64,000 nucleotides of DNA from Candidatus Bathyarchaeota archaeon (GTDB lineage: Archaea; Thermoproteota; Bathyarchaeia; Bathyarchaeales; Bathycorpusculaceae): NCBI GenBank assembly GCA_963768425.1, contig CAVYHV010000009.1, positions 1-64,000 of the forward strand, written 5' to 3'. Position 1 is the first letter of the stretch, and each line of letters begins with the position of its first letter. Position numbers and translations under genes: made by a program. Positions 1-64,000 of the stretch are shown here, piece after piece. A model generated the notes under the pieces. That model made no database searches, was not told where the DNA came from, and saw nothing but the letters and a program-made list of their open reading frames with translations.

Positions 1-11
1 TGTAGGGATTG

Positions 12-677
12 TTAAGGATTGTTCTCTGGAATATTTTCCGTTGAAGTTCCTCTTCGTGATTGGATGATTGCGTCGTATTCGGCAAGGATTTCGAATGTTT
101 CTTTGATGTCAGTTGTGGGGTTGGTAACATTTTGCTGAATCAGGACCGCAGGTTGAATTTGTTTTGGTAACTGACCTAAACTCTGTTTAAGCTCAACTTC
201 AGCTTTGATAGAATCAATAAATTTGCCAATAGCACCTACACGTGCATTGGGAGACTTGCATGTTTTCATCATGTACAAGGCTTCTTCACGAGCAAGCTGC
301 AACAAATTAAGCTGTTTCTTTCCGTCTTCATGAGCCTGCTGTGCTTCCCAAATAAAGGGCTCCCAAATTTCGCGTTTCGCTAAATCGTTAAGTAGTGCTT
401 TCACAGTGCATTCAAATTCTTCTGCAATCTGCTCAAGACTGGTATGATTCACACGATCGCTATAATGTGCTATTAACATTGTTTTGCGTCGACGAAAAAG
501 CTGCAGATTCATTCGAACGATGGGTTCCTTTGGGTGTTTATCCCTCGCGCCGTACTGATTTGCCGTTTTCAGGGTTTTTTCAGCAGACTCTAAGTTTGTT
601 TCTGAGTTAAGTTTTTCAAGATTTACGGCATGTTCGCTTTCTTGTTCAGTTGGAGTCGACATAGCTTCACTCTGCAT
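12..677 (-). CDS. HTH-containing protein, possible terminase small subunit
   Basis: HTH-like SLEQIAEEFECTVKALLNDL followed by helical region; position downstream of ParB/ABC-GNAT module as in head-tail virus packaging regions (inference). Confidence 0.4.
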   Translation of the reverse strand: MQSEAMSTPTEQESEHAVNLEKLNSETNLESAEKTLKTANQYGARDKHPKEPIVRMNLQLFRRRKTMLIAHYSDRVNHTSLEQIAEEFECTVKALLNDLAKREIWEPFIWEAQQAHEDGKKQLNLLQLAREEALYMMKTCKSPNARVGAIGKFIDSIKAEVELKQSLGQLPKQIQPAVLIQQNVTNPTTDIKETFEILAEYDAIIQSRRGTSTENIPENNP

Positions 678-678
678 T

Positions 679-843
679 TTAGCTTTCTTGGCTGTGGCTC
701 TGAATAATAATTTCCATTGTGCGGATTCTATTCTCGATTGCAGCGTCTATGTCTTCCAGCAGAATTGTTTGCATCCACTCAGGCATCGCGATAACTCTGG
801 CGAAGGCTTTCTTTATTTTTTCAATAAATTCTTCTGGTTCCAT
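679..843 (-). CDS. Small hypothetical protein (54 aa)
   Basis: GAGGT RBS before ATG at 843 (MEPEEFIEKIKK); tightly packed between neighbours. Confidence 0.55.
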   Translation of the reverse strand: MEPEEFIEKIKKAFARVIAMPEWMQTILLEDIDAAIENRIRTMEIIIQSHSQES

Positions 844-869
844 TTTTTTAACCTCAGTTACTGAAAAGT

Positions 870-1949
870 TTATCTCAGGTTTTTTGCTGGAACATACTTT
901 AAGGAGACTGTTAAACGGCATCTACTGTTCGAATGAACCAGTTCTCGATTTATCCGGGTGTCTCCTTTTCCGTGGCTGCCATGTCCAACACGTTTGATTA
1001 TCCAGTTACCCAAGTTTCCCCTCACAAGCTGAGGATTGCTTGTAACCAAATAAAACGGCAAACTACTCTGAGACAAATAAAGTTCAGCCATGAAATTCAA
1101 CAGACGTTTTCCAATGCCTATGCCCTGATAATCGGGCAAGACTACAAGACGGCTAACGCGATAATAGTTTGCCAACATATGCACATGTGCGATTGCAATA
1201 AAGGCGACAGGTTTCTGCTGATAAAGTGCAACGTAGCATTTGACGCCTGCGCCAAGGGTCCCGTTTAGATAGTGATATGGCCTAAAGATCTGCCACACGG
1301 AATTGCTGCATTTATGAACTGAGAGCTCAATTGCTGGGTGGCTAACTTTTTTTTTATAAACTCCATGGAGTCGGTGCAGAAAACCCAATCAGGCTCTAAC
1401 CAATCAATAACGTCATAGTGGCATGTAACAGCTATGAACTTCTTGTTTGTTCTTCGAACTGCTTTGCTTATGGCGTAAGCGCTGACTTTCGCGATCTCTC
1501 GGTCAACAACGCTTGTGAACTCGTCAAAGACAATAAGGTCCTGATCTAAGCTCAGCGCCCTTGCAATGTCTACACGCATTTTCTCGCCTTGGCTGAGTGC
1601 TTCATAGTTTTTGAGCCAGTCGGGAGGAGATGCAAAACCCACACTGCAGAGGTTTTTGGTTATGTCGTTTACCTGCAGGCTTGCTGGAAAATCATCTAAT
1701 ATCGATTCATGGATGGTAGTCGAAGCCTTTGATGTAGCTCTCAGGGAAAAGGGTTTTGGCGATGCTGGTTTTGCCTGTCCCGCTTCGACCAACTATGACG
1801 CCGATTTGCCAGGATTCATTTTCGATTGGCAGCTCCCCGGCAAAATGTTTCTCCATTTTGCAATCTGTTAGTGTAAAGCTTCCGATCACCGATTGAGCGC
1901 GGAAACTCTCAGGTTTAGTCCAGGTTTTTACAAACTCAAAACGCGGCAT
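870..1949 (-). CDS. ABC-type ATPase plus GNAT acetyltransferase (three ORF pieces, two frameshifts)
   Basis: Walker A GRSGTGKT, signature LSQGE, Walker B IVFDEF, H-loop VTCH; GNAT motif RLVVLPDYQGIGIG; frame changes at ~1715 and at an A9 run (1347-1355). Confidence 0.8.
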
Positions 1950-2468
1950 TTGTAACCTTCACCAATTAGTTTGTTGTAGATTGCTTCTTGTTGGGTCTCG
2001 TCTTCGCATTCGATTACTACTTCAAAGGATTCATCGAAGTTGACGCTTTTTTCTTCTTGACCCAAAGCGTTAGTTAGTTTGTCATCTGAGAGCATTAGCA
2101 GGTATTTGAGGTCGTCTTCTTTTCCAGCTTCTATGATGCGTTCGTACTCTGCCTGGTCAAGCTCTTTTTGGTGTTCTCCTTTGAGCTTGTTTAGAACTTG
2201 CCTTAGCAGCCGACGATCCACATCTTCGACAGGCAATCGGATAACGGAAACTTCAGTCATGCCCAAAGCTTTTGCAGCTGTATAGCGCTGTTCGCCATCA
2301 GCGATTAAGAGGTCCTTGTTAGTAATGATGGGAATGATAAAGCCCCATTTTTTGATAGAGGCCTTAAGCCGCTCGAGCTGTTCTTTGCTCATCTTGTTTG
2401 GGTTTTGCCCATCAGTCTTAATATCGCTGACTTTTACGGTTTCAGCAGGCTGGAATATTAATCGACAT
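1928..2468 (-). CDS. ParB/Srx-like N-terminal domain protein (frameshift near start)
   Basis: DGQNPNKM...LKASIKKWGFIIPII...IADGEQRY; ATG at 2468 overlaps upstream stop and needs one frameshift to join ORF 1928-2392. Confidence 0.8.
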
Positions 2469-2743
2469 TACTTCACCACAAATTTTTCAATCAAGATTAC
2501 GGCAAGGCTAACTAATCCAATGAGACTGGCGCTGCCTAAAGCGATTAGAATTTTCTGTGTTACTTCAAGCTGGTGAACTTTAGCTACCAAGCCAGATTGT
2601 AGGTCCTCTCCAACAAGGGCATTTTCTATCCGGTTTACCTGAGAAGTATTTTGATGGATTGCGGTAATATATGGACAAACTGGGTTTTTGTTAGCATCTG
2701 GACAGACCTCGCCAGCTTCTGTGTTCTCTTCAATTTTTTCCAT
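2468..2743 (-). CDS. Small membrane protein with C-terminal TM helix
   Basis: Coiled-coil-like segment followed by hydrophobic ILIALGSASLIGLVSLAVILI. Confidence 0.6.
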   Translation of the reverse strand: MEKIEENTEAGEVCPDANKNPVCPYITAIHQNTSQVNRIENALVGEDLQSGLVAKVHQLEVTQKILIALGSASLIGLVSLAVILIEKFVVK

Positions 2744-2763
2744 TATTGTTGCCTCAGCGCAGA

Positions 2764-3027
2764 TTACATTTCTATTAATTGGAAAGCGCCTTCGCCGCTC
2801 GGATTACTAATAACTAGTCCAGGCTCCACTCTAGGTACTGCTTCGGCTACGGGCTGCCCAAAAGTTAAAGCTAAATGATAAGTAATGTCATCAACTGTAT
2901 CTAAACAAACAGACTCTCCTTTGACCCTATCAAAGAAAGCATTATCTCGAACAAACTGACGAGAATCTTTTTGTTGAATCCTAAATTCTTGAGATTTAGG
3001 GCTTCGTCTACCGCGTTTATGATTCAT
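2764..3027 (-). CDS. Hypothetical protein
   Basis: GGGAGTG RBS before ATG at 3027; co-oriented with element genes. Confidence 0.5.
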   Translation of the reverse strand: MNHKRGRRSPKSQEFRIQQKDSRQFVRDNAFFDRVKGESVCLDTVDDITYHLALTFGQPVAEAVPRVEPGLVISNPSGEGAFQLIEM

Positions 3028-3168
3028 ACTAACAAGCCGCACTCCCAACTTTTGGGTGAAGGGGGCGAAAACTGAAAACAGCATTGGAGCTAGCGCTCGC
3101 CCAAATATCGAGCGCAGTAGATATAGCATCTTTCTTAAAAAACTATCTATGTTTACTTGTAGACCAAT

Positions 3169-5981
3169 TTACCGTTTAGCTCCTTGGGGGGGGGGCAAAC
3201 GTATGATGAAAGTTGTTCCTTTGCCTTCTTGGCTCTCAAAAGTTACTGTGCCGCCTAACGATTCAGTCATGCGCTTAACAACTGGCAAACCAAAGCCTTG
3301 CCCTTTAGATTTAGTCGTAAACATTGGCGTAAACAATTTGCCCTTAACCGCTTCAGGAATGCCAACACCTGTATCCTTGACAGCTATGATGACATCTTTT
3401 GCTTCTTTGTAGGCCTGTATGGTTAGTTTTCCGCCTTTCGGCATCGCTTGAACAGCGTTAGTAACCAAATTGTACATGATGCGATTTATGTAAGTCGGAG
3501 TCAGCCACAACTTTTCTTGCGTCAGGGTCCACTTTAACGGTTACTTTAACGTTCTCTGGCAAAACATTCTTTTCCAATAATTCATCAATTATGAGTTTTA
3601 AGTCGGTTTCTTCTGCATTAGGTTTAAGCGGTCTGGCAAAGTCTTGCAGGTCTTGAACAATCTTGTTGATATAATCAACGTTCTTTTCGATTTCTGATCA
3701 AACTTTCTTGAATGCGCTTTTTTTTCTTCACTTTCAGGCAATTGCCATCCAATTCTGTTTTAGCCAAATAAACATCGCCAGTTATCGCCTGCAGACGGAT
3801 TGCGAATGTCATGACCAACCATGCCTGCAGTTGCGCCAATAGCGGCTAAACGCTCAGCATCCTTCAACTGGGCAGCTCTTTTTTCCGCAAGATCCTCCAT
3901 TTGATTAGCGTATTCTTCAACCCGAACAGCTGACTCCTCAAGCTTAGTCTGCAGCTCAATCCGTTCAGTAATATCCACATTAGACTCCAACATCTCAACT
4001 ATTTTGCCGTCCGCACCAAATTTCCCCAACCAAAAACTCTGCTCTGCCACTTTATCTCCATCTTTGCAAATGTGAACGATTTCTCCTGACCATTTTCCAT
4101 CCAGTTTAAGCTTGTTTAGAATATCTTCAAGATGTTGTGGGAATTCCGTCTTTAACAGTGCATTGATATCTTGTCCAATAGCTTCGTCTTTTGTCCAACC
4201 GTATAGTTTCTCCGCACCCTTACTCCAGAAAGTAATAGTACCATTAAGCTTCTGACAATAATAGCATCGTAAGATCAGCTCAGCCTGCCTTCTACAGCTT
4301 CCTCTAGCTTTCTTACGGTCGGTAATATCACGACGACCGACACTGAACCAATAATAGTACCACTATCATTTCTAACGGTGCGGAATTGACAATCGAGTCC
4401 TCAACTCCCCGCTCTCAGGAGTTCTAATGGTTTCCTCTTGATTTTTCACGATTTCTCCTCTAAGCGCTACGAAGAGGCGGAGCTTCTCCAACAGGTCTGG
4501 GGCTCCCATCAGAACGGTACACTTCCAATGTTTCGGCCAAGTTTTCAATATCTGCTATTTGTAGAGGAATCTAACTTGAAGTCTTTAACTGCTGATGGAT
4601 TAGCCAAAGTAAACTTTTTCTCAGTATCAGCAAACCAAACCTCATCAGTGATACTGTTTAGCAGCGATGACAACCTGTCTCTCTCTTCTTGAACCACTAC
4701 TTTTTGTTGCTGTAATGCCTCTTCAGCTTTCTTGCGTTCAGTAATCTTTAGTGCGTAAACGCGTATGCGTTGAGCGTTTGGTACGTTGCTGTAATTCTGC
4801 AAGTACCAGTCATCGCCAATTTTTACTTCACAAGCAAAGATGTTTGCAGTTTTCTCAGTGAATGCTTTAGTCACACTTTTCCAGCTGGCAAAGAAAGGAT
4901 GATTTAAACCCAAGGTTTCGAGGTCAGCAAACATGGCTTTTGCTGCAGGATTAATATATTCGATTTTACCGTCAAAATCCATTTCAACGATGGGGTTAGG
5001 ATTAAGTGTTGGAAATGAAGCTAATCTTGTAATTTCCTCTTCAGCTTTTTTACGTTCTGTGATGTCTCTGAATATTAATACAACGCCTGTGGTTTTGCCG
5101 TCTTTGTCTTTTATAGGTGCTCCACTGTCATCTATGGGAACTTCCGAGCCGTCTTTTCGAATCAAAACTGTGTGATTAGCCAAACCAACAACCATGCCTT
5201 CTTTGAGAACTCTTTCAATTGGATTTTCAACTTCTAAACGAGTCTGCTCGTTAACAATGTTGAATACTGTCTTTACAGGCTTCTCTGAAACATCGCTCAG
5301 TGTCCAACCAGTCAGTTCTTCAGCTTCGCTATTCATGAAAGTAATATTACCCGAAGTATCAGTGGCTATGACGGCATCGCCGATGCTTGCCAAAGTAGTT
5401 GCCCAACGCTGCTCACTTTCCGACAACGCAATCTGAGCTAACTCTAACTTTCGAGTGTAACGTTTTATTTCTTCATCCATATGTTCAGATAAATCAGTGA
5501 CTACAAGGAAAGTGTTTTTTATGGTATCTGATTGCAGAGAATTAATTGATATAAGTGTTGGAACTAAGATATCTTTTCCTTGGAGGGTTATCTCCTTTGT
5601 TACGGCACCTTTGCGTGTTCGACCTAAAGTCAATAATTCTTCAAAGGCTTTGATGTAGGTTGGGCAAATCATTGTTTCTATTTTGACGCCTACCATTTTT
5701 TCCATGGGAACCTTCAACATTTTTGCAAACCCAATGTTGGAATACAACACTGTGTTGTCGTCGGAGAGCATAACTGCACCTTCGCGCATGTCCTCTATAA
5801 GAGCGCGGTAAGGCTTCTCCGCGCCAGTAATGGTGTAAACCTCTTCGCCCTTTGGGGTAGAAATGACTAAGCCATCGACTTCGCCACGCTTAATCGCATT
5901 TAGAGTTTCTTGTGCTTCCTCCAGCTGGGTACGTAACTCTTGAACTTCAGCTAACCACTCTTCATCAGTTTTTTTCTGCAT
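3169..5981 (-). CDS. Multi-PAS sensor histidine kinase (several frameshifts)
   Basis: Repeated PAS/PAC (SIGDAVIATD...FRDITERK), H-box MVGHDIRNP, HATPase NLVTNAVQAM, DTGVGI, FTTKSKGQGFGL. Confidence 0.85.
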
Positions 5982-5997
5982 CGAAAAACCATTCTGC

Positions 5998-6354
5998 TTA
6001 TTTCTTAGTGTCTTGCTTTGGAAGCACATTTAAGCCAATAAGAATCTTTTCTTTATCTGACATGTCACCGATGAATTTTCTTAAAGGCAATGGCAACTTT
6101 TTGATAAGTGTAGGTGCAGCAAGGATTTGTTCACTCTTGGCATACTCTGGTTGTTGATAGATGTCAATGACTTCAAGTTCGTATCTGCCTTGAAGGTTTT
6201 CTTCGCAAATCTTTCTGATGTTCTCTATTGCTTTAATTGACCTAGGAGTCATGCCGGTGACGTATAATCTCAGAACATATTTTTCTTTGCCTTTGGAACT
6301 TTGCGAGGACTTCTCGAATTCTTCCGGCGTCTCTGTTTCGTTGGCTTTTTTCAT
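5998..6354 (-). CDS. kaiB: Circadian clock KaiB family protein
   Basis: LRLYVTGMTPRS...ILAAPTLIKKLPLPLRKFIGDMS. Confidence 0.92.
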   Translation of the reverse strand: MKKANETETPEEFEKSSQSSKGKEKYVLRLYVTGMTPRSIKAIENIRKICEENLQGRYELEVIDIYQQPEYAKSEQILAAPTLIKKLPLPLRKFIGDMSDKEKILIGLNVLPKQDTKK

Positions 6355-6389
6355 AAAACTTCCTCTTTTCAGTCATCACTAAAGAATAT

Positions 6390-6722
6390 TTAACTTGATT
6401 GTTTAGTGCGAATATCAAGACCAACAATCACGCGTTCTGTATTTGAAAGGTCACCTATTATTTTTCTAATTGGCTCAGGAAGCTTTCGCACCAATGTTGG
6501 AATAGCTAATATTTGGTCCCCTGCGGCTAATTGAGGATTCTTGAGTAAGTCAACAATCTCAATTGTATATTTTCCTTTGAGGTGTTCTTCTGCGATTTTT
6601 TTCAAATTAGCTAACGCTTTCATAGAATTTGGGGTTTGACCAGCAACATACAGCCGCAGCTCCCAAGTCTCTGATTGTTCTGGTGTTTGCTTTGCAATTT
6701 TATTTTTTTCACTCATTAACAT
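6390..6722 (-). CDS. kaiB: Circadian clock KaiB family protein
   Basis: [12 protein letters not shown]...[23 protein letters not shown]. Confidence 0.93.
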
Positions 6723-6748
6723 TCATCTTCCAAATCAGTATTGTTAAA

Positions 6749-8432
6749 TTATTTGTTGTCTGCTTTGCGTATGCGGCTCATTTCTTTTCTGTTTTCTTCA
6801 ACTGCTTTTTCTCGGCGCTTTTCCTGATTGACAAGTTGTTTAATCTCTTCTTCCTTGGCTGCGTATTCGGTCTGTAAAGCGGTAATCTGTGCGTCCATTA
6901 GTTTGCGTTTGCGTTCAAGGTCTCGCTGAAGCTTTTCGATTTCTTCTTTGCGTGCATCTTCTGCGGCTTCATCTTTTATTTCTTGAGAAAGCCTTGCCGA
7001 GCCAGTAAGTACTCCTGCGGGTCCAGTGTAAACATCCACAATGTCGACACCTTTACTCGTTATAAGGAACTCACGTATCTGGTTGGAGTGCGCCATGCCT
7101 CTTGATTTGAGTATGTAGATTCCTCTGTTACGTTCTCCACCCAGTTCAATGTCCCTGAGCAGTATCCATGTATCCATGATGGATGAGACCTCAGATTCAG
7201 TTGATTCCAAACCAGACATATGAGTGAGGTTTGTAAACAATGTTGTAATTTGCTTAGCTTTCAAGTAGTCAATTAATCGAGTAAGCATTGATTTTACTTC
7301 ATTTTGCTCTCCCGCGTTGATAAGATTAGTAATTGGGTCAACTATCACAGAGGTTGGTTTGAATTCATCGATTAGTTTTTGCATTTGCACCAGATGTGTT
7401 TCTAACCCATAAAATGTTGAGCGGACTGCATGGAATTTTAACAATCCTTGTTTGACGTATGGTTCAAGGTCAAGACCTATGGATTTCATGTTTCGCATTA
7501 TTTGGTTTGGGGACTCTTCAAACGCAAAGTAAAGGCATCGCTCGCCTCTTTGGCAGGTTGCATATGCAAAGCTGGCGGATATGCTGGATTTTCCTGTTCC
7601 GGCTGTGCCTGAAATTAATATGGTGCTGCCTTTGTAGAAGCCTTTACCTTCAAGCATTGCGTCTAATCTGGAAATGCCGCTTGAGATGCGGTCTTTAGAA
7701 ATTTGGTAATTTAGCGTCAGTGAAGTGATTGGCAAGATTGAAATGCCCTGTTCATCAATCAAAAACGGATATTCATTGGTGCCGTGCACTGAGCCACGGT
7801 ATTTGACGACTCGTATTCGCCTTGTAGAAATTTGATTTTGTACTCTGTGATCAAGAACAATAACGCAGTCAGAAACATACTCTTCCAACCCGTACCGGGT
7901 AAGAGTGGCTTCGCCCCGCTCAGCAGTAATAATTGCTGTTACGCCTTTGTCTTTTAGCCAGCGGAACAATCTGCGAAGTTCAGCACGCAAAATAGCTTCA
8001 TTACCTAACCCAGCGAATAAAGATTCAATCGTGTCTAAGAACTACTCGTTTAGCGCCAATGCTATCAATCGCGTAGTTAAGGCGAACAAACAAACCTTCA
8101 AGATCATATTCGCCTGTCTCTTCAATTTCACTGCGTTCAACACGAACATAATCAACAAAAATCTTTTTTTCGCGATTAAGCTCCTTTAAATCAAAACCCA
8201 AAGAAGCAACGTTTTGAGCAAGTTCTTCAGCGGTTTCTTCAAACGCCATAAAAACGCCAGGTTCATTATAATCGATTGCTCCGCGAACAAGAAACTCCAT
8301 AGACATCAGTGTCTTGCCGCTTCCCGGACCGCCAGCGATTAGGGTTGGGCGTCCTTTGGGCAATCCACCAAAAGTTATCTCGTCTAATCCACGGATTCCA
8401 GATGGAGTTTTTGCAAAAGCCTGTTCAGGCAA
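6749..8432 (-). CDS. kaiC: Double-domain KaiC with C-terminal coiled coil (frameshift ~8030)
   Basis: Two P-loops GGPGSGKT and GTAGTGKS, FEE motifs, KYRGS and KSRGM, phosphosite region VSSIMDTWILL, charged helical tail. Confidence 0.93.
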
Positions 8433-8556
8433 ACCTCAAGTTTTCGCTTGCTTGACATATAAAATTACTCAATTAGAACGTACTTAAAACTTTCTCCAAA
8501 TACAGGAAATAAGGATTTACTGAACCGAATCGATATTATAATTTCAAAAAATGTCT

Positions 8557-9177
8557 TCAGTCTTTTTCAGTTTTGCTCCACGCTTCGATTGCAAAAAATG
8601 TAAGAGCCCAGTGCCATCCTCTCTGCTCTGCAATTTGTTCGCCAAATTCCTTCTCTAAGCGTTTATTCATTCTCAAGATTCTGCGACTTACCTGATGACG
8701 CGTAACTTTGAATCGTTCAAGTTTAACTGCTAAATCCTTCGGTAACAAGCCAGGTGATCCTGCTTCAAAGAGTAAACGCAGAATTTCTCTGTCAATCTCG
8801 TCTTCGCAAGCAATACGTTCAATGAGTGATTGCTCAAAATTGAAAGAATCCTTTAAGCCTGCAAAGATTGTGCGTAGCATAAGCTTAACTTCTTCTACCT
8901 CTGCTAAGGTCTGTTTGAGGAGTTGCTGATTATACTTCAAACGACCTATTTTATCGCTTTGGCTGCGCTTCTTTTTGTGTGTTTTGAACAGGTTTTTCAG
9001 TGGTTTCCATATCAGAATGCACACTCCAAGATTTCTTGCTCCATCAACACATGGCAAAATTGACAGTGGGTAATCAGGACCAACCAATGACAGAAAAGTG
9101 ACTTGTGAAAAGCATGGACTTTTCCCATGCCTTAGGGTATGCGCAAAAATTGCTTTTGAACAACTTTTAACAGACAT
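8557..9177 (-). CDS. Winged-HTH-like protein of the element (true start probably ATG 9010 with a frameshift)
   Basis: DREILRLLFEAGSPGLLPKDLAVKLERFKVTRHQVSRRI is HTH-like. Confidence 0.55.
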   Translation of the reverse strand: MSVKSCSKAIFAHTLRHGKSPCFSQVTFLSLVGPDYPLSILPCVDGARNLGVCILIWKPLKNLFKTHKKKRSQSDKIGRLKYNQQLLKQTLAEVEEVKLMLRTIFAGLKDSFNFEQSLIERIACEDEIDREILRLLFEAGSPGLLPKDLAVKLERFKVTRHQVSRRILRMNKRLEKEFGEQIAEQRGWHWALTFFAIEAWSKTEKD

Positions 9178-9370
9178 TAAACACCGCTCCCATCTAAATC
9201 AGCCAGATAACTGTTGATTGCAGAATAGCGTTTCATGCTCCAGGTGTCATTTAGTGAAGCTGCCTTTATGATGCGCTTGCAGGCTTTTCCTCTAAGAGAG
9301 CTAATTTCTTGCTTTAACGCTAAGTTAAGCAATGTATTCTTTGCCTCCAGGACCTGTCGGTAACTCTTGA

Positions 9371-10275
9371 TTAGTTTGAAAATCTGTAAGCTTGCCCAGA
9401 TGCTTCGGCAACCTTGGCTAGACTGTAACCCATTTTTTCTAGCTTCTCGAGGCTGCCTGAAATCTTTGCCAAATCAGTTAGAACATTCTCCACTTGAACC
9501 TCCATCTTTTTCACTCGCTCAGGCATCAGCAAATACTCAACTGCTGCATCTCGACCTACATGATCAAGCTCGCCCTCATCTTCTCCTGGACTATCATCTA
9601 TAACTCGTTTTGGAGTGCTCACCGTAAAATAGCGATTCAGTAGATTTGCAACTGGATCATCAACGCCGAGTTCATGGCGCTTGTTAATTTGGCCATCACC
9701 TAAAACGCAACCGTACTTGCTCATCAAACCTTTAGCGACCCGGTCAGCCAAGATTCTTAGCCAAAGTCACAAGCTCCCCTGGACTCCGACCATACAAGCG
9801 TTTCGACATGAACAATCCAAGAAGTCGTAGTATGACGCACCTTCACACCCTGCTCCAAGCCCAAAAGGGCAGTCCAATTCACCATCTCAATTCTCCGAAA
9901 ATCGGCAGCCGGATAAACCCCCTCCCGCAAAACAGGAAACTTGAAAAAGCATCGATGCAGTCGAAACACTCCGCTGCTAAACAGCACTCCCTCACATGAT
10001 ATGAGAAAGTTTTGACCTTGCTCAGTCAACTCATAATCTACAAAGTTGCTTCGCTTTAACCTGCGAATTAAGCCTGCTTTCTCCAGCTTTTTCACGTAGT
10101 AGGCTACATGTTGTTTTTTCCATCCACGGGCACGCCCAATCTTGGCAGGATACATCTTAACCTCAATGCCTTTGAGGATAGGTAGAACGCGGGTGCGAAC
10201 GGTACAGAAGTCAAATTTGACTTTTGACTTTGAACGCGAAATATTTTGACTTCTATCTTCAAGTTTACTCTGCAA
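9371..10275 (-). CDS. MarR-like wHTH protein with C-terminal extension (frameshift ~9770)
   Basis: YPAKIGRARGWKKQHVAYYVKKLEKAGLIRR...YELTEQG; continues in ORF 9371-9751. Confidence 0.6.
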
Positions 10276-10288
10276 AAAAATAGCTCCG

Positions 10289-10612
10289 CTAAATTTGCCC
10301 TTTTTCCTTCAACTTTTCTAATCGAGTCCAGCACTTGCTCCAAACTTTGGAATCAGAATAACAAGCAAAAGTGCAACTGCACCCGTCAATCTGGCACAAT
10401 CGCAATTTAGATATGCACCCCACAAAAGGAATTTCACCAATAAATTCGCAGCTACCGGCAGGTGCAGGAGCACTTAAAACAACGGATGCTTTTGCTGCAG
10501 GTTTAGTACTCTTTCGGCTTCCAAATTGGTAGTCTTTCATCTTGTTGCTGAGAAGAATAATTAAAAAGAGAATGCTCTCCCATGGCAAACACCTAAACTG
10601 AAAACCTCTCAA
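10289..10612 (-). CDS. Hypothetical Cys-rich protein
   Basis: Co-oriented ORF in element, several Cys; start uncertain. Confidence 0.4.
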   Translation of the reverse strand: MRGFQFRCLPWESILFLIILLSNKMKDYQFGSRKSTKPAAKASVVLSAPAPAGSCEFIGEIPFVGCISKLRLCQIDGCSCTFACYSDSKVWSKCWTRLEKLKEKGQI

Positions 10613-10905
10613 TTTTCAGCCAGAAAACAGCAAAGCTCTTCGGACTCAAACTGGTTTCTCCAACACTGCAAATCAAAGTCAAAGCCCTGGCGGCAAAGCA
10701 AATCAATCCTCAAACAACGATTACGGCAACCCACACAAGGATTGATCTTCAAGCCCTTCATGAAGAAGCCCTCCGTTTCAATTTCAAGCAAAGCTCGCTT
10801 GGTGACTTCTTCAAGCTCATGAAAATTAGCATCAAAATTAAGCGCTAAACCAGCAAGGAAAATCCGCATCATAACTGCAGCAGCCTCAATCTGTTTCTGG
10901 TTCAA
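10609..10905 (-). CDS. Hypothetical protein with CxxCxxxC motif
   Basis: GGAGG RBS upstream of TTG; NPCVGCRNRC. Confidence 0.55.
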   Translation of the reverse strand: MNQKQIEAAAVMMRIFLAGLALNFDANFHELEEVTKRALLEIETEGFFMKGLKINPCVGCRNRCLRIDLLCRQGFDFDLQCWRNQFESEELCCFLAEN

Positions 10906-10954
10906 CTAAAAAACCTCCTGGCGGCTTTTACAGAAAAAAGAAAGAGGAAAGGGT

Positions 10955-11145
10955 TTACCACTTGGAAAACAGGTATCCGCAGTCTCGGCATAAGTAGCGT
11001 TGAATATGCCCGTTTTGGAGAGTTGCGTGTGTCCATTTTTCCAGTTTTTCAGGCTTCCGCATTGTGGACAATTTGCTTTTGGTTTTGTTTTTCCTGTTTG
11101 CTGTTTGTCTTGAGGTAATGAATCTACCACACTATGGGCATTCAT
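10955..11145 (-). CDS. IS1 InsA-like zinc-ribbon protein (one frameshift)
   Basis: CPQCGSLKNWKNGH then, in shifted frame, NGHIQRYLCRDCGYLFSKW*. Confidence 0.65.
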
Positions 11146-11266
11146 TTTTGGTCATTTGTATCACTTCCTGCCAAAAGCGATCGAGGAGATATCCCTAAAA
11201 AAGAAAAAGGGGAAAGTAGCCGCGAAGAAACGATTACATGCTGATGTTGAAGGATGAGACCAGGAA

Positions 11267-11287
11267 CAAATCCCAGCGGCCCCACCA
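11267..11287 (+). repeat. att site: copy of tRNA 3' end (tRNA-Pro-like)
   Basis: CAAATCCCAGCGGCCCCACCA = T-loop end, T-stem 3' strand, acceptor strand CGGCCCC, A and CCA; no 5' half of a tRNA upstream. Confidence 0.75.
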
Positions 11288-11559
11288 GGATAATCCAGGC
11301 GCTATTTATGTAGGGTCTACGTTCGTTTTCGGAACAGTTTGATGTCACTAAAGGTTGGTGTTTCGTTTTCTAATTTCCCATATTTTCTTTCCACTCAAGA
11401 ACCAGATTAACCCATTTATCATCGTCTTCAGGCAACTCATTCATTGGCTTTTGCATCCGGAAAGCGCTCCGCATGCGCAACACAAATGCTCTCTAAACTA
11501 AGTCATTTTCAACACCTTTTTTAAGCAGAAAAATGTTTCAGTTTTAGGGAAATTGCTGA

Positions 11560-12306
11560 ATGAAAGTATTGTTCATCTATGACACCGATTCGCCTTCGAA
11601 GTTAACCATGAAAGTCTCCGAAACATTCCTAAACGTTCTTAAAAAGAAAGATATGGACGCTGAATTTCTCTACATGAAGGATGTTGACACAGTGGCTATC
11701 AAACAATATGATATCTTAATTGTTGGAGCACCCACTATGATTCTTAGAACATCCAGCGGAATAATGCAATTCCTAAGCAATTTCGAAGAAAAAGAGCTTG
11801 AAGGGAAGTTACCTGTCGTTTTTGATACAAAATTGCCAGAAAAGATGAGTGGAAACGCGACCGAGAAATTAGAAAGCAAACTTGAGAAACTTGGCTTAGA
11901 GATTGTCTCGGACCCAATTGCGACCCAAGTAGCTGACAAGTACGCGTGGTCACTCGGAGTGATGCAACTGAGACGTGAGGACCTAGAGAAAAAGGAGCAT
12001 TGGGCACGCGCGCGCACACTTGCTTTTATTTTGTTTTTGTGGTTCTCATTTCCATGGATAGTTACATGGCGTACTGGCAGATCAATTAAAAGCACCAAAA
12101 GAAGCACTTATTTTAGGGGGGCTTCTTGGTCAATCCTCGTATACCTTTGGCTCTTTGTGGGAAATTTCGTTTTATCCAGTGCTATCCCCTCAGTTGGCAG
12201 AAGAACTAGCGCTCGTGCTTTGGATGCGACACTTAAACTCTGCACTCGTAGTAACATGCTATTCTTTTTCGTTCCTGTCTGGTCTGTAGGCATGGCTTTA
12301 TTGTAA
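11560..12306 (+). CDS. Flavodoxin-like protein (C-terminal ~95 aa probably read-through)
   Basis: MKVLFIYDT...YDILIVGAPT...VVFDTK flavodoxin fold over first ~150 aa. Confidence 0.65.
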   Translation: MKVLFIYDTDSPSKLTMKVSETFLNVLKKKDMDAEFLYMKDVDTVAIKQYDILIVGAPTMILRTSSGIMQFLSNFEEKELEGKLPVVFDTKLPEKMSGNATEKLESKLEKLGLEIVSDPIATQVADKYAWSLGVMQLRREDLEKKEHWARARTLAFILFLWFSFPWIVTWRTGRSIKSTKRSTYFRGASWSILVYLWLFVGNFVLSSAIPSVGRRTSARALDATLKLCTRSNMLFFFVPVWSVGMALL

Positions 12307-12426
12307 ATTGAGAGTCCAAAATGGCAAAATTCCTAAACCTAAAATCTGAAAATATTTGCATTGGTTTTGTTCGTAAACGATTACTACTGAAGTGAGCTGC
12401 CACATCAGGGTAAATGCGCTTTTAAC

Positions 12427-12978
12427 TTAGGGCTTGCAAATTTTGGAGTCAAGGATTGCAAAATTGTTGCCGCCAACATGGAAAAGCATTCGCGTCTTTT
12501 TCAAGTCATAGATTTCATTAAAGGCACCGGCGTCACAGTAGGCTTCAAGTATTTTGCCCACGAAAATCGTGTGGTCGCCTGTAGTGAATTTGTTGTTTAC
12601 AGAACATTCTAAATGAGCCACACATTCCCTAATTGCCGGCGCTTTAACCTTTTTGGCTGGCAATGGCGTTAGGTTGGTTTTTTTGAACTTGTCAAAACTT
12701 CTGCCCGTCAATGAGCCGCATGCGTAGACTGCTTGCAGTATCTCAATAGTTGGAATGTTTACCACGAATTCACCTGACTCTTCGATTAGTGAGTGGGAGT
12801 GACGTTGGGGAGCAAGACTAATGGCTAAAAGTGGAGGGTTAATAGAGGTTGGCATTGCCCATGCGACGGTGGTAATGTTAGGTTTGCCTGTTTTTCCTAA
12901 ACATGAAACCAAAACTATGTGCAATGGATTTAGAAGCCCAAAAGCTGATTTTACGTTAACTTGAATTTTTGCAGACAG
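12427..12978 (-). CDS. Flavin reductase-like family protein
   Basis: PNITTVAW, SINPPLLAIS, GEFVVNIP, GDHTIFVG; probable CTG start 6 nt after GGTGA. Confidence 0.88.
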   Translation of the reverse strand: MSAKIQVNVKSAFGLLNPLHIVLVSCLGKTGKPNITTVAWAMPTSINPPLLAISLAPQRHSHSLIEESGEFVVNIPTIEILQAVYACGSLTGRSFDKFKKTNLTPLPAKKVKAPAIRECVAHLECSVNNKFTTGDHTIFVGKILEAYCDAGAFNEIYDLKKTRMLFHVGGNNFAILDSKICKP

Positions 12979-13128
12979 AATGAATCACCTTGAAATAATT
13001 AGTTAGTGATACACGAATGTCCTTATTTTTCTTTTTCTTTCCTAGTAGAAATATTGTAATAATGGTGTCTTTTATTCACATTTCCAATTCGTTTGAACAA
13101 ACGGCTAGCCACGGTCAGAAAGACCTGA

Positions 13129-14140
<1,012 letters not shown>

Positions 14141-14222
14141 AGAAAAATTTCGGGCTAAACCGAATCAATGCATGCCTTGGTTGGTCAAAGGATTCCTTGG
14201 TTGTAAGTACAAAATAATCTAT

Positions 14223-14495
14223 TTATTCATAGTGAACAACGTTCCGTGGTCTACGCTGCGTTTTGTGATTTTTAGTCGACGCAGCATTTTTGGCTATAGC
14301 CATTGCTGCAATTACTGCGTCAGTATAATCGTCCATTTCGTTCTGAGGCGAAAAGTCAGCGGATTCAAACAGCCTCGCTTGTGATAGCAATGTTTCATTT
14401 GTGAGAAACTCAATGAGCTTTGTAGCATTATCTTGAGTAATCCCGCGAATTATTAATTGCCCAGTTTGCAGTTTTGTTTTGCTCATTTTAATCAC
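14223..14495 (-). CDS. Hypothetical protein
   Basis: 90-aa ORF with TATA-like TTTAAA upstream (~14545). Confidence 0.5.
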   Translation of the reverse strand: MIKMSKTKLQTGQLIIRGITQDNATKLIEFLTNETLLSQARLFESADFSPQNEMDDYTDAVIAAMAIAKNAASTKNHKTQRRPRNVVHYE

Positions 14496-14559
14496 TTACA
14501 GATTGATTCTCAATTTCTTCTTTTGTAATTATAGCAACTTCAGTTTAAAAAATATGTGC

Positions 14560-14712
14560 ACCATAAAGCCCAGAAAGCTATCCAGTGTACACTTCCCGGG
14601 CTGAAGTTTCTCTGATATTGGGGGGCGTTGAAGAATTTAGGCGGGGAGGTTAGAGTTTGCGGAAGTGCGTGAAGATGGCGAACCATCCAGCAGTTCCCTC
14701 TGAACCTGCCCA
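14560..14712 (-). ncRNA. Putative small structured RNA
   Basis: GAUGG-UUCG-CCAUC hairpin (14674-14687), 12-bp stem with G-U pairs (14567-14602), TTTAAA ~29 nt upstream. Confidence 0.35.
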
Positions 14713-14895
14713 ATCAAGCAAACGGTTTACTTTTTTTAAACCTTGTGTATTCAAGATACATAAAAGTCGCCGAGATGCAAACTTGCCCAATCACTGAATG
14801 TTGTTTGGGCCAAAAGGCTTGTCGCCGTCGAGAGGGCACAGGATAAGTCAGCCGTAGATCAAATTATATGTTTTTTATGTTCTGATTATAGGGCT

Positions 14896-15801
14896 TTAGA
14901 AATTTGTTGCTTTCTTTTGCATAGCAGCGAATTTTTTTCTGATCGTAAAGTAACAAAGACTGTTGTTGGTCCGATATATGGAATAGAGGTTGTCGAGTGC
15001 AGATTCTACTCGTTCATCTTGCTCAAGTCCAAGTTGCAGCAGCAATTTTAGGGTCAACGAATTCTGGATGATGCCTAAATGTCTAAAGCAAATCAGCTTA
15101 GGCGCAAGTTCTTCTTTGTATTTTTGGCCGCTTCAAATTCTAGATCGCGATCTTCGGTCGAAAAAACATATCGGCTTCGTAGCTCGTACTCTTTACCAGA
15201 GCTTTGAAGTGCCTGCCATTTCAAATTCAAATGCTGGAAAAGAAAGCTGAGTGCTTTCTGAACAGAATTGTCCTGAAGAGATGCGCCTAAATTGTGTAGT
15301 TTTTCGAGTTGATGGGTTGTTGCAAGAACCGTGTCTTCCCATGAACCGTCTTCACTTTGAGCTCTTTGGATATCTTGTGCAAGTTTCTTTATATCCTCGG
15401 AATCGTTTTCATCGTCGTATCTATATATGATCGACTTAATCAGCAGAGAATAATAATCATGTTCACCCGCTAAATGTTCAGCGGTATTTTCAAGTTTTTT
15501 ACTTGTAATCAAACTCATTTAGCAGGTTAATGTGTTTAAATGCTGACAAAATGTCGTATGTTAATTTTGTCGAATTTTGCCACAAACCGTTGCCTTTTTG
15601 CCTTGACAAAATGTTGGTCATTTCAGGGAGTAATATTCTTGACGCAATTTCGACTGGCAAATCGCGTAACAAAAAATAGCTTTTTGTTTTGACGATTTTG
15701 TGGAACTCCTTTTTTTGAGCCTGATAGAATTCTTCGGAAAAACACGAATATTTTTTGGACATCATCAAAGGAATTAAACTGGCAACAGTACAGCGAAGCA
15801 A
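14896..15801 (-). CDS. Helical protein with prenyltransferase/squalene-cyclase-like QxxxGxW motifs (two frameshifts)
   Basis: RQKGNGLWQ and AQSEDGSWE; ORFs 15499-15801 and 15093-15518 plus continuation to stop at 14896. Confidence 0.5.
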
Positions 15802-15931
15802 AGTTTCATCAATTTTCTTTGACCCCTCTTGCTTGAGGTTGTATTTATTTATTTTAGAAATAGGTCTTTCGGTTCTGCAGGTTCAATGTAGATTCTTGAG
15901 GGCGTAGATTGGTTGTCGAAACACGAATAGT

Positions 15932-16198
15932 TCAAGTTGGCAGATTTATTTTGCTTGCCAAGATTAGAACTTGTCTTGTCAAGAACTCAGCTAATAGTTC
16001 TGGACCAACACATGCTCTTTTGTGTTTGGCTACATGGTTCCTTATCGCAATGTTCATTGCTTTCAAATCAGGCAAAACCAAGATTTCGGAGTCGCATATG
16101 CATCTAACAATGGGCATGCTTCTTTTATGGACAGTAACTCTCTTTTGGTGATCTTGGGTACAAGAAAAGTTGATATTTTGAATACTTTTTTTTGACAC
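15932..16198 (-). CDS. Small CCHH zinc-binding protein
   Basis: RCICDSEILVLPDLKAMNIAIRNHVAKH; paralog of 55996-56304. Confidence 0.6.
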   Translation of the reverse strand: MSKKSIQNINFSCTQDHQKRVTVHKRSMPIVRCICDSEILVLPDLKAMNIAIRNHVAKHKRACVGPELLAEFLTRQVLILASKINLPT

Positions 16199-16508
16199 GG
16201 CAACTCACCCATGACTCTGTTAGAGCCTAGCTGATTACATTTTACTTCATCATCGCATATAAGAAGTAGTGATAGGCAATATACAACCACAAAACAGAGT
16301 GCCCGAAATAGCCGCCATAAGTAATCGCATTTCATTGTGCAGAGGCGACATTAAACCATTCTATTCCTTCTTTTTCTTAGTTTATTATGGTTTCAACACA
16401 AAATTTGCGCAGATCTTTCTCTATAGGAGCTAGTTATTTGAAAAGCCTCAACCCGAAAGGGTACTTGGAAATAAAAGAAAAAAGTAAGATTGTTCATTTT
16501 GCTCTCTT

Positions 16509-16841
16509 TTACATCATTGGCATGATTTCAAGGACTTCAATGCTTGCTTTCGGCATAATATAATGCGGGTGGTTCGCGATTATCGTTTTCACTCCTTCCA
16601 TGTCTTCTGCTTGCACAATTGAGTAACCTGCCACTTCGGTCTTCCCTTTAGAGCTGCCTTTTTTGGTAAAATTCATTCCGTTTCCCACCATGTTTCCATT
16701 GTCGACAATTGATTTCCCACATTTCTTAAACCACGTAAGCCAAGGCTCCATTCCTTTCTTGATTTCCTCGGGACTTCTCGCTTTCATTTGAGCTTCTACA
16801 GCGGATGCTGGCGCCATGTACAAAATCAAAAATTTCTTCAA
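16509..16841 (-). CDS. YciI/DGPF-like dimeric alpha-beta barrel protein
   Basis: MKKFLILY...VAGYSIVQAED...HPH...IEVLEI. Confidence 0.7.
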   Translation of the reverse strand: MKKFLILYMAPASAVEAQMKARSPEEIKKGMEPWLTWFKKCGKSIVDNGNMVGNGMNFTKKGSSKGKTEVAGYSIVQAEDMEGVKTIIANHPHYIMPKASIEVLEIMPMM

Positions 16842-16974
16842 AACAAATCACCACTGAATTTGTAATTAAACCGTGTTTTTATCTTTATCGCCTGAAATAC
16901 AAACCCTGTGTATACTGAGGGAGCAAATATTCTTTCTCTTTATTTTTCTAAAGAGGTTTCGAACTATTAAGAAG

Positions 16975-18198
16975 TTAGGCACGTTTTTTAGTGCTAACTA
17001 TGCTAATTACGTCCCTGTCTTTTAGGATGGCTTCTTCACCTATTCTTCTCTTGTCTCGGGCGTCAACAGCGTAAAGAAAGTTTTCTCCAAGGTCTGTATG
17101 AATCACATAAGCGAATTGGCGTGCAGTTGTCCCATTCGGCACAAGGTATGTGTCAGGCAGGACTCTTCCGTTATGGTCAGAGAGGTGTTCCAAATCTTCC
17201 ACGGGGTAAACAGTTATCATGTTAAGCAGCTTAGAGTAAGCTATATTCATGGCTTCTTGGATGCCTGTGGACCCATTTTTCTGTAGCACCTTTTCACGGA
17301 TAGCTTCTAACGCCTTAATTTGTCCGGGGGACAGCTTTTCTGGCTGCTTTATTTTAAAGTCAGAGTCGCCTGGCTTGTAATCGATCAATCCTTTTTCAGC
17401 GGCGCGTCTTAGTGCGAGTTCAGCCTCCGCGGAACATGGAATAACCATATAATCAAGCTTTTTCAGCTTCTCCACATTCGGAGCTGCTGTGGGCAAGTCA
17501 ATTTTGTTAGCTACAATCAGCATAGGTTTTGATATTCGTCTTAAATTGTCGACAAACCTGTAGAAGTCTTCGTCACTCCACGTGGCGGGTTTGTCAATGT
17601 TTAGGTTTGCTTTTCTAATGGCTTCAGCGACGCTTTGGCGTTTTATGCCTAAACCTGTTAGTCGGTCTTCAAGCGGGGCAGCAATGCCTTTTTTGTCGGC
17701 TTCCGCTTGTCGCGCAATTTTGGACCAATCTTTCTTAAGGATCGTTACCATCCACATTGTTATTTCGCGTTCAAGAAACTTCACGTCTTCTAAAGGGTCG
17801 TGTTCGCCTGGTTTGCATGATTTTCCTTCGCAGTCTGTTCCGCCTGAAGCGTCAACCACGTGAATCAATGCGTCTGCCCTGCGTATCTCATCAAGGAACT
17901 GGTTACCTAAGCCGCGTCCTTCCCAAGCGCCAGGCACAAGACCTGCAATATCGATTAACTCCACTGGGACCAATCTTATCCCGTCAAGGCAAAGCGAGTT
18001 TCTCGGGTTGTCTTTAACCTTGAACTCTTCATGAACGCAGGTAGTGCGAACATACCCTACTCCTCTGTTCGGTTTGATTGTGGTGAATGGGTAATTTGCA
18101 ATTTCAGCCGCTGCCAAGGTTGCTGCGCTGAAAAATGTGGATTTTCCCGTGTTAGGTTTTCCAACTACTCCAAGTAACCGTGTGTATGACCGCTGCAT
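16975..18198 (-). CDS. ychF: YchF/Obg-family translation-associated ATPase with TGS domain
   Basis: GKPNTGKST, ANYPFTTI, DIAGLV, NKID, C-terminal IHTDLG. Confidence 0.93.
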   Translation of the reverse strand: MQRSYTRLLGVVGKPNTGKSTFFSAATLAAAEIANYPFTTIKPNRGVGYVRTTCVHEEFKVKDNPRNSLCLDGIRLVPVELIDIAGLVPGAWEGRGLGNQFLDEIRRADALIHVVDASGGTDCEGKSCKPGEHDPLEDVKFLEREITMWMVTILKKDWSKIARQAEADKKGIAAPLEDRLTGLGIKRQSVAEAIRKANLNIDKPATWSDEDFYRFVDNLRRISKPMLIVANKIDLPTAAPNVEKLKKLDYMVIPCSAEAELALRRAAEKGLIDYKPGDSDFKIKQPEKLSPGQIKALEAIREKVLQKNGSTGIQEAMNIAYSKLLNMITVYPVEDLEHLSDHNGRVLPDTYLVPNGTTARQFAYVIHTDLGENFLYAVDARDKRRIGEEAILKDRDVISIVSTKKRA

Positions 18199-18317
18199 AG
18201 GTTATCTCTCTTTAGGTAGTGTTGCGTTCGATGCGCTATATTACTTGCGCTTACAAAATGGTCGTTAAATACGTTTTTAAGGTCAGGCAATTTAGACTCT
18301 TAGGAAGTGATTCGTTT

Positions 18318-18984
18318 ATGAAGATTACTGACGGAGTCTTTCAGGTGGAAGGAGTCAACTGCAACGTTTACCTTGTTGAAGATGAAGACAAGTTAATTTT
18401 GATTGACACTGGATTGCCGAGAAGCGCCAAAAAAATCAAAAAGTGTATTGAAGATCTGGGTCGCAAGCCGACTGATGTGTCAACAATTGTGATAACTCAC
18501 TTTCATATTGACCATGTTGGAAGTCTCAAAAAAATGAAAGATGCCACGGCCGCTAAGGTTGCAGTCCACGAAGCAGACGCTGACTATGTTGCAGGCAAAA
18601 AAGCTCCACCTAAACCTAAAAACCTAATGTTCAAAGCATTAAGCTCGATTGTCAAAGCAGAACCCGTAGAACCTGACATCGTTCTCAAAGAAGGAAGCAA
18701 AGTTGGAAGGTTAACGGTTATTCATACGCCTGGTCACTCTGAAGGAAGCATATCTTTGTTTGACACCGATCGGAAAGTAATGTTTTCAGGCGATGCTGTC
18801 AGGTTCAAAGACGGCAAACTTCAGGGTCCGCCACCGCAATTCACTCTTGATCCAGATAAAGCCAAGGAATCAATCGAAAAGAATCTCGACTTTTGACTTC
18901 GACATAATGCTCGGCGGACATGGACAACCCCTAAAGGAGAACGCTTCACAAAAAATAAGAGAGTTCAGTTCTACTCTGAAGTGA
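18318..18984 (+). CDS. MBL-fold metallo-hydrolase (frameshift near C-terminus)
   Basis: IDTG, THFHIDHVG, HTPGHS, FSGDA, then GGHG in shifted frame. Confidence 0.88.
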
Positions 18985-19123
18985 AAATGCAATCATTATT
19001 GATGTTAATTCCAGAACATACTTACTGAGTACCTCTTAACCCTCAAATGATGCGCCAACAACCCTAACTGTTAACGCAATTCGCAGAATAGAAAAAACAT
19101 CGTAATTGCTCAAGTTCACAAAA

Positions 19124-20671
19124 TCAAGAGTGAGAGCTATTTTTTGGGATTCTTTTTTGGATAATAACAATTGATAGCAATATTGTTAATGCAAAAAGTG
19201 GCAGAATTGTCAACGTTGGAAACTCTTGAACAGTGGGTGTCGGAGAAGGTGTTGATCGAGTTATTGGAGTTAAGGTAGGCGTAGACTTAGGTGTAGCTGT
19301 TGATGCTGGACTTGGAGTTGATGTTGGGTGAGGCGTAGCTGTGTGTGAGGGAGTTGGCGTTTGTGAAGGAGTTGGACTTGCTGTTGGACTGGGCGAAGGG
19401 CTGGGAGTTGGTGTTGGACTTGGTGTAGGGGTTGAGTTAGATGCAAAAGTTGCTGCGACTGTGGTTGCTCCCGAAATGTTTTGAACGTTATAGGTGCTAA
19501 CTGCGCCAATAGAGGTTCCATTAATCGTTACATCAAAGATGCTATAACCGGTATTCGGCGTTATAGTGAAGCTTTGGCTGCTACCATAATTAATGCTTAC
19601 AGCTCCGCCTGGCATAATTGAACCGCCAACACCAGCATTAGCACTAACATAAGTTGGAGCTTCTGTATTGGGCGCATTCAAAAACGGAATGAAGGTTACA
19701 TTGCCTTCGTTGAAATTATCTCTAAAATCATAAATTGTCTGGCTAATCGATGATGAATCAGTTGTTCCCCACCAATTATAAGCGGCATAAAAATTTGAGC
19801 CATCCTGATATTCAAAATCATATTCAGCGTTATTTTGAATATTGTTGAATAATAGCGCATTTGATTGAACTCCGTTTGATCCAAGGATTAATTGTACTCC
19901 AACATTATTTTCAACGATCGTATTATTTTCTATCAGTGCAGGACCAATTCCAGCATACAACCCTGTGTCGATTGAGTTTATGATCAAGTTTCCTACTACT
20001 GTTGAGTTGTCTGTAAGACAAAAAATACCTGAGTCAGTTGCATAAATAGTATTGTCATAAATCGAAGCGTTAGTTTCCGAAAGTTGTATTCCGATACTTC
20101 CAATACCGCCGTTCCCATTTATGCTACAGTTGGAAATTATTGGTGCTCCGTAGTTAACACTAATAGCTGTATCAAATTCACCGCAATTTATTGTATCATT
20201 ATTAATTTTAGGTGATGCATTGTCAATCGAAATAAAGTCCATTCCAAAACCCGTGTTATAATCCATGATTGCATTTTCAATTATTGAGCCAGAATTCGTT
20301 TGAGGATTCCAACCATTACTCATAGGAGCAAAAACAATTACGTCATCATCTCCACTTCCATTAATATGAATCAAGTTTGTTTGGCTGCCGACGGCATTCA
20401 ATCCGCCGTTTACTTGCAAATAGTATGTGCCAATGTTTACGGTAACACCTGCTTGAATTGTTAAGGTAGCATTAGCGTTTACAGCAACAGGTCCCGTAAA
20501 ATTGTATGGACTATTGGCTTTCGTCCAAGTAGTATCTGAATAGATTATGCCAGTGACGTTTGTTCCGCTTTGGGCCCTGCCAAAATGCAGCGTGCCAAAT
20601 AGAGCCAGCGTGGATACTAAGAGTGCGAATATTAACGCCAGTGCTAATGCTGTTTTTTTCATAAACATCAA
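19124..20671 (-). CDS. Secreted beta-helix surface protein with Pro/Thr linker and PEF-CTERM-like anchor
   Basis: Signal peptide, Asn/Ile-rich parallel beta-helix repeats, YNWWG, (TP/SP)n linker, VQEFP + TM helix + basic tail. Confidence 0.8.
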
Positions 20672-20704
20672 TCGACAATATGTTAACTTTCTCTAATGTC
20701 TTGT

Positions 20705-21021
20705 GTTATTAGGCTATATGCTTGCTTCATCGTTGTGCCTTCGGGTTTTGCAGCGACGGTTGCTTCACGGTGAACGTTTTTTTCGCCTCTAAGCGCGTAG
20801 CATATGGCAGCTGCGAAACACAGAACTGCACAGATAATGAATGCAGTTGTAAGCGCTGACATAAACGGCGAGGCTATTGCGTTCGGGAAAAAGCTTTGAC
20901 CTGTTGAGTGCTCAGTGTATTTGTGGGTATCTATGACGCCATTGTGCCTATGCCCAGCAGCAAAGTGCCTATAGGGTTGTAGCCGAGGAAAGCAGCGAAT
21001 AGTGTTCCTGAGGCTGAAACG
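20705..21021 (-). pseudogene. C-terminal relic of an MFS (EmrB/QacA-like) transporter
   Basis: Manual translation LFAAFLGYNPIGTLL ... TGQSFFPNAIASPFMSALTTAFIICAVLCFAAAICYALRG with internal stop and no start. Confidence 0.6.
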
Positions 21022-21035
21022 AAAAAGAGTTTGCT

Positions 21036-21269
21036 TTATTGTTCAATGACTATTAGAGTCACCGTTGATCTAACTTGGTCGGTGGTCCGTATTTTGTGTG
21101 AAACCGCATCTTTTAATTCATCCATTGTGTCGGCCTTGAGTTTGATAATAAGATCATAAACTCCATATGAAACGTAAGCTTCACATACAATGTCAAGACC
21201 CTTAAGCCGATCCAGCACTTTGCTCTCTGCGCCAGGTTCAACATTAAGCAAAATATAAGATTGCACCAT
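21036..21269 (-). CDS. Lrp/AsnC ligand-binding (RAM) domain protein
   Basis: SYILLNVEPG...YGVYDLIIK...STVTLIV. Confidence 0.88.
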   Translation of the reverse strand: MVQSYILLNVEPGAESKVLDRLKGLDIVCEAYVSYGVYDLIIKLKADTMDELKDAVSHKIRTTDQVRSTVTLIVIEQ

Positions 21270-21412
21270 TACAAACTTCTCCAGTTACTAATGAAGAAAC
21301 AGAATAATTAAGCTTTTTTGGAAAAAGAAAAATCGTTATTTAAAGACTATTTTGCAAAATTTGATTACAAGAAACGTTTTCTTCTGCAGTTCAAAAGTTT
21401 ACTTGGCCTGTC

Positions 21413-22210
21413 TCAAGCCGAATTGTCAGAAATGTTCTTGGATTTCAATAACTCTTGCAGGGTTTTATGGCATCTGCTGCAGGCAAACGTCGCGTTCCCG
21501 CATGAAGGACAGAACAACTCATCCTTTTGCAGAAGCTCCAAGAAACTCTGAAGCTTTGCCATGTTTTGAATCTCGCGGGGGCTAAGCGGCTTTTGAATGG
21601 TTGTAGGAATCTCTTTTCCAAGTAACGCGTTTTCGCTGGATTTGATTTCGCTGTAAACTTTGGTGATGCTTGCTTTCCCTTCACGAAGCCTTTGCTTTTC
21701 TTCCTCGCTTGCTGCCTCAAGAATTTTTTTGCCTTTTTCAAAAGTTCGCGTTGAAACTCCGGCTTTTCTAGCCACAACCTCGTTGGCTTTAGACTTAAAC
21801 TCAGGCTCAATGTCCTCCTGCGCTGTCCCCATAAGTAAATCACCGTCGTCTTTGCTGCCCTTAGCCTTCCTTTTCTTTGCAAGCGCTTTCTCTATCTCCA
21901 ATAAAGGCACAGCAAGCTCCACTAGTTGAAAATTGTTGAGGTGGCGACGCCTCAGGTTGGCTTCGATAACGAATTTTTTCTCAAGCAACTTATCGTCAAA
22001 CCTTCGGACTTCAAAATCGGGTTCAATCCCGAGCTCAATGCATGCTTGGTATCTGTGGTGTCCATCTAAAACTTCAAGATCTTCGTTCACAATTATCGGG
22101 TAATGTTGCCCTTCTGCTTTTATTGATGCTTTCAGTTCCGCGAATTCCTCATCAGACATTTTTGGCAGAAGGCCGCTGTATTCAGGATTCAAGCGTAAAC
22201 TCATGAGCAT
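21413..22210 (-). CDS. ParB/Srx domain protein with HTH and C-terminal zinc ribbon
   Basis: LKASIKAEGQHYPII, LDGHHRY, NLRRRHL, VARKAGVSTRT, CPSC...CSRC. Confidence 0.8.
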   Translation of the reverse strand: MLMSLRLNPEYSGLLPKMSDEEFAELKASIKAEGQHYPIIVNEDLEVLDGHHRYQACIELGIEPDFEVRRFDDKLLEKKFVIEANLRRRHLNNFQLVELAVPLLEIEKALAKKRKAKGSKDDGDLLMGTAQEDIEPEFKSKANEVVARKAGVSTRTFEKGKKILEAASEEEKQRLREGKASITKVYSEIKSSENALLGKEIPTTIQKPLSPREIQNMAKLQSFLELLQKDELFCPSCGNATFACSRCHKTLQELLKSKNISDNSA

Positions 22211-22664
22211 CGCCGCAGTGATTCTTTATCTTTTGTTCCCCTTATTATTTAAGGTTGAAGGATTAAAGAGACAGAATAAAAACAGTGGTTTTTTTGTGAC
22301 ACATGGATGCGAAATGGCGGTTAAGGCCTTTGCAGGTTCCTCTGATCGCGCCCGCAATTTTTTTGATATATCCAATCTCCAAGGCATTAATCGATTCAAA
22401 AATTGGCGTTTAAACTGGGCCCTATCGATACCCAGAGCAGGTTCAGGTTGCAACTGCAAGAAAAAAACTGACTACTTATTTGCCATTTGCTTTCAAGATT
22501 TTGGCAGGGACTTGCCGAATTAGTAAACCATAAATATTATTAGACAGGTTGCACCTAAATTGTATCAAACTGATAGAAAATTAGAAATCTCATCATTGCG
22601 AGAAATCTCTCGCTTTATGTGATTAACAAATAATCAATAATAAATCATCAGGAAGTGCATATTT

Positions 22665-23831
22665 ACGGGAACATCCCAGACATTTACGATTAAGTACGTT
22701 GTACTTGCTAGATTCGAAATAGAAGGCGTTGTGGAAAAACCCGATGTGATTGGAGCAGTTTTCGGGCAAACAGAAGGGCTTTTTGGACCAGAACTTGACC
22801 TGCGAGAATTGCAGAAGACAGGGCGCATCGGACGAATCGAAATCGACTTGCATTCAAAAAACGACCACACCACAGGCTCGATAACTATCCCAACAAGCCT
22901 TGACCGAGTTTCAACCGCGCTGATCGCGGCAAGCATCGAAAGCATTAACCGTGTCGGTCCATGCTCCGCCAAAGTCAGCTTAGAAAAAATCGAGGACATA
23001 CGGGAAGCACGTCGAAAAATCATCATTGACCGCGCTAAAGAAATTCTGCACAAGTGGAACATCGAATCGATGCCAAGCGTCGAGGACGTTTACAAAGAAA
23101 TCTCAGACACAATGAAAGTAGGAAAAGTGGAAAAGTACGGTCCAGAAGACCTGCCTGCTGGCCCAGGATTAGACGCGGCAAAAGAAATCATAGTTGTAGA
23201 AGGACGAGCAGACATAATCAATTTGATGCGTTGCGGAATCTTCAACACTGTTGCCCTTGAAGGCGCTAAAGTACCTGAGTCAATAAAGAAGCTGACGAAG
23301 GAAAAAAGCGCTACTGCATTACTTGACGGCGACAGAGGCGGAGACCTAATACTTAAAGAACTCCTGCAGGTTACAAACATAAAATACGTCGGCCGCGCTC
23401 CAAGAGGCAAAGAAATTGAAGAGTGCAACTGCAAAGAAGTCGCCGAAGCCCTAGAAAATAGAGTTCCAATCTCAGAAGCTACAGGCAAACCGCAACCTCC
23501 TCCAAAGAAGATGCCCGAACCAGTCAAAATCGAGGTCCCAGAACAAGTCGCACAAGCCGCAAAATCCTTACAGGGAACGCTTGAAGCCATTTTGCTAAAC
23601 GACAAATTTGAGCAAGTAGAACGTCTACCGGTAAGCCAGCTCGCAGAAAAGCTTCAACAAGTGACTGGCGTTGACACAGTGGTTTTCGACGGTATTATAA
23701 CGCAGAGAATCGTTGACATAGCAGGAGAGAAAAACATAAGACGTATCGTTGCCTCAAGAATCTCTGAAGCAGTAAAACCGGCGCTAAACGTTGAATTGGT
23801 AACTTTCCAAGAAGCAGTGTCCCAAGCTTAA
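22665..23831 (+). CDS. dnaG: Archaeal DnaG (TOPRIM; exosome-associated)
   Basis: KPDVIGAVFGQTEGL, VVEGRAD, DGDRGG; conserved-looking N-terminus extends to an ACG codon at 22665. Confidence 0.93.
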   Translation, partial: TGTSQTFTIKYVVLARFEIEGVVEKPDVIGAVFGQTEGLFGPELDLRELQKTGRIGRIEIDLHSKNDHTTGSITIPTSLDRVSTALIAASIESINRVGPCSAKVSLEKIEDIREARRKIIIDRAKEILHKWNIESMPSVEDVYKEISDTMKVGKVEKYGPEDLPAGPGLDAAKEIIVVEGRADIINLMRCGIFNTVALEGAKVPESIKKLTKEKSATALLDGDRGGDLILKELLQVTNIKYVGRAPRGKEIEECNCKEVAEALENRVPISEATGKPQPPPKKMPEPVKIEVPEQVAQAAKSLQGTLEAILLNDKFEQVERLPVSQLAEKLQQVTGVDTVVFDGIITQRIVDIAGEKNIRRIVASRISEAVKPALNVELVTFQEAVSQA

Positions 23832-23910
23832 TTTCGCCACCCTCATTTTTGGTTTTTCGCAATTTCTTTAGTTGAATTCCTTAAATAAGCTCAAAATGCT
23901 TGCAAAAGCA

Positions 23911-26336
23911 TCAGCTGAAAGGGCTTACGCGTTGCGGTTGGAAGCCGAGGTAGCTAAAGTAATCTGTCAGGCTTCGACTTTGTTGCCGCATATTAGATTC
24001 ATTGCGCGTTAGTTCTTCTTCGCTTACGTTGAAGAAGCTCAGTATTCTTGCCGCTGCTGGAACCACTTGGTTAGTTATGTAGTAATCGATGTCTACTTCA
24101 TCGTATTTAGCGAATACATATGGCTTCACACGATTGTAAAATCGTCCTGTCCCAGTAAGAATGACGAAGCCCACTTTGTCGCCGCCTGTCAGCCGCCAGC
24201 CTTTTTCTTTGAGCATCTTTGCAGCTTCCACATGAGGGCTCCTAACAGCGTATTGTTCAGGGGGCTTTGTCAAGGTTTTCCAGATTATCAGATCATGGAA
24301 GGGAACCTGTCCTATTTCTAAGTTCAGCCACAACTTTATGGACATAGTTAACGGCATTCTCAGGCGATTTTTCTCGCAGAATTATGCCAAGTACATTTTC
24401 CTGTACATTTTTAGCAACCTGCGCCCAGTCTCCCCGAATAACTTCTAAACCAACAATGTCTAAGCTGCCGTCTGTCCTCAAACCTGCATATCGTTTTTTT
24501 GCTTCAGTGAAGAAAATACGCGTGTAAACCTCGTTAACTTCCGTTTCTAAGACCCAGTTCTTTGCCGATTTCTTTTTGCAGCTCAAGAATCTTCTTTTCG
24601 TCGTTGGTCAGGAATAGGCTGTCTGTGTCGCCGTAGATAATCGTTAAGCCTTTGCTTTCGACTAAGCGGACGGCGCTTAAGATCGTGTATCTGCCCCATG
24701 CTGAAGCCGCTTCAGCCACGGGTTTGATGTACCATCTTGCTCCAATCCACCCTGCGTATCCATAGGCTGCGTTTGTTATGATTTTTACGGCTTTTTGTCT
24801 CCCATTCAAAACGTTGTACTCAACCGTGCCTTGATGAAGCGTCTTCATCTGTGCACGTATTTGGGTTCGGACTTGTATAAGAAAAGTGAGTGCTTCCTTG
24901 TAAAAGCCAGGAGGTTCTTTTCGGAACTTATGGTTTACTTCAGGTGCTGCAAACACCCCGCCCCTTGGTTCAGGTGCTTCTGGTGGAACGTAGGTATCTG
25001 GAGACAAGTTGTAGCGTATCATTATGTTGGGGTACATTGATTTGAAATCTAACACGGCTATGTCATCATGCAAGCCAGGCTTCGGCGAAAGCACCAACCC
25101 ACCAGCATAAGGGCGATAAGGCTGCTCAATCCTTCTAGGAACGAGTTCGCCGATTTTGCGTGTCTGCTTAATCAAAAACCATTCAACCCTGAAACCCACT
25201 GCCGCCGTCATCACGTGGTCAAGCGGCAAGCTCACTAAACTCGAAAGTTGCAACGCGAAATCCAGTAGTAATACAGCCGATCCATGAATTTTGAGAGCAT
25301 TTTTCAAGCTAAACTCCTTCAGCTGCTCTCTCTTCTTTATGTCGTCCCAATAATCAGCGAATTCAACATCTTCAATTTCGCCACCCACAGCTGCCGGTAC
25401 GCCCAGGTGTTGAGCTAAGTTTGCAAGGGTTTGAACCTTCACTTCAGGAAAGACATCCATAAAGTCAGCGAGGTCAACGTTAGCTACGCCTGTGAAGGAA
25501 ACGTGACCGTAAACGCTTGTGTGCGGTTCCTTGTTTGAGCGGTCAACATCAAAGGTTCTCTGCAGCCTGTGACTGCGCTTGGTAATGAACTCCCATTGTC
25601 TCGTGTTGCCTCCGAAACTTAGGATTATGTCAGGGTCACATTGACGCACGTACTCAACGAACTGCTGGATGATGGGCTCATCGTTTTTGTCGTCGCCTGC
25701 CACAAATTGCTTCTTTTCCCCGTTGCTGGCTGCAGTAGAAATTATGACAACTGGGTTCCTGTCGGGCTTAGGAGATCCTTCTCGGCTGTAGCTGATAATT
25801 GAAAAACTCAAGGTTCGAAACTTAGGCTTCTCAACTGTGACTAATTTTTTGGGAACTGAGTAGGCAGCGTAAACCTTGTCAACCCTCACTTTAGGCAGGT
25901 TTGTCTCTTCCTGAACATCTACTTCATGCCACGCACAAGGAGCCATATCGTTGTCAATTAAGTACTGCATCGGGATGCGAATGTCGTCTTCGAGGCAATC
26001 CTGGACGGCTTCGAGCCCTCGAAGTTGCCGCGCCAGCTTCCCAGTTTCAGTTGCCACTTTACAATAAACTTTTATTGCCTGCACGGGTTTGCCGAAGAAG
26101 CGGCGTTCAATGTTTTCCGTCTTCACTATTGATGACCCGCATAGCTCTATTATTTGCTTTGCAATCAACGATAAATCAAGTGCTTCTTTAACAACGACGT
26201 AAAAGTAAGCAGTGAAGTTTCTGTCAATTACAAGCACGCGCTTTCCATATGCGTCAATTCCCCAAAGCCAAAGTTCAACAGGTTTCCCCTCTTCGATTCG
26301 CGGGTTAATGTCCAATAACCAAAACTTGATTTTCAT
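23911..26336 (-). CDS. polB: Family B DNA polymerase (PolB3-like), exonuclease motifs degenerate; two frameshifts
   Basis: DFKSMYP, KIITNAAYGY, YGDTDS, KKRYAG, GLEVIRGDW; PIP-like QSRSLTDYF. Confidence 0.9.
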
Positions 26337-26423
26337 CGGCGACTCGCCACTAGAAAGTAGACGTTTTAATCCTTTAAACTTTCAATCTGCCCGCGTCACA
26401 AGCTAAAACTGAAGTCCTGTGCT

Positions 26424-27401
26424 GTGGAATCGTTAGTTTTAAGTGAATGCTTGAGAGTTTATTTTCGATGTTTTATGGGTTCGGCTGAGGTTTTGATCGA
26501 AGCCAAGGGTTTAACCAAGATGTACGGTAAAGTGACGGCAGTAGATCACATTGACTTTAAGGTTTACAAAGGCGAATGCGTAGGATTTCTAGGTCCCAAC
26601 GGCGCAGGCAAAACTACAACGGTTCGTATGGTGTATTGTTTTTTGCCGCCTACCTCAGGTGAATTGAAAGTCGCCGGTTTTAGCGTTAGCACTCAATGCA
26701 GAGAGATAAAAGCATTGGTTGGTGTGGCGCCTCAGGAAGACAATTTAGACCCTGACTTCACAGTCATTAAGAACCTTACAGTTTACTGCCGCTACTTTGA
26801 CATCCCGAAGGATGAAGCTTTGAAGAGGTCGATTGAGCAGCTGAAGTTTTTCCAGCTTGAAGAAAAGAAAGATTCCACGATCGATGCTTTGTCAGGAGGC
26901 ATGAAACGCCGCCTCATTTTTGCGAGGGCGCTAATCAATCAGCCTCAGATCCTGCTTTTAGATGAGCCGACGACGGGTTTGGATCCTCAGGCGCGTCATC
27001 TGGCTTGGGACGAAGTGCGCAACCTGAAGAGGAAGCAGGTCACTATCATTCTGACAACGCATTACATGGATGAAGCCGCTGTCCTATGCGACCGAATACT
27101 TATCGTCGACAAAGGCAAAATCATCGAGGAAGGCAAACCTTCAGAGCTTGTGAAGAAGCATGTCGGCGAGGAGGTTTTAGAAGTTGATTACGACGAGAAG
27201 CTGCTGCCTTCGTTGAAAGAGGCTTTTCCCGGCGGCGACTTTGAGCGGCTAGGTGATCGCTTGCAAATCTTCACTGACAAACCGCACGGTGTTTTCGAAG
27301 GCTACCTCAAAGAGCACCCAATGCCGAACGTGACCATTCGAACCGCTAACTTAGAAGATGTCTTCCTTAAACTGACTGGCAGGGGTCTAAGAGAAGAGTG
27401 A
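26424..27401 (+). CDS. ABC-2 exporter ATP-binding subunit (NodI/DrrA-like)
   Basis: GPNGAGKTT, LSGGMKRR, LLDEPT, TTH. Confidence 0.92.
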   Translation: MESLVLSECLRVYFRCFMGSAEVLIEAKGLTKMYGKVTAVDHIDFKVYKGECVGFLGPNGAGKTTTVRMVYCFLPPTSGELKVAGFSVSTQCREIKALVGVAPQEDNLDPDFTVIKNLTVYCRYFDIPKDEALKRSIEQLKFFQLEEKKDSTIDALSGGMKRRLIFARALINQPQILLLDEPTTGLDPQARHLAWDEVRNLKRKQVTIILTTHYMDEAAVLCDRILIVDKGKIIEEGKPSELVKKHVGEEVLEVDYDEKLLPSLKEAFPGGDFERLGDRLQIFTDKPHGVFEGYLKEHPMPNVTIRTANLEDVFLKLTGRGLREE

Positions 27402-28231
27402 CCAGCCCCAAACTTCGCAACTCTCCCGCTCGCTTCGCCATCCCAAAACTGACGTATCGTGTCTGGAAGGTTTGGCACCGCAACTTTGATGTCTTTACTA
27501 AAACTATCACGGTAAACTTCTTTCCCTCCTTGCTTGAACCGATCTTGTACCTGCTGGCTTTCGGCTTAGGCTTAGGCGGCTACATCTCCAATATCCAAGG
27601 TCAATCGTACCTAGCATACATTGCGCCGGCTTTAGTGGCGATCTCAATTATGAACGGTTCCTTTTTCGAGTGCACCTTCGCTTCATTTGTTCGCATGTAC
27701 TTCCAGAAAACTTTCGACGCCATCGTAGCAACACCCTTAAGTGTGGAAGAGGTGGTTGCAGGAGAGCTTCTTTGGGGCGCAACAAAAGCAACAATTAATT
27801 CAACCATCGTTTTGGCTGTAGTCGCCGCTTTCGGCTTGATTTCCAGTCCGCTGTTTCTGCTGGTTATTCCGTTAGCGTTCTTCGGCGGACTCATGTTCAG
27901 TTCCATTGCAATGTGCTTTACCGCTGCTGCGCCAAACATCGACTTCTTCAACTTTCCTTCATTCCTGTTCCTGACTCCCATGTTCTTTTTGTGTGGCACT
28001 TTCTTTCCGCTATCCAAGTTGCCTGAGGGTCTGCAGGGAGTTGCCTTGACGGTTTTGCCTCTGACTCATATCGTTAACATGACTCGCGGTCTCGTTTCAG
28101 GACGTGTCGATTCCATCCTCGGGCTAAGCACTCCGATGCTGCTGCTCATCAGCTTTGCATGGGTAATAGCCGTCACGGTCTTCTTCTTTATTGTGAGCAT
28201 AAACCTGATGAAGAAAAGGTTAACAAGTTAA
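27398..28231 (+). CDS. ABC-2 type permease (NodJ-like)
   Basis: Six TM helices, PMFFLCGTFFP, LPLTH; overlaps ATPase stop. Confidence 0.9.
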   Translation: MTSPKLRNSPARFAIPKLTYRVWKVWHRNFDVFTKTITVNFFPSLLEPILYLLAFGLGLGGYISNIQGQSYLAYIAPALVAISIMNGSFFECTFASFVRMYFQKTFDAIVATPLSVEEVVAGELLWGATKATINSTIVLAVVAAFGLISSPLFLLVIPLAFFGGLMFSSIAMCFTAAAPNIDFFNFPSFLFLTPMFFLCGTFFPLSKLPEGLQGVALTVLPLTHIVNMTRGLVSGRVDSILGLSTPMLLLISFAWVIAVTVFFFIVSINLMKKRLTS

Positions 28232-29156
28232 ACTTTGATACCTCTGACTTCCGCAATTATCAGATAAAACGCAGCCAACCCCTTGCAGGGTCCCCACGCC
28301 TCAGCGATTTCTCTTGCCTCAGCCGCCTCAATAGCCTTTCCTTGGCAATAGTAAGTTGAAATCACCCGCCGAATCCCAAGGTCATCCGCCGGCAACATAT
28401 CAAGCCTTTGCATCCCCCGCAAGCATCGTCAACTCCGCCGTCCAAACCCCAATGCCCCTGACAGCGTCAAGTTCCCGAGATAATTTCCTCCGCGTCTTCC
28501 AAGTTTTTTAAGCGTTCAAGATCCAACTTTCCAGCCACAATCAACTCTGCCACTTCATGAATGTACTCGGCTTTGCGCCTGCTTAACCCAATTTGCTGAA
28601 TCTCATCCACACTTGCACTTGCAAGATTTTTAGGCGTTGGGAACGCAAAGTAAATTTTGCCGTTCAATTTTGAGGCGGTCACCAAATTTCTTTATCAGCT
28701 TTTCTTCAAGGGCAATTGCAACCTTGATTGAGATTTGCTGTTCAATGATTGAGTCAACTAGGGATTCGAAAACAGTCGGGGTTGTCGGGTTCTTCAGTCC
28801 GTACAGTTGTTTGGCAATCTGGCTCATCACCTGGTCGTCTTTGATTTCTCGATAAAATGTGCAAAGGTCAAAGTCCAAGTTGAAAATGAACTTAACAGCT
28901 TCCTCCGTTTCCGTGTGTCTTTGGAAGTTAAAGGGCTGTTTGCTTTCAGCTCAACCCTCAATTTTGGCTCCTCCAAAGTTTTTCCCATCGAAGCTATTTG
29001 GACCAGTGCCAGTTGACCATCCAATTTGAGCACTTGACTAAATAAACCGTCATGAAAACTACGTATTTGCATGTCTCCGTTTCGAAAGATTTGAGCGGTC
29101 AAATCGAAATTGAAAGGGGCTACTGCCTCTACTTGAAAGGATTCAGTAAATGTCAT
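28228..29156 (-). CDS. alkA: AlkA-family DNA-3-methyladenine glycosylase (several frameshifts)
   Basis: FESLVDSIIEQQIS, FPTPKNL, GLSRRKAEYI, HhH GIGVWTA, PADDLGIRR, W-P spread over four ORF pieces. Confidence 0.85.
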
Positions 29157-29251
29157 CTTGTCTCAACTAGACATTGGCTTAAAAGCGGCTTTGTGATATT
29201 AAAGATTTTTAACCTCAGCCTGCATTGTAAGCAACGAAAGGATGGTTAACT

Positions 29252-29926
29252 ATGCGTTTAGTCGTGCGTTTAGGCGGTTCAGTGGTTGCGTCACCAGTAA
29301 ACACGGAACTGATGGGCAAATACGCTGACTTAATAAAAAAGGTGAAGGCGCAGGGTCACGAGGTTGCCGTTGTTGTCGGCGGCGGCGCGTTGGCACGGGA
29401 ATTCATCGGAATCGCCAAAGAGCTTGGCTTGGATATGCCTGGGCAGGATGAACTCGCAATTTCAGTTTCCCGACTGTACGCTCAACTGTTCCTGAAACGC
29501 ATTGGCGAAGCGGGCTGCAGCAAAGTAGCTGTAACACTTGACGATGCTGCGCAGTGCCTCGGCGAAGATAAGATTATTGTGATGGGCGGTTTAAAGCCTG
29601 GAATCACCACAGACGCAGTGGCTGCATTAGTTGCCGAACGCTTGAACGCAGATTTGCTGGTGAAAGGAACGGATCAAGAAGGCGTCTACAACAAAGATCC
29701 GCGAAAGCATCCTGATGCAGTTAAGCTGGATTCTTTAACTTTTGAGGATTTGTCAAAGATTTTTGAGGAAAATACGCATAAAGCAGGGATACACCAAATT
29801 ATTGACCCTGAAGCCATCAAAGTTCTGAAGCGACACCGTGTCAAACTTATTGTGGTCAACGGGTTTAAGCCCGAGAATATTTTGGCTGCGGTAAACGGCG
29901 AAAAAGTTGGAACTGTGATTAGTTAG
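29252..29926 (+). CDS. pyrH: UMP kinase
   Basis: RLGGSV, VVGGGALAR, PGITTDAVA, GVYNKDP. Confidence 0.93.
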   Translation: MRLVVRLGGSVVASPVNTELMGKYADLIKKVKAQGHEVAVVVGGGALAREFIGIAKELGLDMPGQDELAISVSRLYAQLFLKRIGEAGCSKVAVTLDDAAQCLGEDKIIVMGGLKPGITTDAVAALVAERLNADLLVKGTDQEGVYNKDPRKHPDAVKLDSLTFEDLSKIFEENTHKAGIHQIIDPEAIKVLKRHRVKLIVVNGFKPENILAAVNGEKVGTVIS

Positions 29927-29964
29927 TTTTTCACAGTTTCTCACCGTTTCTTTTTGGTTTGTTG

Positions 29965-30151
29965 CAACAGGCTGGCTGCAGATAATCGCAAGTTTGAACC
30001 CAATATCCTATACAATTGACGCAGTAAGAAGACTAACGGTGTTCAGCGACGGATTCGGACCATTAACGCTCGATTTGCTTTCGTCGGCGCCTTCGCGGTA
30101 ATCGTCACACGCATATGCGTGGTTCTTTCATGGCGTTACCTGAACAAATAA
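29965..30151 (+). pseudogene. C-terminal relic of an ABC-2 permease
   Basis: WLQIIASLNPISYTIDAVRRL resembles the NPLTYGIDALR motif of 40127-40897; no start. Confidence 0.6.
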
Positions 30152-30180
30152 ATACATCCAAGGTTTAAGCAGGGAAATAC

Positions 30181-30888
30181 ATGTTGGAGAACAAGACTAT
30201 GACAACACTCGTTGAAGCAGTAGACCTAAAGAAAACGTACATGCTTGGAAAAGTCCCCGTTGAAGCAGTCCGCGGAGTCAACATGAAAGTTGAAGCAGGC
30301 GACTTCGTCTCCATACTTGGTCCTTCAGGCAGCGGCAAATCAACCATGCTGAATCTGATTGGTGCGTTGGACAAGCCGACCTCCGGAAAATTGTTAATCG
30401 ATGGCGTGGACATTTCCAAACTCAACGACAACCAACTCACCGATTTGCGAAGGCGCATCGGGTTTGTTTTCCAATTCTTCAATCTGATTCCCAGATTAAC
30501 CGCATTAGGCAATGTCGAATTGGCTATGTCTATAGCAGATGTCAGCAAGTCTGAACGCGATCAGAGAGCAGCAAAGCTGCTTGAAACTGTGGGCTTGAAA
30601 GACAGGATAAACCACAAGCCCGCCGAATTAAGTGGTGGACAGCAACAGCGTGTCGCAATTGCCCGAGCGTTAGCGAATAATCCAAAGTTTCTGCTGTTGG
30701 ATGAGCCGACTGGGAACATTGATTCTAAGACCGCTGCTGAAGTTGTGGGATTGATAAAGAAGCTCAACATTGAGAATCACGTGAGCATTATAATGGTTAC
30801 TCATGACCAGCATTTGGCGAGGGAGGCTAACAAAACTCTGCAGATGTTTGATGGACTGTTAACGTCCGAAGTGGTGAATCAACAATGA
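30181..30888 (+). CDS. ABC ATPase (LolD/MacB-like)
   Basis: [39 protein letters not shown]. Confidence 0.93.
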
Positions 30889-32225
30889 AAACATACGATA
30901 TTTTAGGTTACTCATTTAGCGCAATAAAGCTCCGCAAGCTTCGTGCAGCGTTAACTACGTTAGGTGTCATCATAGGAATCGCCGCGATCGTTGCTTTGCT
31001 ATCAATCACTCAAGGCTTGCAAGTAAGCATAACTAACGATCTTAACCGCGGCTTGTCATCAAGCACGTTAGTAGTTGTGCCAGGAAGCAACGCTTTAGGA
31101 GCTGTCGGCGGCGGAGTAGGCGGTGGATTGGGTGGAGGTAGGGCTGGGAGAGCAACAGGTACTGGTAGTATAAACTTAGGCGGCTCGGGCGGGGCTAGTT
31201 CGGGTTTCGTGTTATATGATAATTACACTGTTCAAATTGACGCTTTGTCGCCTTTGATCACTTCATCGATGGCTGTTATAGAGCGAGCTGGCTACGTTAA
31301 CGCTGACGGCTTGAACTCTTCATCTACCGTTTACGGTGTAGATTTCAGCCAGTACGCAGAGCAATACCCAACCACATTTATTGCCGCTTCAGGAACCATT
31401 CCAACCAACCCAAGCAACAACGACATAGTTGTTGGCGCACGAGTGATTGATCCCAGAGAGAACGGTACAACTCTTTTCAGCGTAGGCGACAACGTCGGCA
31501 TCGTATGGACAAACGCCACAACACTGCAAATTGTAAACGAAACCTACACTGCGTACGTTTCAGGTGTGCTCCAAAAGGTCGGTGGTTTCGGCTTCGGCGG
31601 GCCCTCAGACACCGGCGTTTACATGCCACTTAGCCAAGCGGAGAGCTTTTTCGGGACAAACCAAGTTGACTATATAATCGTTCAGCTCAAAAACAGCGAC
31701 AACGCCACCATTACAAACGTTTCCAAACTTATAACTGACCACTTCGACGGTCAAGTAACCGTGATATCCTCAACCGCGGTGCTCAGCCTGCTTTCAACCA
31801 TCTTTGGCACAATTCAACTATTCCTCGGCGGAATAGCCGCTATCTCGCTACTCGTTGCAGGCATAGGCATAATGAACATAATGATTGTTTCGCTGATTGA
31901 ACGCACTCGTGAAATCGGCATACTAAAAGCGCTAGGAATGAAAAGCCGTACAGTGCTGTCCATATTCCTAGGCGAGTCAGCAATCATTGGCTTAATGGGT
32001 GCTTTGCTTGGTATACTTTTAGGCTGGATCTTAGCGAACATCACTGCGAGACTTCTTGCTTCAGGGGCATTCGGAGGAACCGGTTTCAAAGTGACGCCGT
32101 TGCTGACTCCCGAAGTATTCGTAGGGTCTTTGGCTTTCGGCGTAGGAATCAGCGTAATATTCGCCTTGTACCCGGCTTGGCGTGCATCCAAACTCAAGCC
32201 AGTAGAGGCTTTAAGGTACGAGTGA
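30885..32225 (+). CDS. MacB/FtsX-like ABC permease
   Basis: LTTLGVIIGIAA, GIGIMNIM...ERTREIGILKALG, PAWRASKLKPVEALRYE. Confidence 0.92.
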   Translation: MKTYDILGYSFSAIKLRKLRAALTTLGVIIGIAAIVALLSITQGLQVSITNDLNRGLSSSTLVVVPGSNALGAVGGGVGGGLGGGRAGRATGTGSINLGGSGGASSGFVLYDNYTVQIDALSPLITSSMAVIERAGYVNADGLNSSSTVYGVDFSQYAEQYPTTFIAASGTIPTNPSNNDIVVGARVIDPRENGTTLFSVGDNVGIVWTNATTLQIVNETYTAYVSGVLQKVGGFGFGGPSDTGVYMPLSQAESFFGTNQVDYIIVQLKNSDNATITNVSKLITDHFDGQVTVISSTAVLSLLSTIFGTIQLFLGGIAAISLLVAGIGIMNIMIVSLIERTREIGILKALGMKSRTVLSIFLGESAIIGLMGALLGILLGWILANITARLLASGAFGGTGFKVTPLLTPEVFVGSLAFGVGISVIFALYPAWRASKLKPVEALRYE

Positions 32226-32255
32226 TTATAGCAAATAGCAGAGGCGTTTTCACCT

Positions 32256-32699
32256 GTGAAGCGGTTATACCCTGACCAGCCAGTAGTCGGCGTTGGCGCA
32301 GTAATTATAAGAGAATGCAAAATCGCGCTTATAAAACGGGGAAACGAGCCAGCCAGGGGCAAATGGACTATTCCAGGCGGTTTGGTTGAGCTTGCCGAAA
32401 GCCCTGAGCAGGCGGTTGTCCGTGAGGCGAAAGAGGAAACTGGCCTTGACGTTGCCGATCCCTGCTTGATGGACGTAGTGAGCAACGTTGACCTAGACGA
32501 AAAAGGCAGGGTAAAATATCATTATGTCATCATTGAATATTTTGTGCGTGTGAAAGCCGGGGCTGCTGAGGCTTCAAGCGATGCAGTGGAGCTTCGTTGG
32601 GTGCCGTTTAATGAAGTCGAAGGTTACGATTTAACAGCGTCTTTCCGGCTTTTCTTCAGCCATAACAGGAAAAAAATGGAGAAAGCCAACTCGTATTGA
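32256..32699 (+). CDS. NUDIX hydrolase
   Basis: Nudix box PGGLVELAESPEQAVVREAKEETGL. Confidence 0.92.
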   Translation: MKRLYPDQPVVGVGAVIIRECKIALIKRGNEPARGKWTIPGGLVELAESPEQAVVREAKEETGLDVADPCLMDVVSNVDLDEKGRVKYHYVIIEYFVRVKAGAAEASSDAVELRWVPFNEVEGYDLTASFRLFFSHNRKKMEKANSY

Positions 32700-32716
32700 T
32701 CTTAAGCGCCAATGTT

Positions 32717-33697
32717 TCAAACTATTTTGAAGAGTTTTTGGGCATTTTCTCCCAGTATCATTCGTTTCTCTTCTTCAGTGATGTCAAGGGCTTTTATGTT
32801 CTCGATGATTTTAGCTGTATCTCCCCACGGGTAATCAGTACCAAATAGCATATGCGAGGAACCGTAGAAACTGTAAGCAAGATCCACGGCTGGTTTCCAC
32901 ATTCCCTCTGCGGTATCAACGTAAAACATTTTCAGGTATTCAAGGGGCGTCTTTTTTAGCGGTGCTGGTGAAGTGCCATTTTTGCCTTGACTTGTTACGA
33001 AGCCGTTAATTCGCCCGGCCATTAAAGGGATAAGCGTTCCTAAGTGGTGTGTAACAATTTTTATGCCAGGGTGTCTTTCCAAGACCCCGCCGCGAAAAAT
33101 ACGAAATGTGGCGAATGCAGTGTCTATGCCCCAGCCCATCATCATGTTCATGTTGTACTCGTCATTCATCCAATCATAGGCTTTCCGGATGTACGACGGA
33201 TGAATCCATAGTCCACATCCAAGTTGATTGACCTTGGCGTAAAACGGCTCAAACTCAGGCAAATCAAGTGGTTTTCCCCTGACGTTTGAAAGTACCTGGA
33301 CTCCAAGCAAGCCAAGGTCTTTAACTGATCTTTCTGTTTCCTCAACAGCCTTTTGTACATCAAGAAGAGAAACCGTCGCTATTCCTTTGAAGCGTCCGTG
33401 GGAGCTCTCTGCAATCTTAGCGATGCCGTCGTTTGCTGCTTTGTATATTTTGTGGAATTCTTCAACGGGAACATTTAGAGGCAAGTCATCAAGTGTTGGG
33501 CCTGGAAGAGAAAGAATTTGCTTGTCGATTCCGAACTTTTTCATCTCTTTTATTCGGAAATCCAAGTCAGTTATTGACTTTCCTTTCCCTCCGTCAGGGT
33601 TGTCGGACGAAAGGAAGGTTACCATCTGGGGAAGTGGCTTGGGCAACGTGTCCATGTATTCTTTGGGGTAGAAATGGTTGAAGACATCAATTATCAA
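32717..33697 (-). CDS. Amidohydrolase_2 family (decarboxylase-like)
   Basis: IIDVFNH, WIHP, HHLG, LFGTDYPW, ILGENA. Confidence 0.88.
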   Translation of the reverse strand: MIIDVFNHFYPKEYMDTLPKPLPQMVTFLSSDNPDGGKGKSITDLDFRIKEMKKFGIDKQILSLPGPTLDDLPLNVPVEEFHKIYKAANDGIAKIAESSHGRFKGIATVSLLDVQKAVEETERSVKDLGLLGVQVLSNVRGKPLDLPEFEPFYAKVNQLGCGLWIHPSYIRKAYDWMNDEYNMNMMMGWGIDTAFATFRIFRGGVLERHPGIKIVTHHLGTLIPLMAGRINGFVTSQGKNGTSPAPLKKTPLEYLKMFYVDTAEGMWKPAVDLAYSFYGSSHMLFGTDYPWGDTAKIIENIKALDITEEEKRMILGENAQKLFKIV

Positions 33698-33753
33698 ATG
33701 CTTACATCTCGATTAAGAAGATAAAAACACAGAACTTGGGCGCAGATATAAAG

Positions 33754-35220
33754 TTAATTGATGTTTGGGTCTTTAAAGAAGAGACGTGTTTCTCCCATTG
33801 TTTTGATGTCTAACGCTCTCACCCTTGCAACTATGGGGAAGTCACTCACGACTCTGCCAAGCGTTAGGCAATGATGAGGCGGCAGGTCATGCGCTATCGA
33901 ACGTACAGTTTCTGCGTCTACTCGTGCTGCTCGGCTCACCACGTCAAGGTCGTGTTCGTTGGTGAAGTTGAAGAGGAAGATGTTGTCTGCTTGGCGGTAA
34001 ATCGTTTCTTGGATCGTGTCGGGCTGGTTGGTGATGAAGGTAGTGAATATTCCGAAGTGGCGCATTCGGGTCACGATGTCATCCCAGTAGGTTTCGCGCA
34101 GATAAAGGTGGGCTTCCTCCGCGAAGAGGAAAACGGCTTTGAGCTTCCAATTTGACAGGGAATCAACCAGTTTGCCCAGGGCGTATTCGACTACAATTTG
34201 GCGGTCAATGTTTGAGGTGTTTTTCAGGTTGATGACGATGGCGCCGCCTTGGTCCTTAGATTTTATGAGGCTCTCATCCAACATTGTTGCTTCGCCCAAT
34301 GAGTCGGTGAAGAAGCCTGAGTTAGCAAGGGAATGGAAGCGTGAGGCTAAAGCGTCGCGAACATGCTGGTTGCAGTTTAAATTGCGAATCTCCTCGCCGA
34401 GTTCTTGCATGTTTAGTTTTCCTTTTTCCTTAAGCATTTTCCATATTCGGCGGAATTCACGGGCTGAAGTACCCGGAAGATGAAGCGCGTTTACGAGTAT
34501 ACCCATTACGGTGTTTAGGTGGAGTTGTTCGAGGGCTACTTTGAAGTTTTGCCCAGGAGTTAAGGTGTGAATTTTATCGTAGTACATGTTTCTTTTGCCG
34601 TCGTTACTCATGCCCAAACTCGTGTATTCCCCGTTAAGATCGAAGATGACGACTGTCGCTTTGTACCCGACCAAATTAACCATCAATAACTTGGAAAGAT
34701 GGGATTTCCCACATCCCTTCTTGCCCGTAATAATATTCAGAGTGCCGTCAATTGCCGACGCATCGATTGTAAGGAGTGAGGAATCTTTAGTGCCGCCCAG
34801 AATTATGGGCAGTTTTCCGTCAATTTTCGCTAGCTTCATCAGCATGGGCACCGACAGCTTCTTGATTGTGGATTGCGAACGGCTGGGAAGCCAACTGCTG
34901 CTCGGACTCAACATGCCATTCTCTAAGGTAGCCCTTATCTTGCAGATTAGCAAGCTTGCATCCTGAATGTAGGTAATGTGTGGCGCTATTTCCATTGGGT
35001 CAATGTCTTCACCCTGCAGGGGTTCTCCTCCGTCGGGAAGCGTTCGCAAGAGCTCTTCAAGCACACCAGGCACAGCAGCGAATTGAACGTCAATGACTTG
35101 CGCAATTAACGCTTTCCCTGCGTCTTGGTCCTCAACCAGCAGGTAATCGCCTTTTTCAGCGTTTTCTGTGGGGAAACTGATGACTTGAAGGATGTTGCCT
35201 TCTTTTTTGTAGAGTTTCAT
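33754..35220 (-). CDS. herA: HerA/FtsK-family ATPase
   Basis: GKKGCGKS, IFDLNGEY, FAEEAH, RMRHFG, TNQP; HAS-barrel-like N-terminus. Confidence 0.82.
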   Translation of the reverse strand: MKLYKKEGNILQVISFPTENAEKGDYLLVEDQDAGKALIAQVIDVQFAAVPGVLEELLRTLPDGGEPLQGEDIDPMEIAPHITYIQDASLLICKIRATLENGMLSPSSSWLPSRSQSTIKKLSVPMLMKLAKIDGKLPIILGGTKDSSLLTIDASAIDGTLNIITGKKGCGKSHLSKLLMVNLVGYKATVVIFDLNGEYTSLGMSNDGKRNMYYDKIHTLTPGQNFKVALEQLHLNTVMGILVNALHLPGTSAREFRRIWKMLKEKGKLNMQELGEEIRNLNCNQHVRDALASRFHSLANSGFFTDSLGEATMLDESLIKSKDQGGAIVINLKNTSNIDRQIVVEYALGKLVDSLSNWKLKAVFLFAEEAHLYLRETYWDDIVTRMRHFGIFTTFITNQPDTIQETIYRQADNIFLFNFTNEHDLDVVSRAARVDAETVRSIAHDLPPHHCLTLGRVVSDFPIVARVRALDIKTMGETRLFFKDPNIN

Positions 35221-36296
35221 GAGTAGATTTCCCCTTTGCCGAAGGGCCCAAAAAGCAGTCGATGCATGTCGGGTCGGTTGACGATTTCGATGCCATGCTT
35301 GCGGGTGATGAAGTGCTTGATGGCTAAGACTTCATTGGCAGTAAACGTGCATAAGATGTGCGAGAGCCGTAGGGTTTCTGGGTAGCTTTGGGTGTAAAGG
35401 TCGTTGCCTACTAATTTCTGCATGGCACAAATTCTTTGGTCGGCGTTCGTTTCTTTGTCGATGTCTAAGCGAAACGCGAAATTTGCTCTATTAAGCCGCG
35501 CTACATAAACGTCGCCCAGCAGCAAAATCGGCGGCTTCGAGTGTAACCCTGAGGTTTCAAGCAAGTAAGGTGGCTCATGGTCAGGAAGCTGCTCAGTTAT
35601 CAGAATCCCGTTTGCCCTCAGGGTTGTGGCTTTTGAGAATGCGAGGACGGTGCTGCAGTTTCTCCGTGCATAGCTGAGTATTTCGCGGAGCCGCTGGGTT
35701 GGCGTATCTATGGTTCCCGATGTGAGTGAGCCGTCAAAAAGGATTATGCCTTCTTTAACGGTTTTGGCAACCATCGTTTGCATCCATCGTTCAAGAAGGC
35801 TGGCGAGACGCATTGGCATCTGCATGAGGTTTGGGGCTGACTGGTGCATGCTGTTGTAGGTTGTGCTGAAGTAGGCGTGCTCTAGCGTGTTGTAGACTGT
35901 GTTTTTGTTGTCTTCGGTTATGTGGAAGATGAATGGACCTAGCCGTGTGTACTTGTAACTGTGGTTTTGGCGCCAGGTGATCGCACCCCGTATGGCGACG
36001 ATGATTCCTGTGCTTGTTTCTCCAATTTTCATGGTTGAAGTGTCGATGGCTGCGATTAGTGTTTCTTGGTGGTCTGCTTTTATTTGTATTGGTTCTGGTT
36101 TTAGCTGAATGCTGGAGGGGTATTGTTCGGTTAGCGTGGGTTGTTGGAGGTTTTGCGGGTTAAGTTGGAAGGCTTGGTGTTGGACATGTCTGAGGGAGTA
36201 GAGGCTTTGTTCAAGGAAGCGTTGTGGGAGGGCTGTGTCGACTGTGGGTTGTGGAAAGTTATATTTGTTAGTAATTGTATATTGTTCAATCACCAT
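35217..36296 (-). CDS. nurA: NurA-family nuclease
   Basis: IAAIDTS, LFDGSL, AFSK, YPETLRLSH; overlaps herA start. Confidence 0.78.
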   Translation of the reverse strand: MVIEQYTITNKYNFPQPTVDTALPQRFLEQSLYSLRHVQHQAFQLNPQNLQQPTLTEQYPSSIQLKPEPIQIKADHQETLIAAIDTSTMKIGETSTGIIVAIRGAITWRQNHSYKYTRLGPFIFHITEDNKNTVYNTLEHAYFSTTYNSMHQSAPNLMQMPMRLASLLERWMQTMVAKTVKEGIILFDGSLTSGTIDTPTQRLREILSYARRNCSTVLAFSKATTLRANGILITEQLPDHEPPYLLETSGLHSKPPILLLGDVYVARLNRANFAFRLDIDKETNADQRICAMQKLVGNDLYTQSYPETLRLSHILCTFTANEVLAIKHFITRKHGIEIVNRPDMHRLLFGPFGKGEIYS

Positions 36297-36376
36297 GATT
36301 CACCAATATTCAACAACATGTTGGTGAAATATTTAAGTATTGTGCATGTGCATATTGCACAATTCAATATGCAATA

Positions 36377-36793
36377 GTGAAAGACTTGACAGAAAAACCG
36401 CAAAAACCACCAATCAAAGTAAAAATGAAAATCGGCGAAATAGAATTCGAAATAGAATCCCAAGAAGACCAAATTCAAAACACTGTCGACAAGATACTTC
36501 AAGCAGTCACCGACCGCCTAAAAAACACCAACCTCAGCCAAGTCACTGAACGCCAGAATCCACCGCCGCGAGCTGAAACATGCAAAGGACTCATCCAAAA
36601 ACTCTGGGAAGAAAACTGGTTCAGCGAACCCAAAGGACTCGACGATGTCCACAGCGAACTAGCACGCCGAGGATTCCACTACGACCGCACAGCCGTAGCC
36701 CACGCACTCGTCGACCTTGTCAAAGACAACATACTTACACGAATAGGCAAACCACGCAGGTATCAGTACGCTCAAAAAAGACCTCCCACATAG
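36377..36793 (+). CDS. Small winged-helix protein
   Basis: WFSEPKGLDDVHSELARRGFHYDRTAVAHALVDLVKDNILTRIGKPRRYQY. Confidence 0.7.
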   Translation: MKDLTEKPQKPPIKVKMKIGEIEFEIESQEDQIQNTVDKILQAVTDRLKNTNLSQVTERQNPPPRAETCKGLIQKLWEENWFSEPKGLDDVHSELARRGFHYDRTAVAHALVDLVKDNILTRIGKPRRYQYAQKRPPT

Positions 36794-36856
36794 GGCTATG
36801 ACAATTAACTTTTTGTCTCTGAAATTTTAAATATCGAGTGGAGTATACATCATATC

Positions 36857-37345
36857 ATGCAAGTTGTTGACTTGGTTCGTTATAATCACGTTGTTCGCCG
36901 TTTGTATTTTGACTCCTTCACAAAGTTGCCTTGGGCAGCAGTTGTACAGCCTAGGGGTTTGAGTTTTGATTCCATGCGGGATGTTTTTTTGCATTTGACG
37001 CTTGTCGAGGACAGATGGATCAACTACATTATCACAGGCAAATTCAAGGAATGGGTTGACCTTGATTTTGAAACCTTCGACGAAATAGAAGCGTTGAAAA
37101 AGTATATGCTTGAGATTCAGGGAGACACTGAAAACTACCTCAGTACTTTATCGACCGAGGAACTTTGTCGAGAGATTGTTGTTCCCTGGGGTGACAAGCC
37201 TGGGCTGCATGTAAGCGTTGAAATTGGGTTAACTCACATGGTTATTGAGGATATGATCCACTACGGCGAGTTATCAGCTGCCCTTTGGCAGATGGGTTCG
37301 GAGGCGCCTTACATAGGTTTTTGGCGCTACAAATCGACGCAATAG
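36857..37345 (+). CDS. DinB family protein
   Basis: SMRDVFLHLTLVEDRW, HMVIEDMIHYGEL. Confidence 0.8.
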   Translation: MQVVDLVRYNHVVRRLYFDSFTKLPWAAVVQPRGLSFDSMRDVFLHLTLVEDRWINYIITGKFKEWVDLDFETFDEIEALKKYMLEIQGDTENYLSTLSTEELCREIVVPWGDKPGLHVSVEIGLTHMVIEDMIHYGELSAALWQMGSEAPYIGFWRYKSTQ

Positions 37346-37413
37346 AAAGTGAGCAAAGGTTTTATAGTTCATTTTTTCTATTGTATCAACGTAGTTTTTA
37401 AAAGCAATTTTGG

Positions 37414-37869
37414 TTGGAGGTGAAAATTTTGGCGGATATTGTTGATACTGCCATGTCTTCGGACATGTTCAAAACTCTTGTAACCGCAATTAAGGCTGCT
37501 GGATTAGTTGACACGCTTAAAGGTCCAGGTCCATTCACTGTTTTTGCGCCCACTGACGAAGCCTTTGCTAAGCTGCCTAAAGGCGCGCTTGACATGTTGC
37601 TCAAGGACACAGCTAAGCTGAAGGACGTTTTGACTTTCCACGTGGCTGAAGGGAAAATGACGGCTGCTGATCTAGCCAAGCACGAATATTTGCAAGCTCT
37701 TAACGGAGGAGAATTAAAGATCGATGCGAAAACTTGGCACCTGCATAAAAACATCAAGGTTAACGGAGCCAACATCATCAAACCCGATTTAATGGTGGAT
37801 AATGGAGTTTGCCATGCTATAGACGCAGTTCTCATGCCGAAAATGAAAATGGAAGAGAAGTCAATGTAA
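37414..37869 (+). CDS. Fasciclin (FAS1) domain protein
   Basis: GPFTVFAPTDEAFAKLP, NGVCHAIDAVL. Confidence 0.93.
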   Translation: MEVKILADIVDTAMSSDMFKTLVTAIKAAGLVDTLKGPGPFTVFAPTDEAFAKLPKGALDMLLKDTAKLKDVLTFHVAEGKMTAADLAKHEYLQALNGGELKIDAKTWHLHKNIKVNGANIIKPDLMVDNGVCHAIDAVLMPKMKMEEKSM

Positions 37870-38015
37870 AGCAAATTCCGCGTTTTTGCGGAAACCCTAT
37901 TTTTTAACGAAAATTATTTATGGTTTTTGTCTTAAATTGTTTTTACCATGCCCTTTGCTGACTAGATTTTTATTATTCTTAGAAGATAAAAAAAGAAAGA
38001 CGTTTGTTTGAGGAA

Positions 38016-38213
38016 TTATTTACTTTTTTTAGGGCTTGGTTTAGCTGCGCTTGCCTTAGGTTTTGCCTTTGTTGTTCCAGAAACGGCTTTCATAGGTGTG
38101 CCGCAACAAACTATTTCGGATGGTTCGCAACCGCATGGCTCCTCAACCAAAAGTATTAGCCCGCAGTCTTCACATTGGTATTTGTCGCCTTTTTTATTTG
38201 CCAAAAATACCAC
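38016..38213 (-). CDS. Small desulforedoxin-like Cys-rich protein
   Basis: YQCEDCG...PCGC...VCCGTPM, Lys-rich tail. Confidence 0.7.
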   Translation of the reverse strand: MVFLANKKGDKYQCEDCGLILLVEEPCGCEPSEIVCCGTPMKAVSGTTKAKPKASAAKPSPKKSK

Positions 38214-38329
38214 CTACCTAAAGATACCGATACATAATTCAAGGTTTTCATTCTTATAAGAATATCCAAAAACTCTACCTGCGTATTTTCAATTTCAATT
38301 TTGCAAAATAATCAAGAATCCGCTTTGAA

Positions 38330-38611
38330 TTAAAGCAGCTTGAATTCGCCGAAACCATCGCATTCAGGGCAAACTTGCCCATTAAGTGCAGAATGGTAAT
38401 CTTTGCCTCTGCCAAAACATGCTGGGCATTTTTCCGTTCTTCCTTCTGGAAACAAGCGCCAACCTGTTCCGCGGCATTTTAGACATGGAACACCTATTTC
38501 AGAATTGCTTGTATCTCTGCCTGTTCCATAACAAATCTTGCATTTAACTCGTTTGTATCTGATTTGCATGCTTGTGGGAGAGGACTCCAACACTGTTTTC
38601 AAAGAATGCAC
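38330..38611 (-). CDS. Stand-alone DnaJ-type CxxCxGxG zinc-finger protein
   Basis: Four repeats CKICYGTG, CLKCRGTG, CPACFGRG, CPECDGFG. Confidence 0.75.
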   Translation of the reverse strand: MHSLKTVLESSPTSMQIRYKRVKCKICYGTGRDTSNSEIGVPCLKCRGTGWRLFPEGRTEKCPACFGRGKDYHSALNGQVCPECDGFGEFKLL

Positions 38612-38693
38612 CAGAAAACAATTATTTAGCTTTCTCTCGTATTAAAAATTTGTTAATTATAAATTTTAATTCTCAATCAAATAGCTTAGAGTT

Positions 38694-39107
38694 TTAGAGT
38701 TTTTCCTTAATTCTTTTGGCCATATCGTCAAGTTTTGCTCTTTCAACTTCCACAAGCTCGTGGAAATTCGGAAGTTTTTGCTCCTCAAACCTTGGAACAA
38801 TGTGGACATGCAAATGGAATATGTCTTGTCCTGCAGCTTTGCCGTTTTGCTGAACAATGCTTATGCCGTCAGCATGCGTGGCCTCTTTGATGGGCAAAGA
38901 AACTTTTTTGGTTACCAGATAAACTTGGATCAACGCTTCTTCTGGGATATCGAAGATGTCCAAGTAGTGATGCTTGGGTATTACAAGCGTATGCCCCATT
39001 GTTAAGGGTCTTATGTCCAGAAAAGCCATCACGGCTTGGTCTTGATAAATTATGCTTGCTGGCATTTGTTTTTTCACTATATTGCAGAACACGCAGGATT
39101 CAACCAA
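38694..39107 (-). CDS. HIT family hydrolase
   Basis: CVFC, GHTLVIPK, HLHVHIVPR. Confidence 0.93.
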   Translation of the reverse strand: MVESCVFCNIVKKQMPASIIYQDQAVMAFLDIRPLTMGHTLVIPKHHYLDIFDIPEEALIQVYLVTKKVSLPIKEATHADGISIVQQNGKAAGQDIFHLHVHIVPRFEEQKLPNFHELVEVERAKLDDMAKRIKEKL

Positions 39108-39200
39108 AGTGCGTCACCATTAAACGGCTTAAACTTTTGCAATCAGGTTTATATGCGATGGCAATTCATATTTCTTTTCAGCTAATTAGAGGTTTATAAA

Positions 39201-39488
39201 ATGAGCAAGTTAGAAGACCAAGTACGTGAAGAAGTCGGCAAAGTGCAAGACCCAGAAACAGGGCAAAGCTTTGCTGAAATGCAGATGATCCAAAGCGTCA
39301 AAGAAACAGCTCCGGGAGAATTCACAGTTGAATTTGTCCCCACAAGTCCATTCTGCCCAATCGCGTTCAAACTTGCAGCTGACATAAAAGCCGCCGCAAA
39401 ATCAGTTCCGGGCGTCAAGAAAGCATTGGTTTACTGTCGTGGACACGCCATGGAGCAGCAAATAAATGAAATGACCAACAAACAGTAA
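39201..39488 (+). CDS. DUF59/SufT-like Fe-S assembly protein
   Basis: VQDPETG, PTSPFCP. Confidence 0.85.
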   Translation: MSKLEDQVREEVGKVQDPETGQSFAEMQMIQSVKETAPGEFTVEFVPTSPFCPIAFKLAADIKAAAKSVPGVKKALVYCRGHAMEQQINEMTNKQ

Positions 39489-39684
39489 AACAGTTTTTCT
39501 TTTATTTCCTTTTTTCAATTTTTAAGCAAACCTACCGAAGGCTACCTGAATAGCGATCTAAAACGAACTTTGTTGACAGTTTTTTAGTTACAAACACTAC
39601 TGTGAGCAAGAGGTTTTTCTTCTATTTCTTTCTACGAGTTGTTATATCTAGCTAATTCCTTAAAATCAAAAAAAGAAGCTGGTT

Positions 39685-39996
39685 TTATCTTGCGTAGCTG
39701 CATCTTCCGCTGCGGGGTGAACCCTCATTATCCATTGGGTCGCTATAGTCGCGGAAGCCTGTGTGAAGCTTCGCTCGTATCTCAAAGCGGATTCTAGAAA
39801 TGTTTTTCGCCCAACTTTTCATCATCAGCACTATCCTGTAGAAGTTCATTTGCTTGGCAATCGACAAGAAAGCGATCATACTCATTGAAGCCAGCAAAAT
39901 CATTAGTGGACTAATTGTAGCTGCCAACAAACCTGCTGAGGCAACCAAGGCAACATAAATAATGCTTCTTAACTTTCGCATATTTGTCACCATCAA
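39685..39996 (-). CDS. Hypothetical membrane protein
   Basis: Hydrophobic N-terminal helices. Confidence 0.5.
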   Translation of the reverse strand: MMVTNMRKLRSIIYVALVASAGLLAATISPLMILLASMSMIAFLSIAKQMNFYRIVLMMKSWAKNISRIRFEIRAKLHTGFRDYSDPMDNEGSPRSGRCSYAR

Positions 39997-40126
39997 TATA
40001 TGCGATGTAAGGGCTTAAAGGCTTTTTTATTACTCAAAAATCCCTCCTGAGAAGGCAACAAGAAAATAACTGAAAAATAGGTTTGTTTTGCATTCTGCTG
40101 TTAAAAATAATGCTGAAAAGGCTTTG

Positions 40127-40897
40127 TCACTTCATTCGGCTGAATGCCCAGGTGCCTATTACAACCATAACTCCATCAAACAACGCCACAACTCCAATGT
40201 CAATCCATAACGATTGAACCTGAAAGGGAGTCCATATAGCGCCCAAAGTAACATGTCTGAGCGCATCGATGCCGTAAGTTAACGGGTTCCACACGGCGAT
40301 ATCTGTGAGCCAACTAGGAAGGTTGCCGCCTTTGAGGAGGAACAAGGCACCGCTTAGAAAGAATAATGGCAGGTTCACGAATGTTTGGATGGCGCCGAAA
40401 CCTTCAAGGTTGCCCATGAAGCTTGCAATTGTTAGTCCTATACTAACCAAGCCAAAAGTAACAAGCAGCATTACGGGCAACGCATACAGAACTGTTATTG
40501 GGTTTATTGGGATGCCGATGGCTAAGCCAATGGCGAAAACAATGATACCCTGCATGAAAGCGTCTGTGCTGTCTCCAACCATTTTTCCCAGAAAAATTGT
40601 CAGCCTAGAAACAGGCGCAACCAGTGTTTCTTTCATGAATCCGAATTCTTTGTCCCAGATGACGTTAATACCCATGAACATTGCTGTGAAAAGCAGTGTC
40701 TGCCCGACTATGCCCGGAAGCAGTACCTCCTGGTAGTTCAAGCCTGGCGGCAACACAATTCGTGCGGCGAAAGCAGCACCGAATATTATAAGCCACAGCA
40801 GAGGCTGAACGAAGCTGGTTACAAGCCGCGTTCTATCACGGATGAACCGTTTGATTTCCCTAAGCCACAGACTGTAGAAGCCGCGGGTTTCACTCAT
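40127..40897 (-). CDS. ABC-2 type permease
   Basis: DKEFGFMKETLVAP, PLFFLSGALF, NPLTYGIDALR. Confidence 0.92.
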   Translation of the reverse strand: MSETRGFYSLWLREIKRFIRDRTRLVTSFVQPLLWLIIFGAAFAARIVLPPGLNYQEVLLPGIVGQTLLFTAMFMGINVIWDKEFGFMKETLVAPVSRLTIFLGKMVGDSTDAFMQGIIVFAIGLAIGIPINPITVLYALPVMLLVTFGLVSIGLTIASFMGNLEGFGAIQTFVNLPLFFLSGALFLLKGGNLPSWLTDIAVWNPLTYGIDALRHVTLGAIWTPFQVQSLWIDIGVVALFDGVMVVIGTWAFSRMK

Positions 40898-41880
40898 CTT
40901 ATTGCTCTCCTACGAGCAGCCGCTGCTCCATGAAGTTCTTTGGATGTGTCTTCTCTGATGTTTCTTCCAGTGTAATGTAAGAATACATCTTCAAGGTTAG
41001 GTTCCCGCAGCAGCAATGACTCAACGTAAATGCTGTTTTGGGTTGCTAGCTCCATAATTCTTGGCATCACATTTTTGCCATTGCGTACGGTTATTTCCAA
41101 TGCGCCGTCAACGATTTGTTTGCTATTTAATCCTAACCCTTTAGTTACAAGTTCGGAGAGCTCATCAACTTTGCTTGTTCTAATTACGACGACGTCGCCT
41201 TCGAGCGTGTCTTTAAGCTTAGGCGGGGTATCTAAAATAACGATTTTGCCGTGGTCCATGATGCCGATGCGGTCTGAAAGCCTATCTGCCTCATCCATGT
41301 AATGGGTGGTTAAAACCACAGTAATGTCATGAGCCTTCTTTAGCTCCAGAATATACTTCCAAATGTGGTCTCTCGTCTGGGGGTCAAGGCCGACTGTTGG
41401 TTCATCCAGAAACAGCACTTTAGGGTAATGGATTAAGCCGCGTCCCAACTCGAGCCTACGTCTCATTCCACCCGAATAAGTGCGCATTAAATCGTCGGCT
41501 CTTTCCTCCAGCTCGATAAGTTTTAAGATGCGGTCTATGCGTTCTTTTTGTTCGGAGGCTGGAACACCATACATATTGGCGTGGATGTATAGGTTTTCTC
41601 TGCCTGTTAGGCGGTCGTCAATGCTTGGATCTTGGAAAACTATGCCGATTGATCTTCGAACTTGATTTGCTTGCTTGACTACGTCAAAGCCGTTTATCGT
41701 TGCAGTACCAGATGTGGGCTTGAGAATGGTGCAAAGCATCGATATGGTTGTCGTTTTACCCGCGCCGTTTGGTCCGAGTAGCCCGAAGATTTCTCCAGAC
41801 TCAACTGTGATGCTGAGGTTATCAACTGCCTTGAATGAGTTGTAAGCTTTAGTTAGCTGGTGGGTTTCAATGACGGGCAT
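40894..41880 (-). CDS. ABC-2 ATP-binding subunit (DrrA-like)
   Basis: GPNGAGKTT, YSGGMRRR, LDEPTVGLD. Confidence 0.93.
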   Translation of the reverse strand: MPVIETHQLTKAYNSFKAVDNLSITVESGEIFGLLGPNGAGKTTTISMLCTILKPTSGTATINGFDVVKQANQVRRSIGIVFQDPSIDDRLTGRENLYIHANMYGVPASEQKERIDRILKLIELEERADDLMRTYSGGMRRRLELGRGLIHYPKVLFLDEPTVGLDPQTRDHIWKYILELKKAHDITVVLTTHYMDEADRLSDRIGIMDHGKIVILDTPPKLKDTLEGDVVVIRTSKVDELSELVTKGLGLNSKQIVDGALEITVRNGKNVMPRIMELATQNSIYVESLLLREPNLEDVFLHYTGRNIREDTSKELHGAAAARRRAIR

Positions 41881-42032
41881 TTTTCCAAGCTTCTCTTTTT
41901 AGCAATGGGAACACACGTGGGATTTAAAGTTTAACGGCGTTTTGTCCTCAAAAACCCGATTCAATCCTTTTGTTGTTTCTGCAAAGCCACAACATTAATG
42001 TGCCTAGACACGATTTTGAAAATAGGTGAATT

Positions 42033-42926
42033 TTGATGCAAACTCCAGCCTCAAATGGATCTGAAGTGCATATTAGGATGTCTGATGGTTTCAACCTTTT
42101 TTGCAGGAATTGGTCTGCCTTTGGATCTGTTGAAAGAGCTGTGGTTTTTTTGCATGGAATCGAGGTGCATTCAGGTGCATTTGGTTTCATGGGACCTGAA
42201 TTGGCAAATATGGGCAGCGAAGTTTACGGTTTCGATCGGAGAGGCATGGGAAACTCGAAAGAAACTGATTTGCCCAGAGGCGACACCAAAAGCTTTCAGT
42301 TGCACCTAGACAATGTTGAAGAAGCGATTGAGTTTGTACGCAAGAAGCAGTCGGGGAAAAAACTGTATCTATTTGGTCACAGCATAGGCTGCGCATACGC
42401 TCTTTGGTACGCTGCAAGGAACCCTGAGATAATTGACGGGTTGATTTTGGCGGCTCCTCCCCTGAAAACTGGTTTTAAGCTTCCCTTCGGAGACACGTTG
42501 AAGCTCATTCTTTTCCCGGCGTTTTCTCCTCACACAATGTACAATTTAGTAGACGAATGGCCGCAGACTTTCAAGGAAAGCGAAGAATACAAGCTGATAA
42601 CGGGAGATGAACTCTCCACGAAAGAGTTCGGGTTGGGTTTTCTCTTAGACGTCCAAACTAAGCTGGCAAATAACATGGCTAAGAATGCAGCAAAAATTAA
42701 AAAACCAGTTCTCTTGATTCACGGCGAACAAGACGTCATAGCTCTTCCCGAAAGCTCAAAGCTCATAATAGATAAGCTCGGTTCAGAAGACAAAGTTCTC
42801 CAAACCTTTCAACACGCTGACCATTGGTTCTATCAAAGCATAATACCAAAAATGGGTTCAAAATATGACTTGGAGAAGAAAAAAACGGTATCAAACTCCG
42901 TTAATGATTGGTTAAACAAACATTAG
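42033..42926 (+). CDS. Alpha/beta hydrolase (lysophospholipase-like)
   Basis: HG oxyanion motif, GHSIG nucleophile elbow, HGEQD, ADH. Confidence 0.88.
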   Translation: MMQTPASNGSEVHIRMSDGFNLFCRNWSAFGSVERAVVFLHGIEVHSGAFGFMGPELANMGSEVYGFDRRGMGNSKETDLPRGDTKSFQLHLDNVEEAIEFVRKKQSGKKLYLFGHSIGCAYALWYAARNPEIIDGLILAAPPLKTGFKLPFGDTLKLILFPAFSPHTMYNLVDEWPQTFKESEEYKLITGDELSTKEFGLGFLLDVQTKLANNMAKNAAKIKKPVLLIHGEQDVIALPESSKLIIDKLGSEDKVLQTFQHADHWFYQSIIPKMGSKYDLEKKKTVSNSVNDWLNKH

Positions 42927-42981
42927 CGTCTTTATCGCAATCTCCTATCTCCCTGCATAATGAAACCCAATATTAAGCTCT

Positions 42982-43197
42982 TTGTGCGTTTCTGGAACGC
43001 TAAAATCGACGGTTAAAATGAATATTAACGGCATGGAGAAACTGATATTTACGAACGCGCATTTTCAAATGAACGTCGGTTTGCAAAATGAAAATGAACA
43101 CGAACGCAAAAAAGCCAACACAGTCTACGGGATGGCGCAGAAGATCTGTCCTATAAGGCAATCCTGGGGCGAATCTGTCCCGATCAGCGTGAGCTAA
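42982..43197 (+). CDS. OsmC-like fragment or small protein
   Basis: AQKICPIRQS resembles OsmC C-terminal CP motif; N-terminus apparently missing. Confidence 0.4.
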   Translation: MCVSGTLKSTVKMNINGMEKLIFTNAHFQMNVGLQNENEHERKKANTVYGMAQKICPIRQSWGESVPISVS

Positions 43198-43380
43198 ACT
43201 TCAAGTGTTACAAGCCTTTAAGTGGTCTTTTAACTCGACAGTTTATTTTTTTGAAAAAAATAAAACTTGGACGCTTATTTCTTGAAGAAGTGAACGCAGG
43301 GCAAAGGGTTCTTTCAACTGCACATTAAACCTTAAATACTGACGGCTTTTTACTGTTGGAGCAACTGGGGCATAACTAAC

Positions 43381-44154
43381 ATGTACAGTCAGGCTGCAGT
43401 TGAACTGAAGGATGTAACGAAACGTTACAACGAAATCGTGGCAGTAAACAAACTTAGCCTATCGATTGGTCAAGGCGAAATCTTCGGGCTCTTAGGACCC
43501 AACGGGTCAGGAAAATCCACTACTCTTAAAATGTTACTGGGTTTGGTCACGCCTGAAGTCGGCAGCGTCACTGTTCTAGGGTTAGACGTTACGAAGGATC
43601 CGGTTGGAATCAAATGTCTTACAGGTTATGTTCCCGAATCAGCCAATATCTACGAATTTCTAACGGGAATAGAGTATTTGGATTTTATCGCCGACGTTTA
43701 CAGCGTTCCCGCTGAAGAAAAGAAGCAGCGGATAACAGAATACCTCAAAGCCCTTCAGCTGGAGGGTCGGGAAGGCGACATGATTAACAGTTACTCGGAC
43801 GGCATGAAAAAGAAAATAAGTCTTATTTCAGCTTTCATTCACAAACCCAAGCTGCTGCTGCTTGATGAGCCACTTAACGCTTTGGATCCCCGTTCAGCAA
43901 GGATAGTTAAGGATTTTCTGCATCAACTCAAAGGCCAAGGCGTTACCACTATCATGACGACCCATGTTCTTGAAATTGCAGAGGCAATTTGCGACAGAAT
44001 CGGCATAATGTATCAGGGTCAACTGCTTGCGCTTGGCAACATGGATGAGCTTAGGAAGACGGCGAGTCTGCCTGGTTCAGATTTGGAAGACGTTTTCCTC
44101 AAGTTAACGGGTACGGAAGATTTGAGAGCTGTTGTTGAGGAACTCATGAAATGA
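43381..44154 (+). CDS. ABC ATP-binding protein
   Basis: GPNGSGKST, YSDGMKKK, LLDEP, TTH. Confidence 0.92.
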   Translation: MYSQAAVELKDVTKRYNEIVAVNKLSLSIGQGEIFGLLGPNGSGKSTTLKMLLGLVTPEVGSVTVLGLDVTKDPVGIKCLTGYVPESANIYEFLTGIEYLDFIADVYSVPAEEKKQRITEYLKALQLEGREGDMINSYSDGMKKKISLISAFIHKPKLLLLDEPLNALDPRSARIVKDFLHQLKGQGVTTIMTTHVLEIAEAICDRIGIMYQGQLLALGNMDELRKTASLPGSDLEDVFLKLTGTEDLRAVVEELMK

Positions 44155-45815
44155 ACTGGAAGAATGTCCTCCGCCTGCTCCGGGTTGAACGCAAATCTGG
44201 CAGGCTAATCAGAGGAATAAAAGCTACACGGTACAAAGAAAACTCTTTCGTTGCCTATTGGCCTTATTGGGTGGCATTGATACTCGGGGCTTTAGGCGGT
44301 TTTCTAGCTGACTACGTTGTGGGTCTTGCGTCAACCACGGCGATACATTCTTTGAACACGCAGGCAGTCGGTTTCTTCTCAGTTTTGCCGACTTTGGTTT
44401 TAGGTATCAGTATAGTGTTTACTTTGTTCCAGCAGGTACAGTTAGCTGGGAAAGCTTCGAGTCAAGTGATGTATTGGCTGCCTGTAACTTGGCAAGAGCA
44501 CACATTAGCCTCAATTCTGGCTAACTTGTTGGGGTTACCTGTAGCAGTTGTGGTAGGATTAAGCTCTGGACTCATAGTCTTTGGGGCGTTTAACGGGTTG
44601 ATTCTCCAAGCATTACTAACCATAGTCATTCTGTTTGCGACGGCTTTTCTTGCTAGTTCGATAACGGAGATCATTAGAGTTATCCAAGTACGCTTTGCAG
44701 GAGCAGTCTATAAATCAAGTGGGAGAGCAGCTATATGGTTGCGGCTCATCGGTTCGCTGCTCGTCGTAATAATATTTTACATTATCTACTTTTACGCCGT
44801 TTCGGGAACAAACACTTTCATTTCAAGCCTGAGCGCCGTACAGAGGGGAGCGTGGTATGTACCTTTCGTTTGGCCAGCCTTGATACTTTCTTACATTGCC
44901 AAAGGCCTTTTTCTGCAGAGCGTCGTCTATGTAGCCTTATCAGCTGGTTTCATCGTAGGCTTGTACTACCTTGCCGTCGAATTGAACACACGGTTCGGGC
45001 TTTATGAGCCGCCGGCGATAACTTTGCAGAAAAGTGGCGTTTATGCACCGAAAATCGGGTTCCTGGGCAAGCTTGGTTTTTCAAGTGGTGAAGCAGCCTT
45101 AATTCGAAAGGATTTGCGAGCGTTTACTAGGCGTCGGGATCTGCTAGGTATCTACTTCATGCCAATTATTCTAGTTATAATTTCGATTTTCTACTCGTTC
45201 GGCATAGGCGGAGGTTCGTCTTCGGGCTCAAGCTTGGCAATTTGGTCCGGAGTGATTTTTCTGGTGCCTGCCAGCGGAATGGCAATGTTGCTTGGCCAAG
45301 TCTTGATAGGCGAGGAAGGGCAAGTGATTTGGCGAATTTACGCTTCACCCATATCCGCCAAGAACTTGGTCAGGAGCAAATTCTTCTTAGTAATGATATT
45401 CTCAACTATCATTTTGGTTGCGACGGGAGCCATAGGCGTAGTTGTGTTTCATCCAAGCCTTCGAAAAGCACTGATAGCCATATTAGAAGGGTTCTTTATG
45501 TCGCTCGCAGTGGCATCGGTTTCGCTTCAAATCGGTCTTAAAGGTCCCGACTTTTCAGGGACACGACGAGCAAGAATGGTTCGCCAGGAATGGTCACTGC
45601 TAGGTTCCATCGTCGGCGTCGTCACTGGGGTAGGGGTTTTTGCTCCGGTACTTGTTCAGTACGCTGTTGGGTTATACTACAATTCATCCGTTAGCACCCT
45701 AAATTATGCTATCGGTCTTGCCATAAGCGCTGCAATTTCTGTAGTAATCACTGCGGTGTTTTACAAAGTCAACATAGACAGTGCACAGGATTTCCTGCGT
45801 AAAGCGGAAACTTGA
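44151..45815 (+). CDS. ABC permease, multi-pass membrane protein
   Basis: ~12 TM helices, translationally coupled to ATPase. Confidence 0.8.
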   Translation: MNWKNVLRLLRVERKSGRLIRGIKATRYKENSFVAYWPYWVALILGALGGFLADYVVGLASTTAIHSLNTQAVGFFSVLPTLVLGISIVFTLFQQVQLAGKASSQVMYWLPVTWQEHTLASILANLLGLPVAVVVGLSSGLIVFGAFNGLILQALLTIVILFATAFLASSITEIIRVIQVRFAGAVYKSSGRAAIWLRLIGSLLVVIIFYIIYFYAVSGTNTFISSLSAVQRGAWYVPFVWPALILSYIAKGLFLQSVVYVALSAGFIVGLYYLAVELNTRFGLYEPPAITLQKSGVYAPKIGFLGKLGFSSGEAALIRKDLRAFTRRRDLLGIYFMPIILVIISIFYSFGIGGGSSSGSSLAIWSGVIFLVPASGMAMLLGQVLIGEEGQVIWRIYASPISAKNLVRSKFFLVMIFSTIILVATGAIGVVVFHPSLRKALIAILEGFFMSLAVASVSLQIGLKGPDFSGTRRARMVRQEWSLLGSIVGVVTGVGVFAPVLVQYAVGLYYNSSVSTLNYAIGLAISAAISVVITAVFYKVNIDSAQDFLRKAET

Positions 45816-45907
45816 AGAAACATTGGCAATAGATCCCTCCCTTGTTGACTTTTAGGGGTTAGTATAGGGTTAATTTAAAAGCAAACACCGAGAAAACGTT
45901 AAACTGT

Positions 45908-46108
45908 TTGGTGACGAGGATGGGCAATGAAGGGAAAGGAACGATATTTCGGCGCAAAGACAACAGGTACCTGCTTTATCTGCCTGTGCGCGTAGTTGAC
46001 GACAGCATGTTCCCGTTGAAGTGCAACAGTTCGATGCCCGTTAAAGTAAGTTTCAGCCCAAACGACGGCAAATTAATCGCAGAGAAATGGGAAGACGAAA
46101 AAAGCTGA
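45908..46108 (+). CDS. Small AbrB/MazE-like protein
   Basis: YLLYLPVRVVDDSMFP...VKVSF swapped-hairpin pattern. Confidence 0.5.
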   Translation: MVTRMGNEGKGTIFRRKDNRYLLYLPVRVVDDSMFPLKCNSSMPVKVSFSPNDGKLIAEKWEDEKS

Positions 46109-46168
46109 AACACTGTCTCAGCAACTCTTTATTTATCAGTTCCAACAACTCTTTTTTAGTGAAGTTTT

Positions 46169-46611
46169 ATGGCAGACTTGAAAGTTAAGAGCGCGGTTTT
46201 TGAACCTGGCAAGCTAATTCCAAAAAAATATTCTTGCGACGGACAAGACATCAACCCACCACTGACCATTGAAGGTATCCCAAAGGAAGCAAAAACCCTT
46301 GTTTTAGCTTTAGATGACCCTGACGCGCCCAGGCGGGACATTTGACCACTGGATCGTTTGGAACATCCCAGCGTCAACAACAAAGATACGCAGAAAACTC
46401 CGTGCCTGGAAAAGAAGGCTTCAACAGCGCACGGCAAACGGGTTACATGGGACCATGTCCCCCTTCGGGGACACACAGGTACTTCTTCAAAGTTTATGCT
46501 TTGGACATTGAGCTTAACCTGGGTTTAGGATCGAAAAAGAAAGACGCTGAAAAAGCCATGCAGGGACACGTTTTAGCTAAGGGGGAATTAATGGGCACCT
46601 ATACAAGGTAA
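46169..46611 (+). CDS. YbhB/YbcL (PEBP) family protein (frameshifted)
   Basis: YSCDGQDINPPL, DDPDAP, HWIVWNIP, YMGPCPPSGTHRYFFKVYALD across frames. Confidence 0.88.
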
Positions 46612-46720
46612 CCACCCTTCAAAGTTTGATTACCCAAAACGGCTTGTTGATATGGCGAAGCATTGCAATGATTGGTTGATCTGGTTTTGAACCAAAAATA
46701 CCTCATTTTAGTTCGTTGCG

Positions 46721-47869
46721 TTGCTTATCATTTTAATTTCTGTTACGCTTTTTCTGACCTTTGAACCCTACGAAAACGTTTCAACCAGGCCGTTTTATCT
46801 GGGCGTCGAATTTGCATATGGAAGCCAGTTTAGCCAACTAAAAGCGTTGGTGGATCAGGTTAAGAGTTACACAAATCTCTTCGTCATCGGCTCAGTCACT
46901 CTAACGTTTAATTTGACGGCGCTGAACGAATCATGCAACTATATTTACAAAGCGGGATTAAGCTTCATTGTCCTCTTCACCAGCTACTACATGTACAACT
47001 CAAATGGGTTCTCAAGTAGCTACACCATATTCAACTGGACACGGTCCGCCCAGCAAATGTACGGCAGCAAATTCTTGGGAATTTACAGGTTCGACGAGCC
47101 GGGAGGAAACCAGCTAGACCGCGGAAAGTCTCAGATTATCAACGACACCTCTTTAAGTTACGCTCAGGTAGCTCAGGGTTACGTAGGTAATCTGTCAAGC
47201 ATAGTAAACTATTACTCGCACTTTCAGAACACCGTCGCCAATCCAGTTGTTAAAATCTTTACATCGGATTATGGACTGTACTGGTTCGACTACCAGGCAG
47301 GTTACAGCACCGTTTTCGCCGAATTCCTCGGAAACGAAAGCAGGCAAATTCCCATAGCGCTTGACAGAGGCGCCGCTCAATCGTTCAATGAGCCTTGGGG
47401 AGCCATAATAACATGGAACAACGAATTTCCGAACCCTGAGTCTAAGGAGCAGCTGTTGTCCGACTTGTCAACCGCTTACAGTGCAGGAGCCACCTACGAT
47501 GTCGTTTTCACTTTCCCAAATATAACGGGTTATTCATACGGCACGCTTTCGCAGGAAGATTTCGAGGCTTTGCATGAGTTCTGGACGGACATCCACACAA
47601 ATCCAATGCAATTCGAGGCAACCCCGGGGGAGGCTGCCTACGTTGCGCCCGCGGACTTTGGGTTTGGCTTTCGCAGCGCTACCGATACAATCTGGGGTTT
47701 ATTCCCAGCTTCCAACTACTCGTACACCGCAAAAATATGGAGCGACACTCAACTCCTTTTGGCAAATTATGGTGGTACGTTAAACATAATTTATGATGAT
47801 CAAACCATTATACAGCCGACGCTGAATGAATACTCGCATGTCTTTTATTATGGCCAGACCGTCACGTGA
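46721..47869 (+). CDS. Membrane-anchored extracellular protein, possible glycoside-hydrolase-like barrel
   Basis: N-terminal TM, aromatic-rich, YRFDEPGG, FTSDYGLYWFDY. Confidence 0.6.
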   Translation: MLIILISVTLFLTFEPYENVSTRPFYLGVEFAYGSQFSQLKALVDQVKSYTNLFVIGSVTLTFNLTALNESCNYIYKAGLSFIVLFTSYYMYNSNGFSSSYTIFNWTRSAQQMYGSKFLGIYRFDEPGGNQLDRGKSQIINDTSLSYAQVAQGYVGNLSSIVNYYSHFQNTVANPVVKIFTSDYGLYWFDYQAGYSTVFAEFLGNESRQIPIALDRGAAQSFNEPWGAIITWNNEFPNPESKEQLLSDLSTAYSAGATYDVVFTFPNITGYSYGTLSQEDFEALHEFWTDIHTNPMQFEATPGEAAYVAPADFGFGFRSATDTIWGLFPASNYSYTAKIWSDTQLLLANYGGTLNIIYDDQTIIQPTLNEYSHVFYYGQTVT

Positions 47870-47969
47870 TTATTGCCTTGTAACCCAGTTCACAGATAAA
47901 GCCTTTAAACGTGAATGTTGCATTTAACCAACCTGTCTATTAGTTCATGGGAGTTGTGGGCATCTGCAT

Positions 47970-50900
47970 TTGGATGAGAAATCACAGATTGACGCTAAGC
48001 CTGCAGGGGATTTGCCGCCTCTTGATGCCTCGGGCGTAGCGGAATACATCCGCTTCGACGGCTGCCCCCGCTACTTCAAACTCCGCTTCGAGGAAAAAGA
48101 CGAGAAAAAAATAACGTGGCCTGAAGCCTTCCATAAGCCATTGAGCCCCTTGCTTTTTACTGCCGGCAAACAGCTCGAAGAGAAAACGGTTCAAGAACTC
48201 AAAGCAAAAGGGGCCGACTTCAAAGACTTCACATGCTACGACCCCAAACAGCAGAAAGAAAGGTGGCCCATCGAGTGGCAAAATTCACTGCAGTCAATAA
48301 TAGAAATTCTCAAAGACGCCATTTCAGCAAAGAACGAAGCTGCTTTCAACCCTGTTTTGATTTATCAAGCGCCAGTGATGGGGCACATCGGCATGTGGGA
48401 GGTAAAGGGAGTAGCTGACCTCATCGGTGTATGGCCGAACAGGAACGGCAAGACGAAAGTTCGCATTTTTGAAATTAAGTCATCTTGGAAAGAGCAGACA
48501 GCACACCGCATTCAGGTCGCGATTTATGTACTCTTGTTAACCGCAGCGATAGGCGAACTTGCTTCGAAAGTCGATTTCGAAGGCGGAGTAATCAATAAAG
48601 AATCGGACCTGGAAAATCTTGCCCCAGAAAGTCTGCCTTCTTTTAGGCTTGAACCCTTAATACAAGATGTTCAAAGGCTCCTGAGCATAAACGGTGAGCT
48701 TTTCAGAATCCACAAAAAGAGCCTCGCCGATGTGGAGTATCAGCTTTCTTGGCGATGCGATAACTGCGGCTACAACGAATGTTGCTTTGTTCGGGCAGTA
48801 GAAAAAGAAAGCGTGGCTCTGCTTAACTTAACCCGCGGCGAGCAGAAGGCTTTGCGGCAGCATGGGATTTTGAAGTTGGAAGACCTGGCCAAGTTGAAAG
48901 CGGTGCCTAGACAAGAGGAGCAAAAGCCATACAACTTCAAGGAGATACGCGCTTCAGACAATCAAAAAGTGCAGTCCTTGTCAGCTGACCCCATCATCGG
49001 CGGCAAAGTTGACAGGCTGATTCAGAGAGCGCAATTCATGCTTTTCGGAATACGGCCGACAAGCCCTTATGCAAATAGGGTTCGGGCGATGCCGTGGCTG
49101 ACTGGCACAGGTTATGGCACTTTGCCCGAGGATAGTCCGGTGGAAGGCGCCGACACAACGCTTCTATTCAAGCCTGACGGCATGATACGCGTATATTTTC
49201 ACATTCAATGGGATTACTTAGTAAACATAATTTCAATGATCACTGCACGAGTCAGCTGCACACGATACAAAGGCCAACCAATCAGCATCTCAAAAATCGT
49301 CAACGCGATACCCAAGGAGCAAAAAGAATGTGTGGACGAAGAAAGAGGCTTGCTGCAAGCGTTCTTTACGGAACTCACAGAAGCCGTCAACAAAATTGCG
49401 GTTGAGGTAGGCAGCCCGGACGAAGCACCTATTCACTTGTACTTTTACACACGTCAAGAACGTGACCACTTAATGGACGCAGTGCGTCGCCACTCTTCTT
49501 TGGTGACAGCCAACGCGGTTCGGGACCTTCTGGGGCTTAGGCAAGCAATTGACCAGCCCATGTTCTCAATAGTGCAAGACGAACTCTTGTTGAGAAAGGC
49601 AATCGGTTATCCAAGCACAGGGCTTCTTCCAGTTCTAAAGCAATCAAACTACTTCAACAGCAACCAATGGGTAATCAATCGCAAAGACGGTTCACAACTT
49701 GATCCTCGCCGCGTCTTTTACGATGGCTTCTTCAACTTTGATATGCCTTACACAAAAAACCCAGACGACACCATGTCTTTCCTGATAGGGCCTGACCTAA
49801 GACGCAAAGACGGGTATTACCCAGCCCGTGCCCGCTTCGGAAACCAAATTCCAATCGAATACTTGTGGGCTGCAAAAGGGCGACTTGACAGCAACCAGGA
49901 GAAGGCCCAAGCAAGAATCATGGTAGAGCGACGCATGTGGTGCGATTACCCAACTAACAAACGGAGAATCGGCGACGAAGATTTGACGCTGCTCGGGATA
50001 CAGCTTTGCATGGCGCTGGAACACATTGAGCGGTCTTTAAACATACGAAACCGTCGATTAGGCAAGAAGCCAATTCCTGTGCCGCAGATTCCAAAGTTCA
50101 CGTTGGGCAAAGCAACTTTGAAGAGTAGTTGCAGTGAATTTTTAGATTTAGAGTACTTCGCAAAACGCCAAGAGCTTTATCAGCATTACTCTTTGCTTCC
50201 ATGCCAGCGGGTAGCGACAGGCAGGTCGGTAATTTTTGAATGCTTTAGTGTTGAAGAAACAGACCGTGACTTCACGGTCAGGGGCAGGGTGATCTATGAA
50301 AGCCTCGGAATACCAAAATCGGATTGTATTGTTAACGCGTGCAGGGTCAAAGGTTCAGATGAATCTGGCTCAGGAGATTGGATGGTTGCCACAGAAATCA
50401 GAAGGAATGCGCAGGGACAGCTTGAAGAAATACAGAAAAAGTCTCCTTCTGAGTTGGAGAAATCTGCGCTTGTAATCATCGACAAGGTTGACCTACGCAA
50501 AATGGAAGTAGCCATTAAAGTGTTGAGTTGGCCCAGCGGAAAAACCCGTCAGTACAGAACTTGGCACAGCCTTCCAACCACTGACAAGATGAACGCCAAA
50601 GAAGGTAGGCAGCAGGTTTTTGAGGCGGGTCGAATCTACATTTTAGACGAGATGGCGGACGACATCATCTCTGAACGCGCGAAAAAATGCCTTGAACACA
50701 CCGACGACAACCAGCTTTATTGTTTGTTGGAAGGCTTTCTGACAGGCACAGAACAGCCTTCCGAACGGGTCCCTTTAATGAGGGATTCCGCGAAGCCTTT
50801 CTTGAGTTGGGCTAACGGAAGAAAGTTTCCTCCTAAGCCCGAGCAGAACCGTTTTGTTGAGCGGGTTTTCAATGAGGAGCAGGTTGTTATGCTTCAAGGT

Positions 50901-52322
50901 CCGCCAGGCACCGGCAAAACTGAAACTTTGCAGTTGGCGGTGCTTGCTCACATTGCTGCCCACAAAGCCGTAGGCAAATGTCGCGTTTTGATGGTTGCCC
51001 CGACTCATAAGGCGATCTCTGAATTTGTTAACAAGATGGCGAAGACATGGCAAGACTATTGCAGGGAAGGCGGCAAAGATCTGGCTAACCTGAAAATTTA
51101 CAGGGTAGTAAACAACAATTATTCTTCAAACAAAGCCTGCGACGGCATAACATACGTGAACTACAACGAGGACGCAGAGGTCGTAACGGAACTAAAAGGG
51201 GCACTTTCAAGCCAACATAAATTGGTTCATGATGCTGCCGACGATTTTCCGTTGGTTCTGTGTGTCACGCCGCCGGGATTGTACGGACTCATGAAGAAGA
51301 TCGGCGGTAAAGAACCCTCTTGGGACGAAGGCTACTTTGACCTGCTTGTTGTCGATGAGGCAAGCATGATGAGGCTTCCTGAATTGATTCTTTCAGGCGC
51401 CTTTGTTGATAAGACCGCCCAAATGCTTGTGGCGGGGGACCATCGGCAGCTTCCTCCGATTCAAGTTCATAACTGGGAAAAAGAGGACCGTCGAACCATC
51501 GAGGAAATGGCGTCGTTTCTGTCTGCGATGGATTTCCTGCGTTTGCTGCGGCAAGAGGACTTGGGATTGGAGCACATTAAGTCGTCTAATAAGGCCGAGA
51601 TCCCAACAGAGCGGCTGAGCGAAACTCATCGGTGTCACAGCGTCGTGGCGGAGTTCCTTAGAGATTGGGTTTACCATAAGGACGGGATTGATTTCCGCTC
51701 AGACCAAACCGAGACTCTTTGCGGAGCGGCTGCTTCAACTGTGGGGTTGAATGTGATTTTGAAGTCAGAGAACGTTTTTGTGCTTGTTATTCACGATGAA
51801 GAGGAAAGTTTTCAGTCAAACGTGGTTGAAGCTCAAATTGTTGATGCCTTAGTTCGTAGTGTGAAGCCTGAAAGTGTTGGCGTTGTTACTCCTCATAACG
51901 CTCAACGTGGAGTCGTAAAGAATATGCTCATTGACGGTTACCAGAACCTGCGGGTTGACACCGTTGAACGGTACCAGGGCGGCGAAGCAGACTTCATCAT
52001 AATATCCTCCACTGTAAGCGACCCTGACTACGTACGCATAGAAAGCGATTTTCTGCTGAATCTAAACCGCGTAAACGTCGCCATATCCCGAATGAAAAAG
52101 AAACTCGTTATCATCGCAAGCCGATCAATCTTCGAGTTCCTGCCCCAAGACGCCAAAGACTACGACAAAGCCCTCCTGTGGAAAGGCATAGCACAAACCG
52201 TAGGCTTCACCGCCAACAGCGTCCCCGAATGGAAAGGCAGTTTGACGGACTTTTTGGGTAAACCCGCCCAGCAAGTCGAAGTTCAAGTTTACGCCAAATC
52301 CGCCAAAAGCGACAAGCACTAA
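47970..52322 (+). CDS. Fe-S PD-(D/E)xK nuclease fused to SF1B (Dna2/Upf1-like) helicase
   Basis: CPRY...ADL...EIKSS...QVAIY...CDNCGYNECC; GPPGTGKT, DEAS, GDHRQLPP, TPHNAQ, TVERYQGGE, NVAISR. Confidence 0.85.
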   Translation: MDEKSQIDAKPAGDLPPLDASGVAEYIRFDGCPRYFKLRFEEKDEKKITWPEAFHKPLSPLLFTAGKQLEEKTVQELKAKGADFKDFTCYDPKQQKERWPIEWQNSLQSIIEILKDAISAKNEAAFNPVLIYQAPVMGHIGMWEVKGVADLIGVWPNRNGKTKVRIFEIKSSWKEQTAHRIQVAIYVLLLTAAIGELASKVDFEGGVINKESDLENLAPESLPSFRLEPLIQDVQRLLSINGELFRIHKKSLADVEYQLSWRCDNCGYNECCFVRAVEKESVALLNLTRGEQKALRQHGILKLEDLAKLKAVPRQEEQKPYNFKEIRASDNQKVQSLSADPIIGGKVDRLIQRAQFMLFGIRPTSPYANRVRAMPWLTGTGYGTLPEDSPVEGADTTLLFKPDGMIRVYFHIQWDYLVNIISMITARVSCTRYKGQPISISKIVNAIPKEQKECVDEERGLLQAFFTELTEAVNKIAVEVGSPDEAPIHLYFYTRQERDHLMDAVRRHSSLVTANAVRDLLGLRQAIDQPMFSIVQDELLLRKAIGYPSTGLLPVLKQSNYFNSNQWVINRKDGSQLDPRRVFYDGFFNFDMPYTKNPDDTMSFLIGPDLRRKDGYYPARARFGNQIPIEYLWAAKGRLDSNQEKAQARIMVERRMWCDYPTNKRRIGDEDLTLLGIQLCMALEHIERSLNIRNRRLGKKPIPVPQIPKFTLGKATLKSSCSEFLDLEYFAKRQELYQHYSLLPCQRVATGRSVIFECFSVEETDRDFTVRGRVIYESLGIPKSDCIVNACRVKGSDESGSGDWMVATEIRRNAQGQLEEIQKKSPSELEKSALVIIDKVDLRKMEVAIKVLSWPSGKTRQYRTWHSLPTTDKMNAKEGRQQVFEAGRIYILDEMADDIISERAKKCLEHTDDNQLYCLLEGFLTGTEQPSERVPLMRDSAKPFLSWANGRKFPPKPEQNRFVERVFNEEQVVMLQGPPGTGKTETLQLAVLAHIAAHKAVGKCRVLMVAPTHKAISEFVNKMAKTWQDYCREGGKDLANLKIYRVVNNNYSSNKACDGITYVNYNEDAEVVTELKGALSSQHKLVHDAADDFPLVLCVTPPGLYGLMKKIGGKEPSWDEGYFDLLVVDEASMMRLPELILSGAFVDKTAQMLVAGDHRQLPPIQVHNWEKEDRRTIEEMASFLSAMDFLRLLRQEDLGLEHIKSSNKAEIPTERLSETHRCHSVVAEFLRDWVYHKDGIDFRSDQTETLCGAAASTVGLNVILKSENVFVLVIHDEEESFQSNVVEAQIVDALVRSVKPESVGVVTPHNAQRGVVKNMLIDGYQNLRVDTVERYQGGEADFIIISSTVSDPDYVRIESDFLLNLNRVNVAISRMKKKLVIIASRSIFEFLPQDAKDYDKALLWKGIAQTVGFTANSVPEWKGSLTDFLGKPAQQVEVQVYAKSAKSDKH

Positions 52323-52537
52323 ATAGCATTGTGGGCCCAGATAATTTTCTGGCATAACCGAGATGAAAATATGGTTGTTTGAAGATGTTTAACGACTCTT
52401 GTTGTTGATATTTAGTGTTTCTGCGCAAACTTTATCTTCTAAGTAGTTTAAGGTTGGATTGTTGTTGATAAGGAAAGAGTGTTTTCATTCTTTCCCTAAT
52501 TCCTAACGTTTCATTGGAAAAAAGAAAAGTTGATGTT

Positions 52538-54610
52538 TTAGTTTAGGTCGATTTCTGCTATTTGCGTCAGGTCTGTTAGGCTGTACAGTTTGACTTCGCT
52601 GTTTGATACTGTGTAGAGTGTGTTGCCGATGTAGAGTGAGCGTGTTATGACGTCGTTTTGGATGTCATAGTAACTTGCGCTTTCGTTATAGAATCCTTGT
52701 TTGTCCAGGTACGTTGAGTTCAGGTTCGTCACGGTGCCTTTAAGAGTGAATCCGCCTGTTGGGTTAACATTGAAGACGTATGCTCCCTGCCAGATCTCCT
52801 CGTTCATGATGAATATTGGCGGACTAACGATTGACGTAGACCCTGTGGAAGATCCTGAAGCTCCGGTGGCTGGCACTGGAACCGTGGAACTGCCAGGTAC
52901 GGTTGATGTTTGTTCATAGTTTGTTATTGAAACAGGGATGACAAGCAGCTGCTTTTCTAGGCTGAAGAGGAATGCGTGGGGGTCATTTTGCGCTGTTGAA
53001 GACGTGTAGTTGCCGGGGACGACGTAGTTAGCTACTTCTGTTGGATTGTTTATGTTTGAGACGTCGAAGAGGGAGAGCTTGAGGTTGATGTTTTCGCTCC
53101 CGTTTTCGATGGTGGTTTGTGATCCTACTCCGATTACGTGGGTTGCGTCATACGGGTAAAGATAGCTTGAGTAGCCTGGAATTTTCAGTTCGCCTGCAAC
53201 TGTGGGTGCCTGCGGGTTGCTGAGGTCAATTACGAAGAACGGGTCAGTTTGATGGAACGTTACGAGGTAACATGTGTCGTCTATGAAGCGGGCAGCATAG
53301 ATGTTTTCTCCTGGCGCCATGTTTTCCAGTTTGCCGACGACAGTCATATTCATGTTCAGCACGTAAAGGTTGTTTTGCTCATTTTGTGATAGGAATGAAC
53401 CGGATGAGGTTGTGGTTGCTACTCTAAAGTAGCCGTTGTACTCGTCCATGGAGTATTGATTGATGATGTAGCCTGGCACTGAACCTTGGGCTTGGAAGTT
53501 TAGATTTTGACCGTTGATTCCTACGCGGTAAATTGTTGTTGCGTCTTGGCTGTTTTGGTTAGGGCAGGTTATGTACATGTTGTCTTGGGAAACGTACATG
53601 TTGCTTGTGCCGCCCATCATGATCGTCATGTTTGATGGCGCCTGGGAAGCGTCTGCAATGTTTAGGCCGACAAACGTGGTATATGTGAAGTAGGTGTCGT
53701 TTAGGTCCGTATAGTAAATGCTAGTAGGCATAATGGTTGAGGATGAAGCGTTATTGTAGACGGTTGGCAAGACAACTGTCCCGTTGTACAAGTTTGCGGG
53801 TTGGCTGATAACCACGTAAACTTCGTTGCCTATCATTCTAGAGTCAAAGTAGCTCCCACTCATCGTGTAATTATACTCGAGAATCGGCGATGCCTTGTTC
53901 GTTACGTCGTAGATGTAAACGAAGCTCGAAACCCCGTAATTAGCGTAACCAGGGTAAAACGGCGTTTGACCGCCCGCAATCATAACCATCGGATAAGCAA
54001 TCAAGTTGCCGTAGTTGCTGCCCACGACGGCCAAGGTGTTGCCATTTTGACTTAGGTACATGCCAGCCAGACTCGTGTTGTTTCCCAAATTAATCTTCGA
54101 AACCACCGCTGGATCCTGCGCATTTGCGTTCACAATGTAAACATTATTTTGGGATTGTGCAGTCCAGTCCTGATTTACAACATAGATGTACTGGCCATCA
54201 GTTTTAACCGTGTCAGCTTCATCAACACCTGCAACTTGAACGTTCGTGGTCGAGTAGCTGGAAGGCTGGTTAGCGCCGTTTGAAGCTCCCGTGACTGACG
54301 CATAGGATGGGGCGACTAAACCTGTTCCCGTGGGACTTGGAACTCCCGCTGTACCATAGTATTGGGCATCTAAGGGTCCGCCTGTGAAGGTGTTGGAAAC
54401 TTTTGCGTTAGCCGTTAGGAAATTCTTCATTTCAGCGATGGATGTGAAGACTTTCAGGGGCGAAACGTTTGAGTTTGAAACGAGAACTGTTGTTTGGTTG
54501 CCAATAGTGTAAATTGCCGACACAAGCACGACGGCTGAAAGAATTGCGATTAATGCGTAGATTCTTGTTTTCTTCTTTATTTCTTTTTGAACCATACTCT
54601 TTATCTCCAA
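52538..54610 (-). CDS. Secreted beta-propeller domain protein (Beta_propel family)
   Basis: YSTTNVQVAGVDEADTVKTDG, NQYSMDEY, YLVTFHQTDPFFVIDL, GELKIPGYSSYL. Confidence 0.88.
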   Translation of the reverse strand: MEIKSMVQKEIKKKTRIYALIAILSAVVLVSAIYTIGNQTTVLVSNSNVSPLKVFTSIAEMKNFLTANAKVSNTFTGGPLDAQYYGTAGVPSPTGTGLVAPSYASVTGASNGANQPSSYSTTNVQVAGVDEADTVKTDGQYIYVVNQDWTAQSQNNVYIVNANAQDPAVVSKINLGNNTSLAGMYLSQNGNTLAVVGSNYGNLIAYPMVMIAGGQTPFYPGYANYGVSSFVYIYDVTNKASPILEYNYTMSGSYFDSRMIGNEVYVVISQPANLYNGTVVLPTVYNNASSSTIMPTSIYYTDLNDTYFTYTTFVGLNIADASQAPSNMTIMMGGTSNMYVSQDNMYITCPNQNSQDATTIYRVGINGQNLNFQAQGSVPGYIINQYSMDEYNGYFRVATTTSSGSFLSQNEQNNLYVLNMNMTVVGKLENMAPGENIYAARFIDDTCYLVTFHQTDPFFVIDLSNPQAPTVAGELKIPGYSSYLYPYDATHVIGVGSQTTIENGSENINLKLSLFDVSNINNPTEVANYVVPGNYTSSTAQNDPHAFLFSLEKQLLVIPVSITNYEQTSTVPGSSTVPVPATGASGSSTGSTSIVSPPIFIMNEEIWQGAYVFNVNPTGGFTLKGTVTNLNSTYLDKQGFYNESASYYDIQNDVITRSLYIGNTLYTVSNSEVKLYSLTDLTQIAEIDLN

Positions 54611-54648
54611 TTAGGCTAAATGGCGGCTTGTTATTTGATGCTAAGCAC

Positions 54649-54666
54649 GCGAACACCTGTTCTAAA
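54649..54666. promoter_or_regulatory. Putative operator GAACA-N2-TGTTC / TTAGAACAG motif
   Basis: gcGAACAccTGTTCtaaa upstream of the beta-propeller gene; same 9-mer at 55170 and 55222. Confidence 0.4.
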
Positions 54667-54668
54667 TG

Positions 54669-55115
54669 TTAGAATGGTCGCATGTTCCATATTCGATAAG
54701 CCTCATACCAGAAAACGGCGCATACTATTGCTCCAAAGGAGAGAATGAATAAGTTGCTGCGGGTAAAACCGTCGAACAGGACCGCCACGTAAAGAGCAAG
54801 GAACACAGTTGAGAACAACGCGTAGAAGAAGTATCTTGGGAAAAGCAGCCTACCTAACTTTACGAAGTGGCGAACTACGCCTATCTTTACTTCGCCAACC
54901 AGCAAGTAGCGACCACTAACCTCATCTTTCTGAACCAAACCCAGCTCACGTAGCTGTTCCAAATGATGGAAAGCGATACTGGGACTGCTAAAATGAAGGG
55001 CACGCTGGACCTCACGGACCCCTGACGGACCGCTGTTTTTGAGCAGAAACCAATAAACCTGCCAGGCTTTGCCTCGCAAAGAGTACTCAAGCTCAGTTCC
55101 GTCACTACTACTCAA
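54669..55115 (-). CDS. Membrane-anchored wHTH transcription regulator
   Basis: GVREVQRALHFSSPSIAFHHLEQLRELGLV plus two C-terminal TM helices. Confidence 0.8.
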   Translation of the reverse strand: MSSSDGTELEYSLRGKAWQVYWFLLKNSGPSGVREVQRALHFSSPSIAFHHLEQLRELGLVQKDEVSGRYLLVGEVKIGVVRHFVKLGRLLFPRYFFYALFSTVFLALYVAVLFDGFTRSNLFILSFGAIVCAVFWYEAYRIWNMRPF

Positions 55116-55297
55116 TCAGCTAAACCCTCAACGGAACATACTACAGGCAGGTGCATATAAGTCCAAGCATTAGAACAGATCTGCAATTGTATTTTTTGCA
55201 GAGGAGTAAGCGAATCAAAGTTTAGAACAGCAATTAAATAGGATTTCGGCAAATACAAATAATATCTTTGAGACTCGTTAAATCTTTGAATCAGACG

Positions 55298-55675
55298 TTA
55301 AGGTATTTTTTTGATTTGTGTTTTTACTTTTACAGACCCATTTTCTTTAGCCATGCACTCTATTATTTTTGAGCACATGATACATTCTTCGGGCATTTGC
55401 TCTTTATGTTCTTTTTCGCTCATGTAACCAAAATAATGTTTGCAATCGGATAATTTCTCTAGGTTTTGACTGGTTTTGTCTTCAAGTACGTCAATTTCGG
55501 CAACATTTTTTGTTTGCGGATTTTTGCTTTCATTTTCCGTAATTTCTGTCAAGCAGTATGGGCATGCGTTATAGGACTTTTTTGAGCTTTGCTGGAGGTT
55601 TAATGTTGTTAGTGGTTTAGCGATAACCTTATTGCATTCATTATTGGGGCAAGTTAGCTTTACATTTGTTTCCAT
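55298..55675 (-). CDS. Cys-rich hypothetical protein (two zinc-binding clusters)
   Basis: CPNNEC...CPYC and C-HYFGY...CIMC...C. Confidence 0.65.
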   Translation of the reverse strand: METNVKLTCPNNECNKVIAKPLTTLNLQQSSKKSYNACPYCLTEITENESKNPQTKNVAEIDVLEDKTSQNLEKLSDCKHYFGYMSEKEHKEQMPEECIMCSKIIECMAKENGSVKVKTQIKKIP

Positions 55676-55995
55676 TTTTCTTCACCTTGGTTGAATCTGT
55701 CCTGAAGGAAATCACATACATATTAGTACTATGTATAGTGCATATTAATATATAATATTTACTATAGTTTTCAAAGCTATTAAACTCTTTACATCTTCAG
55801 TAAAAGTGTATTGTTCTCATTTTTTAGCATAAAACATTCAAATTAATGTGATTCTAGACTCGAGCATGCCTCAAATAGGTCCAAAAGCCCCGTCTTCGAA
55901 TTCAAAAAACATCAAAGATAATCTGCAGAAGTATATACTCATGATATAAGCGCTTAAACTCTTCTTCAGTCAGTTTACGTACAAGGCGTCTGTGC

Positions 55996-56304
55996 ATGTC
56001 ATCTAATTTAGAAAATAATGAAGCAATTAAAGAAAACATTACTGAACAAACCCAAATCAAATTCATAAGGTGCCCTGATTGTGGTGAAAAAATCCTTATG
56101 TCTCCAACTTTAGGAGAAATGATTGAAGCCATTGACCATCATGTGAGCATGCATAGAAAGGAATCAAGTGCTGACGTACCAGCGGCTCACTTAAAAACGC
56201 CAAGTATATGTATGGATTTAACTAAGCAAGTCTTACAACGCGCTTCCGACATGATAGATGCCGACGTGGTGGATGCCCGTCAAAAGCCTTCGCTTTGGAT
56301 TTAA
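55996..56304 (+). CDS. Small CCHH zinc-binding protein
   Basis: RCPDCGEKILMSPTLGEMIEAIDHHVSMH; paralog of 15932-16198. Confidence 0.65.
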   Translation: MSSNLENNEAIKENITEQTQIKFIRCPDCGEKILMSPTLGEMIEAIDHHVSMHRKESSADVPAAHLKTPSICMDLTKQVLQRASDMIDADVVDARQKPSLWI

Positions 56305-56340
56305 AGCTAACCCATGTGTTGAATGCTCATTTCTAGCTGA

Positions 56341-58632
56341 TTAGTATCCTGCTATGCTCTTTTGTTTTTGTTGCTGAACGGCGTTGTAGATTGATTGCGT
56401 CGTGAAGCCTTCGAAACTTAGCAGGTTCGCTGCAGCAGAGTAAAGCAGAAGCAGGTATTTTTGGGTGTCAGGTTCTATGCCCTTTTCAATCAGTTGCGCT
56501 GCCTTAACTCTCCTGTCATGACGCTTGGCCTTAGAATGCGTGAATACGAACCTTATACTATTTCCAGCATGTACTTCCGCGCCCTCCTTGATTAGCTGTT
56601 CTGCAGCTATGACCTGGCTAACGTGTTGGTGGTATCGCTCCGGGTTTATTGACATGCGTTTAGTTATAATCAGATCACCAATCGGCATATCTCCATCTAA
56701 CAGTTTTTGTCGATAACGATTCACAACATCTAAAGCAGATGAAATTCTCTGGCGAAGTTCAGCCGTATTGTTCGCTGCGGCAAGCGTGTTAATCATTTCT
56801 GTTTGGGCGTCAAAAACAAATCTTGGGGTATCCCTTCGCCGGATTTCTAAGCCGCGTATTTTGATTTTGCCGTTTTCCATTACCCCGTAATAGCGGTTCA
56901 ATACGCCTATACGCGGATGAGTTTTAGAAGGCAGGAAAACGATCCATTTGTAGCGTCCTTCAAAGTTAATTGGTACACCGGACTGCGCAGTTATTATTTT
57001 GCAGAGGTCTTCGTAGTCTTCCAAGCTGGCGCTAGGTTTTTTGAGCCAAAGTGAATCCACAATGCCATGGATAACTTCAAACCCATGCTCCTCTGCGGTA
57101 TGAGATGCATTAAGCAGGGCTTCTCTGCCAAACGCGCAAACTCCAATGTGCCCGTCTACTGTGCCGAATTTTGCGTTTTTGTAACCTAAGTACCCAAAGC
57201 ATGTGACTAAAATCCATTTGAGTGCACTCTGTCGGTTATCGTAGACTTCTCTTAGATGTGGGTCAGGATATTCGTCTTTCATTTTCTTGTAATAGAGTCG
57301 TTTGTCTACGACGAATCTTAGTGTTTTGGGAACTATGCCCGTGCGTTTTATGCATATGTGATAGTTTAGTTCTGGGATGCGTTTGGTCGAATCTGAGCAG
57401 CATTTGCAGAGAACGGTTTCGGCTGATATGTTGTTTTTTGCCATTATAAATGGGTACATGCTGCTAAAGTCTACTTCGCCAACATAGTCGTGTGCACCTA
57501 CTTTGGGTTCATAAACAAATCCTCCCCGATCGCCTACCAGAAGATCATAAGCGGATTTGAAGGCTTCAGGTATACTTTTGTTTCGTGGAATCAACACATC
57601 ATCCTTTATGGCCTGATAGAATTGGAGAGAGGACATGCTCGAGCCTATGGAGTTGCGTGCAGCAGTGTGAAGTGGTACTCGACAAGTTCTTGCAATCTCT
57701 ATTAATCCATCGAACCCTGCCTCGGATAAAACGAACGTGTTGTTTTCATCGATATGGATTCTTCCGTAAAGCCGAATGGGTCCAGCTCGATAGAAGGTGC
57801 GCCCGTAAGAGAAGAATGTTTTACCTGAAGGAGTTTTCGTGGAAAATGGCGTTCCGTCTCTGCTTAGAGTGAAGTTGTCAATGACGTTGTTTAGGGTTGC
57901 TCGCTCTGTGAGGTAAGGAAAAACGTATGAATCGCCCCCTGTAGTCACTAAGAAGTCTGGGTCAAGCTCTATGACTGTCTTAGCGAGTTGGTGAAGTTTT
58001 TCTGCTTCGTCGCCTGCGTCGATTCGTATTTTTTCTTGGCCTTGATTCATCAAAATTGTGCCTATGGGGTCGTTGAATGCTGCGATTTTACTTTTCTTAG
58101 CAATTTCTATTTCCAATTTCATAACTCGTAACGGTGGAATGGCATAATCCATGCTGGCTACTGAATCAAGCAAAGTGTACTGAAGACCCGTTTTTTCAAC
58201 TTTAACTTCTACAAATGCAAGGGGGAAGATGTCGTGGCTAAAAAAGTACGCTCGATCTCCTTTCAGGTCGCAGTTAGAAACCTGATATCGCATGTAGTCG
58301 CCCAACCTTAGAATGGTATTGGCCAGGCTCTGTGTTCGTCTGCAGTCTTTGAGTTCAAGTTCTAGAACTTTGCTTTTTTCTGAATCTGTGGGCTGGGCAT
58401 ACTTGTACGTAAAGCTCCACTTGGCCACATCGGAGTTATTGTAGAGATGACCTATTACCGGTTCAATACTGTCTAGTTTGGATGAAACGTAAATTTTAGG
58501 GTGAAACTTATCGATTAAACGGATTCTTTGGCCTACTTCGCTAATTATCCAGACAGTGATTTCCCCTTCGTTTGATGGATAAGCATCAAATATCCAACCT
58601 TTGACTTTACATGGACTGTTAATTGTAAGCAT
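56341..58632 (-). CDS. polB2: Family B DNA polymerase, PolB2 group
   Basis: DRGG, DFSSMYP, KWILVTCFGYLG, HGIVDSLW (PolB2-type motif C), NRYYG, RGLEIRRRD. Confidence 0.88.
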   Translation of the reverse strand: MLTINSPCKVKGWIFDAYPSNEGEITVWIISEVGQRIRLIDKFHPKIYVSSKLDSIEPVIGHLYNNSDVAKWSFTYKYAQPTDSEKSKVLELELKDCRRTQSLANTILRLGDYMRYQVSNCDLKGDRAYFFSHDIFPLAFVEVKVEKTGLQYTLLDSVASMDYAIPPLRVMKLEIEIAKKSKIAAFNDPIGTILMNQGQEKIRIDAGDEAEKLHQLAKTVIELDPDFLVTTGGDSYVFPYLTERATLNNVIDNFTLSRDGTPFSTKTPSGKTFFSYGRTFYRAGPIRLYGRIHIDENNTFVLSEAGFDGLIEIARTCRVPLHTAARNSIGSSMSSLQFYQAIKDDVLIPRNKSIPEAFKSAYDLLVGDRGGFVYEPKVGAHDYVGEVDFSSMYPFIMAKNNISAETVLCKCCSDSTKRIPELNYHICIKRTGIVPKTLRFVVDKRLYYKKMKDEYPDPHLREVYDNRQSALKWILVTCFGYLGYKNAKFGTVDGHIGVCAFGREALLNASHTAEEHGFEVIHGIVDSLWLKKPSASLEDYEDLCKIITAQSGVPINFEGRYKWIVFLPSKTHPRIGVLNRYYGVMENGKIKIRGLEIRRRDTPRFVFDAQTEMINTLAAANNTAELRQRISSALDVVNRYRQKLLDGDMPIGDLIITKRMSINPERYHQHVSQVIAAEQLIKEGAEVHAGNSIRFVFTHSKAKRHDRRVKAAQLIEKGIEPDTQKYLLLLYSAAANLLSFEGFTTQSIYNAVQQQKQKSIAGY

Positions 58633-58886
58633 TCAAATCCTCCGAGCGTCTGAAGGCGCGCTTTAATTTTTTCTTTGATAGTAACCAAAGGACTTGCGCT
58701 TATTCTCAAAATCCTTTAAAAAATATTTGCCGAAACGACTACTTACCGCAGTGGAGAGTTAAGTGAAAATGGAAAGTTGCTTTTTCATAAGTTTTGTCAT
58801 TAGCGGATTTGGTCTCAGACTTGGAAAAAAGAAAACAGTATAGTAAGAGCTAAGAGCGCCAATAGCTAAAAAGTAATAGGAGATAG

Positions 58887-59015
58887 ATGTCCGAAAACAA
58901 AGTGATTGGCTTTACAGAGTTTTTTGGTAAAGTAAACGCTATAGTTGTTAAAGACGGAAAAGTTGAACTTCAAGAAACCGAGATAGAAAGATGCGATTGT
59001 TGCTGGAAAGACTAG
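58887..59015 (+). CDS. Unannotated 42-aa protein ending in CDCCWKD
   Basis: AGGAGA RBS, ATG 58887, TAG 59013-59015; MSENKVIGFTEFFGKVNAIVVKDGKVELQETEIERCDCCWKD. Confidence 0.6.
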   Translation: MSENKVIGFTEFFGKVNAIVVKDGKVELQETEIERCDCCWKD

Positions 59016-59229
59016 AAAAATTAACATTTCTAACTCTGGGATTAATTTAGTTTTCAATTCCGTTGAACAAGTCCTCTCATGTTAGAACTTTGGGTCTTTA
59101 CCGTAGAACAATGCGGTTTCTGTTCAATCGTCTGATTATATCAGGTTGATGGCGGCTGCTTTTTCATTTATCATTAGTACAGCTGGAATTTGCTTGATTG
59201 TTCTTTTTTCAAATATCCTCAAGAAAAAC

Positions 59230-59420
59230 AAAAATGACCACCTCCGGCTCAAACTGGAAAAAACGATTCCGCCTTGGCAGGTCACGTTAACATGATGCGA
59301 ATAGGGGATAGATGTCATGGCAAGTATGGGGAATACTCGCATCTCGTCAGCGTTGACCCGCCAAGGCAAACTTGACCAGTGGTGAAGGTAGCTGCCTTAT
59401 CGGCAAACCTTAGAAACCCA
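59230..59420 (-). ncRNA. Putative novel rod-like structured RNA (~190 nt)
   Basis: ~33-bp imperfect stem 59271-59303/59334-59367, outer stems to 59237/59392, most mismatches resolve as G-U on minus strand; AT-rich box ~25-30 nt upstream; U-tract right after. Confidence 0.6.
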
Positions 59421-59505
59421 AGCAGAAAATTAAGAGTTGCTCACATAAAATATTTAGAAAACATATAACAGGAAGGTAGCCTCAATTAGGTAGGGTTAAA
59501 AACCC

Positions 59506-60051
59506 ATGAGAAAAATCCTCAAAGTAATCTTAATAGTTATCGTTGTATTAGCGGTTGCCACATTGATTGGCATTGGTCTCTGCTTCTCCGACGTAGCCGC
59601 CTACACAGCAACTGGTTCCAAGACTTTGTTGCCACCCAGCGCTTCGGTGGGAAAAGCGATTGTTGTTTACGATCCCGGATTTTCCGGAGCAGCACATAGC
59701 ATTGCACAGAAAATAGCAAGTGATCTCCAAGCAAAAGGTTACACCGTGACTTTGGCGGGTATAAAAAGTTCTGCCGCAGCTCACACCTCAGGCTACAGTG
59801 TAATCGTCGTTGGAGGACCGATTTACGGCGGAAAACCAACAGGCTCAGTTGACGCCTTTCTCAGAAACCTAAACCCGACGCAAGCAATCAGACTTGGCGT
59901 TTTCGGAAGTGGCAGTTTCAACGTTCCAACCGATAAAGTTGCAGTGCTGCCTAAGAACAGCAATTTAACGATTACTTACTCCACGAAAATATTGTCCAGT
60001 GACATTCAATCCGTCCGCTGTCAAGACTTCGTAAACCAACTACTAAAATAA
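59506..60051 (+). CDS. Membrane-anchored flavodoxin-like protein
   Basis: N-terminal TM; AIVVYDPGFSGAA, IVVGGPIYGG, GVFGSG. Confidence 0.75.
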   Translation: MRKILKVILIVIVVLAVATLIGIGLCFSDVAAYTATGSKTLLPPSASVGKAIVVYDPGFSGAAHSIAQKIASDLQAKGYTVTLAGIKSSAAAHTSGYSVIVVGGPIYGGKPTGSVDAFLRNLNPTQAIRLGVFGSGSFNVPTDKVAVLPKNSNLTITYSTKILSSDIQSVRCQDFVNQLLK

Positions 60052-60074
60052 GATGGCTAAAGATTTTTTGTTTT

Positions 60075-60400
60075 AGTATATAAGATTTCCACGTTAAGAT
60101 TGTGGTATCGTTTCTTGTTAACGGTGATTCTTCCTTCTTGTATAGGCGTCTTTTAGACACCGTTGAAGGCAGGCAAAACAGGTCATACAGTTCTCGCCCT
60201 GGGAAGGCTTGCTACTATTCAGTCTGATGTTGTCCATTGGACAAACTTGCACACATAACCGCATCCCGAGCAGTTGCTATCTGACGCAAAAGCGCATGAT
60301 TTCCATCCACGGAGGGCAACTTCTTTTGTCAGACCAAACGTTTCGGGGTAGTTCATTTTTCAGTAGTTGCTCTATTTTGTCTTCTTTGGCGTCAATCTAA
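60075..60400 (-). pseudogene. Relic of EFR1-type flavodoxin-ferredoxin C-terminus
   Basis: Across frames: NCSGCG..CVQVCPMDNI...ENCMTCFACLQRC...TVNKKRYHN. Confidence 0.6.
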
Positions 60401-60523
60401 AATGAAGTTTTTGACATGAGATCTTTTCATCTAAACTGTGGGGCGCTGATAAGGTAATCTCAAAGATTGTGACGTGCGAAAAGGATTAGTCTTAAGTTCC
60501 ACGTCGTGATCGTTGAGTTAACT

Positions 60524-61648
60524 TCAGTTTGTCGTTAGATGTTGTCCATTGAAGGTAATCGATTGAATTGTTGTTTCGTCAATCTGCACTACATTTTGAG
60601 GAAGAGTTACGTACTCCAAGTTAGGCGCAATCCCTTGACCATCATGTACAACCCACCATAGAAACTGGACAACAGCCGTTGCTTTTGCCTGTGTCATTCC
60701 CGGTACAACATTAAGTTCTTTGTACAGCAGCAAGTAAGTAAAGCTAACTATAGGGTATGCTTGTGGTTCTTTTGCGTTGAGAAGGTTTACGTTCGCCCAG
60801 CTTTGATCGCCTGCGGGCAGACCGGATGATGCAACTGATTGCACAGCATCTTGAATCGAGCTGAGGCTTGGCAAAATCCAATTACCCGCCTGATTCTGAA
60901 CAGCCGCAACTGTCATTTTGTTCTGCAATGCATAAGCAAGTTCAACATAACCAATCATGTACTGAGTACCCTGTACAACTGATGCAACCCCTGGGTTCCC
61001 TTGTGCTCCGATCCCTAAAGGCCAAGCTACCGTTTTCCCTTGTCCCACTGCACTGTTCCAGTCATTGCTTGATGTGCTCAAGTATCCTGTGAAGATGAAA
61101 GTTGTTCCGGAAGCGTCAGAACGGTGGACGATCTGTATAGGTTTGTCTGGGAGCGTTATGCTTGGGTTTATTGTCTGAATTGATGGGTCGTTCCAAACGG
61201 TCACTTTGCCTTGAAAAATGTCAGCGATGATTTTACCAGTGAGGTGTAACCCTGTTGGGATTCCGGGGAGATTGTAGGCAATTGTTACTGCGCCTATAGT
61301 TTCTGGTATGTGAAGAGCATTGGGCGCCTGTTCAGCGTCTGAGGTGCTTAATGGAGCATCTGATGCAGCAAAATCTACTGTTTTGCTTTCCAAATCAGCT
61401 ATCCCTTGTCCGCTGCCTACTCCATCATAATTGACTTGCACGCTAGGTCTTACTTGAGCTGTATATTTTGTGATCATGGCGCTAAGTAATGGTTGTGGAA
61501 ATGTGGCTCCAGCAGCGTTCAAAGTTACGGATTTCTGAGCACTCGGCTGCAATACTGAGACTGAGCCTAAGAAGCCGCTTGCAACAACACTCGCTATTAC
61601 AACAATGATTGCAATAATCGATATGGTGATTACATATTTGGTGTTCAT
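60524..61648 (-). CDS. pstS: Phosphate ABC transporter substrate-binding protein
   Basis: AAGATFPQP, GSGQGI, DFAASDAPL, HRSDASGTT, IGYVELAYA, YPIVSFTY. Confidence 0.93.
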   Translation of the reverse strand: MNTKYVITISIIAIIVVIASVVASGFLGSVSVLQPSAQKSVTLNAAGATFPQPLLSAMITKYTAQVRPSVQVNYDGVGSGQGIADLESKTVDFAASDAPLSTSDAEQAPNALHIPETIGAVTIAYNLPGIPTGLHLTGKIIADIFQGKVTVWNDPSIQTINPSITLPDKPIQIVHRSDASGTTFIFTGYLSTSSNDWNSAVGQGKTVAWPLGIGAQGNPGVASVVQGTQYMIGYVELAYALQNKMTVAAVQNQAGNWILPSLSSIQDAVQSVASSGLPAGDQSWANVNLLNAKEPQAYPIVSFTYLLLYKELNVVPGMTQAKATAVVQFLWWVVHDGQGIAPNLEYVTLPQNVVQIDETTIQSITFNGQHLTTN

Positions 61649-61831
61649 TCTCTATCCCTATCGGTTAACGTAATACTGAATATTACATATAAATCTCTTT
61701 CCGACATAAACTATGGGGTTCAGAAATATTGAATCAAAATATTGTTCCAAGAAACGTAAGCAGTTAATACCCATTAGGAATAGCTAACTCTCGTCAATCA
61801 AAACCTTCACTCATTCCTTGGCGGTCCACTA

Positions 61832-63616
61832 ATGAAAATAAAGACAAAATCAATAATCGCATTGATAGTAACAACAATCTGCTTAATAATAATCCTTGAC
61901 TTTGTCTCCAACTCTGTAATCCAAACCAACTTTTTACAAATTGAACAATCTGAGGTCCAACAAACAATTGGAAGAATTCAAGTTGCTGTTTCAAACAGTT
62001 ACGGTGATTTAGACAACAAATTAGTAAGCTGGTCACAGCTGAACAGCACATACGAGTTCGTGCAAAACCCAAATGACGAATATAACGAGACGTATCTAAC
62101 GGTTTCTTCACTTGCAAATGAAGGGGTAAACTTCGTCATTTTCCTAGATCAAAAAGGCAATTATTTGAATGGGATGGGACTGAACCTAACAACTCTGCAA
62201 CAGATCCCCATTCCTCAGAACATAATCACATTAGTTTCTTCTGATAACTTAATCTGGAATTTAACGACAGTAGATAGTCATACAAGCGGTTTTGTTCTAT
62301 CCTCTGGTCAACCGTTGCTGGTGGCTTCAAGACCAATTCTAATGACTGACGGAGAAGGTCCAGCAAGAGGTGTCCTGATTTTTGCCCGATACTACGATTC
62401 GAATGAAATCAACGCGTTGTCATTTATCATGAAGTTTCCAATGTCAATGCAACTTATTGGAAATTGGGAAAAAGAAAACTCGATTCAAGCTGGATCTTTT
62501 CCTTCATACATTAAACCCTTAAATCAACAATTCACTGTGGGCTACGATGTAGTTGACGATATCCACGGGCAGCCGCTGTTTGTTCTTGGCGCAACTATGC
62601 CTAGAACAGTGTACGACCAAGGATTAAATACCGTCGGTTACATTAATGAGGCGCTCTTAGTTGCTGGAGTAGTATTTTGCATCATAATAGTTTTGATCAT
62701 GCAGTACTTAGTGCTAAAACGACTGGGAAAGCTGTCTGATTCTGTGATTAAATTGCGCATTCATGAAAATAACCTTCAAGAATTGCCAGCTTCAGGTAAC
62801 GACGAGATAACATGGTTGACGTTGTCGATCAATGGACTACTCCAAGAGATACAAAGCCAAAACGTTAAGCTTCAGAAATCTGAGCGGTTGTCAGCTATCG
62901 GGGAACTGGCAAGACAGGTAGGCCATGATTTACGCAATCCATTAGCAAGCATCAAAACTGCAGTGTATTATTTGAGTAGAAAGGGAAATACCTGCAGTGA
63001 CGAAAAGAGAGAAACGATGTTGGAAATTATTGTCAATGATATCAGCCGGTCTGACAAAATAATTAACGACCTCGTTGAATACTCAAGCGATATTTACTTG
63101 GATGTAGAGCAGTGTTGCCCCCAATCCCTCTTAGCTGGCGCTTTGTCAATTCTTCAAGTTCCAAAAAACGTCGAGGTTGTCAATCTTACTTTAGATGAGC
63201 TAAAAATCTTAGCTGATGCAAGCAAAATTCAACAGGTTTTCAAGGTAATTATTAAAAACGCTCTTGAATCTATGCCAAACGGCGGAACTTTAGAAATACT
63301 GAGTCGTGAAGAAAAATCGTACCTGCAAATTACGTTTAGTGACACTGGAACAGGCATTCCGAAGGAGCTCCTGCCCAAAATCTTTTCACCATTGGTAACT
63401 ACGAAAGCACAGGGAATGGGATTAAGTTTAGCAATATGCAAACGAATTGTTGATTGTCATGGTGGCAAAATAGAATTTGAAAGCACTTTAAACAAGGGAA
63501 CAACATTTAATGTCAGCTTGCCATTCAAACCGAAAATACAACCAGACTATGAAAGGGTGATGCTAAAGAAGGATCCATTACTTCACTATAATTATGAAGA
63601 GCCTCAAATTAGGTGA
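61832..63616 (+). CDS. CHASE4/HAMP sensor histidine kinase
   Basis: Two TM helices around extracellular domain (WSQLNSTYEFVQ, RPILMTDGEGPARGVLIFAR), HAMP, GHDLRNPL, HATPase boxes. Confidence 0.88.
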   Translation: MKIKTKSIIALIVTTICLIIILDFVSNSVIQTNFLQIEQSEVQQTIGRIQVAVSNSYGDLDNKLVSWSQLNSTYEFVQNPNDEYNETYLTVSSLANEGVNFVIFLDQKGNYLNGMGLNLTTLQQIPIPQNIITLVSSDNLIWNLTTVDSHTSGFVLSSGQPLLVASRPILMTDGEGPARGVLIFARYYDSNEINALSFIMKFPMSMQLIGNWEKENSIQAGSFPSYIKPLNQQFTVGYDVVDDIHGQPLFVLGATMPRTVYDQGLNTVGYINEALLVAGVVFCIIIVLIMQYLVLKRLGKLSDSVIKLRIHENNLQELPASGNDEITWLTLSINGLLQEIQSQNVKLQKSERLSAIGELARQVGHDLRNPLASIKTAVYYLSRKGNTCSDEKRETMLEIIVNDISRSDKIINDLVEYSSDIYLDVEQCCPQSLLAGALSILQVPKNVEVVNLTLDELKILADASKIQQVFKVIIKNALESMPNGGTLEILSREEKSYLQITFSDTGTGIPKELLPKIFSPLVTTKAQGMGLSLAICKRIVDCHGGKIEFESTLNKGTTFNVSLPFKPKIQPDYERVMLKKDPLLHYNYEEPQIR

Positions 63617-63625
63617 CAATTCTTT

Positions 63626-63784
63626 GTGGATACAGATTGTCCCTGCCCCAAAAGATGCGAAGGACACGACAAATGTGAAGAATGCACCCAACATCATGCA
63701 GCAAAAGGCAAATTACCCTTTTGCAAGAGAACAAAAAGCTCAGTGTTTGACTTCTTAAAGAAAAACAGTCAAGACAAGAAATAA
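63626..63784 (+). CDS. Unannotated 52-aa Cys/His-rich protein
   Basis: GGTGA RBS, GTG start; MDTDCPCPKRCEGHDKCEECTQHHAAKGKLPFCKR... Confidence 0.65.
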   Translation: MDTDCPCPKRCEGHDKCEECTQHHAAKGKLPFCKRTKSSVFDFLKKNSQDKK

Positions 63785-64000
63785 ACAAACGTCTGAAAAT
63801 GTTTTTGAAGGAAGTTTCTTACATGGGTATCCCCTGTTTTGGGCCAGATTTTTTTTATTAACAAAACTGAACGGAAAAAAGGATTAACATCGGTTTTTAA
63901 AGTGAGTCTGCCTTGGGCAGATATCAAGCGGAAACAGAATTGTTAAGTGAAAAGAAGAGCGACGAAAGAATGTTTGAAAAAGAATTTTGCGGCAACACTC

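Follow-up and report, generated by a model that had tools for sequence, protein, structure and literature searches.

A covariation-supported family of long-hairpin RNAs in Bathyarchaeia, candidate small regulatory or scaffold RNAs

A minus-strand RNA structure and its putative gene

The window described here (the whole stretch of 64,000 nucleotides that was analysed, from one contig of a Candidatus Bathyarchaeota genome of 2.96 Mb and 91% completeness, G000) carries near its end an imperfect hairpin of ~100 nt, henceforth referred to as the rod, which is read from the minus strand (59367-59271). A co-oriented gene for a family B polymerase (polB) lies ~600 nt downstream of it. On the other side, a divergent gene (59506-60051, plus strand) encodes a protein of 181 aa with a hydrophobic N-terminus, whose flavodoxin-like match of 25.3 bits is below the Pfam cut-off of 27.

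The structure at this position is real, better than chance and favours the minus strand. Folded in this direction, the rod region outdoes shuffled sequence (z -5.1 to -5.5), and the plus strand gives a weaker fold (z -2.9 to -3.6). For the 231-nt stretch initially marked out, the minus strand reached -80.4 kcal/mol (z -5.08, with none of 200 shuffles as good) and the plus strand -67.7 kcal/mol (z -3.60); for the predicted transcript, taken as 173 nt, the values were -65.3 kcal/mol and z -5.5, against z -2.9 for its complement. In the minimum-free-energy fold of this transcript, positions 59367-59334 pair with 59303-59271 through 31 base pairs, four of them G-U. The original prediction had described just such a structured, unannotated minus-strand RNA, with its main stem at this position, a 30-nt loop with C-runs at each end and a small 5' hairpin with a GAUAA loop. 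All of these parts were recovered: minus-strand folding is superior both to the plus strand and to the shuffles, the C-runs UUCCCC and UCCCC can be read in the loop sequence, and the small hairpin forms in the fold of the predicted transcript. Inside the unpaired stretch that follows this hairpin a three-pair helix has also been proposed, based on single sequences.

The prediction fared less well in describing the whole as a closed rod of ~190 nt. The outer stems on which that shape depended (ACUGG/CCAGU and GCUACCUUC/GGAGGUGGU) do form when the 231-nt stretch is folded, but they are not conserved beyond the closest relative. Their 3' partners (59257-59237) lie downstream of a run of six U residues and cannot be aligned past that same relative, and in members of the family (types A to E, see below) a U-run tends to come straight after the main hairpin.

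Features of the putative RNA gene in the window. Types A, C and D are groups of related loci described in the text.
Feature	Position	Strand	Remarks
TATA box TCTAAATA	59451..59458	-	Kept in the 16 type-A loci, also in types C and D
Block between TATA box and predicted start (TAT..GTGnnAACTCTTAA)	59430..59450	-	Common to types A, C and D despite differing downstream sequence
Predicted transcript, ~175 nt	59258..59431	-	Both ends predicted, from TATA spacing and the U6 run
5'-arm hairpin UUGCC-GAUAA-GGCAG	59392..59406	-	Five pairs; formed in the fold of the predicted transcript
Unpaired stretch CUACCUUCACCACUGGU	59375..59391	-	Almost unchanged across type A
Rod	59271..59367	-	Terminal imperfect hairpin: basal helix of 13-14 bp, two small internal loops flanking a 2-bp CG/CG step, upper helix
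Apical loop	59304..59333	-	30 nt, C-rich and G-poor; UUCCCC at 59333-59328, UCCCC at 59308-59304
Apical-loop motif ACUUGCCAUGA	59325-59315	-	11 nt, nearly invariant in type A
U6 run, likely transcription stop	59258..59263	-	Starts 7 nt past the aligned rod stretch (end 59270)
Second U-rich run UUUUUGUUUUU	59224..59234	-	Has a counterpart in the closest relative (L013) only

The A+T-rich, promoter-like box that had been noted upstream is indeed present. The sequence TTCTAAATA precedes all 16 type-A members (at 59458-59451 in the window) and is followed by a conserved block ending in AACTCTTAA. As the tRNA genes of the same genome have boxes of the same type (TCTAAAT/TCTATAT) ~35-40 nt upstream, we take TTCTAAATA to be the local form of the TATA box. 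The standard spacing between TATA box and start in archaea places the start of transcription near 59431-59428; if the conserved block were itself transcribed, the start would instead fall at ~59440, and the block can be read either as promoter DNA or as the 5' end of the RNA. A search with this promoter block retrieved types A and D together with similar TATA-plus-TAT blocks ahead of other sequences, so that part of the block is probably a general pattern of strong promoters in this organism. One such TATA-plus-TAT block lies on the same contig just past the end of the window (C9:64355, minus strand), ahead of a small Cys/His-rich ORF.

At the other end, the U6 run begins shortly after the rod. 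Runs of at least four T within 40 nt past the rod were found in 9/16 type-A, 11/13 type-B and 6/7 type-D loci; they were absent from the remaining seven type-A loci and from all five loci of types C or E. Given the position of the U6 run 7 nt past the rod and the T-runs past most rods of types A, B and D, the RNA most likely consists of a 60-nt 5' arm and a terminal hairpin, ~175 nt altogether. The second U-rich run (59234-59224) may act as a stop for read-through.

No known class of RNA accounted for the locus. Searched at gathering thresholds with Rfam 15, whose families cover SRP, RNase P, 6S, Y, box C/D and H/ACA RNAs, riboswitches and ribozymes, the entire 64-kb window gave no match, in line with the novelty claimed initially, and when the limit was relaxed to E up to 10 for positions 58600-60100 only three chance matches appeared (11.8-16.4 bits, against thresholds of 40-117). 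The statement that the RNA was neither a tRNA, an SRP RNA nor an RNase P RNA also stands, the SRP RNA (C6:17538-17852, 146.5 bits) and RNase P RNA (C15:88125-88430, 191.4 bits) of this genome being found on other contigs. Guide RNAs of the box H/ACA kind have an ACA 3' of the hairpin and a kink-turn in the upper stem, and those of the box C/D kind carry the boxes RUGAUGA (C) and CUGA (D). Reading the alignments, we saw no conserved ACA 3' of the rod and no conserved tandem G-A pair; a CUGA is present in the window, but most members have CUGG at this place.

Homologs, paralogs and their distribution

A BLAST search over 61 genomes (60 relatives and the genome itself) yielded a single homolog with 73% identity. 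Of 120 genomes of the genus, 15 had strong matches to a covariance model seeded from these two sequences, 16 matches in total (56-204 bits) that we call type A. The model rebuilt from the 16 (R2) found all of them again, now at 120-180 bits and ahead of a next-best RNA-strand match of 36 bits, and gave the window locus 180.4 bits on the minus strand and 44.9 on the opposite one.

The 16 sequences were aligned by fitting them to the model, a procedure that favours the structure, and in this alignment standard pairs occupy 92.2% of the cells, compared with 26-40% after shifting the 3' partners by 1-3 columns; both sides change in 17 of the 33 pairs of the type-A model (rod and 5'-arm helices), and none of 500 column shuffles reached any of five pairing measures. 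Independently, RNAalifold recovered 23 rod pairs, 13 of them with compensatory changes. Its consensus pairs contain G-U or U-G in 42 cells and A-C or C-A in 11, the asymmetry expected of an RNA read from the minus strand. The original argument from a G-U over A-C bias, made on one sequence as a sign of selection on RNA, thus extends to 16 homologs, and the homologs with compensatory changes that it called for exist. In the 5'-arm hairpin 91.5% of cells are paired, and covariation argues for it only weakly since one of its five pairs changes on both sides. A tertiary pairing between UUGCC of the loop and the 3' strand of this hairpin was also considered and rejected, the few variable members showing no covariation. 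Across 15 type-A rods the loop is 36% C and 12% G, with CCC in 13 of them.

Weaker matches to the type-A model elsewhere have the lower hairpin almost letter for letter (CUUGGCGGAUCAnCG ... AACG ... GGUCCGCCAAG), while their 5' arms and loops differ. We sorted them into types A to E. With the profiles of types B and D, two more came to light in the genome itself, one of type B (C30:30297-30557, minus strand, E 5.6e-31 with the type-B profile) and one of type D (C14:131791-131984, minus strand, E 4.1e-25 with the type-D profile), both with the lower rod of the window RNA and with different 5' arms and loops. They are so diverged that only profiles of their own type detect them: BLAST against the genome found the window locus alone (next E 0.17), as did nhmmer with the type-A profile (next E 1.2). 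This single copy by both methods rules out a MITE, which the original prediction had named as a finding that would refute a functional ncRNA. Counting the window locus, the genome holds no fewer than three paralogous RNA genes. The paralogous family had gone unmentioned in the original prediction, with two further copies on other contigs of the same genome. Another weak match, C8:168219-168272, proved on inspection to be no paralog. The type-B and type-D loci gave no Rfam match at E up to 1.

When 40 rods of types A to E were placed on a hand-drawn structure, 82.2% of the cells were paired, versus 32-40% in slid controls, with changes on both sides in 23 of 25 pairs and in 12 of 13 pairs of the basal helix. 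The paralogs are all built to a common plan that comprises an own promoter, a 5' arm specific to each type and an imperfect hairpin of ~100 nt, mostly followed by a short spacer and a U-run. In type D the loops are again C-rich (35% C, 11% G, at least two CCC in 7/7). Three genomes have types A and D in tandem: the type-A gene is followed by one of type D that has a TATA block to itself, with ~170-270 nt between the rods (type-D rods L023:1256-1338, minus; L024:1935-2033, plus; L025:1144-1239, minus).

The genomic surroundings differ from type to type. One subtype of B has the order LonB-RNA-DUF559-PhoU, with all four genes in L028, L074 and G000, and with only LonB and DUF559 in L044 and L075. 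Type D is located between the gene of an SRP54-type GTPase and an AHSA1 gene (G000 and L066; in L034 the GTPase side only). Since each type has a conserved neighbourhood of its own, the paralogs are best described as vertically inherited chromosomal genes. Among the 16 type-A loci the flanking genes vary, on either strand; flavodoxin-family genes occur near the RNA in six of them, probably a decaying ancestral synteny.

A functional link to polB had been suggested, tentatively, from the co-orientation of the two genes. A family B polymerase follows in 3/16 type-A loci, namely the window and its two closest relatives. At the next closest locus (L019) the downstream ORF is an unrelated gene and not polB, and at the other type-A loci the neighbouring genes are convergent or unrelated (flavodoxin, PUA plus VTT, a GPN-type GTPase, an FAD oxidase). 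Seen only among close kin, the association leaves the proposed link unsupported in these genomes.

For the wider distribution of the family we used the rod model under Infernal's stricter filters on sampled genomes, so that absence here means not found in those searched. Within the genus, 85 of 120 genomes had matches at E up to 0.001 (50 of 73 among high-quality genomes), with 1-8 matches per genome when both strands of the palindrome are counted. In a sample of 151 genomes of the order, the rod was present in 6/12 genomes of the genus and 3/6 of one sister genus, and nothing else matched apart from one case in another family (L070, G241:C14:1064-1165, 72.9 bits), on a contig of 2,665 nt that may be mis-binned and so represent no true occurrence outside the family. 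None of 135 genomes from 30 other families of Bathyarchaeia had a match. On present searches, therefore, members occur in two genera that belong to one family and, L070 aside, no other family searched yielded any. GTDB species genomes scanned for the pattern gave ten stretches, of which seven came from MAGs titled Bathyarchaeia or Bathyarchaeota, as anticipated for relatives of this RNA, and three were bacterial chance matches. Metagenome contigs picked by pattern scored 70-84 bits with the rod model in 10 of 13 cases, and of 18 viral contigs picked by sequence pattern none scored.

Candidate functions

Sibling small RNAs, a name that we use for a functional class and not for a homology family, are stand-alone units with paralogs and conserved unpaired motifs. 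The RNA of the window resembles them in its TATA box, its U-runs, the three paralogs in this genome and its loop motif. With a probability of roughly 40%, we favour a trans-acting regulatory RNA on a protein-bound scaffold. The minus strand between ~59431 and ~59258 would then be a stand-alone gene for a structured type-A small RNA of ~175 nt, in which the hairpin, probably protein-bound, would stabilise the molecule as a scaffold and form its 3'-end element. Its contact surfaces would be the unpaired, G-poor and C-rich apical loop (ACUUGCCAUGA plus the UCCCC runs) and the unpaired CUACCUUCACCACUGGU of the 5' arm, and the most likely contact would be pairing with certain mRNAs at translation start regions that are G-rich and contain AUG. 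In reverse complement, the loop of the window gives GGGGA, eight further bases and then AUG, which resembles a translation start region. The sequence of the helix is kept from one paralog to the next, which speaks for a protein partner no less than for base pairing.

Sites complementary to the loop, to the 5'-arm motifs and to the 5' block occur in the genome at chance level only; a 9-mer complementary to the loop core has 35 sites, none of them outstanding. We also considered whether the loop could be a general mimic of the anti-Shine-Dalgarno sequence. Upstream of 419 start codons, AGGAG is present in 7.6% (7.4-fold enriched) and GGGGA in 1.2%, versus a background of 0.6%; by k-mer count the words enriched in start regions are AGGAG, GAGGA and GGUGA rather than GGGGA, and the 3' end of the 16S rRNA is GGAUCACCUCCU. 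UCCCC is no complement of the Shine-Dalgarno words in use, and these counts speak against such general mimicry.

Some of these traits are known from other small RNAs. LhrC1-5 of Listeria (PMC4132741) and the UCCC-motif Rsa RNAs of Staphylococcus (PMC2790875) are likewise reported to be present as several paralogs per genome, some in tandem, and are G-poor with C-runs (UCCC motifs in the loops of the multicopy LhrC) in loops and single strands, encoded by stand-alone genes that end in a hairpin and a U-run. They have no sequence relation to the RNA described here; they are bacterial, ~100 nt long and have short terminator hairpins, whereas the hairpin here is itself ~100 nt, is conserved in sequence between paralogs and carries UCCCC runs unmatched to the Shine-Dalgarno words of its genome. 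Among archaea, the intergenic small RNAs sRNA154 and sRNA41 of Methanosarcina mazei are described as masking ribosome binding sites with loop sequences (PMC5867862). There is no homology to them either: by the same source they are single genes limited to Methanosarcina, without a paralog scaffold in common, and their function has been tested experimentally (PMC5867862). We rate the present RNA as a new family within a known kind, the stand-alone small regulatory or scaffold RNA, its unusual trait apparently being the long, sequence-conserved scaffold common to several paralogs. Among the papers listed by full-text searches, none was found on non-coding RNAs of Bathyarchaeia beyond the universal ones.

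Scaffolds or decoys such as 6S, Y, 7SK and CsrB RNA offer another model, in which the lower helix and the AACG/AACG loops would bind a lineage-specific protein that the paralogs titrate or deliver, without any pairing to mRNA. We regard this as possible, if on balance unlikely. It would agree with the conservation of the lower rod, in sequence and in pairing, among paralogs with divergent arms and loops, with the presence of several paralogs per genome and with the restriction of the RNA to two genera, as for a lineage-specific partner. The near two-fold symmetric AACG/AACG element around the 2-bp CG/CG step, itself kept in sequence between paralogs, suggests recognition by a protein. The original prediction had suggested a decoy like 6S or Y RNA. 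In both of these the 5' and 3' ends come together to close the long helix; 6S has in addition a central bubble that mimics an open promoter, and Y RNA a bulged helix that binds Ro. The RNA of the window is similar in its size (~180 nt), its long imperfect helix, its several paralogs (as in Y RNAs) and in that a protein-binding helix is plausible. It departs from them, which weakens the suggestion, in that the hairpin makes up the 3' two-thirds of the RNA and ends in a 30-nt loop, with no central bubble and no closure by the two ends of the molecule: the first 60 nt lie outside the hairpin and the outer closing stems are not conserved. No Rfam family matches it, and the genome (91% complete) has no match to TROVE/Ro (PF05731), detected in control genomes, nor a Piwi gene. 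None of the paralogs has a candidate partner gene linked to it, and a pure scaffold leaves the nearly invariant 11-nt loop motif unexplained.

The remaining explanations are much less probable. As a cis-acting leader or attenuator, the hairpin and U-run would form a conditional stop that governs the next gene in the same orientation (polB in the window), and the 5' arm would be the sensor; we find this very improbable. A hairpin followed by U6 does look like a terminator, AAGGCA (the 3' strand of the 5'-arm hairpin) could pair instead with UGCCUU at the start of the rod, and besides polB there is DUF559 on the same strand after one type-B subtype. Yet termination in archaea needs no hairpin, the alternative pairing falls in almost invariant columns, beyond the reach of covariation, and the gap to polB is ~600 nt. 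A leader should also have a constant co-oriented gene downstream, and polB comes after three of 16 type-A loci, with a convergent next gene in L011, L018 and L022 for example. More improbable still is an antisense partner of a small plus-strand gene in the style of type I toxin-antitoxin systems. Two frames come into question, a 49-codon frame at 59146-59295, which opens hydrophobic and overlaps the 3' half of the rod, and one of ~22 codons from the ATG opposite the loop, where the complement of the loop resembles a ribosome binding site plus ATG. The frames from the ATG region differ among members, that of the window being frameshifted with respect to its kin within the conserved basal part of the rod, and a small ORF opposite the loop was rejected on this ground. 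The 49-codon ORF is probably non-coding as well: in L013, whose DNA is 93% identical, the peptide is 70% identical and contains an in-frame stop, distant type-A loci are at chance level (E 0.5 or worse) bar L019, where 24 residues match in the portion that runs into the rod, and types B and D have the rod in unrelated contexts. We give the least credence to a DNA palindrome or a remnant of a mobile element (MITE, IS end or attachment site). The long inverted repeat and the related copies per genome would fit it. Against it, there is one type-A copy per genome (two in a single genome) and no further one in G000, every type has a conserved syntenic position to itself, the excess of G-U over A-C is specific to one strand, the promoter box is conserved, and none of the pattern-picked viral contigs scored with the rod model.

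A more speculative extension, to which we assign a low probability, would make the rod RNAs the RNA subunits of a lineage-specific ribonucleoprotein system, in which a common, protein-binding hairpin is combined with interchangeable arms and loops. With the loops of types A and D C-rich and those of type E Shine-Dalgarno-like, the paralogs could form a network that mimics, sponges or competes for signals of translation initiation. If this ribonucleoprotein reading were true, the family would be snRNA-like or Y-RNA-like, without counterpart among described archaeal RNAs.

Bathyarchaeia, most of them still uncultured, occur in abundance in sediments and peat. The 40 aligned rods and three covariance models define a covariation-supported RNA family, open to annotation in no fewer than 85 genomes of the genus, and provide a defined set of sequences for metatranscriptomes. 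Should a protein partner or targets be found, the family would represent a lineage-specific system of RNA regulation of a kind rarely seen in an uncultured class of archaea.

The two examples of type E (L064:1062-1171, plus strand; L042:1177-1284, minus strand) have purine-rich loops with 38-39% G and 6-9% C, a composition opposite to that of the C-rich loops of types A and D. AGGAG, GGAGA and GAGAG occur in these loops, and they belong to the words with the strongest enrichment ahead of start codons in G000.
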